Shown piece after piece: positions 1 to 46,332 of a stretch of 46,332 nucleotides of DNA. The notes beneath the pieces were generated by a model. That model was not told where the DNA came from. It saw only the letters and a program-made list of their open reading frames with translations, and did no database searches. The stretch is taken from NCBI GenBank assembly GCA_964248365.1, contig CAXTYC010000040.1:1-46332 (forward strand). The letters are read 5' to 3'. Source of the stretch: an uncultured Chroococcidiopsis sp. GTDB lineage: Bacteria; Cyanobacteriota; Cyanobacteriia; Cyanobacteriales; Chroococcidiopsidaceae. Position numbers and translations under genes: made by a program. Within the stretch, counting starts at the first letter, position 1; every line of letters begins with the position of its first letter.

Positions 1-60
1 TTCGAACCCCCGACACCGTGGTCCGTAGCCACGTGCTCTAGTCCACTGAGCTACACGCCC
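1..60 (-). tRNA. tRNA-Arg(ACG), 3' end beyond window edge
   Basis: Reverse complement reads GGGCGTGTAGCTCAGTGGACTAGAGCA-CGTGG-CT-ACG-GA-CCACG-GTGTCGGGGGTTCGAA: D-arm, anticodon stem with ACG, T-loop GTTCGAA. Confidence 0.95.
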
Positions 61-94
61 TTGCCAGAGAAATATATTAACACAATTTGGATAA

Positions 95-592
95 ATGACA
101 CAAGAAGATCTCACTACTGCCACCCCTTTGACTCATCTGGATAGTCAGGGGCAAGCTCAAATGGTTGATGTGTCTGGCAAAGCCCCCACTTTTCGCAAAG
201 CAGTAGCAGCTGGAAGGGTGCGGATGGAACAAGCGACCTTTGCCGCGATTCAAGCCGGAAATATCCCCAAAGGGGATGTATTGGGAACCGCAAGGCTAGC
301 AGGAATTATGGCAGCCAAACAGACATCAGCGCTGATTCCCCTGTGTCATCCCTTACCTTTACAGAAAGTAGAAGTGCAAATCACACCCCTTCCTCAACTG
401 CCTGGTTATCAAATTACGGCATCAGTTAAAACTAAAGCAGAAACGGGCGTGGAAATGGAAGCACTTACAGCAGTTTCTGTTGCTGCCCTCACCTTGTATG
501 ATATGGCAAAAGCTTTGGAAAAGTCGATTCAGATTGAATCGATTCATTTGCTCAGTAAGACAGGCGGGAAGTCAGGAGACTATCAATCATAA
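95..592 (+). CDS. moaC: cyclic pyranopterin monophosphate synthase MoaC
   Basis: [34 protein letters not shown] and KTGGKSG motifs. Confidence 0.97.
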
Positions 593-634
593 TTCGTAAT
601 TGGTAAGTCGAAATTCGGAATTATTGTGACGTGG

Positions 635-789
635 GTAAAGGCGGGTTTTTAAGATATATCTATTAGAAAACAGACAATTAAAAAAACCTGCCCCTACAGA
701 TTAGACCTCTTGCACGAATATTTTGTAGGGGTGGGTTTAATTAAAATATCTGTTCTCAACACGAGTTTTTTGGTGAAGATCGCCCCTAC
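635..789. repeat. two GTAG-type REP/REPIN-like palindromes
   Basis: GTAAAGGCGGGTTTTT...AAAAACCTGCCCCTAC (635-697) and GTAGGGGTGGGTTT...CGCCCCTAC (725-789) between convergent genes. Related copies at 12795-12857, 17076-17100 and 19453-19480. Confidence 0.7.
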
Positions 790-794
790 AGATT

Positions 795-2459
795 TTAAGA
801 AACCGCAGCGGCTGTTTTAGACAGGTACTTGGAGACAATTTTCAGCACAGACTCAGGTTGAATAGGTTTTACCAGGCTGTCGGATATCCCCACCTCCTTA
901 GCACGGACTGGATCAATAGCGTTACCACTCAAAAGCACAATTCCAGTGGTGCGGAAATGAGAAATTTGGCGTAATTTAGCGCAAATTTCGTAACCATTCA
1001 TATTAGGCATGACTAGATCCAAAAAGATAAAATCTGGTTTACGACCCAACAGTGTGGAGATTGCCCGTAGTGGATCTTGTATTGCCACAAATTGATAGCC
1101 AGCTGCCGTTATAATTTGTTCCATAGTTTGACAAACTAATGGACTGTCATCAATACAGGCAATTAAAGATTTGCTAGGAGTAGCCTGTACTGGGGATGCT
1201 GGTGGGTCAGATGGTGCTGGCGCTGGTGCAGCAGAGTTATTGGGCTTGGGTAAATCGGGAATTTCTATCAACTCTACCATGCCAGCTTGAATGTAAGGTA
1301 GCAAAGACAAGGTGACATCTGTTGCTTGACGCTTCATTTGTATGGCTAGATCTCGCAGGGTACGTTGCCCGTCGAGTAGCATTGTCAGTTGTCGGTATAA
1401 TGCAGGCGAAGTTTTTTGCCCAAGCAACTCTGGATGCTTGATCGTGGGCGCTTTGTTAGGTAATAAGTTTGTAAGATTAGCAGTTAGCCAGCTTTGCCAT
1501 AGTTTTTGGGCTGCTGCAATTACTTGTTCAAATTCAATTAGTAGGAGTTGGAATGGTAGGGGATTTTCTGTCGCAGTTTGATACCTAATCTGCCCAGATT
1601 GTAGGATGTCAAATAACACTTCGGTAACAATTTCTTGAATCATCGGTGTTACTTGCTCTCGATTAATTTGTTGCTGCTTGAGCAATAATCCCAATAATAG
1701 ATATTCCCAAGCCTCTCTAGAAAAGAGTTCATCCGGCAAGTTTAACTGATTGACTTGAATTTGAGGACAATATGTGGCTAAATTTCTGGTCCAACGTCTA
1801 ACCGAGTTCGTGCCGCCAGTAGCGTACACAATTCGACCTTGGTACAGGTAAAATATCCATTCCTGCTCACAATGAGCTTTTACTAAAAATTTGCCCGTAA
1901 ACTGAGCCGACTTGAGAGATGCAAACTCCAACGCCAAAGTATTAGTGTTATGATGTTGAGCTTGGACATTATCAATAATAGTGTTTTGCTGATTACTATC
2001 ACTAATAGTGTTTTGACAAGTGTTTTGCTCAGAAGGGTTATGATTACTGCTGCGTGAAGCGAGTAATTGTTCTGCATAAGCGGCGATCGCTGCTTGTTTT
2101 TTAAGACGAGCTGCGATCGCTCCTAATAATTCAGCCTTAGTGAACGGTTTAGTTAGATAATCATCCGCGCCTCTTTCCATTGCTCGACGCATATCTGCTC
2201 TGTCAGCTAAAGCTGTAATAAAAATGAAAGGCATCAGTGCTGTAGCTGGCTGTTGACGCAATGAAGAAAGCACCTCATAACCATCAACTTCAGGCATCAC
2301 CACGTCACAAATAATCAAATCGGGTTTATGTTGACGCGCCCAATTAAGACCTACACGACCATTTTCTACTCCAATAGTGTCAAACCCCTCAGCCTTTAGC
2401 TGTTCTACAACATTATTTCTGACTAACTGCTCGTCTTCTATTACCAAAATCTTTGTCAT
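795..2459 (-). CDS. PatA-like response regulator with N-terminal REC, central PATAN/DUF4388-like domain and C-terminal REC
   Basis: N-terminal receiver (ILVIEDE, IICDVVMP, YLTKPF); central W.FYLYQGRIVYATGG..SVRRW.R; C-terminal receiver (IACIDDSP, IFLDLVMP, LVKPI). Confidence 0.85.
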   Translation of the reverse strand: MTKILVIEDEQLVRNNVVEQLKAEGFDTIGVENGRVGLNWARQHKPDLIICDVVMPEVDGYEVLSSLRQQPATALMPFIFITALADRADMRRAMERGADDYLTKPFTKAELLGAIAARLKKQAAIAAYAEQLLASRSSNHNPSEQNTCQNTISDSNQQNTIIDNVQAQHHNTNTLALEFASLKSAQFTGKFLVKAHCEQEWIFYLYQGRIVYATGGTNSVRRWTRNLATYCPQIQVNQLNLPDELFSREAWEYLLLGLLLKQQQINREQVTPMIQEIVTEVLFDILQSGQIRYQTATENPLPFQLLLIEFEQVIAAAQKLWQSWLTANLTNLLPNKAPTIKHPELLGQKTSPALYRQLTMLLDGQRTLRDLAIQMKRQATDVTLSLLPYIQAGMVELIEIPDLPKPNNSAAPAPAPSDPPASPVQATPSKSLIACIDDSPLVCQTMEQIITAAGYQFVAIQDPLRAISTLLGRKPDFIFLDLVMPNMNGYEICAKLRQISHFRTTGIVLLSGNAIDPVRAKEVGISDSLVKPIQPESVLKIVSKYLSKTAAAVS

Positions 2460-2964
2460 TTAGCTATACCTACCTGCATAACGGTTAAAGAAACAATAGG
2501 AACACAACACCTGTAAAAACTGCTGTTCGCAACTGCAAGCACAACACTCGTAAATTTCGTCCCCTGGGATTATAAATAGAACCACATAACTGACTACCCC
2601 CATCGACAATCGCAACTACTTCTCTTAATTAGTTTGCCCATTTCTGCCGACAGGCTTATAGAATTTTGGAGCCATAGATTTTAGATTTTGGTCGCGCAAT
2701 AGACTTGGACACCCCCCCCGACCCCACGTAAAGTGTCCGCGCAAAGCCGCTAAGAGGAAAAGGAGACCCACGACCCACGACAGGAGAAAGAATAGTTAAT
2801 TCTTCGTCCCCCCCTGCTCCCCAAGCCTTCCCCTGCTCCCCCTGCTTTCACGCGCTGGGCTAGCCCCTAAAAAGTGCCATTAGAATCGAGAAAAATGTAG
2901 AATGAGGCAGAAAGATCCGCTTATAATCCTTGTAAACATTAATAAGTAACAAATATTACTATCT

Positions 2965-3243
2965 ATGCCTCCCCGTTGGCCTCGTAAACCAGACCGTCGT
3001 GATCCTGCCTACCGCCGCTTAGACGACCGGATGAATTTTGCTATGCACGTTGCTATATTTGCCGTATGTAATTCGGGTTTGTGGTTTTTCCACAACTTAA
3101 AGTCTATTGACTGGCAGTGGTTGCCTTGGTTAACTAGCAGTTGGGTAGTGGTACTGCTGCTACATCTAATTTATATATCTGCGATCGCCGACTATTCCCA
3201 ACCAACACCAGCAGATACGCCCCCCAAATCTACCATTAGCTAG
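2965..3243 (+). CDS. 2TM-domain conserved cyanobacterial membrane protein
   Basis: MPPRWPRKPDR.DPAYRRLDDRMNFA N-terminus and two hydrophobic segments. Confidence 0.85.
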   Translation: MPPRWPRKPDRRDPAYRRLDDRMNFAMHVAIFAVCNSGLWFFHNLKSIDWQWLPWLTSSWVVVLLLHLIYISAIADYSQPTPADTPPKSTIS

Positions 3244-3351
3244 ACTAAGACTAGCTCGGTGTTAGAACTTCGGACAGTGGAATTATTCAATCAGTTGAGC
3301 GAAGGTTTCTGTGTAGATTGATTGTTTATCACTGCAAAAGAGTTAATTCTC

Positions 3352-3660
3352 ATGGCTAGACAGAATACTACAGAAATTCTTGAAGCGATCGCCTCGGAAA
3401 TTGGCGAAAGCGTCTACATGGATATTGCTAAGTGGCATCTTTACCTATCCGATGCCCACTTACACACGGTTGTTGCCGAGCAAGTGTATCCAATTTTGAC
3501 GAGCCAATCCCTAGACGAAGACAAAGTTTTACAAGTCTTGCAAAAGATTCCAGTTAAAATCGGTGGCGGTAGAAGAGAAATTCCTTTAATCGATTTTCTA
3601 CCCGTGCAATGTCAAGTTAACTTGATGGACATTCTGGAGAAATATCAGCGTGAACTATAG
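3352..3660 (+). CDS. DUF3181-family conserved cyanobacterial protein
   Basis: IG..VY.DIAKWHLYL.DAHL and V.IGGG..E.PL motifs; ATG at 3352 preferred to TTG at 3322. Confidence 0.8.
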   Translation: MARQNTTEILEAIASEIGESVYMDIAKWHLYLSDAHLHTVVAEQVYPILTSQSLDEDKVLQVLQKIPVKIGGGRREIPLIDFLPVQCQVNLMDILEKYQREL

Positions 3661-3737
3661 CCCTGATGTAAATATTGATTAAAAGTTTGCCTAATTGAGC
3701 AATATCAGCTTAAATCTTGCATCAGGATTACTGTTAG

Positions 3738-3849
3738 CCAAGAAACCCAGTTCTTGGCTAATAGTTAAAACTTGTTCAAACAGGTTAAAAACGTCTGTTA
3801 CTAAGCTAAGGTATACTTAAGCTTTTAGCCCGAAATTTATTCCAGGGCG
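3738..3849. repeat. compound palindromic MITE/REP-like element, degenerate copy
   Basis: Terminal hairpins and internal symmetric arms with the same layout as 13239-13359. Confidence 0.5.
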
Positions 3850-3883
3850 AAAAGTGCCTGTCGGATCAAGCAAAGTTTTTTAG

Positions 3884-4441
3884 TTATTCATTGGCGGTAA
3901 TATCGTCCTCTACATCGCCTAGCGTCCAACCATCGGCTAGCCTGCGAGTATAGTCTTTAATAGTGCTGCGACTAGCGTTGTTACCTGTGATGTCACGATA
4001 AATATCTTTAACCACATCTCTAGCTTCACCACTAGCGGCGATTTTAGCGCGGATATCTCGTAGCGAATCACCTTTTTCTAACCGTCTAGTGTAGGTGCGC
4101 TCTTCATCACGATTAGCCCTTCGCCCCAAAACTTCTTGATAAATCTGGTCAATATCATCGTAGTAATAATCATCTGCGCTACGACGACCGTTGCGATCGC
4201 CACGATTAACCCTAATCTCGACTCTTTGATCGATATCATCGCGGCGATCTATATTATCATTATCACGTTGGCGATCGCCTCTATCCCACTGCCAATCGTA
4301 TCTATCTCCATCGGACGAGCGCTCAATTGTTTGTTGCTCATTAGACTGACGCACTACATCTGCTTGAACTTGACTTGCCAAGCTGATAGAAATCAGTAGT
4401 GCTGTTGACAAAATTCTAAATTTCATCTTCTTTCCCTCCAA
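3884..4441 (-). CDS. secreted hypothetical protein with D/R-rich linker and two helical I..IY....G repeats (DUF4214/PBS-linker-like)
   Basis: Signal peptide MKFRILSTALLISISLASQVQA; repeats IDQIYQEVLGR..YTRRLEKG.SL.DI and VKDIYRDITGN..YTRRLADG.TL.DV. Confidence 0.7.
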   Translation of the reverse strand: MEGKKMKFRILSTALLISISLASQVQADVVRQSNEQQTIERSSDGDRYDWQWDRGDRQRDNDNIDRRDDIDQRVEIRVNRGDRNGRRSADDYYYDDIDQIYQEVLGRRANRDEERTYTRRLEKGDSLRDIRAKIAASGEARDVVKDIYRDITGNNASRSTIKDYTRRLADGWTLGDVEDDITANE

Positions 4442-4669
4442 GAGGTAAAAGCCAGTTATCGGTTAAGTAAATAGTTTTTAAGAATCAATCAGCACTACCA
4501 ATGTTCCCCAGCGACAATAGGGGCAGGGGAGCAGGGGGGCAGGGGGGACTCGGAGTCCCCAGTTCCAAAGGAACTGGGGATAGGGGGGCTTCGGGGTCAC
4601 TCGCGTAGTGGGGTTGGGGGGAAGAGGGGGGCGCAAGGAGCTTCAGGGGAGTTCTATGAACTACTCCGC

Positions 4670-5650
4670 CTATGCTGGCGGCATAGACGAATCTCGTTTC
4701 TTCGCCCAAGCTTGCTTCCATCCGCCAGTGGCAACACAAGTAGAGGCTTGGACTCCACGAACATTGACCTGGCTAGTTCCTAACCCAGAAAGGTAATTGA
4801 GACAAATCGTCGCGGTGGCAATATCACGTCCAATAGTGTAGGAGCATTTTTCGCAGCAATGTATGCGCTCTGACAATTCTTTATTTCGCTGATGATTACA
4901 GGCAGGGCAAGTCTGACTGGGTTTGATTTTTTTAGTTGGAACCCAGATTAAGAATCCTCCTGCTTCCTGAAGTTTATAATCAACAATTGTGAGGAATTTC
5001 CCCATACTAACGTCAATAATTGAGCGGTTAAGCCCTGCTTTTTGACGTTTTCTCTTACTCTTTTTAGCCTGGCCAGTCATGCCTTTGATATTTAATTCCT
5101 CAGTGGCAACCAGACTATAACCGTCTACAATATGTGCTGCCATCTTATGCGACCAATCTTTTCTTTGCTTGGCTACCTTGCGCTGTAGTTTAGACACTCT
5201 GACTCTATTTTTTAGCCAACGCCCTGATGCTTTGATTTTCTTTTTCTTATTGGGTGCGCGTTTTCTCCCTAGTTGTTTTGATGCTGTCTTTATTTTCTTT
5301 AGAGTCTTTCCTAAAAATCTAGGATTAACTATTTCCGTTGCTTTTTCACTATCCCAAAGCGTGATAGCACTCTCGCAACCTAAATCCATGCCTACAGCAC
5401 CAGTATTAGTAAAACGGCGCTCTGGAGTACAAATCACTCTAGAGGAATATTGCCGGCATCGGCTCCTTTGGGGTAAACAATTTTGCTGCTCTAAATATGA
5501 AACCGAATGCTTATAGTGTTTCCATTGTGTTTTCCTATTTGCTATGGCGGCAAGATATAGAGTCGCGTGTAACCGTCGCCAATCGTGAAGATTTTCTTCC
5601 TATTGACTGGTTGGGTAAAGCCTAAAATTGACGCGACCGATTATACTCAT
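4670..5650 (-). pseudogene. tnpB: TnpB RNA-guided nuclease with premature stop and apparent internal deletion
   Basis: ATG 5650 MSIIGRVNFRLYPTSQ* (TAG at codon 17); frame continues to EQQNCLP and joins the C-terminal half with GMDLG, ATEELN, CPAC/CEKC zinc finger and RD motifs. Confidence 0.88.
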
Positions 5651-5670
5651 AACCTAAATACTGCAATATA

Positions 5671-6107
5671 GTGTACAGCGGGTCAAATCACTTACATTCT
5701 CATAGGTATTGCGTTTACAGGATAACATTACATATAGTGTTTGTGAGGAAGTCCCGTAAAAAAGTCATAACCGCCCAAATTCTTGAGCGGCTTCGGGAAA
5801 TATTTTCTAGGTTGTGTCAAAACCAAAAAAGTGAGTTATTGGAATTTAGTGGCAAAAAGGATCATGTCCATCTACAAGTAGATATTTCGCCTGATGTTCC
5901 GCCATCAAAGCTAGTCAATACCCTCAAAACTATTTCTAGTCGGATGATTAGGAAAGAATTTGCCAACCACATTAATAAGTTTTATTGGAAACGTGTATTT
6001 TGGACGGGAGTGTACTGTGTGATTACGGCACGGTAGTGCGCCCCTAGAAGTTCTTAAAACTTACATCCGCCAATCAGAATGAACCTGTCGATCCTGTTTG
6101 CCGCTAA
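5671..6107 (+). pseudogene. tnpA: IS200-type Y1 transposase TnpA, frameshifted before the catalytic Tyr
   Basis: HUH motif DHVHL, LKTISSR, FW..VY; frameshift near 6031 puts APLEVLKTYIR in another frame. Confidence 0.88.
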
Positions 6108-6180
6108 CCCCGCCCATGATTACATGGGCGAGGAATGCGCGGCGGTTGATTGTTCAAAAGATCGAAAACATTCCACGCTT

Positions 6181-7184
6181 GCACAACAGATAACTCACAA
6201 AAGCCGAGGGTTTTCTTATCGCCAATGCGTGTACCGTTAAACTAGATACGACTCGCCGCATAATCCGTACGACCTGGAATATGGCGGAAAAAAATGGGAA
6301 ACCGATGTAACTAGGACGGCTCTTACTGGACTTGCCCCCGTCACAATACACAGCCCCCTTTTATACTTTAAGGGCAAGACAAAAAGCCTGTCCATTTTTT
6401 CAGCCCCAGCTCCCACACACAAAAGAGCCATTTTTTTCAGACGAGGTACTTAATTGAATTTAGGAGGCATCTGTTAAAGATCCTTCACTAAACTTCATAA
6501 TAACTGTTAGTTGGTCTTGCATCTCAATCCTACTGCCCTTAGCTATACCTTTGGCATGAAAAGATTTTGCGTCTGTTGAGGTAAAAAACTCTAGATAAAG
6601 ACCTTTTTTACCAGGAAAAGACGACATAAAAAATAAAGATAGCCGCGCTCGTTTAGGGTTATTTGTTGGTATTATGGGGGATCTGTGTTGAAGGCGCGGG
6701 AGGTAGTTCCTGAAAAATATTGTCAGCCCTCTTCTCGTTTTCTGTTGTGCGACGTTAAGTTGTTTGTTGGATTTAAGGGTGCCTCCTGCGAAGAGAAAAA
6801 AAGGGAAGGCTCTTTTGAGTGATTTGTTGTGCCGCGTAGGTTATCTATATAGTTTAAGCGCAACCTTTAATTCCTGCGCCTCACCTCGCGGCTGACAATA
6901 TTTTTTTGTCGCCATGTTCCAAGTCTTTATTTTTTACGCGCCTCCATCGGATTCCCAGGAGCCATCCGACATAAAAAAATAAGACAGCCTTCAACGGGAG
7001 GTTATTTGTCGGGGAGTCTTCTGCCAAAAATTGAGCCTGGCTTCATCAGTAATCTAGCTCGGCACAACAGACAATCTTTTGGGTTTAAAGCCAGCCTCAA
7101 TTTTTTAGGGCAACATTCCAAGGAGCCCTTGAGATCTTAATACAAGGCTGTCTTATTTTTTTAACGTATGTCGTGTTCCCAGGA
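6181..7184. repeat. array A of nested variable-stem hairpin modules
   Basis: IR pairs 6627-6639/6924-6936 (13 bp), 6713-6728/6890-6905 (16 bp), 6972-6991/7144-7163 (20 bp), 7026-7043/7088-7105 (17/18); recurrent GTTATYTGTTG-like motif; homologous to 43.75-44.36 kb. Confidence 0.85.
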
Positions 7185-7802
7185 TATGCCCTTTTGAGCG
7201 CAAATCCGCTTTTCATCAAAAATTGCTTTCTAAAATCCTTCTTTTTGAGCTATAGCAATTTTGAGATGAAAATACAAGATACTATGCAAGCTGACTTAAA
7301 AGACTATCTCCCGAATCTCATCACGTCGGTGGTGCTATTTATGCTCGCGTTGATGAGCGTTGCTCATCATTCCAGCTTTTAGTTTGCGCCTTCCATTGCC
7401 AAGCATAATCAGCTTTTAACCCAAGAAATCGGTATGAGTGCGTTTCTTTTGTTTACCATTTTTAGCCCGCTCTAAATTTACAGATCCTAGTAAAATGCGA
7501 TCGCTTCCCCGAAATAGATAAGCCTGAAACCCAGTGTACCAAAATGTTGACTTACCTTTTTTCACTTGCCTTGGGCGATCGCCATTGCTTTTGTTCAAAT
7601 TCTCCGCTTACCCCTGCACCCTTTTGTTCCGCTTTGCTTTGATTTGACATCTTTTATATAGCAATCCTATTTGAGTCATGAAATACGAGAGCAAAGTCGT
7701 CATTTGTCAATAGTCATTTGTCATTGGTGTTAAAAACTCGTACACTCGTACTATTGACGCGGGAACAGCCAAAATAATTGTTCATTGTTCATTGTTCATT
7801 GT

Positions 7803-8501
7803 TCATTGCTCCCCTTTTCCCACTCTCCCATCTCTAAAAAGATCAGGGCGGCGATCGCGTGTGCGTTGAATTTGTTGCTCATAGCGCCATTGGGCGATCG
7901 CTTGATGATTTCCCGACAGCAGCACTTGGGGTACTTTCCACTGGCGAAACTGCGCCGGACGAGTATACTGAGGATAGTCCAACAGTCCCGCCTCGAAACT
8001 TTCAGCTTTCAAAGACTCAACTTTGCCTACGGTTCCAGGTAACAGGCGCACTACTCCATTAATTAGCGCTAAGGCGGGAATTTCTCCCCCAGTTAGCACG
8101 AAATCCCCCAAGGAAATCTCCCGCGTGACTAAATGCAGTACGCGCTCATCTACACCTTCGTAATGACCACAAATTACGACTAATTGGTCATAATTGGTTG
8201 CCAATTCTCGTAACAGTGGCTGATTCATCGTTTGACCTTGAGGAGTCATTAAAATTACCTCTTGCCGAGGTAAAATCGGCAATGACTCGACGGCAGCAAA
8301 AATTGGTTCTGGCTTCATCAGCATCCCCACACCACCGCCGTAAGGTTCGTCATCAACCTTATGATGCTTATCTTCTGTGTAGTCACGCGGGTTAACTAGA
8401 TTTACCTGGGCAATCTGTTTTGCTAAGGCTTTTCCTAGCAATCCTGAACTTAGGGTAGAAGTAAAAAAGTCGGGAAATAGGGTAATTATATCAAATCGCA
8501 C
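7803..8501 (-). CDS. trmD: tRNA (guanine-N1)-methyltransferase
   Basis: VDDEPYGGGVGM, CGHYEGVDERV, SLGDFVLTGGE, YPQYTRP, LLSGNH. Confidence 0.98.
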   Translation of the reverse strand: MRFDIITLFPDFFTSTLSSGLLGKALAKQIAQVNLVNPRDYTEDKHHKVDDEPYGGGVGMLMKPEPIFAAVESLPILPRQEVILMTPQGQTMNQPLLRELATNYDQLVVICGHYEGVDERVLHLVTREISLGDFVLTGGEIPALALINGVVRLLPGTVGKVESLKAESFEAGLLDYPQYTRPAQFRQWKVPQVLLSGNHQAIAQWRYEQQIQRTRDRRPDLFRDGRVGKGEQ

Positions 8502-8932
8502 AGAAATTTATGATGAATAAGACTAACTTGGATGAAAGCAACTAGCAATGATGGTAATTAGTCATGGGTGTTGAACGTGAGACGCGCAGCAGCAGAAACA
8601 GACGCGCGATCGCATCTTCTGGACAGACTTGTTAAAAATATAACTGGGGTAGTTTGCGCGAATCGATACATTTAAGCTACAAAATTTCTGAATGTAGAGG
8701 TAGCACAAAGTGATACTTATTATTTAAATTATGTTTAAATATTTTCACACCTGCGAATCATTTATACTCTAAAGTTAAAAACTTCAAGGGCTATGGCATC
8801 AGCGGGGCGACGAATGCTGTTTAGGATGGCTTTTATCGTTTCAGACGCGGTAATGACCAAACCGCTGGAAAGAGTTGGTGTGAGGCGCAAGGTTGGGTTG
8901 AAGGACTTGAGGCTGAGGAGAGAATAAACACA

Positions 8933-9817
8933 ATGCTGCAATTAGAAGCTGAATCGCTAAAAATGAGAACTCCCCAAGCCACAAAAACTGCTGTGCTAAT
9001 AATTGGTGGTGCAGAAGATAAGGTTCATGGACGTGAAATCCTGCATACTTTTTTTGGTCGTGCTGGATCGGGCGATGCTCACATAGCTATTATTCCCTCT
9101 GCCTCTCGTGAGCCAACCATTATTGGCGCTCGTTATTTTAACATCTTTGAAGAAATGGGGGCAAAAAAGATTCAAATATTGGATATCAGAGAACGGCAAC
9201 AGTGTGATGAATCAGAAATTCAAGCGTGTTTATCCGCCTGTACGGGAGTATTTTTAACAGGTGGGGATCAACTGCGGCTATGTGGTGTATTAGCTGATAC
9301 ACCAGCAATGGAAATTATTCGGCAGCGGGTGAGCCGCCAAGAGCTAACGCTAGCAGGTACAAGTGCGGGGGCGGCAGTGATGGGGCATCATATGATCGCA
9401 GGCGGAGGTAGCGGCGAGTCTCCGAATCGGGCGCTAGTGGATATGGCAGTAGGGTTGGGGATTTTCTCCAATGTAATTGTGGATCAACACTTTCACAATC
9501 GCAATCGCATGGGACGGTTAATTAGTGCGATCGCCAGCCATCCAGATCGCTTAGGCATGGGGATTGATGAAGATACCTGCGCTTTGGTCGAAGGAGATGG
9601 GACATTGCAAGTGATGGGTAAAGGTACTGTCACTATAGTTGATCCTGGTGAAGTCTCTTACACTAATCATGCTGATGTCGCCGCCAATGAACCACTGAGC
9701 ATTCATAATCTACGAGTTCATGTCCTGGGCTGGGGGGATCGCTATCACCTGCATGAGCGTAGAATCTTGGCTCCCCAACAGACGCTACCCCACTTAGACT
9801 TCGATGGGAGCAAATAA
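8933..9817 (+). CDS. cphB: cyanophycinase
   Basis: IIGGAEDK, FLTGGDQ, GTSAGA nucleophile, VDQHFHNRNRMGRL, GIDEDT; directly upstream of cphA. Confidence 0.97.
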   Translation: MLQLEAESLKMRTPQATKTAVLIIGGAEDKVHGREILHTFFGRAGSGDAHIAIIPSASREPTIIGARYFNIFEEMGAKKIQILDIRERQQCDESEIQACLSACTGVFLTGGDQLRLCGVLADTPAMEIIRQRVSRQELTLAGTSAGAAVMGHHMIAGGGSGESPNRALVDMAVGLGIFSNVIVDQHFHNRNRMGRLISAIASHPDRLGMGIDEDTCALVEGDGTLQVMGKGTVTIVDPGEVSYTNHADVAANEPLSIHNLRVHVLGWGDRYHLHERRILAPQQTLPHLDFDGSK

Positions 9818-10064
9818 ATTTCTCGTCAGGGCAGCAGGGGGAGCAGGGATCGCTGTGGGGAGCAGGGGGGCAGAGGAGCAATTCTAGCCACTGGTTCCAC
9901 TGGTTCCACTAGTTCTACTTTCCTTTACCCTTTACCCTTTGGTTAGCTAAGAGTTGTTATGTTTTAACAAAAAGAAAAAACTGTTCATACAGAACAGTTT
10001 ATGCAGACGTTTTGGCTAGAAACTAGTAAACTGGTTCCGAATCTCCATCCCTTTGCTTCTTCCC

Positions 10065-12755
10065 ATGAGAATCCTCAAAATCCTGACTTTACGCGGTCCC
10101 AACTACTGGAGCATTCGACGCCACAAGCTAATCGTCATGCGACTCGACTTGGAAGACTTAGCCGAGAAGCCATCAAATGAAATTTCAGCCTTCTATGAAG
10201 GATTAGTGGAAACACTACCAAGCCTAGAGGCGCACTTTTGTTCCCCAGGCTGTCGGGGAGGCTTCTTGATGCGGGTGCGAGAAGGCACGATGATGGGACA
10301 TATTGTGGAACACGTCGCCCTAGAATTGCAAGAACTTGCCGGAATGCGAGTAGGCTTTGGTCGCACACGCGAAACCTCCACACCTGGAGTTTACCAAGTG
10401 GTGATCGAGTACAAAGATGAGCAAGCTGGGCGCTATGCCGCCCGTGCCGCCGTGCGTCTATGCCAAAGTATTGTAGAAAGAGGGAAATATCCTCAATCCG
10501 AATTAGAGCAAGATTTACAAGACCTAAAAGATCTCTACCGAGATTCGGCTTTAGGACCTAGTACCGAAGCAATAGTCAAAGAAGCAGAAGCTAAAGGCAT
10601 TCCCTGGATGCAATTGGGTGCTCGCTTTTTGATTCAGCTAGGCTATGGTGTGAACCAAAAGCGGGTTCAAGCAACCATGACCGCTCGGACGGGAATCTTA
10701 GGAGTAGAACTGGCTTGCGATAAAGAAGGCACTAAACGTATCCTGGCAAACGCTGGCGCGCCTGTGCCAAAGGGAACGGTAATTAGCTATTTAGATGAAT
10801 TAGAAGATGCGATCGCATCGGTCGGCGGCTATCCCATCGTGATTAAGCCCCTAGATGGTAATCATGGCAGAGGGATCACAATTGATATTAAAAATTGGTT
10901 AGAAGCAGAAACAGCCTACGATGCAGCAAGAGATGTTTCCCGTTCAGTAATTGTCGAGCGTTATTACGTTGGGCGTGACCATCGGGTACTAGTAGTAGAT
11001 GGCAAAGTAGTAGCAGTAGCTGAACGAGTGCCAGCCCATGTGGTAGGAAATGGTGTAAATACAATCTTGGAACTGATTGAACAAACAAATCAAGATCCAA
11101 ATCGCGGCGAAGGACACGACAATGTACTCACCCGCATCGAACTTGATCGCACCAGCTACCAGCTTCTAGAACGGCAAGGATACACTCTAGAAACAATCCT
11201 GCCAAACGGTGAAATCTGCTATCTTAGGGCAACGGCAAACTTGAGTACAGGCGGAATCGCTGTCGATCGCACCGATGATATCCACCCAGAAAACGTCTGG
11301 CTGGCGCAACGAGTAGCTAAAATTATCGGTCTGGATATCGCAGGCATTGATATTGTTACACCAGATATTAGCCGACCTTTACGAGAAGTGGGTGGTGTAA
11401 TTGTAGAAGTTAATGCCGCCCCAGGCTTCCGAATGCACGTTTGTCCTAGTCGCGGTATTCCCCGCAACGTAGCAGGTGCAGTGCTAGATATGCTGTTCCC
11501 GCCAGGGACACCTAGTAGAGTACCGCTGATTGCCATAACTGGTACGAATGGCAAAACCACCACTACCAGATTGATAGCTCACATCTTCAAACAAACTGGT
11601 CGGATTGTTGGTTACACTACTACTGATGGCACTTATATCGGCGACTACCTAGTAGAACCAGGAGATAACACAGGTCCCCAAAGCGCTCAACTGATATTAC
11701 AAGATCCAACCGTAGAAGTAGCCGTTTTGGAATCGGCAAGAGGTGGAATTCTGCGCTCGGGACTTGCTTTTGAAGCAAGTGATGTTGGAGTGGTTTTGAA
11801 TGTAGCAGCAGATCACTTGGGTATTGGTGATATTAATACTATCGAACAGATGGCTCATGTGAAGAGTGTCGTAGCAGAAGCCGTGCTACCTACTGGCTAT
11901 GCGGTACTCAATGCCGATGATCCACTAGTAGCACCTATGCGCGATCGCGTCAAGTCTCAGGTAGCTTTCTTCTCCATGAATCCAGAAAATCCACTGCTGC
12001 GAGAACATACTCAAAAAGGCGGATTGGCAGCTGTATATGAAAATGGCTATCTGTCGATTCTCAAAGGCGATTGGACGCTGCGGATTGAGCAGGCGGTAAA
12101 TGTGCCTCTGACCCTAGAGGGACGAGCGCCTTTTATGATTGCCAACGCCTTGGCAGCAAGTTTAGCAGCCTTTGCTCATGGCGTTACACTCGAACAAATT
12201 CGTGCTGGATTAAACACGTTCCGTGCAGGAGCAAATCAGACACCAGGACGCATGAATTTGTTTAACCTGGGTGGCTATCACGCTTTGGTAGATTATGCCC
12301 ACAATCCTCATAGTTACGAAGCACTTGGGGGTTTTGTCCGTAATTGGAATACGGGAGAAAGGATCGGTGTAGTGGGAGGACCTGGCGATCGCCGCGATGA
12401 AGACTTTGTTACTTTAGGCAAACTATCGGCGGAAATCTTCGATCGCATCATCATTAAAGAAGATGACGATACCAGAGGTCGCCCCAGAGGTGATGCAGCC
12501 GCGTTAATTGCTAAAGGGATCGGGCAAGTTCTGCCAAATTTACAATTTGAAACCATTCTCGATGAGACACAAGCAATTAACAAAGGTCTAGATAGTGCTT
12601 CGAGTGGCAGCTTGGTAGTAATCTTACCTGAAAGTGTTACTCGTGCTATCAGTTTGATTGAAGCACGTAACCCGATCAAGGAGGATGTATTACCATCGCC
12701 TTCATCCACAACCGAGACAACCTCTGTTGGCGTACAGTCAACAGTTGCTAATTAG
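10065..12755 (+). CDS. cphA: cyanophycin synthetase
   Basis: LRGPNYWS, ATP-grasp KPLDGNHGRG / EVNAAPGFRMH, Mur-ligase ITGTNGKTTT, DYAHNP. Confidence 0.98.
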   Translation: MRILKILTLRGPNYWSIRRHKLIVMRLDLEDLAEKPSNEISAFYEGLVETLPSLEAHFCSPGCRGGFLMRVREGTMMGHIVEHVALELQELAGMRVGFGRTRETSTPGVYQVVIEYKDEQAGRYAARAAVRLCQSIVERGKYPQSELEQDLQDLKDLYRDSALGPSTEAIVKEAEAKGIPWMQLGARFLIQLGYGVNQKRVQATMTARTGILGVELACDKEGTKRILANAGAPVPKGTVISYLDELEDAIASVGGYPIVIKPLDGNHGRGITIDIKNWLEAETAYDAARDVSRSVIVERYYVGRDHRVLVVDGKVVAVAERVPAHVVGNGVNTILELIEQTNQDPNRGEGHDNVLTRIELDRTSYQLLERQGYTLETILPNGEICYLRATANLSTGGIAVDRTDDIHPENVWLAQRVAKIIGLDIAGIDIVTPDISRPLREVGGVIVEVNAAPGFRMHVCPSRGIPRNVAGAVLDMLFPPGTPSRVPLIAITGTNGKTTTTRLIAHIFKQTGRIVGYTTTDGTYIGDYLVEPGDNTGPQSAQLILQDPTVEVAVLESARGGILRSGLAFEASDVGVVLNVAADHLGIGDINTIEQMAHVKSVVAEAVLPTGYAVLNADDPLVAPMRDRVKSQVAFFSMNPENPLLREHTQKGGLAAVYENGYLSILKGDWTLRIEQAVNVPLTLEGRAPFMIANALAASLAAFAHGVTLEQIRAGLNTFRAGANQTPGRMNLFNLGGYHALVDYAHNPHSYEALGGFVRNWNTGERIGVVGGPGDRRDEDFVTLGKLSAEIFDRIIIKEDDDTRGRPRGDAAALIAKGIGQVLPNLQFETILDETQAINKGLDSASSGSLVVILPESVTRAISLIEARNPIKEDVLPSPSSTTETTSVGVQSTVAN

Positions 12756-12903
12756 GTTTGAAAGTTTTAACCTATTGGGCTAATTGGTAATTAATAGGGG
12801 CGGGTTTCAACGAGTTATCTGGAGGTTCACAAGTATGTCTAATAAACCCGCCCGTACGGTAATTGGTAATTGGTAGTTGAAATCACCCATTACCCATTAC
12901 CTA

Positions 12904-13089
12904 TTACCTATAATCCTGTGTATCAGTCTCTGAATCAGAAACTTCTTCTGGATCTTTTTTCAGTTCTTCTTTAAAACCACGTAGGGTTTTACCCAAGCTG
13001 CTACCAAGTTCGGGAATTTTCTTAGGACCAAAAATTAAAATTGCGGCGATCGCAATTACACCTACTTCCAGCCAGCCTAATCCAAACAT
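12904..13089 (-). CDS. tatA: twin-arginine translocase TatA/E
   Basis: MFGLGW.E..VI....ILIFGPKKIPELG..LGK.LRGFK. Confidence 0.93.
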   Translation of the reverse strand: MFGLGWLEVGVIAIAAILIFGPKKIPELGSSLGKTLRGFKEELKKDPEEVSDSETDTQDYR

Positions 13090-13238
13090 AGAATTTTACT
13101 GTAAATATCCTTAGATTAACTATAAATAGGTGACGATCGCTAATCAAATAGCGGCTAGCGGTTGCGAGAACGCTATTAGCGATTAGCTGTTAGCTGGCGC
13201 ACGTTAGTAAACTCTCTTTGTTTCTAGCAGTTGCAACA

Positions 13239-13359
13239 ACCGCCCCCTAATCAATTCACAGGCTTATAGCTTAAGTCGGATAAATCCGACTGCAATTGAT
13301 TTTTAGTCTACTTCAGTAGACTTGAGTTGTGAGCCTTGAACAGGTGTTCAAGGCGGGTT
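13239..13359. repeat. compound palindromic MITE/REP-like element
   Basis: AACCGCC...GGCGGGTT ends; internal hairpins AGTCGGATAAATCCGACT, AGTCTACTTCAGTAGACT, GCCTTGAACAGGTGTTCAAGGC. Confidence 0.7.
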
Positions 13360-13443
13360 TGACTACCAATTGAGAATATAGATAGCGTGTCAATTGTGTT
13401 TCTACTAGCTATTAGCTAATCGCTAAAAGCTAAAAGCTAATTA

Positions 13444-14847
13444 CTACATCCCAACAGAAGGAAGATGCTTTGTTGTAATCGGCAATTTTAACCACTCACT
13501 CAGTTCCAAGGCTAGCCAATCTAATTCCGCTTGTGTAATCTGATTATTCCTACCAAGTTCATACTTGTGTGCGCCTGCCCAAATAATAATCCTATTTATA
13601 GCCTTGCCAAAATATTCTAGTTCCAGCTTATTGATTTTTTGTATTGGTGCTGGATGCGATTGATTAAACTTAAATCCCAATATCTCGTAGGTAAAGGAAA
13701 TTTGCTGCTGATTGAGACACAACCGCACTCTTCCAAATAAATTCGATAAAATTCGCCGTACCATACCAATACCAGCACCCCAAAAGGGTAATGAGAATAG
13801 CACAAAGAAGATGTTAAAACCCATTGGTGCTGATAATACAGCAGTGCCTGTCCAGACTAGTATGAATGAATTCCAGGCGATCGCAAACAGAATCAAACTT
13901 CCGGTTTGGGTACTAAAACCCTGACTCGGCATCAGAATATCTAGAGAATTTGCGTTTTTAGTCAATTCTATTTTGCTACCAAAAGGCTTGCTGACAACTA
14001 GAGGAGCCTCATCTGTTTGTGGTTGTTCTAAAGCTTGTAGTGCTGCTCTAGCAGAAGCCAAACGCCGATCTAAACTCGGTTGTGTCATCCACCTTAACCA
14101 GTTAGCAAAAGCTGGAGAGAGTACCTCTTGCTGAAATTGAATTTTGCCATCTGTGTATGGTAAATCAGCCGGATGAGTACCCGTTACCAGGTAAATTAAA
14201 GTTGCGCCTAAGCTGTAGAGATCGGAAGCCGGAACAGTGCGATCGCCAAACTGTTCGGGAGGCATATAACCATAAGTTCCCACAATGGTCATCGTACCAC
14301 CTTCTTTTGCCGCCAAAGTCTGAACTGAACCGAAATCTACCAGGTAGACTTGACCGATACTACTACCAGAGCGATCGCTTAATAAAATATTACTAGGCTT
14401 GATGTCGCGGTGAATTACAGGTGGCTTACGCTCATGTAAGTAAATCAGGATTTCCAACAGTGATGACGCTAACTGCTTTACTTCCTGTTCGCTAAAACTA
14501 CGCCCAGCAAGGAGATATTCCTCTAGAGATTTCCCTTCTACATATGACTGTACTAAGGCAAATCCTTTACCATTGGGTGAATCAAGCTCAAAAAAATCTA
14601 GGTAGCGAGGAATAGCAGGGTGGGATAGAGATTTTAAAGTTTGTGCCTCGCGCTCAAATAGCTTCAGCGCATCCCATTCAAAATCACTGCCAAAAGACAG
14701 AATTTTGACTACTACTAATTCTCCACTAGAGCGATCGCGCGCTAGCAGTGTACGTCGTCCAGCCTTTAAAGCTAATTGCTGCTCAATCTCATAGCGTGAA
14801 GCTAGGGGATTATCCCAAAAGGGCATACCCAATTCTTGAGTAGACAT
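13444..14847 (-). CDS. Hanks-type Ser/Thr protein kinase with C-terminal transmembrane region
   Basis: VVVK, HRDIKPSN, LVDFG, GTYGYMPPEQ, DLYSLG; two hydrophobic helices in the C-terminal third. Confidence 0.95.
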   Translation of the reverse strand: MSTQELGMPFWDNPLASRYEIEQQLALKAGRRTLLARDRSSGELVVVKILSFGSDFEWDALKLFEREAQTLKSLSHPAIPRYLDFFELDSPNGKGFALVQSYVEGKSLEEYLLAGRSFSEQEVKQLASSLLEILIYLHERKPPVIHRDIKPSNILLSDRSGSSIGQVYLVDFGSVQTLAAKEGGTMTIVGTYGYMPPEQFGDRTVPASDLYSLGATLIYLVTGTHPADLPYTDGKIQFQQEVLSPAFANWLRWMTQPSLDRRLASARAALQALEQPQTDEAPLVVSKPFGSKIELTKNANSLDILMPSQGFSTQTGSLILFAIAWNSFILVWTGTAVLSAPMGFNIFFVLFSLPFWGAGIGMVRRILSNLFGRVRLCLNQQQISFTYEILGFKFNQSHPAPIQKINKLELEYFGKAINRIIIWAGAHKYELGRNNQITQAELDWLALELSEWLKLPITTKHLPSVGM

Positions 14848-15078
14848 AAAAAATTGTTTCTATTTATGTAATCCCCGAAATCATCCACAGGTAGTAGGAG
14901 CATCTAGGGCAATTATCTTAATTTTATGTGTCAACCTATACTTTTGGCTGTGACGGGCAAGAGAGCTGGGCGAACTGAGGAGATAAGGAGATGGGGAGAT
15001 GGGGTGAAATCCCCCCATTACAAGAGCCATCCCATCGGGTCATCCTCTTCTTCCTCTAGCTATAGCGCCTAAGCGCCT

Positions 15079-15570
15079 CTAGCCCCTGAAATCTGCTAGA
15101 TGAGTGAGAGATTCCCCCGTAACCCGACAAATGCGCCAATCTGGTAAAACGGCTGCTCCCATGCGACGATAAAAGGCGATCGCACTTTCATTCCAATCTA
15201 AAACACTCCACTCTAAACGCCCACAACCCCGTTCAACCGCCAGACTTGCTAAATACGATAATATCGCCTTACCAATACCTTGTAGACGATATTCTGGCAA
15301 AACAAACAAATCTTCTAGATAAATTCCTGGCTGAGTCAAAAACGTAGAAAAGTTATGAAAAAACAGGGCAAACCCAACAGCTTGTCCTGCATATTCAGCT
15401 ATGATTACCTCAGCATAGGGACGAGAACCAAACAAATGCTCATTTAAAGCATCAGCACTACCAGTAACGGCATCAGATAACTTTTCATACTCAGCCAGCG
15501 CTTGAATTAACTGAAATATTACTGGCACATCAGCTGGCTTAGCTGGACGTAAAATAAATTTGGAGTCCAT
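15079..15570 (-). CDS. GNAT N-acetyltransferase, diamine acetyltransferase-like
   Basis: LAEYEK, FSTF, YLEDLFV.PEYR.QGIG, EWSVLDWN..AIAFY. Confidence 0.92.
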   Translation of the reverse strand: MDSKFILRPAKPADVPVIFQLIQALAEYEKLSDAVTGSADALNEHLFGSRPYAEVIIAEYAGQAVGFALFFHNFSTFLTQPGIYLEDLFVLPEYRLQGIGKAILSYLASLAVERGCGRLEWSVLDWNESAIAFYRRMGAAVLPDWRICRVTGESLTHLADFRG

Positions 15571-15931
15571 GAGACAATTTTAGATTTTAGAGAGTTGGTC
15601 AAAACCAGCCACTGGACAGATTGCTCAACTCCACTTCAATTCATAGCTTTGCATAACTTTTTCAAAATTATACAATTGACACTAAATCTTTACACGTTTT
15701 TTATTTTCAAAACATTGTTTAGATCTCATTAAATATGTTTCTAAATCTTTAAATTATCTTGTTGTTTACAGCAGGCTTAATTTAAATAACTTTATATTTA
15801 TTCAATTATGATTCAGGATGTAAGTGTTTATGAGTTGCAAAAAATTTTGAAGATAGCAAAACTTTGAAGTTGATGTTTTGCTATTCAATTTTAAGCAATA
15901 TAGAAATGATTGATTGTAAGGATTAAAACCA

Positions 15932-16855
15932 TTGCGTACTAATAAATCGAGATTTTTAGCTACATTTTCCAGCTTGCTACTAATAGTAATAAATCCTTTA
16001 AGTGCTACAGGATAAACAACTTCATTACCCACCAGTATTGCTCAGCAATCATGTGAAGGTATAGGGAATCCATTATCTAAAGCAGATCTTAATGCTCGTG
16101 CTCAAAATTTAGATATAGGCGATCGCAATAATTCACAAGTACTTGAAAATGCTTTTGAAAGATTTTCTGTGCCTAGCATGAGTGTTCTAGGTCTTGAAGG
16201 AGGCGCAATAGTTGAAATCAGAGCACAGCCAAATACTAAACCCTACCCATCAGGAGCTAGAACTGTACAAACAGGTGGAGCTTATAAGTCTGTAGAGCCA
16301 GATGGTGTAGCACCTCTGCTTGTAGCAATTAGAACTCAAAAGCCTAAAGGGATTACCTTGGTCAATTACAAAGAAAGCATATTCTATGATGCGAAGGCGG
16401 TTGTAGGGAGAATCTCTCTTAGCGTTGAAAATTATCAAGCGTTAGGTTTTGTTGATGCTCTGACTCAATCAGATGCAGGCAAACTATACAACACTCCAAA
16501 AGTTATACGTCCTACTCCAAGGCTTATATATTTAACAACATCAGACACGATAATCGGCAACAGTACAATAGAGAAGGCAACAAGAGAAGGTGTTGCTCTA
16601 TTTCAGCACGTTGTCTGCGATAACATTCCCAATGGAGGGACGCTTGGAACTAATGATATAGTGATGGGTAAAGGTATTCCCCTAAATTTTGGTATTTACA
16701 AAGGTAAACCAACTCCCTCTGTTCCACTAAAACCAGGATTACCCAGTACTCTTGGTCCACTTCTACCTCAGGCTCAGACTCCGCCACTATCGCCACCATC
16801 AGATGGATGCTTTAAATCTTCTACTCCTTATTGTCCTGGTGGTTGTTGTATCTAA
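15932..16855 (+). pseudogene. secreted protein with probable PD-(D/E)xK nuclease fold, interrupted by one TAA
   Basis: TTG 15932 MRTNKSRFLATFSSLLLIVINPLSATG then TAA at 16013-16015; the same frame continues into ORF 16169-16855 with AFE..PDGV..FYDAK. Confidence 0.6.
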
Positions 16856-17125
16856 GCAATGATAGAAGTAATGTTTAGATAGGCAAGTAGCTTAAAGTGT
16901 AGCTCTTACTACATTATCAAAAACGGCAGAGTTCAAATTGGCACAAATAACTTCAAGCGTTGGGATGGAGGAAGGTAGTTTGTGCGAAACTCTTAAAGGC
17001 AAGCAATTTGACAGTAAAAAGAGAACTTGAATAGACTTCTTGCACGAATAACTCAATTGGGTTTTCTTTTCTCCTGTAGAGACGCGAAATTTCGCGTCTG
17101 GCACAAGTCAAATTTTGTTTAATTT

Positions 17126-17695
17126 ATGATTCATGCAAGAGGTCTAATGACAAATGTACTGAGTACCAATGCAATGCTAATACCAATTTTCCTAGATGAT
17201 GACACAAAGAGCGATCCCCCTAGCCCCCTTATAAAGGGGGTTTGGGAGATCGTAAAAAGTGCAAGTTTATGGAGAAACGGTATAAAATTCTTTCGCTTAA
17301 CTAAATTAATACCTGCTGCTTTAATTTTGGTGACGGCTAAAATGGCTTTTAGTAACCCAGTACCTGGCAGCTCGAGATATTTAGTATCTAAAAGTTCAGA
17401 TTCTCAACCAAATTGCTTTATTCAAAAAACAGATGGCACAACTTTGAACCTAAGTAGTATCTGTGGAAAAGTAATTTATAAAAATCCTTTGATTAATTAT
17501 AGTAAAGAAGAACCTGAAACTCTTACTATTCCCTTGACAAACGAACAAGGAGAAGTAACTAACCCAGACACAGTGAGAGATTTGATTTGTAAGAGTGCAT
17601 TTGAGCAAGCTAAATTTAGAGAGTGTCTACAAGCCATCTCTAATGTTGACGTGTCTATTAATGATACTTCTCCCTTTTGCGTACTTATGACGTAG
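17126..17695 (+). CDS. hypothetical, probably exported Cys-containing protein; true start likely downstream of 17126
   Basis: Signal-like KFFRLTKLIPAALILVTAKMAFS and CFIQKTDGTTLNLSSICG; the 5' part of the ORF runs through intergenic-type palindromes (17110-17250). Confidence 0.5.
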   Translation: MIHARGLMTNVLSTNAMLIPIFLDDDTKSDPPSPLIKGVWEIVKSASLWRNGIKFFRLTKLIPAALILVTAKMAFSNPVPGSSRYLVSKSSDSQPNCFIQKTDGTTLNLSSICGKVIYKNPLINYSKEEPETLTIPLTNEQGEVTNPDTVRDLICKSAFEQAKFRECLQAISNVDVSINDTSPFCVLMT

Positions 17696-17778
17696 CTAGC
17701 CCTCCACATAGAGGGCTTTTTCAGCTAGAATATGTAATTAGAAAATAGTGTAATCAGGGTGATATTTTAAGTAATTTT

Positions 17779-18749
17779 GGTAGTGATAAATATGTAGTGA
17801 TAGACTAGAATTACTGACTTTAAATATTTTAGTTTGTTGTCTAACCTAAATGGGTAATTTGTTTTTTATCCTGGTGGATTGAGAAAATATCTTTTAAAAA
17901 TTAAATGTTTAGCCCCAAAGTGTTAATATTTTTGAGAAGCAATATTCATAAGTAAATTCTTAACTTTCTAGTAATGAACTCTGACTTCAAACCAATCTGT
18001 CCTCGCTGTGGCTCTTTTGCACATTGTCAAAAACGGCAGGATTCATAACAAAAAACCTAAATATAAATGTCAAGATTGCGGTCGCCAGTTCGGTGAAAAT
18101 CCTACAAAAAAATATGTCGCTCTAACCCTACTCAATTAGATTGACAAGATGTTACTAGAAAAAATTCCTCTGGCTGGGATTACTTGGGTAACTGGTGTCT
18201 TTAAAAAGTGGCTACAGGACTACGTTAACGCCTTATATAGCAAGGTTCCTCAGCAACTAGAAGTAACTTCAAAACATGAAGGAAAGTTAACTATTGAATG
18301 TGATGTTCGCTTAGTTGCCGCAGGCTAGCCTGGTCGTTCGTTAATTTCAAGGGTCATAAGCAATAGATTTGGCTCGCCCTTGATGCTAATACAAGAGAAA
18401 TTGTTGGAATCTATATTGGCAACCGTAGCCGAGAATCAGCATTAAAACTTTAGCATTCTCTGCCTCCAATTTATCGACAATGTGCAGTTTGTTATACAGA
18501 TTTTTGGGACGCTTATCAAGGTGTTATCCTAGCCATGCGTCACAAAGCTGTTGGCAAAGATAGCGGTAAAACTAATCATATAGAAAGATTCAACAACACT
18601 ATGAGGCAAAGAATTTCTCGTCTAGTTAGGAAAACTTTATCTTTCTCAAAGAAGCTGGAAAACCATATGGGAGCTATTTGGTATTTTATTCATTATTACA
18701 ATGCGTCTTTACAGACTTAGAGCACTATCACTACATATTTACTACTACC
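17779..18749 (+). mobile_element. IS1-family insertion sequence, transposase pseudogene
   Basis: 25-bp terminal IRs 17779-17803/18725-18749 (2 mismatches), 8-bp TSD GTAATTTT (17771-17778, 18750-18757); fragments CPRCGS, YKCQDCGRQF, CYTDFWDAY, TNHIERFNNTMRQRISRLVRKTLSFSK with stops and frameshifts. Confidence 0.93.
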
Positions 18750-18761
18750 GTAATTTTTACT

Positions 18762-19424
18762 TTAATTCATCACCATATAATCTATCCGCTCGAAATCATC
18801 ACGCCTAAAACTTTCGAGCTGGAAAGTAATTTGCTGAGTAAACCTGAAATCGTCCCACTTAATAGGTGGAATATAGGCATCTTGCTCTCGCAAAAATTTA
18901 TCAGTGAAATTGTAAGGGTTCCCAATGTCCTCAACTGTAAGCTGACGCAGCCGAGATTGAAACTGGTAAATTCCAGGGGACTCCTTGTACTCATCCTCTT
19001 GCGTTAGACATTGAGACTCGAATTTCAGACTTTCGATTGATTCACCACTGTCAAACAAGTGATATCCGACCTTGCCACCAGTATCGCTAATGTAATAGTA
19101 AATCACTCTAGTCGAAAGCAAGCCAGACAGCATTTGCAAGTCTTCATCTGTGATAGGCTTCTGGTCAGGTGAAAACTTTAGTCCATGCATTAAAGTCCAA
19201 GGGTGTTCTTGTAACTGAAAGACTACATAACTACAGCCTTGAATTTCCATTTTTCGTTCATATACATCTCGTTTCCAGAGAAGCACTTGTTGCCACTGAT
19301 GACATCCTTGCGCCACTTGCTCTATGGGTGCTTTTACTAGGATGAAGTAGTCATTCAAATCGACACAATCAATACCTCGACGCTGCTTGATAGGAATGTG
19401 TTTTGGTATGGCAATAAAATACAT
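18762..19424 (-). CDS. hypothetical protein, candidate immunity-type
   Basis: 220-aa ORF, acidic/aromatic, no enzyme motif recognised; convergent with the nuclease-like gene. Confidence 0.65.
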   Translation of the reverse strand: MYFIAIPKHIPIKQRRGIDCVDLNDYFILVKAPIEQVAQGCHQWQQVLLWKRDVYERKMEIQGCSYVVFQLQEHPWTLMHGLKFSPDQKPITDEDLQMLSGLLSTRVIYYYISDTGGKVGYHLFDSGESIESLKFESQCLTQEDEYKESPGIYQFQSRLRQLTVEDIGNPYNFTDKFLREQDAYIPPIKWDDFRFTQQITFQLESFRRDDFERIDYMVMN

Positions 19425-19498
19425 AGCTTAAAATCACCTTTGGGCAAAAAATGTAGAGGCGCACCATGACACGTCTCTACAAATCTAAAATCCTCGCC

Positions 19499-20722
19499 TC
19501 AAAACAACCAACCCTTCAACCGCTTAGCTATATGAGGACGGCGCAATTTCCGCATAGCCTTGCTTTGAATTTGCCGCACTCTCTCCCTAGAGAGATTAAA
19601 CATACAACCTACTTCTTCCAGCGTACAGGGTTCACTAGTAGTCAAACCATAACGCAGAGAAATTACGTCTTTTTCCCTGGGAGTTAGTACATCGCCCAAC
19701 ACGTCCCAAATCTCCTGACGCATCATAGTTTCACTCATTTGTTGTTCAGGAGATTGCCCATCTTCATCTTCGAGCAAATCGACCAACTCAGTATCTTCTT
19801 CTTTGCCGACGCGATGGTTGAGAGATAGAGATTTGCGACGCAGCTGTTGCAGTTGGCGCAAATGTTCTGGGGTAACTTCTAAAGCTTGTGCCAGTTCAGA
19901 TTCAGAAGGATTGCGTTGTAATTGCTGCTTTAGTTCTCGTTGAAATTTTTTAAGTTTATTTAACTTTTCAACAACATGAATAGGTAAACGGATTGTGCGA
20001 GAATCATTGGCGATCGCGCGTGTAATTGCTTGTCTAATCCACCAATAAGCATAAGTAGAAAACTTATAACCTTTATCGGGATCAAACTTTTCCGCCGCGC
20101 GGTTCAGCCCCATCGCTCCTTCCTGAATTAAATCCAGAAATGGCAAGCCGCGATTTAGATATCGCTTGGCGATTGAAACTACCAATCGCAAATTGGAGCG
20201 AATCATCTTACGTTTTGCCACCCGACCTAAATATAGGCGGTGTTCCAATTGGCGTTCTGGTATTCCCAACGCTGCTACTAATTCCGCACGTCCCGTTTGA
20301 TAATTTTCTTTGTGCAAACGATTTTGCAGTTCTTCAACTTCTACTAAAAATCGTACCCGACGGGCTAATTCCACCTCTTCATCAGCTTTGAGCAATGGGT
20401 AACGTGCCATTTCTTTAAAAAAGGCTCCCACTGCATCATCAAACTGCGTTTTTCGGTATTCGGAAGCCCGTGCTGCTCCTATTTCATCATCCTCTCTCTC
20501 ATCCGCCTCCCAGTCTTCTGGTAAGGAAGAATAAATTTCCTCTGACTCAGGTGCTTCTAAAATTTCGAGTGACGATGCTTCTAAATCAACAGTATTAGCA
20601 CTACCCGATTGTACTACCTGATTTAACGTGCTGATTGCGTTTAATTCAGCCAGATCTAAGTTCACGTTTAATTCAGGAGTCGGTAGGCGATCGTGTTGGT
20701 ACGGCTGCTTTCTTTCGTACAT
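19499..20722 (-). CDS. sigE: group 2 RNA polymerase sigma factor, SigE-like
   Basis: DAVGAFFKEMARYPLL region 1.2, NLRLVVSIAKRY, KFSTYAYWWIRQ, LSRERVRQIQ. Confidence 0.88.
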   Translation of the reverse strand: MYERKQPYQHDRLPTPELNVNLDLAELNAISTLNQVVQSGSANTVDLEASSLEILEAPESEEIYSSLPEDWEADEREDDEIGAARASEYRKTQFDDAVGAFFKEMARYPLLKADEEVELARRVRFLVEVEELQNRLHKENYQTGRAELVAALGIPERQLEHRLYLGRVAKRKMIRSNLRLVVSIAKRYLNRGLPFLDLIQEGAMGLNRAAEKFDPDKGYKFSTYAYWWIRQAITRAIANDSRTIRLPIHVVEKLNKLKKFQRELKQQLQRNPSESELAQALEVTPEHLRQLQQLRRKSLSLNHRVGKEEDTELVDLLEDEDGQSPEQQMSETMMRQEIWDVLGDVLTPREKDVISLRYGLTTSEPCTLEEVGCMFNLSRERVRQIQSKAMRKLRRPHIAKRLKGWLF

Positions 20723-21642
20723 AAACACAGGCAAAAGGTATAGGAGTTGGTTTTTTGATTAAATCTAGGCAATTAAAATTTTCCTTTTAATTACTCTTAA
20801 TTTATTGACTTTTCTTTTGATCTTTTGTCGATTCAAAATTTATTCTAACTTTAGTAGTACTTAAATCCAGGGGATTTTGGTATTGATGTCTGTTAAACAA
20901 CCAAAATTTATATTTACTCTCCAAAGCATAAGTGTGGTTATTTATTTAATTTTTTGTTCCCAGCTTGAAATTTTAGTGATTTCTGATGCACCATAAAAAT
21001 ATTAAATCTTTATAAAAAATATTTTTTATTTTATCGTTTGCTAAAGTGTTTTCCTTCAAGCTATTATATAGGCTCAAACTATGGTATTCCTTGCTCAGCG
21101 TTGTTCCAGTCAAAGTAACTTTAGGGAAGTTATTACTTATACATATTTACAAAAATTTAGTAATTAAAATTTATTAAATTTTTTCTGTCTTGAAACCAGG
21201 ATCGCATAGACTGAAAGCTTTGACTCTCTACCAATAGAAAGAAAATAGTAAGATTCCAGCTGTGATGGAATAAGTAAAAATTAATTAATAAAATAAAAGC
21301 TTCCCCAAGATGGATGATTAATAGCTCAAAATATCCTAGGTAAATTAAGCAGCTGATTAATTAACCCGCAATCAGTGGCTTCGCTCCTCAATACTTTGTC
21401 AAGTATGACCGTCGCCCCTTGCTGGGTAGTAAGTATAGCCAGGTGTTTTAACTTCAGGGCGTGGGGAAGAAAAAAATGAGTTATGGGCTAAAAAAGAGTT
21501 TGGGCAAAAATGAAGAATTGCCGATGGCATCCGTTAGTTTTTTCATAGCTTTCTGGAGGAAAACTTTTTAGGTGGGGTAATTGGTATCATAATTAACGAT
21601 CGCAGCGAGCCAAGTCCTTCAGTGGGGGCGTATTTAACAGCT

Positions 21643-24186
21643 ATGTATACTTCTGGTTTAAAATTGTCAACTTTAGTAGTGGCTGAGCCTGTCTCGTCCT
21701 ACCAGTCGGGTACGACTCCAAGTAGCTGGATTGAAGTGCTGGTAGATTGTCCAGGAGCTACGGGTATATATACTTACAGGCTGCCGGAACAATTAATCTG
21801 CCAGCCTGGGGATATTTTAAGTGTGCCGTTTGGATCTGCTACCCTCGGAGCGATCGCCTTACGAATGGTAGATCAACCCCCCCCAGATCTAGCACTCGAA
21901 AAAATCCGTGATGTTGAGGATGTGGTAAGTGGAGGATTTTTCCCCCCAGCTTATTGGGAATTGCTCAATCGAGTGGCAGCATATTACTATACACCATTGA
22001 TATCTGTGATACGTGTCGCCTTACCACCTGGTTTGTTAGGGCGATCGCAACGGCGCATTCGTTTGGTAGGGGAAATAAAACCAGGTGTCGATACTTTCTT
22101 AAGTCCAACTGCGCGCGAGATTTTGGCACTCCTCAAAACTCAGAGTGCTGGTGACTATAGCTTTGCTTATATTCAACGCCAAATTAGAGGCGCACACAGA
22201 GGATTACGTGAGTTACTGCGCGTGTCGTTGGTAGAAAGCTACCTAGAACCCCCCCGACTGACTCGTCCAAAATTACAGAAAGCAGTGACATTGGTAGCAA
22301 CTGGTTTCGAGCGTGATGTCACACCCCGCCAACGTGAAGTTTTAGAAGTGCTGCGGCGGCGTGGTAGCGATATGTGGATGAGTGAATTATTACAAATTTG
22401 TAGCACTAGTTCCTCTACCCTGAAGGCGTTAGAACAAAAAGGCTACATAGTTATTCAGGAACGGGAAGTATTAAGGAAAGAGCAGGGAGCATTGTTAGCA
22501 GGGGATCAACCGAAGTCTTTAACAGATGCTCAGTGTGAGGCAGTAAATACTATTACCAATCAAGATCGATTTGCGGTAATATTATTGCACGGGGTAACAG
22601 GATCGGGAAAAACAGAAGTATATTTACAAGCGATCGCCCCCCTGCTCCAGCAAGGAAAATCTGCCCTAGTTTTAGTTCCAGAAATCGGTCTTACTCCCCA
22701 ACTAACAGACCGTTTCCGCGCCCGTTTTGGCAACAAAGTCTGTGTCTATCACAGCGCCCTATCCGATGGTGAGCGTTACGATACGTGGCGGCAAATGCTG
22801 GCTGGAGAACCGCAAGTAGTAATTGGTACACGCTCCGCCGTGTACGCCCCCTTGCCCCAACTTGGTTTAATTATCTTAGATGAAGAACACGACAGCAGCT
22901 TCAAGCAAGACTCCCCCATCCCTACCTACCACGCCCGCACAGTCGCCCAATGGCGATCCGAGTTAGAAAATTGTCCCCTCGTCTTGGGTTCCGCCACTCC
23001 TTCTTTGGAATCTTGGGTGAGTATTAGGGAGCAGAGGGGCACAGGAGAAGACTATGCACAGTTCCCCCCCTCACAGGGTCACAGAGTCACCCCCTCCTTT
23101 TACCTTTCCCTCCCAGAGCGCATCCAATCTCGTCCCCTACCGCCTGTCGAGGTGGTGGATATGAGGCAAGAGTTGCAATCGGGTAATCGCTCGATTTTTA
23201 GCCGAACCCTGGAGCAGGCTTTGCAACAACTGCAAGCACGAGAGCAACAGGGAATTTTGTTTATTCATCGGCGCGGACATAGCACGTTTGTGTCGTGTCG
23301 TAGTTGTGGTTCCGTCCTGGAATGTCCTCACTGTGATGTTTCGTTGTCCTATCACCACACAGAAGAAGGCGCAGCCCAGTTGTTGCGGTGTCATTACTGT
23401 AACTTTGCGCGATCGCATCCCCCCGATTGTCCTGAATGTGGTTCCCCTTACTTGAAATTCTTCGGCAGTGGTACACAGCGAGTCGCCCAGGAGCTAGCAA
23501 AGCAGTTTCCTCAATTGCGCTGCATTCGATTTGATAGCGATACCACCCGCACCAAGGGTTCTCATCGGACGTTGCTAACACGTTTTGCCAACGGGGAAGC
23601 TGATTTGTTGGTGGGTACTCAAATGCTGACAAAAGGGCTGGATTTACCGCAAGTAACACTTGTCGGCGTTGTTGCTGCTGATGGATTGCTCAATTTACCA
23701 GACTATAGGGCAGCCGAACGAGCATTTCAAACTTTGACTCAGGTAGCTGGACGTGCTGGGAGGGGGGATGAGCCAGGGCGAGTCATTTTACAAACTTACT
23801 CCCCAGAGCATCCAGTAATTCAAGCTGTGCAGCAGCATGAGTATGAGTCTTTCATTTTTTCAGAATTACAACAAAGAGAAGCTCTAAATTATCCTCCCTA
23901 CGGAAGATTGATTTTATTAAAATTAAGTAGTATAGATGCAGCGTCTGTAGAGCATACTGCCCAAATCGTGGCAGCCGAGTTAAGTAATAATGCTGCCTTG
24001 GGCTTAGACATTTTAGGACCTGCCCCAGCTAATATATTGCGCGTAGCTAACCGCTATCGCTGGCAAATTATGCTCAAATTAGCGCCAGGATTACAGCCAC
24101 AATTACCAGATTGGAATGATGTGCGATCGCTTTGCCCCCCTTCGGTTAGTCTCACAATAGACGTTGATCCACTCAATTTGATGTGA
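21643..24186 (+). CDS. priA: primosomal protein N'
   Basis: GVTGSGKT, LVPEIGLTPQ, DEEHD, SATPSLES, four CxxC, GTQMLTKGLD, QVAGRAGR, IDVDP. Confidence 0.98.
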   Translation: MYTSGLKLSTLVVAEPVSSYQSGTTPSSWIEVLVDCPGATGIYTYRLPEQLICQPGDILSVPFGSATLGAIALRMVDQPPPDLALEKIRDVEDVVSGGFFPPAYWELLNRVAAYYYTPLISVIRVALPPGLLGRSQRRIRLVGEIKPGVDTFLSPTAREILALLKTQSAGDYSFAYIQRQIRGAHRGLRELLRVSLVESYLEPPRLTRPKLQKAVTLVATGFERDVTPRQREVLEVLRRRGSDMWMSELLQICSTSSSTLKALEQKGYIVIQEREVLRKEQGALLAGDQPKSLTDAQCEAVNTITNQDRFAVILLHGVTGSGKTEVYLQAIAPLLQQGKSALVLVPEIGLTPQLTDRFRARFGNKVCVYHSALSDGERYDTWRQMLAGEPQVVIGTRSAVYAPLPQLGLIILDEEHDSSFKQDSPIPTYHARTVAQWRSELENCPLVLGSATPSLESWVSIREQRGTGEDYAQFPPSQGHRVTPSFYLSLPERIQSRPLPPVEVVDMRQELQSGNRSIFSRTLEQALQQLQAREQQGILFIHRRGHSTFVSCRSCGSVLECPHCDVSLSYHHTEEGAAQLLRCHYCNFARSHPPDCPECGSPYLKFFGSGTQRVAQELAKQFPQLRCIRFDSDTTRTKGSHRTLLTRFANGEADLLVGTQMLTKGLDLPQVTLVGVVAADGLLNLPDYRAAERAFQTLTQVAGRAGRGDEPGRVILQTYSPEHPVIQAVQQHEYESFIFSELQQREALNYPPYGRLILLKLSSIDAASVEHTAQIVAAELSNNAALGLDILGPAPANILRVANRYRWQIMLKLAPGLQPQLPDWNDVRSLCPPSVSLTIDVDPLNLM

Positions 24187-24202
24187 GGCGAGAGGCTAGG
24201 GG

Positions 24203-26101
24203 CTAGAGGCTAGTCTGCCCCTCTGCCCCCCTGCCTCCCCTGCTCTCTTCATAGATACCAGCAGGAATAGAGGCAATTAATTTTTGCGTGTACGGGTTTT
24301 CGGGGTGGCGATAAATTTTCTCGGCTTCACCTTGTTCGACAATTTCACCTTTGTTCATTACTAAAATGCGATCGCTCATAAATTTCACCACACTTAGGTC
24401 GTGGGAAATAAAAATATAGGTGAGCTGAAATTCTGCCTGCAATTCTTTTAACAGATTTAGCACTTGTGCTTGGACGGAAACATCTAATGAAGAAACTGAT
24501 TCGTCGCAAACGATCAATTTAACATCGGGATAGAGAGCCAACGCACGAGCAATACAAATTCGTTGCCTTTGACCGCCAGAAAACTCATGCGGATAGCGAT
24601 TCATGCGATCGGTCGCTATCCCCACCCGCTGCAACAAGTCAGCTGCTTTGTCTCGGCGTTGTCGTTTTGTCTTCCCAACTGAATGGATCAATAGTGGTTC
24701 CATCACAGCCTCACCGATCTTTATGCGGGGATCAAGGGAGCTAAAAGGGTTTTGGAATATAATTTGCATTTTCCGGCGTAGCTGCTGCAACTGATGGTGC
24801 TTCGCCGCTGTGATGTCTTCACCCTCAAACGAAATTTGACCACCCAATGGTTCAATTAATCGAAGTAATGTCCGACCAAGGGTAGTTTTGCCGCAGCCCG
24901 ATTCTCCCACAAGTCCTAGAGTTTCTCCTGGGTAGACCTGAAACGAAACACCATTAACTGCCATAAAATAGTGTTTGGTTTGACCAAACATCCCACGCTG
25001 CCCAAAGCCTACTTGCAGTTTTTCTACTTCCAATAGAGGTTTTTGCTGCCTTAGCCCGTGCAAGCGTTGAGTTAATGTTTCCGCACTGACAAAGGGAGGG
25101 TAAATAGGTTGTTTTTCCTCAATTTCTAATTCTCCCGTTGGTGTCTCCTCAACGGTCATAAAGTCGGCAACTGTTAGTAGTTTTTGCGGTCGTCTATCCA
25201 AGGGGGGACGACAAGCTAGGAGTCCTTTGGTATATGGATGCTGTGGGTGGGAAAGAATCTGCTCTACCGTACCGTATTCGACGATTTTACCTTTGTACAT
25301 TACGGCGATCGCATCAGCTATTTGGGCAATTAAGCCTAAATCATGGGTAATGAACATCATCGACATTTGACGGCGATCGCGCAATTCCCGCAGCAAGTCC
25401 AAAATCGTCGCCTGGACGGTTACATCTAACGCCGTAGTTGGTTCGTCAGCAATCAAAAGCGCTGGATCGCAAGAAATTGCCATTGCGATCATTACCCGTT
25501 GTAGCTGTCCGCCAGAAAGTTGGTGAGGGTAGCGATCGAGGAGGGCTTGTTTTTGCTGCTCAACCCACTGTTGCATTTGACGCTGGTTGTTTTGGGTTGA
25601 AGGAATTTGAGCTTTCTTGTCGAGATATTGCTGCTCTAACTGTTGATTGCTTGGCAAAAGTTTGACTTCCTGCAACCGCGCGATCGCTTGTTCTCTTGCC
25701 TTATGCTCTGAAACCTTTTTGTGCAATCGAATTGCTTCTGTTAGTTGAAACCCAATTGTGTAAACTGGGTTAAGCGAACTCATCGGCTCTTGGAAGATCA
25801 TGGCAATTTGACTGCCTCGGTATTTTTGCATTCGCTCCGAAGGCAGTTGCCGTAAATTCACCCTTTGTGCATCCCCATCTCCCCGAAACCATATTTCGCC
25901 GCCCGTTACCTTAGTAGGCGGTATCAAACCCATCACAGCTAGGGATGTCACCGATTTACCTGAACCCGACTCCCCCACAATTCCTAGTGTCTGTCCTCGC
26001 TTTAGCTCAAATGAGATGCCATCAACGGCTTTAATAATTTTATTGTCATCAGTAGAAAATTCCACCTTTAGATTGCTAACTTCGAGGACAGTTTCACTCA
26101 T
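24203..26101 (-). CDS. dipeptide/oligopeptide ABC transporter ATP-binding protein, two ATPase domains
   Basis: GESGSGKS and GESGCGKT Walker A, LSGGQ/FSGGQ signatures, HPYT motif; the ORF extension 5' of ATG 26101 is heptamer repeat. Confidence 0.95.
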
Positions 26102-26280
26102 AGTGTAGGGAGTAGGGAGTAGGGGAAAGGTTAAAGTATAAAGGGTAAAAGAGAAAGGATAAAGGGTAAAGAGGTATTGCGGTAAAGTAAAGGGTAAGGG
26201 TAAAGGGTAAAGGTATTTTCTCCCCTTTTCCCACTCTCCCACTCTCCTACTCTCCCCCTCTCCCCAGCCTTTAGCCTCTA
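26102..26280. repeat. short tandem (STRR-type) repeats
   Basis: Tandem TAAAGGG-like, AGTAGGG and CCCACTC-like units; similar tracts at 7700-7810, 9830-9945, 12770-12905, 38540-38620 and 39860-39925. Confidence 0.8.
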
Positions 26281-26294
26281 TCTATAGCGCCCCT

Positions 26295-26798
26295 CTAAAA
26301 GGGAATATCATCCACATCTGTGTCAGGAGTGGGTAGGGGTGTCTTTGGTTGAGCTACAGTTTTTACAGGCGATTGTTGAGTAGGCAAAGCAACAGCAGCT
26401 GGTTTCTCTTCTGGTTCGTTCATCCTAGAGTCTCCAGCACTTGCATTTGTGGGATAGCTACTTGTCGCAGTTGTACCTAATGATGCACCAATGCTGACAT
26501 CTTCACCCAGAGTATGAATTTTTTGAACTGTCAATTCAGCTTTTTTTTCTTTGTAACCATCCATTTGCACAGTATTCATACTCAAGCGACCTTCGATGAT
26601 AATGCGATCGCCTTTTTGATATTTTTGTTCAATTTCCTGTGCCAAATTACCCCAACCAACTACTTTCAATGTAGCTGGTCGCTCTTCTGCCTTTTGTGCC
26701 TGAAACTGGACAAGCATTTCCGTCAGTGCCAAATTGTCAGTAGTGTAACGCAGTTGGGGTGCTTCAACAATTTCTGCCATTAAAATGCAGCTATTCAT
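26295..26798 (-). CDS. ssb: single-stranded DNA-binding protein
   Basis: PQLRYT, VVGWGNLA, IEGRL OB-fold motifs and acidic DDIPF tail. Confidence 0.92.
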   Translation of the reverse strand: MNSCILMAEIVEAPQLRYTTDNLALTEMLVQFQAQKAEERPATLKVVGWGNLAQEIEQKYQKGDRIIIEGRLSMNTVQMDGYKEKKAELTVQKIHTLGEDVSIGASLGTTATSSYPTNASAGDSRMNEPEEKPAAVALPTQQSPVKTVAQPKTPLPTPDTDVDDIPF

Positions 26799-27017
26799 TT
26801 ATTCTTCTCCTACGTAGTTTGTTCAGAGGTAGAGGGGAAAGGGACTCGGGACTCGGGGACAACCTGACAAGGGGACAAGGGGAAAGGATAAAGATAATGC
26901 ATTAATTATTCTGGCTCCTCACCTCCACAACTTTTCACCTCCTCACCTCCTAGCCTTCGGCAACGCGCGCGAACACCCTTCATCCTTCATCCTTTATACT
27001 TCATAGTTCCCTAGCCC

Positions 27018-29573
27018 CTAGCCTCTAGCCTCTAGCCCCTCTAAATAAGTGATAGATGTGTTCACTCCCTGTTCTTGTTCAACGAACTCTTGAACGCGGG
27101 TGCGGTATGAGCGCAACGTGTCATCTACCCACTCTCGATCATTACTGTTTGCGAACAAATGTACCACTGGTTCCCCAGCATCTGGCAAGATCAATATCCA
27201 ACTATCGTCATGATGGTTGTTAATCTTGACTCCATCAATTAGCTCAAGATTCTGGGCTGGGTGAGTTTCGACTAGATAGCGCATCAGCGCTCCTTTCACT
27301 GTCCAAGGACAGCGCACGGTGTAAGATTTGTGATATACGCGGGGTAGTTCGGTGCGAATCGTAGCAAGCGATCGCTCTTGAATCGTCAACATCTCAATCA
27401 GCTTGGCAATCGAGAACATCGCATCAAACCCTGGATGCAGTTGGGGAAAAATAAAGCCAGTTTCTCCACTTCCTCCCATAACTACATTCGGCGATTTTCT
27501 ACATTCCTCCATCAACGCTGTTGGATTTGCCTTAGTACGAATCACTTTGGCATCATGGCGACGGGCAATTTGTTCTACAGCACTAGAGGCGTGTATTGGC
27601 ACGACTACTGTACCTCTGGGGTGAGCCGTCAATATCATATTCACCATCAATCCTGTCAACATTTCACCCCGAATTGGAATACCAGCTTCATCAACCAAAG
27701 TCAGTTGTTCGCCATTGGCTGACACCTGGACACCAAAGCTTGCCTTCAGTGCTTCTACTACATGACCTAGTTGCATTATTAATGCTTCTTTCTCCGCTGC
27801 TGAAACAGCAGTCTGTTTGAGGCTAGCATTCAGCACGACGGCATCACAGCCAAATTTAGCTAACAATTGCGGTAGAACTGCACCCGACACCGCATAGGTA
27901 TAGTCTATTACAACCTTCGAGTTACTATGGCGGATCGCCTCCACATTCAGATTCTTCTCAAAAGCTGTGCAGTAAGTTGCAACCATTTCGGTGGGATAGA
28001 CTACATTCCCAATTTCATGTATTTGCACTCGCCGCAGGTCTTCTTTAAAATAAACTCCTTCGATTTTCTTTTCCTGCGCTTTTGAGATATTAATTCCCTG
28101 TTTGTCAATAAACTCAATCAAAATGTAATCCGGTCGGTCTGGATGCAGCCGCACATGAATTCCCCCAGCCACTCCCATCGTAGAGACTACTGTCCGCGCC
28201 ATTGGCAGCGATGTTGCATCTAGGTTTTGGATATTGATTCCTACCGACATCAAACCAGCAATGAGCGATCGCGTCACCATACGTGAGATACTACGCTGAT
28301 CGCGGGAAACTATCACCTGGCTCCCTGGCTTTAAAGCTGAACCGTAAGCAGCTCCCAACTTGACAGCAAATTCTGGCGTAATGTCAATATTTGCTAATCC
28401 TGTAACTCCCCGTTGACCAAATAAATTACGCTGAGCGGTATGACCCCAAATTAAATTAATATTCAAAGTCGCGCCAGATTCAATTTGTTTACTGGGCCAG
28501 ACGCGCACACTCGGACTAATTTGTGCTTCTTCTCCCACCGTCGAGAGCGAACCGACTACAGCGCCTTCCAATACTTGAGCGCGGCGGTCTACCCTAGTGC
28601 CACGAGAAATTACACAAGCTCTTAGATGCACTTCCTCGCCTATAATTGCCCCATTCCAAATAATCGGACGCTTCAGGGTAGCATCAGCCCCAATTGTCAC
28701 ATTGTCTCCAATTACAGTACCAGGAGCAATTTGCACCCTAGCACCGATGCGGCAGTTACTACCAATTAGGCATGGTGCTTCAACTTTGGCACTCGGCTCG
28801 ATGAAAGTGTTTTGACCTACCCAAATACCTGGGGATTGCTCTTCATAAGCATAATCAAGTTTGACTTTCTGGTATAATCCATCGTACTGGCTTTCTCTAT
28901 AAGCATCTAAGTGACCGACATCGCACCAGTAGCCCCCAGCTATGTAACCATACATTGGCTCGTCTTTTTCCAGCAGCAAGGGGAACAAATCTTTCGAGAA
29001 GTCAGTTTCTTGATTCTCTGGTAGGTATTCCAGCACTTCCGGTTCTAGAATGTAGGTTCCAGTGTTAACTGTGTCCGAGAAAATCTCGCTGGAACTCGGT
29101 TTTTCTAAAAATCGTCGAATGCGTTGTTCTTCATCTGTGATCACCACGCCAAATTCTATTGGGTTGGGAACACGAGTTAAAACTAGAGTCGCTTTTGATT
29201 TTTTTTGCCTATGAAATTCAATTGCTGCACTCAAATCAAAATCTGTGATACTATCGCCGCTAATTACTAAAAACGTTTGGTCGAGCAGTTCGGCAATATT
29301 TTTCACGCAACCAGCAGTACCTAAAGGCTGGTCTTCCTCGACAGCATAAGTCATCTGGATGCCAAAATCGCTGCCATCAGAGAAGTAATCGCGCATCACA
29401 TCAGGCAAGTAGTGCAGGGTAGCAATTACTTCTGTGATTTGATGCCGTTTGAGCAGATTTATGATGTGTTCCGCAATTGGTCGGTTTAATATCGGCACCA
29501 TCGGTTTGGGAAGATCACAAGTTAGCGGTCTTAACCGCGTTCCAGACCCTCCAGCCATCAGCACTGCGCGCAT
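27018..29573 (-). CDS. mannose-1-phosphate guanylyltransferase / phosphomannomutase-like fusion
   Basis: [35 protein letters not shown], hexapeptide region and C-terminal phosphohexomutase-like domains. Confidence 0.93.
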
Positions 29574-30003
29574 AATTCCTCCTTAGATTCCACCCATTTT
29601 GTGGTTCAAAGCCAAGATTTTTAAGATCGCTCATCACTATCTAGTTTCCTACGTCTGTCCCAACAATAGGCACTCCCACAGGATACATCCCTCAAACGAG
29701 CGCGATCGCAAATCCTCCCACTACGTTTTTTCTAGCTAATCGCAGGTGCAGGTGCATTGAACACTTCCACTAATGCTAAGAAACACAGCGTAATTGGTAT
29801 TAATTGACTTTTGCTAATCTACACTTGATATGGGGCGGGGAAGCTCAAATGATTAAAATGGCGGCTTGCAGCTACAATCACAAGCAGTGTGGACTAAAAT
29901 CTCTCCTCACAGGTTGTACTGTATAACACATAAAAATTCAAAAGTCAAGAAAGCGCCATGACAAAATAATTCCTCGCTATCCTTTTAGTTGCTCAAGAGG
30001 TTG

Positions 30004-30201
30004 ATGGGAATGAGTGGTTTAATTACTTTTATATTAATTCTGGTCTATGGTGGCGGCGTTTGGAAGTTCTGGAGTGGATTTCACCGCACAAACTTTTCTC
30101 GCAATTTAACTAATCGGCTAGCCCTGTCCCTATTATGGCCCGCTTTGCTAGCTGCTAATAAGTCCTATCGTCAAAATTTTAGAAAGGCTCTTAAAGGCTA
30201 G
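30004..30201 (+). CDS. small conserved membrane protein
   Basis: Hydrophobic N-terminus, YGGG.WKFW.GF..TNF, LWP, YRQNF.KALKG. Confidence 0.75.
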   Translation: MGMSGLITFILILVYGGGVWKFWSGFHRTNFSRNLTNRLALSLLWPALLAANKSYRQNFRKALKG

Positions 30202-30221
30202 AGGAACCAGAGGAAGAAGGC

Positions 30222-31061
30222 TTGGAGACAACTAGACAAAAAGATAAAAGAACAATTACCAATTACTCTTTACCAATTACCAATTCCAAGCGTATATGGT
30301 TAATCGGTGGGACGCAAGAAAGCTGTGATTTGGCAGCTGCTTTCGCACGATCTCATTTGCCCTGTACAATTTCGGTAACTACACCATCGGCACGATCGCT
30401 CTATCCTCCTGCACCAAGTTTACAAGTGTGGGTAGGGCGTTTTAATCTGTCTCAAATAGAGGAATTTTTGCAACAGCAGCAAATTGTCGCCATTTTAGAT
30501 GCATCCCATCCCTATGCTGTCGAGATTTCCCACAATGCGATCACTCTTTCCCAAAAGCTACAAATTCCATATCTTCGCTACGAACGCCCTGTTTTAGAAC
30601 ACGGGAAGCAGGAGGGGAGGTTAGACAGTTTTGAAACCTTGCTATCTGGGAATTATTTGCAAAATCAGCGGGTATTACTCACAGTCGGCTATAGACCTTT
30701 GCACCTGTTTCAACCAATGCAAGAGCAAGCAACTTTGTTTGCTAGAATTTTACCCAGTGCGATCGCTCTTGAAGTTGCCAATTCAGCTGGATTTACCCCA
30801 GACAGATTGATTTGTCTGCGTCCTCCCATTTGTGCTGATTTAGAAAAAGCTCTTTGGCAGCAATGGCATATTTCCCTGGTTGTCACCAAAGCATCAGGTA
30901 CACCTGGCGGAGAAGACATCAAGCGCACTGTTGCTTCCCACTTAGGTATACCTCTGATTGTAATTGATAGACCACCTGTTGAGTATCCCCAGCAAACAAG
31001 CAATCTATCCGTTGCTCTTGAGTTTTGTCGTCAGCAATTTGCCGTCAAACCTAATCGCTGA
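30222..31061 (+). CDS. cobK: cobalt-precorrin-6A / precorrin-6X reductase; start uncertain
   Basis: LIGGT.E, LDASHPYA, YLRYERP, VVTKASG, VIDRP. Confidence 0.93.
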   Translation: METTRQKDKRTITNYSLPITNSKRIWLIGGTQESCDLAAAFARSHLPCTISVTTPSARSLYPPAPSLQVWVGRFNLSQIEEFLQQQQIVAILDASHPYAVEISHNAITLSQKLQIPYLRYERPVLEHGKQEGRLDSFETLLSGNYLQNQRVLLTVGYRPLHLFQPMQEQATLFARILPSAIALEVANSAGFTPDRLICLRPPICADLEKALWQQWHISLVVTKASGTPGGEDIKRTVASHLGIPLIVIDRPPVEYPQQTSNLSVALEFCRQQFAVKPNR

Positions 31062-31799
31062 ATTCAATTAATGACATTTATTCTCAAAAAAATTCTTGTT
31101 TTTGTCTTTTACTTTACTTTCTTGGAGTGAAGCTGTATTATTTAATAATGGGAATCTGTGCTGTTTTAAAATTTGAGCTTATATTTCCATTATTAAGTAA
31201 ATCATATCAAAAAATTCATCTCGTTTCAACCCTTTTAAGTATTTAAAATTTTCGCATCTTAAAAATAAAAATTCTTACGTTAGTTTCCACGTTGTACATA
31301 TGTAACTAGGAAAAAACCACGTTCAAAGGTCAAAATAGGTAACTATGTGTAAGCCCTAACTACAATCAGGTGCTATCTTTTGAATGTTGTTCTCAGCGTT
31401 GTTGATTTGGGTTAAACAGCATCTAAAATTGGGATCGCCTGAAAATAAAATTTAAAACTCAATCTCAAAATTTGCTGCTGTTTGGTGCTTGCTTTGATGG
31501 AAATAGAGATGATATACTGAACTTTAGTTTAATAATGGAACTTTATGCGTTTTCATATTTTTGGCACAGATTTCCATTGTCATATAAACTCTATCATGCT
31601 CATCACATCTAAGCAAGCATTTAAACCTAATTTCCCGAAGCTAAAGCCAAAATTTAAAACCGAGGAAATAGCGGCGGCTTTAAGAGTAACAAGATGGGCT
31701 TAATACGGGTTTTACTCCCGATAAGAGTAGGGTAATGTTGATCGCTGTTGCAGTGAAAGGGGCAATATAGAAGAGGTTAGCGATCGCACTTTTATTCCT

Positions 31800-32855
31800 A
31801 TGCATCTTACCCTAGAACAACAAGCAGCAGATCCAAACACTCGGCAAGAGCAATTAGAGTATTTATCCAAACTTAGCACCGAACTAGCTTTTGATAGTAG
31901 CTAACAACCCTAATGCTACTCCCGAATTGTTGGAGAAATTAGCAAATACCAAAGATATTTTTACCCTTCAAAATATAGCAGCCAACTCTAATACCTCTTG
32001 GCGAAGTCTTACGTAAATTAGCTTCCAAGCAGCTGGAGGATATGATAGAAAGTTGTCAGCAACTTAAAATTAGTAGTCCTTTTGGCTATGGACACCTAAT
32101 TTAAAAGAATACTTTGCTCGATTAACAAAACAAGGAATTTCACAATTAACCGTTGATACTGTACAACAGGCTTGTACAGTTTATCAATTAGTTGCCAAAA
32201 ATCCTAATACTCCAACCGATGTTTTGCTAAATCTAGGTTTTCTATTTCCAGCAGATTTTGTTAAAAATCCTGTCTTACCATGACTAATTTTAGAAAATCC
32301 TGCTTTCATAGATCAAAATTACCACACTCAAATTGCTATTGCCAGTCATCCTGACACACCTGTAGATATATTGAAGTATCTCATGGAATACGGTCGTCCT
32401 GGTGTTCGTAAAGATATTGCACCTCATCCTAATATACCAGTCGATGTTCTAGAAGAAATGGCAGAAGATGCAATCAGAAAGCCGATGTCACTGGATAAGA
32501 CACCTGAAGGTATTGCTAAAAATCCAAAAACACCAGCTTATATATTAGATAAAATGGCTGTTTATATGGAAAATATTAAAATCGCTCCGAAGAGTTTAGA
32601 GAAAATACTGAAGAATGTAAATACAATCTGGCTGTTGCTATAGCGAACAATCCTAATACCCCTGCAAATGTTTTGCAGCGTTTAGCCTCTTCACAAACCG
32701 GATATATCCTTCAATGTATAGCAACTCATCCTAATACTCCAGTAGATGTACTTAAACAATTAGCACGAGATGGCGATAAATATGTTTGCCAAGCACTTAT
32801 TCAAAATCCTCATACTCCTGCATATATTCGTTATTTTTTACGACGCAATAAATAA
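31800..32855 (+). pseudogene. leucine-rich repeat variant (LRV/HEAT-like) protein, multiple stops and frameshifts
   Basis: Repeated A.NPNTP..L..LA units (NNPNATPELLEKLA, KNPNTPTDVL, SHPDTPVDIL, THPNTPVDVLKQLA) across frames from ATG 31800. Confidence 0.85.
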
Positions 32856-33571
32856 AAAGCCCCATTCATCCGATTGTTCACCCAATCATATGTATCTGAC
32901 TTTTCAACACTCAAAATTGATGCAATCGATTTTTCAAAAAAACCTGTTTTTTTACCACTGTGGTACTTTACTTTTTTCGGCTGTTGACGTATTATCTAAT
33001 AATGGAAATATGTGCCGTCCTATAAATCCAGTTTTGATTTAAATAATAAAGTAAATCATCCGATCAAATCACTCCCATTTCAACTGGTTTTAAATATTCC
33101 TCATACTCTGTGCATATATAGCAACCCGTGCAGTCAGAGTGAATTTTTCATGATGATTGTCTTTTAACCCTTCGGACAAATGACCAATAACGTATTGAGC
33201 GCAGTATTTCATGACTCAAATACGATTGCTATATTCGTCAGTTATTACAACGCAATAAATAAAAAGCCGCATTCATCTGATTGTTCATCCAACTCTATGC
33301 ATCTAACTCCACACTCGATTTTTCAAAAAAAACCTGTTTTTTTACCACTGTGGTACTTTACTTTTTTCGGCTGTTGACGTAGTATTAAATAATGGAAATA
33401 TGTGCCGTCCTATAAATCCAGTTCAGATTTAAATAATAAAGTAAATCATCTCATCAAATCACTCCCATTTCAACTGGGTTTAAATATTCCTCGTCTTTAA
33501 AAGCGAAAATTCTTGGATAATCTAAGGTAAAGCGAAATATGTAAGACTTAAGAAGCAATCGCCCATCAACT

Positions 33572-33939
33572 ATGAATTTAACTCCACAGCAAGCAGCAGA
33601 CAAAAATACTCCACCGTAACAGTTAAGAATACTGGTAAATCAGTGTATTGAAATAAAGGCTTGTTGCTCAAAATTCCCCCCCCCGAACTAGAATTGTTGC
33701 GCGAACTAGCATCTTGTGGCGATAAAACTATTTGTAAAGCAGTTGTGAGTAATCCCAATACCCCAACTGATGTATTATTGGCTTTAGGTGCAAAGTTTCC
33801 AGGGCAATTGCTAGAGAATCCACTTTTTTCTCTGTTGCTGCTGGAAAATCCGAATTTTTTAGCACAGATGCCTTGGGAAACACAGTATAGCTTATATAGC
33901 TATCACCCAACGCCAGAAAAAATACGCGCATCGGCTTGA
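33572..33939 (+). pseudogene. second LRV repeat protein, paralog of 31800-32855, disrupted
   Basis: MNLTPQQAADKNTPP* then PELLRELA..VVSNPNTPTDVLLALGAKFP..LLENP, paralleling the first copy. Confidence 0.8.
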
Positions 33940-34249
33940 TGAACTTGAATATACACCATGAGGAGCGATCGCGCAAAATCTATCCCATCACCCATACCTT
34001 TATCAAAACCAAAGATAGCCTTTTCTTCTCGCCTTTGCGCCTTTGCGACGAGCGCGTCTTTGCGTGATATTCTATCAAAAAAAATTTCTTTTTTTACCTC
34101 TAGGTACTTTACTTTCGGCGGCTCTAGAGGTATTATTTTATAATGGTAACCTGTGCGAAATTAAAATTTAGGTTTACAAATCGATTCTTAAGTAAACTAT
34201 ATCAGGAACTGCGCGCCTTTGCAACCCCTTCCCATTATTTAAATCCAAT

Positions 34250-34519
34250 TCAAAAAGCTTGCACCCACTCTTTGATTTCGTATTCTGTCCAAATACCATT
34301 TTGCCAGTAAGGATCAGCTTCAACTAACCCACGAACTGTGCTTTCATCTTCAGCCTCATAAATAGCAAAAACTTTGGTGACATCTTTGGTAGGACCAATC
34401 GTAATTAAAACGCCAGATTCTTTTTGTTTTGCCAATCCATCTAAATGCGCTTGGCGATAAGGTGCGCGTTTTTCTAGCACATCCTCGCAGTAAGATCCCC
34501 ACATTACATATTTGGTCAT
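34250..34519 (-). CDS. YciI family protein
   Basis: KRAPYRQAHL, IGPT, DPYWQNGIW; ATG at 34519. Confidence 0.9.
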   Translation of the reverse strand: MTKYVMWGSYCEDVLEKRAPYRQAHLDGLAKQKESGVLITIGPTKDVTKVFAIYEAEDESTVRGLVEADPYWQNGIWTEYEIKEWVQAF

Positions 34520-34971
34520 AGCTTTGGTTGTGTATTTGTACTTTTGTATTTGTACACCATTTTTGCTCTTCTTAAGAAGCACGATAAGCAAGTCAAAAGT
34601 CAAGCATCATAAAAAAGAGCTTTTTTTAGCATTTTGACGACCGAGTGTATGCAATGTTTTACCACCAAATAGCTTAGTCATAGGTAGTATCGTCTGATTT
34701 CTATTTTCAGCAAGATTCAATAAAGCAGATAGTGTATCTTCAATCTGCTGGAAGCTCGTGGTAGATACTTAATAATAAAAATAATTAGGATAGTTATAGG
34801 AGGACACAGATTCCCATTATCTAAATATAGCAAACAAGGAATGGAAAGTAAAGTAGAAAAAGGGGAAAAAACAAACTTTTTTTTGAAAATATATAATTTA
34901 TTTTGAGAATAAATTATTTGAAACACACAATTTGAGCGAAGAATTCCCCCCCAAAGGAGGGGGAGAAAAAA

Positions 34972-37476
34972 TCAGCTTCTGAGATTAACGTTGAATTTTT
35001 CGACGAGATATTCTCGCACCTTTTGATGCACTGGTTCAACGTCGGCATCAGTCAAAGTGCGATCGCCCAGTCGATAAACTAGTCTAAACGCCAAACTTCT
35101 TTGCCCTGCTGGGACATTTTTACCCAGATATTCATCAAACAATTCTACAGACTCAAGTAACTTTCCGGCTGCAAATGCGATCGCTCTTTGTATTTCAGCA
35201 ACAGAAATGTGAGTCGAGGCGAAAAAGGCGATATCCCGATCTAGGGCTGGGTAGGTAGAATAGGGCTGGAAACGAGGAATGAAATTTTCATCTTCATCTA
35301 AGAAATTCAACAGCAAATCTAAATCGAGTTGGAAAACATAGACTTCATCGGGCAAACCTCTTTCCCCGCGAATTTGAGGATGCAATTGCCCAAAAGTTCC
35401 CAATCGACTACCTTGCAACCATAAAGAAGCAGTACGCCCAGGATGTAAGCGGGAATCTTGACGAGTGGGTTGATATTCGACGCTTAAGCCTAATCTTTTA
35501 AATACAGCTTCGAGTACTCCCTTTGCCTCAAACCAGGACATTGGTTGATCTCGTCCACCTCGTATCCACTTGCCCTGGGTAGGATCTCCTCCTAGAATAC
35601 CAGCGATCGCCTCAGCTTCTACCAACCCTTCCTCTTCTTGCCAAAATATCCGCCCCATTTCAAATCCATTGAGCGAACCATTACCCTGTTCTAAATTGAA
35701 CTCGAAAGCATCAATCAAACCAGAAATCAAATCAGTTCGCAAAGCCGAGTATTCTGCAAACAACGGGTTAGCTAGCATCACCTGTCTTGGTTCTCCTGGC
35801 TTCACCAAAGAGTAGTGCATTAATTCGGTTAATCCGGAACCCCGAAAAGCTTCTCGCAGCTGCCGTGTTAACTGCTGATCCTCTGTCAGGTAGCCTAGTT
35901 CAGTTTGCTGGGGCAGCGTGTCACAAAACTTATCGTAACCATATACACGGGCAATTTCCTCAATCAGGTCAATTTCTCGCTCTAAATCACGATAGCGATA
36001 GGGTGGAACACTCACCAGAAAGACTCGCTCTTTTTCCCTATCTGGAACTACTTGACATCCCAGTGCAGTTAGAGTGTGCTGAATATCTTGTGGTTGCAAA
36101 AGAGCGACTTCTTCTCCCAAATCTACTGCTCCCAGTACAGCATTAACTCGATCTAGACGCAATTGGATTGATCGAGTTAGTGTGCCTGCATCCGGTCTAC
36201 GATCAGCCATCTGCTGATTTACAGCAATACCCCCAGCGATTTGATGAATCAGTGTCAAAGCACGGCGACAGGCTACTTCTAACTCAGCATAATTGACACC
36301 GCGCTCGAATCTAGCAGAGGCTTCGGTGCGTAAACCGAGGCTACGGGCAGAACGGCGAATTGCAGGGGAATCAAATAGGGCAGCTTCTAAAACTAAACTT
36401 TGCGTTTCTTGGTGGACTTCGGTTTCTTCACCACCCATCAACCCAGCCAAAGCCACTGGTTTATCATTGGCTGTAATTAGTAGAGCTTGGGTTGATAAGT
36501 TGCGGATTTGTCCATCGAGTGTTTTGAGTGATTCTCCAGACGAGGCAAAGCGGACTGAGATAGTAAGTTTATCGCCTTGGGCTACTGCCTGCAAGCGATC
36601 GCGGTCAAAGGCGTGTAGCGGCTGCCCCCACTCCAGCATAATGTAGTTGGTAACATCCACAACATTGTTAATTGGTCGTACTCCAGCTGCTTGTAAACGC
36701 TGTTGCAACCATTCGGGGGATGAACCAATTTTTACCTGTTCAATGATTGTCCCAATGTATGCAGGGCAAGCTTGAACCGAGATATTTATTGCTAAACCAC
36801 TTGCAGTTGTAGGAATAGATAGCTCGTCTGGTAGGGGCAGTCTTAACTTTGCCCCAGTCAGTGCTGCTACTTCCCGCGCTATACCTACCATACTCAAAGC
36901 ATCAGCACGATTTGCCGTTGCTGTCAAGTCTAAAATTACATCATCCAAACCTAACAAAGGTCGAACATCAGCACCCAGTTTGAGGTTCGATAGATCCTCT
37001 TGTCCTCTCGCCTCTTGCCCCAAACTTCGTCCCGCAACGCTTACGCCTCTCGCCTCTCCAAAAACATGAATACCTGCCGATTCTTTTGCTAAACCCAACT
37101 CGGCTAGAGAACAAATCATGCCTTCGGAACGCACAGAGCGTAGATTAGCGGCGCGAATTTTGACATCTATCTTAGGTAAGTAAGTACCGACAGTGGCTAT
37201 TGGTACATAAATACCTGCCCGAACGTTAGAAGCACCACAGACAATGTTTAACGGTTCACCTGACTTACCAATATCTACTTTGGTGACGCTCAACTTATCA
37301 GCATTGGGGTGGCGTTGACATTCAAGCACAAGTCCAACCACAACACCCTCAGCCCAGGTACGTCGATCTTCAATATCTTCTACCTCAAAGCCAGCCATTG
37401 TTAATGTTTGGGCTAACTCCTCTGGAGTCAGCGTAAAATCGACTAGTTCCCGCAACCAGTTAAGAGAAATACGCAT
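34972..37476 (-). CDS. pheT: phenylalanine--tRNA ligase beta subunit
   Basis: [56 protein letters not shown]-terminal FDX-ACB. Confidence 0.98.
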
Positions 37477-37678
37477 GGAGTGTGATTGGTTGTTTTTAGA
37501 TTCAGCCCAACATATCTTACAAAAGAAATCGAGTAAATGACAGAAGCTCGGTTTGAAGATGCATAGCTTTATTATTTCATTTTTACACTGCCAATTTTTG
37601 GATACTTAGTCGATTGTGTAGGATGAAAGTAGAATATTGGCGATCGCACATTATATATTTAACTTGCGGTGTAAGACT

Positions 37679-38536
37679 TTAGCGCCCAGGTGTGGGATTA
37701 CCACCATATTTAATTAAAAGGGCAATCGCACAACTCACAGCAAAAACTAAAACCATACTCAAAGCAGATCCAAAACCCCAGTTCTGACTTGCGCCTAAAA
37801 AGGAGTTGTAAATCAGACGAGCAATAGTCATGCTAGAAGCACCGCCGAGTAATTCGGGATCGACAAAATCACCAATACCAGTAATAAATACCAATAAACA
37901 ACCAGCAGCAATACCAGGCAAAGTTTGCGGTACTGTTACCTTCCAGAAAGTTTGCAACTCATTTGCACCTAAGTCAGCAGCTGCTTCTAGTAACCTTCGA
38001 TCCAGCTTTTCCAAGGAAGCATAAAGAATCAAAACCATATAAGGCAATAAGCTATAACTCATACCAATCAACACAGCCGGACTAGTGTTAAGTAAATCCA
38101 CATTTGGTAGTCCCAAAACAGCTAGTAGTGAATTGAGTAAACCCGTAGGACGCAAAATTGTAATCCAGGCATAAGAACGCAACAGCGATGATGTCCATAA
38201 GGGTAAGACGAAACCCAGTAGGAGTATATTTCGCCAACGTGGGGGAGTTAGCAGGGCGATGCAGTAAGCGACAGGAAATCCCAGGAGTAAACAAATAACT
38301 GTGCTACCGACAGCAAAAAAAAGCGATCTAAGCAGTACTTTCAGATAAAGAGGTACAAACACCAAAGCATAGTTATCCAATCCACTGGGATTAACTATAT
38401 TTCCTGGTCGAAACCCAGGTACTAGACTCAACTCTAAAATAATTAGCGTGGGTAGCACCAGCAACAGCGTCAACCACATAAAAGCAGGTGCTAGTAATAC
38501 CAATGGTTCTAGCCATTTCACCCATCGACGACGCAT
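37679..38536 (-). CDS. potB: polyamine ABC transporter permease, PotB-like
   Basis: LP.WTS.L.RSYAW, LPYMVL.LY, LLEAAADLGA, P.LLGG. Confidence 0.9.
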   Translation of the reverse strand: MRRRWVKWLEPLVLLAPAFMWLTLLLVLPTLIILELSLVPGFRPGNIVNPSGLDNYALVFVPLYLKVLLRSLFFAVGSTVICLLLGFPVAYCIALLTPPRWRNILLLGFVLPLWTSSLLRSYAWITILRPTGLLNSLLAVLGLPNVDLLNTSPAVLIGMSYSLLPYMVLILYASLEKLDRRLLEAAADLGANELQTFWKVTVPQTLPGIAAGCLLVFITGIGDFVDPELLGGASSMTIARLIYNSFLGASQNWGFGSALSMVLVFAVSCAIALLIKYGGNPTPGR

Positions 38537-38644
38537 AAACAATTATCAATTATCAATTATCAATTACCCCTTACCAATTACCACTTGTTCATTGAACATT
38601 ATTCATTGTTCATTGATAATTTCCCCTCTGCCCTCTTCTAGCCC

Positions 38645-39793
38645 CTAGCTACTAGTTAACTGAGTCCAGTAACGCTCATAAACACTATCAAACTTTTCCA
38701 AGGGAGAAATACGTTCACACTTTTCCAGAATTGATTCTGGCGGGAACAAATTGGTATTTTGACGGCTTTGTGGGGGTAATTGCTCAACTGCTACTCGATT
38801 TGGCGGGGCGACACCCAAACGCAAGCTAGTTTGAGCCGCCACTGCTGGTTGTAGATTAAAGTTGAGCCAAGCATATGCAGCATCAAGGTTAGGAGCAGTT
38901 TTTGGAATCGCCATTGTGTCTGTCCACAACGAAGAACCACTGCGAGGAATCACATAATTTAGGTTAGGATTTTCTTTAATGACTCGGATGCCATCTGCTG
39001 AGTAACACATTGACAGCAGCAGATCTCCGGCTAGCAATTGGTTTTGCCAAGCGTCTGTATCAAAAGCTGCTATGCTCGGCTTGAGGAGTCGTAATTTTTC
39101 ATAAGCTTGTTTGATTTGCGACTCATTTGTTGAGTTGTAGGAGTAGCCCAACATCCGTAACGTTCCACCCATCACCTCACGCACATCATTTAGCAGCGTC
39201 ATGCGTTTCGATAATTGTTCCTGATTGTTCCAAAGATAGTCCCAATCTGTAGGCGCAACTGCTAACTTGAGTCGATTGTAGATAAATCCGGTTGTTCCCC
39301 AACTCATAGGTATAGTGTGGCGGTTATGTGCATCGTATGAAGGATTTTGAAACCTGGGGAAGAGATTATCTAGACCTTTTAAACGGGTACTATCGAGTTC
39401 CTGTAACAAACCCAGCTTTACCATCCGCCGCACCATATAGTCACTGGGATAGATGACACTGTAAGCGCTGCCACCCCCAGCCTGTAGTTTAGCCAATAAG
39501 GTTTCATTGGAATCAAAAACATCTGCAACTACTTTGATGCCAGTTTGATCAGTGAAGCTGTTGAGTAAATTTTCATCGGTATACTGGGACCATGTGTAGA
39601 TGTATAGACTATCAGTATTTGTTTGAGTGGGCGATCGCCCAGCTACCCCTCCCTGTCGCCAGCCACAACGAGTAAGCGCTAATCCAGAAATTGCTGCTAC
39701 CGATGCTTTTAAGAACCGCCGCCTGGATGGACTAGACTTGCAATAAATTTTTTGTTGTGACATCTGGGGAAGCCGAGGGAAAAACTTATTCAT
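38645..39793 (-). CDS. potD: polyamine ABC transporter substrate-binding protein, PotD-like, Tat/lipoprotein signal
   Basis: SRRRFLK signal, YTWSQY, FDSNE, PSDYMV, WGTTG, WTD.MAIPK. Confidence 0.9.
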   Translation of the reverse strand: MNKFFPRLPQMSQQKIYCKSSPSRRRFLKASVAAISGLALTRCGWRQGGVAGRSPTQTNTDSLYIYTWSQYTDENLLNSFTDQTGIKVVADVFDSNETLLAKLQAGGGSAYSVIYPSDYMVRRMVKLGLLQELDSTRLKGLDNLFPRFQNPSYDAHNRHTIPMSWGTTGFIYNRLKLAVAPTDWDYLWNNQEQLSKRMTLLNDVREVMGGTLRMLGYSYNSTNESQIKQAYEKLRLLKPSIAAFDTDAWQNQLLAGDLLLSMCYSADGIRVIKENPNLNYVIPRSGSSLWTDTMAIPKTAPNLDAAYAWLNFNLQPAVAAQTSLRLGVAPPNRVAVEQLPPQSRQNTNLFPPESILEKCERISPLEKFDSVYERYWTQLTSS

Positions 39794-39926
39794 AACAAAA
39801 CTTGACTAAATCCAGCTTGTGTGGTAAATAATATTATTGACAAAGCGGTTAGTAAGCGCAGTTACCAGTTACCAGTTATCAGTTACCAACTACCAACTAC
39901 CAGTTACAGCTAACAGCTAAAAGCTA

Positions 39927-41057
39927 TCATTGAGCCGTCAAAGCTAGACAATCTGTTGCTTTCCAGTAAACGTAGATTGGTGTATGGGCATCGGAGAGAA
40001 TATTACCAAGGTTGGGCTGTAAGACAGTTAAGCGATCGCCCGATAATAATTCCACCAGATATTGAACGTGAGTTCCCAAATACATCACCTGCTTCAACCG
40101 CCCTTCAAACGAGTTAAATTGTACATTCGGTTGGTCAAGACTCAGGTGAATTTTTTCTGGTCGTATACTAACCATTACAGACCGAGTTGACTCACAAACA
40201 GGATTAAACTCCTGGTGTTGCACAATGATTTTCAAACCTGTTTGAGTTATGATTTGCACATTTGATCTTTCGCTGCTGGTGATTTGACCTGGAAATAAAT
40301 TGGTATTGCCAATAAAATCGGCAACAAAAGGTGTTCGGGGCTGCTCATAGATTTCTTTAGGCGAACCAACTTGCTCAATTTTGCCCTGATGCATGACAGC
40401 GATGCGATCTGACAAAGACAGTGCTTCTTCTTGATCGTGAGTCACAAAGATAAAAGTTAATCTCAAATCCGAATGCAGGGAAGATAACTCTACCTGCATT
40501 TCCTTGCGTAGCTTGAGATCGAGCGCTCCCAACGGTTCATCCAACAAAAGCACAGCAGGACGATTTACCAAAGCTCTTGCCAAAGCTACCCGTTGCTGCT
40601 GTCCGCCAGATAATTGGGATGGAAAACGCGATCGCATTTCTTCCATTTTTACCAATTTTAAGACTGCTGCGACGCGGCTTTGAACTTCAGCCCTCGACAG
40701 TTTTTTTAGCCGTAATCCAAAAGCAATATTATCCCAAACATTCAAATGATTAAACAAAGCATAACTTTGAAACACTGTGTTAACAGGTCGTCGATAGGGT
40801 GGCACATGATTCATTAACTCCGACTGAATCAACACCCTCCCTGCGTCAGCCCTTTCAAACCCAGCAATCAAGCGCAGCGTAGTCGTCTTACCACAACCAG
40901 AAGAACCCAAAATACTAAAAAACTCTCCCTGTCGGATATGCAAGTTAACACCATTGACAGCAGGCTCTTGATTGAAGAATTTAAAAACGTTTAGCAGTTC
41001 AACATCAAACTGCGATGCGCTCACTGGGTTTATATCCTGTGTAGTCCTGTGTACCAT
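39927..41057 (-). CDS. potA: polyamine ABC transporter ATP-binding protein
   Basis: GSSGCGKTT, VNTVFQSYALF, LSGGQQQRVALARA, LLDEPLGALD.KLR, C-terminal TOBE. Confidence 0.92.
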   Translation of the reverse strand: MVHRTTQDINPVSASQFDVELLNVFKFFNQEPAVNGVNLHIRQGEFFSILGSSGCGKTTTLRLIAGFERADAGRVLIQSELMNHVPPYRRPVNTVFQSYALFNHLNVWDNIAFGLRLKKLSRAEVQSRVAAVLKLVKMEEMRSRFPSQLSGGQQQRVALARALVNRPAVLLLDEPLGALDLKLRKEMQVELSSLHSDLRLTFIFVTHDQEEALSLSDRIAVMHQGKIEQVGSPKEIYEQPRTPFVADFIGNTNLFPGQITSSERSNVQIITQTGLKIIVQHQEFNPVCESTRSVMVSIRPEKIHLSLDQPNVQFNSFEGRLKQVMYLGTHVQYLVELLSGDRLTVLQPNLGNILSDAHTPIYVYWKATDCLALTAQ

Positions 41058-41524
41058 CCGGCTTGTACCTTGCCCCCCAGCTTCGGGGGCAAATCATCTT
41101 GGGATAACGTTACAATTCAAAAACCAAAATAGTAGATGTAGTTTTGATATCCAAATGCATATTGTATTTGGGTAGTAGCCAATCAGACTTCAGTTTTATT
41201 CTATTTTGCCTTCAGGCAAAATATAAATTTGTATAAATTTACTTGCGTTAAGTACAATTCGCTCCTTTCTTGCCGTAGATTTCCAACCTTCGTTATATCA
41301 CTTCAACCGATTTGGCGATCGCCCCTCCCTCTAGTTAAATTAGAACCGATTACCTTGCCCACAATTTCCAAATCTTGAAGCGCACTTGTCCCCTTTGCTA
41401 AGAATCCCTCTTTTTCTTAGCGCTTACTCTTCGAGAAGCCGCTTTGCGCCTTTGCGCCTTTGCGCGATCAAAATTTAAAATTGATCCACACCTTCTCCAG
41501 CATCTCAAACCGAAATCATCACTT

Positions 41525-43351
41525 ATGAAACTGACTGCCCCAAGTGGTAGGACTAAAACTACACGTACTATAGGACAACGTAACCAATCTTTAGCATTAA
41601 TGCTGGGGATTACTTTATTCATATTTGGTGGCATTGGCAGTCGTCTAGCCTACCTACAACTGCTCGAAGGAACCCACAATCGACAGCAGGCAGAAAACAA
41701 CCGCATTCGATTGATTCCCAAACAACCAGAAAGAGGCAACATTTTTGATCGCAAAGGCAGAATTTTAGCTAGCAGTCGGCTTTCCCACTCAGTATACGTG
41801 TGGCCCATAGCTCCCAAAAAACCCCAATGGGCGGATACCATAAAGCGCCTAGCCCAAATTTTAAATATGCCAGAGTCGGAGATCCAAAAGCGGATGGACA
41901 AAGCAGGCTACAATTCCCCCACCTTGATCCGCATAGCCAGAGATTTAAATCCTGCCCAAATAACAGCATTAGCAGAATCCAAAAACGAGCTACCAGACGT
42001 TGAGGTGTTTATAGAAGCGATGCGGGGGTATCCCAATGGGCAAGTAGCTGCTCATATACTCGGTTACACCGGAGAAATGAATGATGAACAATTAGCCAAA
42101 AAGCGTCGAGAAGGTTATCGCCTGGGAGATGTAATCGGACAAATGGGAGTCGAGGCAGCATATGAGAAACAGCTTAGAGGAGAATGGGGGGGACAGCAAG
42201 TAGAGATAGATGGTAAAGGGCGAATTTTGCGTTATCTAGGCGATAAAAAGGCAAAATCAGGTCAGAGTATTCATTTAACCATAGACTTAGAGTTACAAAA
42301 AGCAGCAGAAAAAACTTTAGGCGATCGCCAAGGAGCGATCGTAGCACTCGATCCTCGTAACGGTGCGGTTTTAGCAATGGTTAGTCGCCCAACTTTTGAC
42401 CCCAACATTTTCTCTAAGCGCTTCACTCCATCTGTGTGGCGTAGCCTGCAAAAGAAAGATCATCCCTTTGTCAATCGCACTTTACAGGGATTTCCCCCAG
42501 CCAGTACGTTTAAAGTTATTACAACTACGGCTGGACTGGAATCAGGTAAATTTTCTCCCAACACAGTCCTACAAACATACGGCTGTATGAACATCGGCGG
42601 AACTAGTTTTTGCGATTGGAACCACGCCGGATTTGGACCATTGGGATTTGTGGGCGCACTGGCACACAGTAGCGACACGTTCTTCTATCAAATTGGCAGG
42701 GGAGTCGGTGGACCTACATTAATCGATTGGACGCGAAAATATGGTTTTGGGCGAAAAACAGGTATTGAATTAGCATCGGAAGAAGCAAAGGGATTGGTTG
42801 CTGATGCTAAATGGAAGCAGGAAAATCTTAAGCTTCCCTGGAGTGTGGGAGATACAGTGAATATGTCAATTGGGCAAGGATTTTTGCAAGTGACACCCCT
42901 GCAACTTGCCGTGATGTTTTCTGTACCTGCTAACGGCGGCTACCGAATTAAACCCCACTTGTTAAAAGACGATGAGGATTCAAAAAACTGGCGACAGTCT
43001 TTGAATTTAAAACCTACAACAGTACAAATACTGCGTCAAGGACTGCGGGCGGTGGTAGATGGTGGTACGGGTAAGGCGCTAAATTCGCCGACAATTCCGC
43101 CAGCAGCTGGTAAAAGTGGTACAGCGGAAACTTATAAACGTAAATCTCACACTTGGTTTGGTGGCATCGCGCCTATTAACAAGCCAGAAATTGTAGTAGT
43201 TGCCTTTGCTGAACACTCCGGCGGCGGCGGTGGTAAAATATGCGCCCCAATGGTGTTAAAAGTGATGGAGGCGTATTTTCACAGCACTCCGAAGTCAGCA
43301 GACAAAAAGGACTCACAAGTCACAAGTCACAAGTTGCGAGTCAGGAGATAG
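41525..43351 (+). CDS. mrdA: penicillin-binding protein 2
   Basis: RG.IFDR.G, G..GVE, STFK (SxxK), SSDTFFY, IGQG, KSGT. Confidence 0.95.
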   Translation: MKLTAPSGRTKTTRTIGQRNQSLALMLGITLFIFGGIGSRLAYLQLLEGTHNRQQAENNRIRLIPKQPERGNIFDRKGRILASSRLSHSVYVWPIAPKKPQWADTIKRLAQILNMPESEIQKRMDKAGYNSPTLIRIARDLNPAQITALAESKNELPDVEVFIEAMRGYPNGQVAAHILGYTGEMNDEQLAKKRREGYRLGDVIGQMGVEAAYEKQLRGEWGGQQVEIDGKGRILRYLGDKKAKSGQSIHLTIDLELQKAAEKTLGDRQGAIVALDPRNGAVLAMVSRPTFDPNIFSKRFTPSVWRSLQKKDHPFVNRTLQGFPPASTFKVITTTAGLESGKFSPNTVLQTYGCMNIGGTSFCDWNHAGFGPLGFVGALAHSSDTFFYQIGRGVGGPTLIDWTRKYGFGRKTGIELASEEAKGLVADAKWKQENLKLPWSVGDTVNMSIGQGFLQVTPLQLAVMFSVPANGGYRIKPHLLKDDEDSKNWRQSLNLKPTTVQILRQGLRAVVDGGTGKALNSPTIPPAAGKSGTAETYKRKSHTWFGGIAPINKPEIVVVAFAEHSGGGGGKICAPMVLKVMEAYFHSTPKSADKKDSQVTSHKLRVRR

Positions 43352-43484
43352 GAACCTAGGAACGGGTTTATTTAGACGAGCCAAAAACAGCTAATATGAC
43401 TAAACCCGTAAACACCTGTAAACAAACTGCGCCTCTTAAAGCACGGATTAGGTATGATTAAGACCTTGACATTAGCGACAAAAT

Positions 43485-43745
43485 ATGAAGCGTCTTGAAT
43501 CTGCAACTCCAGCTCAAGCTCGACAAACAAGAGAGGAATTTGCCAACCCAGACGCTTACCTAGATTATGAATTATATCTGGCAGTTAAAAAGTTACCGCC
43601 CTTGTATACACGTTTGGTAGGGGTAACTTTAAGTTTAGCAGTATTTGGCGCGATCGCTTGGGCAGCTTTCTACAAAGTTGATGAGGTAGCTGTTGCTCCT
43701 GGTAAAATAATTCCCTCGGATCGAGTGCAGCCAGTACGAGCGTGC
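43485..43745 (+). pseudogene. HlyD-family secretion adaptor, N-terminal fragment truncated at array B
   Basis: TM helix then IAWA..KVDEVAVAPGKIIPS.RVQPVRA typical of HlyD N-termini; the remainder of the ORF to 43910 is read-through of repeat DNA. Confidence 0.8.
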
Positions 43746-44362
43746 GTCACCAACCACTCAAAAAGCCTGACTTATTTTTCAAAGGTAACCTCTTGTGCCG
43801 CTGTGTTTGGGTTATCTGTTGGTATTACGGGGTGGGAGGCGAAGGAACCTGAAATAAATAGTCAGCCCTATTTCGGTTATTTGTGTTGCCCCAAAGGAAG
43901 CTTGAAATAAAAATCCAGCTAGGTATTGGGGCGGAGTGTCAGCGGAGTCAGCAACCCCCGCTGAGCCTCCTTTATATTGCACTGGTACGAAGGATCTTTA
44001 AAGAGGGCTGGATTTTTATTTTTGCGCTAAATGTAAAACAGGTGATCTATGGGGTTTGAGGGCTGACTATTTATTTTTGCGCGTTCCTTCCAGATCTGTG
44101 TTTATGGCTCGTGAGGTTAGCGCAAAAATTACCCTTGGCTTATTTAAGGGATCTGTTGGTATTGATGAGTAGTTAGTGTTGTTTGAAGCCGAGGGTTTTT
44201 TTGTCGCTATATTCCAAGTCTTTACTTTTTAGAGGTTACAGCGGATACCCAGGGTTTGACGACATAAAAATAAGGCAAGCCTTGTATTAGGGTTATTTGT
44301 TGGCATTATGAGGGATCGATTTTGAAGGCTTGCCTTATTTTTACTGGTTACAGCGGATACCC
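43745..44362. repeat. array B of nested variable-stem hairpin modules
   Basis: IR pairs 43852-43869/44059-44076 (18 bp), 43905-43919/44007-44021 (15 bp), 44124-44141/44186-44202 (imperfect), 44265-44283/44325-44343 (19 bp); 17-bp direct repeat 44234-44250/44346-44362. Confidence 0.88.
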
Positions 44363-45184
44363 TGAATTTTCAGCCTCTTTTGTTTCAATCCGTAACAAAT
44401 TTCCTGTATTTGTTGTCACGATATAAGTCTTATTCCAAACTGCCACTCCAGATCCAATGCCCAAGCCACGAGCGCCCAGATCGATAATAGTGGAAACAGT
44501 ACCGTCTAGATTTACTTGCAACAGATTTCCAGTATTACTGGTAACAATCAACAAGTTATCTACTTCTACTACGTCAAAGGGAATACCTTTGCCTGCACTA
44601 ACTAAATTTACAATCGGTGTTACCTCACCATCCCAGCCCACTCGCAGCAAGTCACCGCTTGAGCAACCGACAATAAAGCCATTGTTGCTTGTAGTCACGG
44701 CAAAAGGTATGCCAAAACCAGCCATGTCTGCCAAAGTGGAGATGGAACCGTTACGCTCTAACCGAATCAGATGCCCTTGAGAACTGGCAACATCACTAGC
44801 AGTACCGACAACGATGAAATCATCACTAGCTGCCACGCCAAAAGGTCCGCCAAAGCTACCGCACACTTGCGACAACTGGGCAATGGTGAAGAAAAAACCA
44901 CTTTTAGTTATTCGCAACAAGCGATCGCCTGCCTCCAAAGCTGAAATAGTAACCAAAAAGCTGCCATTATTCTCGGCAATGCCGAACGGAACGCCGTAGC
45001 CAGACACATCTGCTAACGTCACCACCTCAAGGTTTTGCTTCACCCGCAGTAAACCACGATCTAAGGTTGGCACAATAATGTCACCATCGCTGAGTGCAAC
45101 CCCCTGGAAAGGAATAATTTGCAGACCTTGGGTGACGAGTGATACCAACGTTTTCCGACCAACCTCTTGTGAATTTATATCCAT
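44348..45184 (-). CDS. hypothetical beta-propeller-like repeat protein (Vgb/SMP-30-like)
   Basis: About six ~43-aa repeats G.PFG(V/I)A....(F/L)IV.....G.LLR(V/I)..DG.V.T(L/I)A. Confidence 0.75.
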   Translation of the reverse strand: MDINSQEVGRKTLVSLVTQGLQIIPFQGVALSDGDIIVPTLDRGLLRVKQNLEVVTLADVSGYGVPFGIAENNGSFLVTISALEAGDRLLRITKSGFFFTIAQLSQVCGSFGGPFGVAASDDFIVVGTASDVASSQGHLIRLERNGSISTLADMAGFGIPFAVTTSNNGFIVGCSSGDLLRVGWDGEVTPIVNLVSAGKGIPFDVVEVDNLLIVTSNTGNLLQVNLDGTVSTIIDLGARGLGIGSGVAVWNKTYIVTTNTGNLLRIETKEAENSGYPL

Positions 45185-45481
45185 TAAATAAATTTAGAGC
45201 AGCTAATAAGACTCGCTGACAAGTCACCACACGAGCGCTGTGAAAGCGCTCCCCATATTGTAGGACTAGTTAAGCATAAGCCACCAGAGTCTGATGAACA
45301 GTTTTACATTTAGCGCAAAAAATAAAAATTAAGCCCTATATTAGGGTTTATTGGTCAGAGCAAGCCGGAGTCGAAGGGAGAATCGCTCCTCCCCACTCTC
45401 CTTCAAAACCGTGCATGATACTTTCGCATCAGACGGCTCCTCTAGATTTGGTGTACTGTCAAACACACCTCATTCCCCAAA

Positions 45482-46236
45482 TTACGGGTTAAGGCTCGGC
45501 ACTATTTCAGCCGGATTATTGCCAGAATGCCTGTCAATTGCAGTCTTTTGGTCGTGGCAGTGTCGATGTAATGCCTGGAGATTGTTCCAAGTATCCTTAC
45601 CTGCTTTAGCTTTTGGTATGATGTGGTCAATCTCAATCAAGTCATCACTTTTGAAAAACAATTCACAGTGGGAACATCTTCCTTTTTGTGGCTGTTTCTG
45701 TTATCGTTGGAATCCCAAGGGGGCGTTTTTCCTCCGTTCCAGGTTTAGGTATCCAAACCCGTCTGGTTGGTTTTACCCTTTGAGATAGTCTCATTTTGTT
45801 AACTACTTTAAGTCTTTGGGCTGGTGTCAAGGATTTTACTCCATCAGTCCCCGCGGTTTTCTTGCCCTGGTTATCTTGTGAAACTCGACGGACAGCTAGA
45901 CATTTTGCTGCCCAAGACCTCATCAGTGTTTTCTGGAGCCTGTGAACTGCTTTGACATCCAACGAATCTGGCGACAAAAAATACGGGCGACCCTCCTCAT
46001 CCGAATACGTCACTACGCCCAAAAGATCTTTAAAACAGGGTCGCCCGTATTTTTCTAGCTTTGCCTCCCCACGACTTGAGGCGGATGTTTCTTCGTTTTT
46101 GCACCTTGTATACACGTTTTTCCAGTTTTTTCCAGGGTATATCCTTCCAATCGAGTTCGAATTCTACTCCGGCGTAAACTGGTATGTCGTTTTCCCATAC
46201 CATCCTGAAACTATGTTCGGCTTTAGTCTTATTCAT
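45482..46236 (-). pseudogene. ltrA: intron-encoded reverse transcriptase/maturase with frameshifts, 108-bp insertion and deleted RT core
   Basis: W..IPWKKLEKRVYK.QKR, AVRRVSQDNQGKKTAG.DG, RRVWIPKPG..EKRPLGIPTI, then in another frame QKGRCSHC..EIDHIIP....GKD...NLQALHRHCHD.KT (HNH); no YADD present. Confidence 0.9.
45961..46068. mobile_element. solo variable-stem hairpin module inserted in the RT gene
   Basis: 18-bp perfect IR 45977-45994/46037-46054 (AAAAATACGGGCGACCCT); 36 extra codons between ASSRG and DVKAV. Confidence 0.85.
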
Positions 46237-46332
46237 TGCTATATGACGACCTTACATTCCAAATCATCGTGAGTCCGTCAGCATATCCCTGTTATTACAT
46301 CAGGGCATTCGCTTCTGACTCAATCCCGCCCA

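What the first reader, a model, noticed from the sequence alone, without database searches (positions are those of the whole stretch)
43745..44362. Candidate undescribed mobile system: ~110-bp hairpin modules with a fixed frame but a different, self-complementary stem in every copy
Seen: arms follow AAA(AA)T-[variable]-(G/A)CCYT with an exact inverted partner. Examples are AAATAAATAGTCAGCCCT (43852/44059), AAATAAAAATCCAGC nested inside it (43905/44007), TAAAAATAAGGCAAGCCTT (44265/44325), AAAAATATTGTCAGCC (6713/6890), TAAAAAAATAAGACAGCCTT (6972/7144) and AAAAATACGGGCGACCCT (45977/46037). Shared accessory motifs are flanking CGACA/TGTCGC or GCGC, loop GGTTATYTGTTG, and GATCTT(T)AA..AGG. Known: MITE TIRs conserve sequence between copies, whereas sites recognised as folded ssDNA (integron attC, CTX attP) or tyrosine-recombinase sites with a variable overlap conserve pairing instead. 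Inference: these are non-autonomous recombination or insertion modules acted on in trans, which stack into one another to build arrays. No cognate enzyme is in the window and novelty cannot be confirmed without a search.
Basis: partly seen in the sequence, partly recalled or inferred. Interest (0 to 1): 0.9.

Follow-up and report, generated by a model that had tools for sequence, protein, structure and literature searches.

The report
Nested hairpin mini-transposons of a cyanobacterium
The flagged stretch is a pile-up of small, gene-less jumping DNA elements that fold into long hairpins, an ordinary kind of selfish DNA whose two arms stay complementary unusually well as their sequence drifts.

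Summary
All six inverted repeats are exact; the window holds 6 perfect repeats of 15 nt or more against 0 in 100 shuffles. They belong to a family of about 113 loci in this HIP1-rich cyanobacterial genome. Stem pairing covaries strongly: 87.6% of cells paired against 67.1% shuffled, 0 of 500.

The reading as a new folded-DNA recombination system is not supported. [quoted passage not shown] One subtype has 11 copies at different sites, each flanked by a 2-bp duplication (TA ten times, TC once), and paralogous empty sites carry a single TA. A relative's filled site is empty here, and a 98.8%-identical strain lacks one 112-bp unit.

"Fixed frame, different stem in every copy" is overstated. Loops vary more than arms (45% against 61% pairwise identity), and some stems recur up to six times. 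Loops lie in both orientations relative to the flanks, which points to arm-to-arm exchange.

No mobilising enzyme was identified. I found no catalogue match, but could not read Elhai 2008. Verdict: a new member of a known kind.

The parts
43763..43779 (.). Orphan right arm (AAGCCTGACTTATTTTT) abutting the broken 3' end of the HlyD-like reading frame 43485-43745. Its left arm and loop are missing.
   Evidence: Read. The arm matches the family arm AAAAATAAGTCAGGCTT seen elsewhere. ORF.
43784..43832 (+). Fragment of a type II module: flank GGTAACCTCT, a shortened arm, and the first half of the loop (GCTGTGTTTGGGTTATCTGTTGGTATTACGGGG). It is cut by the next insertion.
   Evidence: compared with complete copies C18:6231 and C41:28961.
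43833..44093 (+). Outer type I module: flank TGGGAGGCGAAGGAACCTG, arms 43852-43869 / 44059-44076, flank TTGCGCGTTCCTTCCAG. Its loop carries the next module.
   Evidence: I2, 18 nt, 100%. Flanks compared.
43894..44036 (-). Nested type I module: flank AAGGAAGCTTG, arms 43905-43919 / 44007-44021, flank TTGCGCTAAATGTAA. Its 87-nt loop holds a further GC-rich insert of about 40 nt (about 43931-43970).
   Evidence: I4, 15 nt, 100%. Loop compared with the 48-nt loops of C7:143658 and C74:1987.
44117..44219 (-). Type I-like module with imperfect arms (AAAAATTACCCTTGGCTT / AAGCCGAGGGTTTTTTT) and flanks TTAGCGC / GTCGCTATATTCCAAG.
   Evidence: Weak inverted repeat 44018/44117. The same flank words occur at 6906-6923.
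44220..44250 (-). Arm fragment (TCTTTACTTTTTA) plus the CCGCTGTAACC-side flank of a second type II unit.
   Evidence: row C40 - 44245.
44251..44362 (-). Complete type II module (112 bp): flank AGGGTTTGACGACA, arms 44265-44283 / 44325-44343, 41-nt loop, flank CTGGTTACAGCGGATACCC. It is absent from a near-identical strain.
   Evidence: I1, 19 nt, 100%. DNA fold -18.1 / -17.3 kcal/mol, z -5.6 / -6.4; an X1 contig joins 44233 to 44346, skipping 112 nt, with 17 nt ambiguous. Best CM hit of the window at 92.3 bits.
45300..45363 (+). Left half of a type I module (TTTACATTTAGCGCAAAAAATAAAAATTAAGCCCT plus half a loop), interrupted by the 3' end of a group II intron.
   Evidence: (Intron_gpII domains V-VI at 45364-45441, minus strand, 47.3 bits).
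45962..46070 (+). Type I module (GGCGACA flank): arms 45977-45994 / 46037-46054, 42-nt loop. It lies at the 5' edge of the recognisable reverse-transcriptase coding region of the intron.
   Evidence: I3, 18 nt, 100%. RVT_N in ORF 45663-46112, minus strand. RT homology 45938-45690; fold z -3.9 / -4.8.
6610..6936 (+). Type II-like module (flank GACGACA; arm TAAAAAATAAAGATAGCCGCGC; loop with GGGTTATTTGTTGG and GGGGGATCTGTG). Its right arm is split by a 224-bp insertion and resumes at 6924-6936.
   Evidence: I5, 13 nt, 100%, 284 nt apart. Sequence.
6700..6923 (-). Inserted type I module: flank GAGGTAGTTCCTG, arms 6713-6728 / 6890-6905, flank TTGTCGCCATGTTCCAAG. Its interior holds a further degenerate copy (6792-6888).
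   Evidence: I3, 16 nt, 100%. nhmmer hit at 6792-6888.
6960..7190 (+). Type II-like module: flank CCGACA, arms 6972-6991 / 7144-7163. A further module is nested in its loop (arms 7026-7043 / 7088-7105, 94%).
   Evidence: I1, 20 nt, 100%; I2, 18 nt, 94%. nhmmer hit at 7002-7130.
6160..6235 (+). Half module (loop plus right arm AAGCCGAGGGTTTTCTT and flank ATCGCCAATG) just downstream of the IS200/IS605 element.
   Evidence: Read by comparison with 44187-44212. Not scored by any tool.

Best explanation
The modules are a lineage-restricted superfamily of very short (about 100-112 bp), non-coding hairpin MITEs. Each has short asymmetric ends, an 18-20 bp arm (A-run, a drifting middle, then CCKT), an unstructured loop of about 41 nt with two direct GAT-containing boxes, and the complementary arm ending in a T-run.

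Shown. They are mobile, they make short target duplications, they differ between close strains and species, and they land in one another and in other mobile genes.

Inferred. They are cut and pasted in trans by DDE-type transposases: an IS630/Tc1-mariner-like enzyme for the TA-duplicating type III, and possibly other enzymes for types I and II, whose ends and duplications differ. The hairpin is kept because an element shorter than the bending length of DNA can bring its two ends together only by extruding as a cruciform or folding back.

Also inferred. The arms stay complementary while drifting because the two arms exchange sequence inside one element. This could happen by recombination between the arms, or by template switching at quasi-palindromes during replication. 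Either would flip the loop and copy one arm onto the other.
For: A real repeat family. nhmmer finds 137 hits, which reduce to 113 loci, 96 of them full length. A covariance model finds 82 matches in this genome.

Mobility.
- Eleven type III copies lie at 11 different sites, each flanked by the same dinucleotide on both sides: TA ten times and TC once.
- Paralogues of the interrupted genes carry a single TA (C19 and C37 against C37:308-435) or a single dinucleotide (C8 against C37:22397) at the insertion point.
- G005 has a type I copy of about 100 nt where G000 C52:17768/17769 is uninterrupted. The flanks are 91% identical over 1.5 kb on each side.
- A contig of run X1 (14 differences in 1162 nt) lacks exactly the 112-bp unit 44234-44345.

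Patchy spread. The model matches 5 of 41 relatives: G000 82, G014 30, G005 19, G038 4, G003 1. One type III end word occurs only in G000 of 28 family genomes.

Insertion into other mobile DNA. Copies sit in IS630-like, DDE_5 and group II intron RT reading frames. The family is clustered: 30 of 113 loci have a neighbour within 300 bp against 1.4 expected.

Structure is kept at the DNA level. 87.6% of cells are paired against 67.1% in shuffles (0 of 500) and 44-60% in slid controls. There are 253 double-change cells against 88.5 expected. Only 38 of 1157 cells are G-T. Both strands fold equally well.

Arm exchange. As oriented in alignment A1, the loop lies either way round relative to the asymmetric flanks: type II 7 against 6, type I 18 against 5, type III 12 against 1, with 16 of 65 rows unclassified (my tally). 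Type III arms occur as two alleles in all four combinations: 4 a/a', 4 a/b', 2 b/a', 1 b/b'.
Against: No autonomous element with matching ends was found. The type III end occurs only in the MITE copies. The IS630-like element on C86 has its own unrelated 24-nt terminal repeat.

DDE_3 genes are in 38 of 41 relatives, so their presence says nothing about the modules.

The type I duplication is uncertain. TT fits the G005/G000 pair only if one adjacent base was substituted, and TA fits many copies almost as well. Type II is bracketed by the same word (T)GGGAA in nearly all copies. That may be a target-specific 4-6 bp duplication or part of the element.

The ends are poor inverted repeats outside the hairpin. 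Arm-to-arm correction was not observed directly, and the six mismatched chimeras show it is not fast. The alignment used for covariation contains 36 of 65 copies that were first picked for perfect stems.
Confidence: 0.7

Rival explanations
1. The hairpin core (arm, loop, arm) is itself the mobile unit. An unknown enzyme reads it as folded DNA and places it into different carrier sequences, in the way reported for the small dispersed repeats (SDRs) of Nostocaceae, or as REPINs are moved by RAYT.
For: The same kind of core sits between three or more unrelated pairs of flanks with different duplications. One type II frame lacks the core (C50:19059). Cores lie in both orientations within a given frame. 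Pairing is conserved and sequence is not. Smaller inserts of 24-40 nt do sit in some loops. IS200/IS605 Y1 genes lie beside two arrays (window 5671-6036 and C7:145835-146119).
Against: In type III the unique flanks begin outside the end words, so ends and core moved together 11 times. Among pairs with core identity of 0.87 or more, flank identity is 0.87 or more in all but two pairs, which score 0.64 and 0.75. The frame without a core can equally be a palindrome deletion. Y1_Tnp is found in 40 of 41 relatives against 5 of 41 for the modules. The window's TnpA has its own short GC hairpin and is frameshifted.
Confidence: 0.13
2. The modules are recombination sites read as folded single strands (like integron attC or CTX attP) or tyrosine-recombinase sites with a variable overlap. 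Arrays would then be built by site-specific integration.
For: Structure rather than sequence is conserved. Arrays and nesting are common. The 112-bp unit missing in X1 is bracketed by a 17-nt direct repeat, as an att core would be.
Against: Target duplications vary with the site: TA and TC. No open reading frame cassettes lie between modules. No integrase is linked; the only tyrosine-recombinase trace is a fragment read by eye. The 17-nt repeat is explained by a short duplication plus the 12 nt that two adjacent type II units share at their ends. Insertion sites are scattered through unrelated genes.
Confidence: 0.05
3. The modules are selected host elements: bidirectional transcription terminators or a family of small structured RNAs.
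For: An A-run, a GC-containing stem and a T-run resemble a two-way intrinsic terminator. Pairing is conserved.
Against: The 41-nt unstructured loop is unlike a terminator. G-T pairs are rare: 38 of 1157 cells, or 21% of all non-Watson-Crick cells, which is what neutral DNA decay gives. Many copies lie inside broken genes, inside each other and in tandem. The family is absent from most relatives. No Rfam family matches.
Confidence: 0.05

Closest known systems
RUP (repeat unit of pneumococcus), the 107-bp MITE of Streptococcus pneumoniae thought to be moved by IS630-Spn1
   Same: [quoted passage not shown] That RUP duplicates TA is my recollection, not from a call. Type III here is about 110 bp, duplicates TA, and sits in transposase genes.
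   Different: RUP has terminal repeats similar to its IS. Here no IS with matching ends was found. The stems also drift with compensation, and there are several end types on one hairpin design.
Correia/NEMIS elements of Neisseria and Stowaway MITEs of plants (TA-duplicating hairpin MITEs)
   Same: Short, AT-rich, foldback-forming, TA duplication, transposase acting in trans. All of this is recalled; only the sizes of Correia in Table 1 of PMC3184786 were seen.
   Different: Those families keep sequence-conserved terminal repeats of 20 bp or more. Here only the A/T-run and a few end bases are conserved, and 52 of 65 arms differ.
Small dispersed repeats SDR1-8 and 'minitransposons' of Nostoc punctiforme and relatives (Elhai et al. 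2008, Genome Res 18:1484)
   Same: Heterocyst-type cyanobacterial genomes, nesting to several levels, hairpins supported by compensatory changes, and elements embedded in minitransposons. This is from my recollection of the abstract. The paper is not held; only citing passages were seen.
   Different: SDRs are 21-27 nt (recalled), while these units are about 100-112 nt with target duplications. Inserts of 24-40 nt that may be SDR-like sit inside some loops here. I could not compare sequences, so overlap with the 'minitransposons' of that paper cannot be excluded.
Nezha MITE (Anabaena variabilis, Nostoc sp.; ISNpu3-like)
   Same: A cyanobacterial MITE with a stable predicted fold and empty/filled sites between species (passages of PMC3184786).
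   Different: Nezha is about 130-170 bp, and the template copy used in PMC6042816 has a 10-bp direct repeat. Here the duplication is 2 bp (type III), and no parent IS shares the ends.
REPIN/RAYT and IS200/IS605-derived palindromic elements
   Same: Hairpin-forming, non-autonomous and clustered. Y1 transposase genes lie near two arrays.
   Different: Those leave no target duplication, and each arm is itself a short GC palindrome with a GTAG/CGTC tag (abstract and passages of PMC3733652). Here the duplication varies with the target, the arms are not self-palindromic, and Y1 genes do not track the family.

Membership tests
MITE (non-autonomous DDE-type mini-transposon) | Small, non-coding, many copies at unrelated sites | tested here: met
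   Units of 100-112 bp; 113 loci; unique flanks.
MITE (non-autonomous DDE-type mini-transposon) | Target-site duplication on insertion | tested here: met
   Type III: the same dinucleotide on both sides in 11 of 11 copies (TA x10, TC x1), and a single copy of it at paralogous empty sites. Types I and II: a duplication is likely, but its length is uncertain.
MITE (non-autonomous DDE-type mini-transposon) | Empty and filled sites in relatives | tested here: met
   G005 filled, G000 empty. An X1 contig lacks 44234-44345. Only 1 orthologous pair was found; 2 other G000 loci had no conserved synteny.
MITE (non-autonomous DDE-type mini-transposon) | Terminal inverted repeats | tested here: inconclusive
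   The long arms are inverted repeats, but the outermost 10-15 nt match poorly. Type III shares AGTA....GTC; type I shares only GGC.
MITE (non-autonomous DDE-type mini-transposon) | A full-length IS with the same ends that supplies the transposase | tested here: not met
   None in G000. The end word is absent from 27 other family genomes. The IS630-like copy on C86 has other ends. A 17-mer search in 4 carrier genomes stayed near the control level.
Integron attC / CTX attP-type folded single-strand recombination site | Linked integrase; insertion without target duplication at one specific site; cassettes with genes | tested here: not met
   Pfam found no integrase among the 93 ORFs scanned on module-rich contigs and the window end. 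Duplications vary with the site. There are no genes between units.
REPIN / RAYT | A single-copy Y1 (RAYT) gene flanked by the repeats, whose presence tracks them; no target duplication | tested here: not met
   Y1_Tnp is in 40 of 41 relatives, the modules in 5 of 41. The window's gene scores as IS200/IS605 TnpA (NF033573, 3.4e-32) and is frameshifted. Duplications are present.
Nezha | Size of about 130-170 bp, 10-bp direct repeat, ends like ISNpu3 | tested here: not met
   Unit size and the 2-bp duplication differ. The Nezha sequence itself was not available for alignment.
Nostocaceae SDR / minitransposons (Elhai 2008) | Sequence identity to SDR1-8 or to the published minitransposons | not testable with these tools
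   The paper and its sequences are not held. PLSDB plasmids gave no blastn match to 43745-44362.
Known structured RNA (Rfam) | A match to a curated covariance model | tested here: not met
   Across the whole window, only a group II intron and a tRNA reach the gathering score. In 43700-44400 the best hits are E 0.44 and 0.79, far under their thresholds.

The most novel reading that the evidence does not exclude
The hairpin core could be a portable structural cassette that an as yet unknown trans-acting enzyme recognises by shape: an extruded cruciform or folded single strand with two GAT boxes in an open loop. It would have been captured by, or would move between, several unrelated mini-transposon frames. 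Its two arms would be actively symmetrised by loop flipping and template switching. If so, this would be a bacterial mobile element whose recognition code is pairing rather than sequence.
Probability: 0.12. Interest if true: 0.7.

Novelty: new member of a known kind. Interest (0 to 1): 0.3.

Why it matters
For annotation: about 113 loci in this genome, including the whole of 43745-44362 and 6610-7190, are selfish repeats. They break genes here (a HlyD-like gene, several transposases, an intron reverse transcriptase), they fragment the assembly (65 of 113 loci lie on contigs under 50 kb), and they differ between near-identical strains. They should therefore be masked before gene calling, and they could serve as strain markers.

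For biology, the family is a clean natural data set. It has 18 stem positions, 52 arm variants and loops in both orientations, which makes it useful for asking how very short palindromic transposons keep their arms matched. It also shows one hairpin design riding on several kinds of ends. It does not open a new class of system.

Tried and rejected
1. TTAC as an IS608-like target for type I. Rejected: the empty site in G000 has no TTAC, so it belongs to the element.
2. The stem as a copy of target DNA made at each insertion. Rejected: 11 type III copies at different sites share two arm alleles, and G038 carries the same arm.
3. Stems as hypervariable against a fixed loop. Rejected: loops are the more variable part.
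4. Parent IS by long inverted repeats (400-4000 bp apart). This found only pairs of separate modules, for example C37:11217-12408 and C86:2432-3327, which bracket broken genes.
5. Parent IS by end words: searches found nothing beyond MITE copies or noise. The single genome-contig scan with a 15-mer returned only chance hits in unrelated phyla. It was a poor choice of pattern and taught nothing.
6. Phyletic link to DDE_3 or Y1_Tnp: both are nearly universal among the 41 genomes.
7. Orthologous filled sites, to test in-place stem evolution. Two G000 loci searched in five relatives had no conserved synteny. Among the 8 of 19 G005 matches that were fetched as loci, only L052 had both flanks contiguous in G000, and that site is empty there.
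8. PLSDB plasmids: no match. Rfam: none.
9. Expression: no RNA holder was listed among the sequencing runs, so this question remains open.
10. The other joints and 'letters between' (for example 43867 to 44039 with 28 other letters) come from low-identity pieces. They may be paralogous copies in a metagenome and were not used.
11. Earlier notes of this scan held nothing on this family.
12. Elhai 2008 could not be opened.
Full report
**What is there.** The window is contig C40 of a 5.58-Mb, 102-contig assembly with 43% G+C and 11,112 copies of GCGATCGC (HIP1), so it is a cyanobacterium. The window has 6 perfect inverted repeats of 15 nt or more at spacing 25-400, against none in 100 dinucleotide shuffles. 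As single-stranded DNA, three complete units fold on either strand into one long stem with an open loop of about 41 nt (z from -3.9 to -6.4). The flagged 618 bases are entirely built of such units and their fragments. In order they are:
- an orphan arm at the broken end of a HlyD-like frame;
- a type II fragment;
- a type I unit that carries a second type I unit in its loop;
- an imperfect type I unit;
- a type II fragment;
- a complete 112-bp type II unit (see the parts list).

**How large the family is.** A scan of the whole genome for perfect inverted repeats (13 nt or more, spacing 25-400) gave 572 pairs, of which 108 start with an A-run followed by T. A sequence profile built from the 66 simplest copies finds 137 hits. 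These reduce to 113 loci, 96 of them full length. Of those 96, 55 have perfect ungapped arms, 18 have one mismatch, 5 have two, 1 has three, and 17 have arms under 12 nt by that measure; this last group is gapped, chimeric or interrupted. So perfect pairing is the rule but not universal.

**Pairing is conserved, and at the DNA level.** I aligned the 65 of 96 full-length loci that lay in fetched DNA. On 18 stem pairs:
- 87.6% of cells pair, against 67.1 +/- 0.9% when the 3' letters are shuffled (0 of 500) and 44-60% when the partner is slid by 1-3 columns;
- 253 cells carry changes on both sides, against 88.5 expected;
- the covariation score is 0.519 against 0.160.

One caveat: 36 of the 65 had been chosen as perfect hairpins. 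Only 38 of 1157 cells are G-T, about a fifth of all non-Watson-Crick cells, which is what random decay of DNA gives. An RNA under selection would tolerate more. Both strands fold alike.

**The "fixed frame, variable stem" picture is skewed.** Mean pairwise identity is 45% for the loop and 60.6% for the arm. Arm identity rises with loop identity: pairs with loops 90% or more alike have arms 88.5% alike, and 48% of those pairs have identical arms. There are 52 different left arms among 65 copies, but one arm occurs six times. A relative in another genus (G038) has that same arm with a diverged loop. The arms vary around a consensus (AAAAATAAG-N-CAGCC-KT). Stems are therefore lineage markers that drift with compensation. 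They are not made anew at each insertion.

**They are transposons.** The flanks define at least three types.

*Type III* is the clearest. Eleven copies lie at eleven different places, all reading dinucleotide, AGTAGGTCGTCTG, hairpin, ATGAC...GTACT, then the same dinucleotide. The dinucleotide is TA ten times and TC once. Where a copy interrupts a gene that has paralogues, the paralogues carry a single TA (C19 and a second C37 locus) or a single dinucleotide (C8) at that point. On C86, two copies sit inside one IS630-like transposase gene. From, read by eye, taking out the downstream copy with one of its two flanking dinucleotides leaves the reading frame open.

*Type I.* A copy of about 100 nt in the closest relative, G005, lies where this genome is uninterrupted (C52:17768/17769; flanks 91% identical over 1.5 kb each side). 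This fits a TT duplication with one neighbouring substitution. TA cannot be excluded from the copies in this genome.

*Type II.* Units are bracketed by (T)GGGAA on both sides in nearly all copies. One paralogue comparison fits a 4-5-bp duplication.

*Strain difference.* In run X1, a contig that differs at 14 of 1162 positions joins 44233 directly to 44346, so it lacks exactly the complete type II unit of the finding. The 17 ambiguous letters at that joint are explained by a short duplication plus the 12 nt that this unit shares with the next type II unit. This also shows how tandem arrays arise: repeated insertion at a target that each insertion regenerates.

**Where they live.** The covariance model matches 82 places in this genome, 19 in G005 (same genus), 30 in G014 and 4 in G038 (other genera), 1 in G003, and none in 36 other relatives under the stricter filters. 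Spread is therefore patchy, as expected of mobile DNA. Copies are strongly clustered: 30 of 113 have a neighbour within 300 bp against 1.4 expected, and 65 of 113 lie on contigs under 50 kb, which hold 18.8% of the assembly. Of 93 reading frames scanned on module-rich contigs and the window end, the interrupted or adjacent ones include IS630-like (DDE_3 with HTH), DDE_5, and group II intron reverse-transcriptase genes. In the window, a unit sits at the edge of the intron's RT region, and the intron itself has landed in the loop of another unit. [quoted passage not shown]

**How the arms may stay matched.** With all rows oriented by their loop, the asymmetric flanks lie either way round. Type II has the CCGATGTAAC side on the left 7 times and on the right 6 times. 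Type I splits 18 against 5, and type III 12 against 1; 16 of 65 rows could not be typed (my tally). So the loop has been flipped between the arms many times, which is what recombination between inverted arms does. The two type III arm alleles occur in all four combinations (4, 4, 2 and 1 copies), which shows exchange among copies as well. I infer that exchange between the two arms, or template switching at quasi-palindromes during replication (a known mutational route, recalled from Ripley and from Dutra and Lovett), copies one arm onto the other and turns single changes into compensated ones. This was not observed directly. The six mismatched chimeras show that it is not immediate, and that a perfect outer stem is not needed for a copy to sit at a new site.

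**Who moves them.** This is unknown. A 2-bp TA duplication is the hallmark of IS630/Tc1-mariner transposases (established knowledge). IS630-like genes exist here (21 DDE_3 matches), but also in 38 of 41 relatives. The one copy whose ends I could define has unrelated terminal repeats, and no long element carries the MITE ends. An IS200/IS605 TnpA pseudogene lies 570 bp from the 6610-7190 array (5671-6036; NF033573, 3.4e-32; frameshifted before the segment that should carry the catalytic tyrosine, by my reading), and another lies inside the C7 array. But Y1 genes are in 40 of 41 relatives, such enzymes leave no duplication, and these elements carry their own short GC hairpins. I therefore take the adjacency to reflect shared dumping grounds.

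**Comparison with what is known.** No Rfam family matches, and no PLSDB plasmid matches. Nezha differs in size and has a 10-bp repeat. The nearest kinds are TA-duplicating hairpin MITEs (RUP, Correia, Stowaway) and, in the same group of organisms, the nested small dispersed repeats and minitransposons of Elhai et al. 2008. I could not open that paper. Four literature searches found no description of this family. They cover only open-access text, and Elhai 2008 and Lin 2011 were not readable.

**Verdict.** Interest is modest (0.3). What lifts it slightly above routine is the clean evidence for compensated stem drift, loop flipping, and one hairpin design on several kinds of ends.

Noticed in passing
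window 5671-6090: IS200/IS605-family TnpA (Y1_Tnp 4.2e-33; NF033573 3.4e-32). The frame stops at 6036, and the segment that should hold the catalytic tyrosine continues in another frame up to about 6090, so it looks like a pseudogene or a sequencing error. A short GC hairpin follows at about 6110-6135.
   Followed up: partly
window 45364-45441 (-) and onwards to the contig end: The 3' end of a group II intron (domains V-VI, 47.3 bits) abuts half of a type I module, so the intron inserted into the loop of a module. Its reverse-transcriptase region (RVT_N, 45663-46112) is in turn interrupted or edged by another module.
   Followed up: partly
window 43485-43745: A HlyD-like N-terminal reading frame, so judged by eye (Pfam gave no hit at 1e-5), ends abruptly at an orphan module arm, and the rest of the gene is missing. 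A 93%-identical stretch lies on C51:25282-25567. This suggests a deletion or rearrangement at a module.
   Followed up: no
L030 (G000 C74) 1963-2110 against L026 (G000 C7) 8634-8761: Two copies with the same arms differ by a 24-nt insert in the loop (CTTCGCCCCTCACTTGTCGAAGGG-like). This is the size class of the Nostocaceae small dispersed repeats. A GC-rich insert of about 40 nt sits in the loop at window 43931-43970.
   Followed up: no
G000 C37:11217-12408 (L011): Two identical chimeric type III copies in inverted orientation bracket 1,072 bp. That stretch holds a DDE_5 transposase fragment and, by eye, a tyrosine-recombinase C-terminal fragment. It is either a possible composite transposon or just two insertions.
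   Followed up: partly
G000 C50:19059 and C3:85640: One type II frame has no hairpin core (only AAAAAATGAG/ATTTTTT remains). In another, the left arm and loop are replaced by heptamer repeats.
   Followed up: no
L064 (G000 C20) 1357-1511: A different repeat of about 150 nt lies directly beside a module. It has several dozen partial matches in G005 and a few in G001, so it is another unnamed repeat family.
   Followed up: no
G005, G014 loci L049, L053, L056, L059, L065, L069, L071: The relatives carry a further end type not seen among the typed copies here (GAGCCGATGCC ... AGGCAAYATTC) on the same hairpin design.
   Followed up: no
G000 genome-wide: Many tandem heptamer arrays (CAGTTAC, CCCCTAG and similar) show up as long-range inverted matches. 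These are the STRR-type repeats typical of heterocyst-forming cyanobacteria.
   Followed up: no

Follow-up and report, generated by a model that had tools for sequence, protein, structure and literature searches.

The DNA analysed here, called the window, comprises 46,332 nucleotides and is the entire contig C40 of a 5.58 Mb cyanobacterial assembly of 102 contigs (G000). Its final 1 kb holds the decayed remains of a minus-strand group II intron. The intron ORF (45482..46236, minus strand) starts at 46236 and retains an HNH domain (45688-45482, minus strand; Pfam E 4.3e-15) as well as a remnant of RVT_N, located in residues 53-108 of the ORF 46115-45663 (minus strand; Pfam profile positions 28-83 of 83, E 1.6e-20). 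Domains V-VI of the intron lie at 45364..45441 on the same strand (Rfam RF00029, 47.3 bits, E 1.7e-7) and, together with RVT_N and HNH, mark the gene as that of a group II intron-encoded reverse transcriptase (RT). The RT and X domains, about 1.15 kb, are deleted (positions 299-1451 of the intact copy L002 from the same-genus genome G005 are missing from the window). In addition, a frameshift near 46095 parts the native RT segment upstream of the insert described below (46069..46115, minus strand, ending in ..ASSRG) from the ORF start at 46236, which is in a different frame from ORF 46115-45663; the N-terminal HSPs (46152/46173 to 46093) also fall in this other frame. With these deletions and the frameshift, the intron RT gene is a pseudogene.

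The 3' end of the intron remnant adjoins half a hairpin element (window 45300-45360) made of a TTTACATTTAGCGCAA unit, an A-run and a single arm with no partner arm; a repeat was therefore disrupted here, either by the intron or in the course of its decay. The ORF 44348-45184 (minus strand, 278 codons) gives weak beta-propeller-like Pfam hints (DUF6923, E 0.002), finds no DNA match in five same-genus genomes, and its final codons enter the 3' unit of a second hairpin element, of type III. ORF 43485-43910 (plus strand, 141 codons) resembles the N-terminal portion of a membrane-fusion / HlyD-like protein, with no Pfam match; it runs into a repeat cluster and may be truncated, and sequence similar to it follows a chance motif match at G000:C51:25514.

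The RT remnant is interrupted by a hairpin element of 108 nt, here named type I (45961..46068, plus strand), which is antisense to the RT coding strand and is composed of a left unit (45961-45976; AACGAATC followed by TGGCGACA), an arm with an A-run (45977-45994), a loop of 42 nt (45995-46036), an arm with a T-run (46037-46054) and a right unit (46055-46068; CTAGCTTTGCCTCC). The two arms, 42 nt apart, form an 18-nt inverted repeat with 100% complementarity, and the predicted DNA fold of the insert reaches -18.9 kcal/mol vs -9.5 +/- 2.5 for shuffled sequences (z -3.7; 1 of 200 shuffles equal). In ORF 46115-45663 (minus strand) the protein reads ...ASSRG-EAKLEK...LSPDSL-DVKAVHRL..., with 36 additional, stop-free codons. 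The initial annotation, which had described the frame ASSRG/DVKAV as broken by exactly 108 nt carrying 36 stop-free codons and an 18-nt perfect inverted repeat, is confirmed on all these points.

Comparison with RT homologs allowed the empty state of the gene to be defined. When eight homologous RT ORFs from relatives were aligned to the window, seven started at D53 (45959) and one at 45953. All seven homologs in which the N-terminus is kept read AS.RG(D/N)VK without interruption, encoded as CGT GGN GAT/AAC GTC AAR, and of the 150 RT matches listed, which came from 27 of 41 related genomes, only the self-match covered residues 17-37 of the ORF. Excision of exactly 45961-46068 restores CGT GGG GAT GTC. 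The alignment to intact RT genes, proposed earlier as a means of fixing the breakpoints, sets them at 45961-46068 with an ambiguity of at most 3 nt (TCC, plus strand), and a native 36-aa segment, which would have spoken against an insertion, occurs in none of the homologs examined. Because the module is a discrete insertion in a gene without it in each homolog examined, the view that it is, or was, mobile is supported.

The insert belongs to a family of dispersed repeats. Type I copies share ..GGAAT(N)TGGCGACA and an A-run on the left and a T-run and C(A/T)AGC(2-5 nt)GCCTCC on the right, around a perfect stem particular to each copy and a loop of about 42 nt; across the hairpin elements the end units recorded are TGGCGACA(A)n, C(A/T)AGC..GCCTCC, GGTTACATCGGATTCCC and CCCAGGGTTTTCCGTC, and element sizes range over 104-112 nt. 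The left 14-mer motif is present in G000 in 8 exact copies vs 0.06 expected (24 with at most one mismatch), and 14 complete type I copies, as defined by a regular expression, were counted in this genome. An exact two-part pattern yielded 6 copies in G000, 2 in G005 and none in the 39 other relatives searched, and was also detected in metagenome-assembled genomes (MAGs) of Tolypothrix carrinoi and Spirirestis rafaelensis; a scan of genome contigs with the same pattern returned 22 stretches, 5 of them cyanobacterial, the remainder looking like chance. The nearest relative of the RT insert is G000:C1:371637-371786, which has both end units in common with it (left AACGAAT.TGGCGACA, right identical AGCTTTGCCTCC) between unrelated flanks. 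No copy in G000 shares the stem of the RT copy, and the RT insertion is therefore old. Neither Rfam, searched with the hairpin modules and with the host sequence of the C62 copy described below, nor a full-text literature search with the motif strings of the family gave a match.

A wider superfamily of 84 perfect-arm hairpins was gathered in G000 blind to their flanks, so that the association found between left and right units is not circular: a 3' ...CCTC(C) lies within 20 nt in 10 of the 12 hairpins with the 5' flank GGCGAC(A), and in 11 of 121 other flank views. The view that the module has a fixed, asymmetric layout is supported. Long flank repeats (score >=13) accompany 3 of the 84 hairpins, vs 3 of 990 shuffled pairs.

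Two further structural observations concern the family. Pairing is possible between GGC in the left unit (TGGCGACA) and GC(C/T) in the right unit (CAAGCY; alignment columns 10-12 with 109-111), which would extend the hairpin past an internal loop; these positions hardly vary and give no covariation signal. Dense clusters of nested hairpins occupy window 43840-44250 and 6600-7250, where hairpin loops of 145-161 nt match in length the usual loop of about 44 nt with a single element of about 108 nt inserted into it; the composite order in both clusters is a type I remnant, the arm AAGTCTTTA(Y)TTTTTA, a type III 3' unit and a type III element.

The variation of the stem was analysed in an alignment of 14 type I copies (11 from G000 and one each from G005, Tolypothrix and Spirirestis; 13 collected by the end-unit pattern and 1 by eye). 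The end units show little or no variation, and 94.7% of stem cells are paired over the 14 copies and 95.5% in the main stem of 16 pairs. Double-change cells number 60 vs 19.0 +/- 3.3 after shuffling, a value reached in 0 of 500 shuffles. In the main stem, 11 pairs covary, none shows one-sided variation and a single cell holds a G-U pair. Since this Watson-Crick covariation is strict and lacks wobble intermediates, it favours DNA-level pairing (a hairpin, a cruciform or arm-to-arm correction) over an RNA structure.

In pairs of filled and empty sites, sister copies prove to lie between target duplications of 3-5 bp; this evidence consists of three pairs, drawn mainly from one comparison genome. 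The copy at C22:48668-48773 is absent from G005:C325, where the empty site has CTCT once, and the filled site reads CTCT, the 106-nt element (GGAATT...GCCTCC) and CTCT again. The C18 copy is absent from G005:C412, G001, G003 and G004 and has duplicated GGTG (4-5 bp). At C62:11794-11897, a sister-type copy with the end units TTACAATGGCGCAA / AAAGCTAACCGTCG measures 104 nt and has duplicated CCC; it is absent from G005:C351 (flanks 94% and 86% identical) and from G002:C41. Three copies in the Tolypothrix carrinoi / Spirirestis rafaelensis MAGs have GGTGA on either side, and the RT site, with at most 3 bp, stands at the low end of the 3-5-bp range. The sequence hosting the C62 copy (G000:C62:11400-12290, L111) is itself repeated: it is multi-copy in G005, G002 and G003 (67-94% identity) and contains no ORF above 150 codons. 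No empty site was found among relatives for the C1 and C43 copies, nor a usable one for C37 and C29, and the flanks of the G005 copies have no ortholog in G000. For type III, the relatives were too diverged for junction placement at C3 and C4, synteny was broken at C27, and no syntenic match was obtained for C39 and C12 in a draw without G005; in G001-G005, conservation of window 43000-45300 stops after the first 306 nt, with no empty site.

The junction of the RT insert had been interpreted in the initial annotation as a long target duplication, formed by an imperfect direct repeat, GCTTTGACATCC (45949-45960) and GCTTTGCCTCC (46058-46068), set around 16 nt, the hairpin and 3 nt. Repeat and layout are present as described. 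The left copy corresponds to the native RT codons D-V-K-A (45949..45960, minus strand), the last 3 nt of which, TCC, constitute the sole junction ambiguity: in empty homologs including L008 and L012, GATGTCAAAGC directly adjoins the ..RG codons, and tblastn HSPs of RT homologs begin at 45959. As to the right copy, the same 12-mer terminates the unrelated C1 copy, and very similar units are found at the ends of copies in G005 and at other G000 loci. According to these comparisons, GCTTTGCCTCC at 46058-46068 is the conserved 3' end of the repeat family and GCTTTGACATCC at 45949-45960 is native RT sequence; the pair is not a target duplication. The RT junction shows no clean duplication and leaves room for 3 bp (TCC) at most, and the apparent repeat of 11-12 nt is the 3' unit of the element beside RT sequence that resembles it, more likely by coincidence.

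The second module invoked for the same geometry, at 44234-44362, has the layout described to within one base, but it belongs to a different sub-family with different end units. It consists of a type III hairpin element (44251..44362, plus strand) with left unit (CCC)AGGGTTTGACGACA, hairpin 44265-44343 and right unit ..GGTTACAGCGGATACCC, preceded by another type III right unit (44226..44250, plus strand; a T-run and AGAGGTTACAGCGGATACCC) that completes the right arm of the nested repeat cluster lying before it and supplies the left copy of the 17-nt repeat noted earlier. The type III consensus, (T)TCCCAGG-GTTT(T/G)(C/A)CG(T/A)C on the left and AGAGGTTACATCGGATTCCC(AGG) on the right, is represented in G000 by at least 20 related copies, including C15:5030-5110, C39:26055-26134, C12, C14 and C27. 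The direct repeat of the module extends over 32 nt at 84% identity (44226-44257 / 44338-44369) and contains the perfect 17-nt core; this core is recognizable as the type III right unit present twice, and the arrangement of a unit followed by an element is repeated at window 6936-7190. The two unit copies of 44226-44362 share the substitutions G8 and A14. Among 33 copies after a hairpin T-run, G8 occurs in these two only and A14 in 4 (by reading of the list), and these shared private changes imply that a local copying event, duplication or conversion, must have occurred.

Another type III copy, G000:C41:28961-29043 (region 28935-29070), has on both sides a direct repeat of about 24 nt, composed of a type I-like end unit and an A-run, with a few mismatches and a single gap. 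Among the long flank duplications of the genome it is the clearest. Long flank repeats are thus real but exceptional.

Besides the RT gene, two other genes carry copies that are in frame and free of stops, one encoding an IS5-family transposase and one an ABC ATPase. The RT copy adds 108 nt. The transposase frame, otherwise open (G000:C8:62469-63557, 363 codons; DDE_Tnp_1_5, DDE_Tnp_1), has gained 111 nt, the element (62923-63033; L013:624-734) lying between ..EWKVRQ and ..ASKRRTWRKLH; homologous IS copies without it occur in G003, G002 and G011, the nearest empty copies are 72-78% identical and place the junction approximately. In an ABC-transporter ATPase of Tolypothrix carrinoi, 106 + 5 = 111 nt (37 codons) were added just 5' of the ABC_tran domain: in the MAG record L029 (392 nt) the element, with GGTGA/GGTGA, spans positions ~145-255 between ..VSFSYNQ and GHILQNISF.., upstream of Walker A. 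In the Spirirestis rafaelensis MAG, two identical copies at different loci (L030, L048) point to recent activity there. The three intergenic copies C18, C22 and C62 add 110, 113 and 107 nt, respectively; as these lengths are not multiples of 3, the in-frame lengths of the genic copies look like survivorship and not like an intrinsic property of the element.

On this evidence the 108 nt are probably one copy of a MITE-like element that is non-autonomous and about 104-109 nt long; its sister copies carry 3-5-bp duplications, and its own 3' unit furnishes the flanking repeat. Such an element would be mobilised by an enzyme acting in trans, which would recognise the conserved end units together with the shape of the DNA hairpin and cut with a short stagger of 3-5 bp; copies landing in genes would persist only when their length keeps the frame and stops are absent. 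The family may be inactive now in this genome, because no identical copies are left in it. Comparison with one IS, the IS5-family element at C8 that itself hosts a copy, gave no mobilising transposase or partner, its terminal repeats being unrelated. Terminal inverted repeats of the hairpin element are limited to GGA (C22 ends GGAATTTGGCG.. vs the reverse complement of ..GTGCCTCC, by eye).

Two alternatives to this account concern the junctions and the insert itself. Integration with duplication of 12-17 bp of target, both GCTTTG...TCC copies being derived from RT, would accommodate the TSD-like geometry, in which both repeat copies end exactly at the junctions, the perfect 17-nt repeat of the 44234 module with its shared G8 and A14, and the ~24-nt flank repeat at G000:C41:28961. 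At the RT site, such a duplication is contradicted by a right unit that is constant in the family, its 12-mer recurring at the end of the unrelated C1 copy, and by a left copy that is native; moreover, three sister copies carry duplications of 3-5 bp and 81 of the 84 hairpins are without a long flank repeat, which makes the long duplication very improbable. Still harder to credit is that there was no insertion and that the segment is a native, lineage-specific part of this RT or an assembly artefact. The segment is in frame and stop-free, and the contig ends 264 nt further on, within the intron, but no RT homolog has the segment, which displays the full architecture of a dispersed-repeat family. 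A 152-nt metagenome contig that spans the left junction also agrees with 45867-46018 at every position (0 differences); it possibly stems from the source sample and is then not independent. Public sequencing runs contained at most 0.22 of the words per run and gave fragment contigs only, with no joint skipping the insert, and are uninformative on empty alleles or excision.

The other alternatives assign a role to the target sequence. In a homology-guided integration the element, as a circle or hairpin intermediate, would enter a target resembling its joined ends, and the short duplications would represent a core or microhomology; the route might be site-specific recombination of an att-like kind, or else template switching mediated by microhomology. 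Several observations agree with this. The RT target GCTTTGACATCC|CCACGA resembles the right end and the left start of the element on both sides, a local alignment of 17 nt runs across both junctions (GCTTTGACATCC|AACGA vs GCTTTGCCTCC|CCACGA), and in an anchored alignment against the last 14 nt of the element only 249 of 400,000 random genomic sites scored as well, so that the likeness is improbable for a random site and pure coincidence is not a comfortable explanation. Like microhomologies, the junction repeats vary in length (3, 4, 4-5 and 5 bp); at the type III copy G000:C4:199623 the native target (GGTACGGATTCCTC.., in 5 of 5 empty relatives) resembles the type III 3' unit; and long flank repeats exist at a few type III copies. 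Against it, the RT likeness was spotted post hoc and includes the 3 matches of the junction repeat, and given a 3-nt match its chance is about 1/80. At the C22, C18 and Tolypothrix flanks, likeness to the element ends is, by eye, no longer than the 4-5-bp repeat, and C22 and C62 have one short repeat in the empty site and two in the filled site, as expected from a staggered cut. The target homology offered in the initial annotation as an alternative to duplication is thus seen at the RT site, where the target does resemble both element ends, but not at these three. Coincidence is more likely than targeting by homology as the source of the RT likeness, and homology-guided integration as a whole is considered unlikely, though it is the main rival account.

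A related idea, by analogy with attC sites, is that of a mobile DNA read by its structure, in which an enzyme would read a DNA hairpin of any sequence between two short end units of single-stranded type and prefer targets like the joined ends. We regard this proposal as quite doubtful. If true, it would explain why the stem drifts with perfect Watson-Crick pairing and without wobble intermediates, and targets in end units would yield the occasional long flank repeats (44226-44362, G000:C41:28961). It would also represent a mode not described for cyanobacterial MITEs, and one that reaches genes, adding 36-37 residues in frame.

Taken as a MITE-like insertion, the copy in the intron RT, together with those in the transposase and the ABC ATPase, provides a clean and datable example of a small hairpin element within genes where it is tolerated in frame, with an insertion geometry now corrected to a duplication of 3-5 bp. 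To our knowledge, the enzyme that moves small cyanobacterial repeats is still to be identified, and a strictly Watson-Crick, covarying stem between constant ends offers a handle for finding it. For annotation, the results carry the warning that low-complexity inserts of 36-37 residues in cyanobacterial proteins may be repeat insertions.

Among known systems, MITEs such as Nezha of Anabaena/Nostoc, Correia, RUP and ERIC are alike in being non-coding, multi-copy sequences of about 100 nt with a hairpin and short duplications. The element described here is non-coding, measures 104-112 nt, is present in 14 complete copies in G000, where the wider superfamily numbers 84 perfect-arm hairpins, and has target duplications of 3-5 bp in three pairs and at most 3 bp at RT. 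In classical MITEs the terminal inverted repeats are conserved and match an IS, whereas the present element has unlike ends sharing GGA only, an internal, copy-specific inverted repeat, and no partner in the single IS compared. The duplications CTCT, GGTG and CCC, differing in sequence, set it apart from IS200/IS605-derived PATE and REP-RAYT (HUH, single-strand transposition) systems, which insert beside a fixed tetra- or pentanucleotide and do not duplicate the target. Hairpin-linked small dispersed repeats (SDR) of Nostoc punctiforme resemble it in being short, non-coding, dispersed and nested, and mobile by filled/empty comparison. Elhai et al. reportedly described, in 2008, SDR and nested compound elements in Nostoc punctiforme and relatives, with eight published SDR consensus sequences said to be of 21-27 nt. 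By this description the present mobile unit, shown by empty sites to be 104-109 nt plus a 3-5-bp duplication, would be larger than an SDR; its end units measure 14-22 nt. Two later articles mention an insertion of SDR5 within HIP1 and state that no SDR was found outside Nostocaceae (PMC5861425; PMC4390886).

Other parallels are ones of behaviour or of structure. Rickettsia palindromic elements (RPE), likened here by behaviour only, are palindromes of about 100 nt lying in frame in protein genes; they belong to another phylum and are probably unrelated in sequence. The sequence families of RPE are conserved. In-frame insertion of RPE in protein-coding genes is attributed to Ogata et al. 2000 in a review that also treats other repeats residing in genes and mentions MITE copies sometimes fused in frame to ORFs (PMC3184786). 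In integron attC sites, likened by structure, the structure and short flanking cores are conserved and the stem sequence varies, as here. We know of no 3-5-bp duplication left by attC or REPIN insertions. REPINs are described as hairpin doublets mobilised in trans (PMC3116915); their arms are the conserved part, whereas in the present family the arms vary and the ends are constant. The insert in the RT gene is a MITE-like, or small-dispersed-repeat-like, element.
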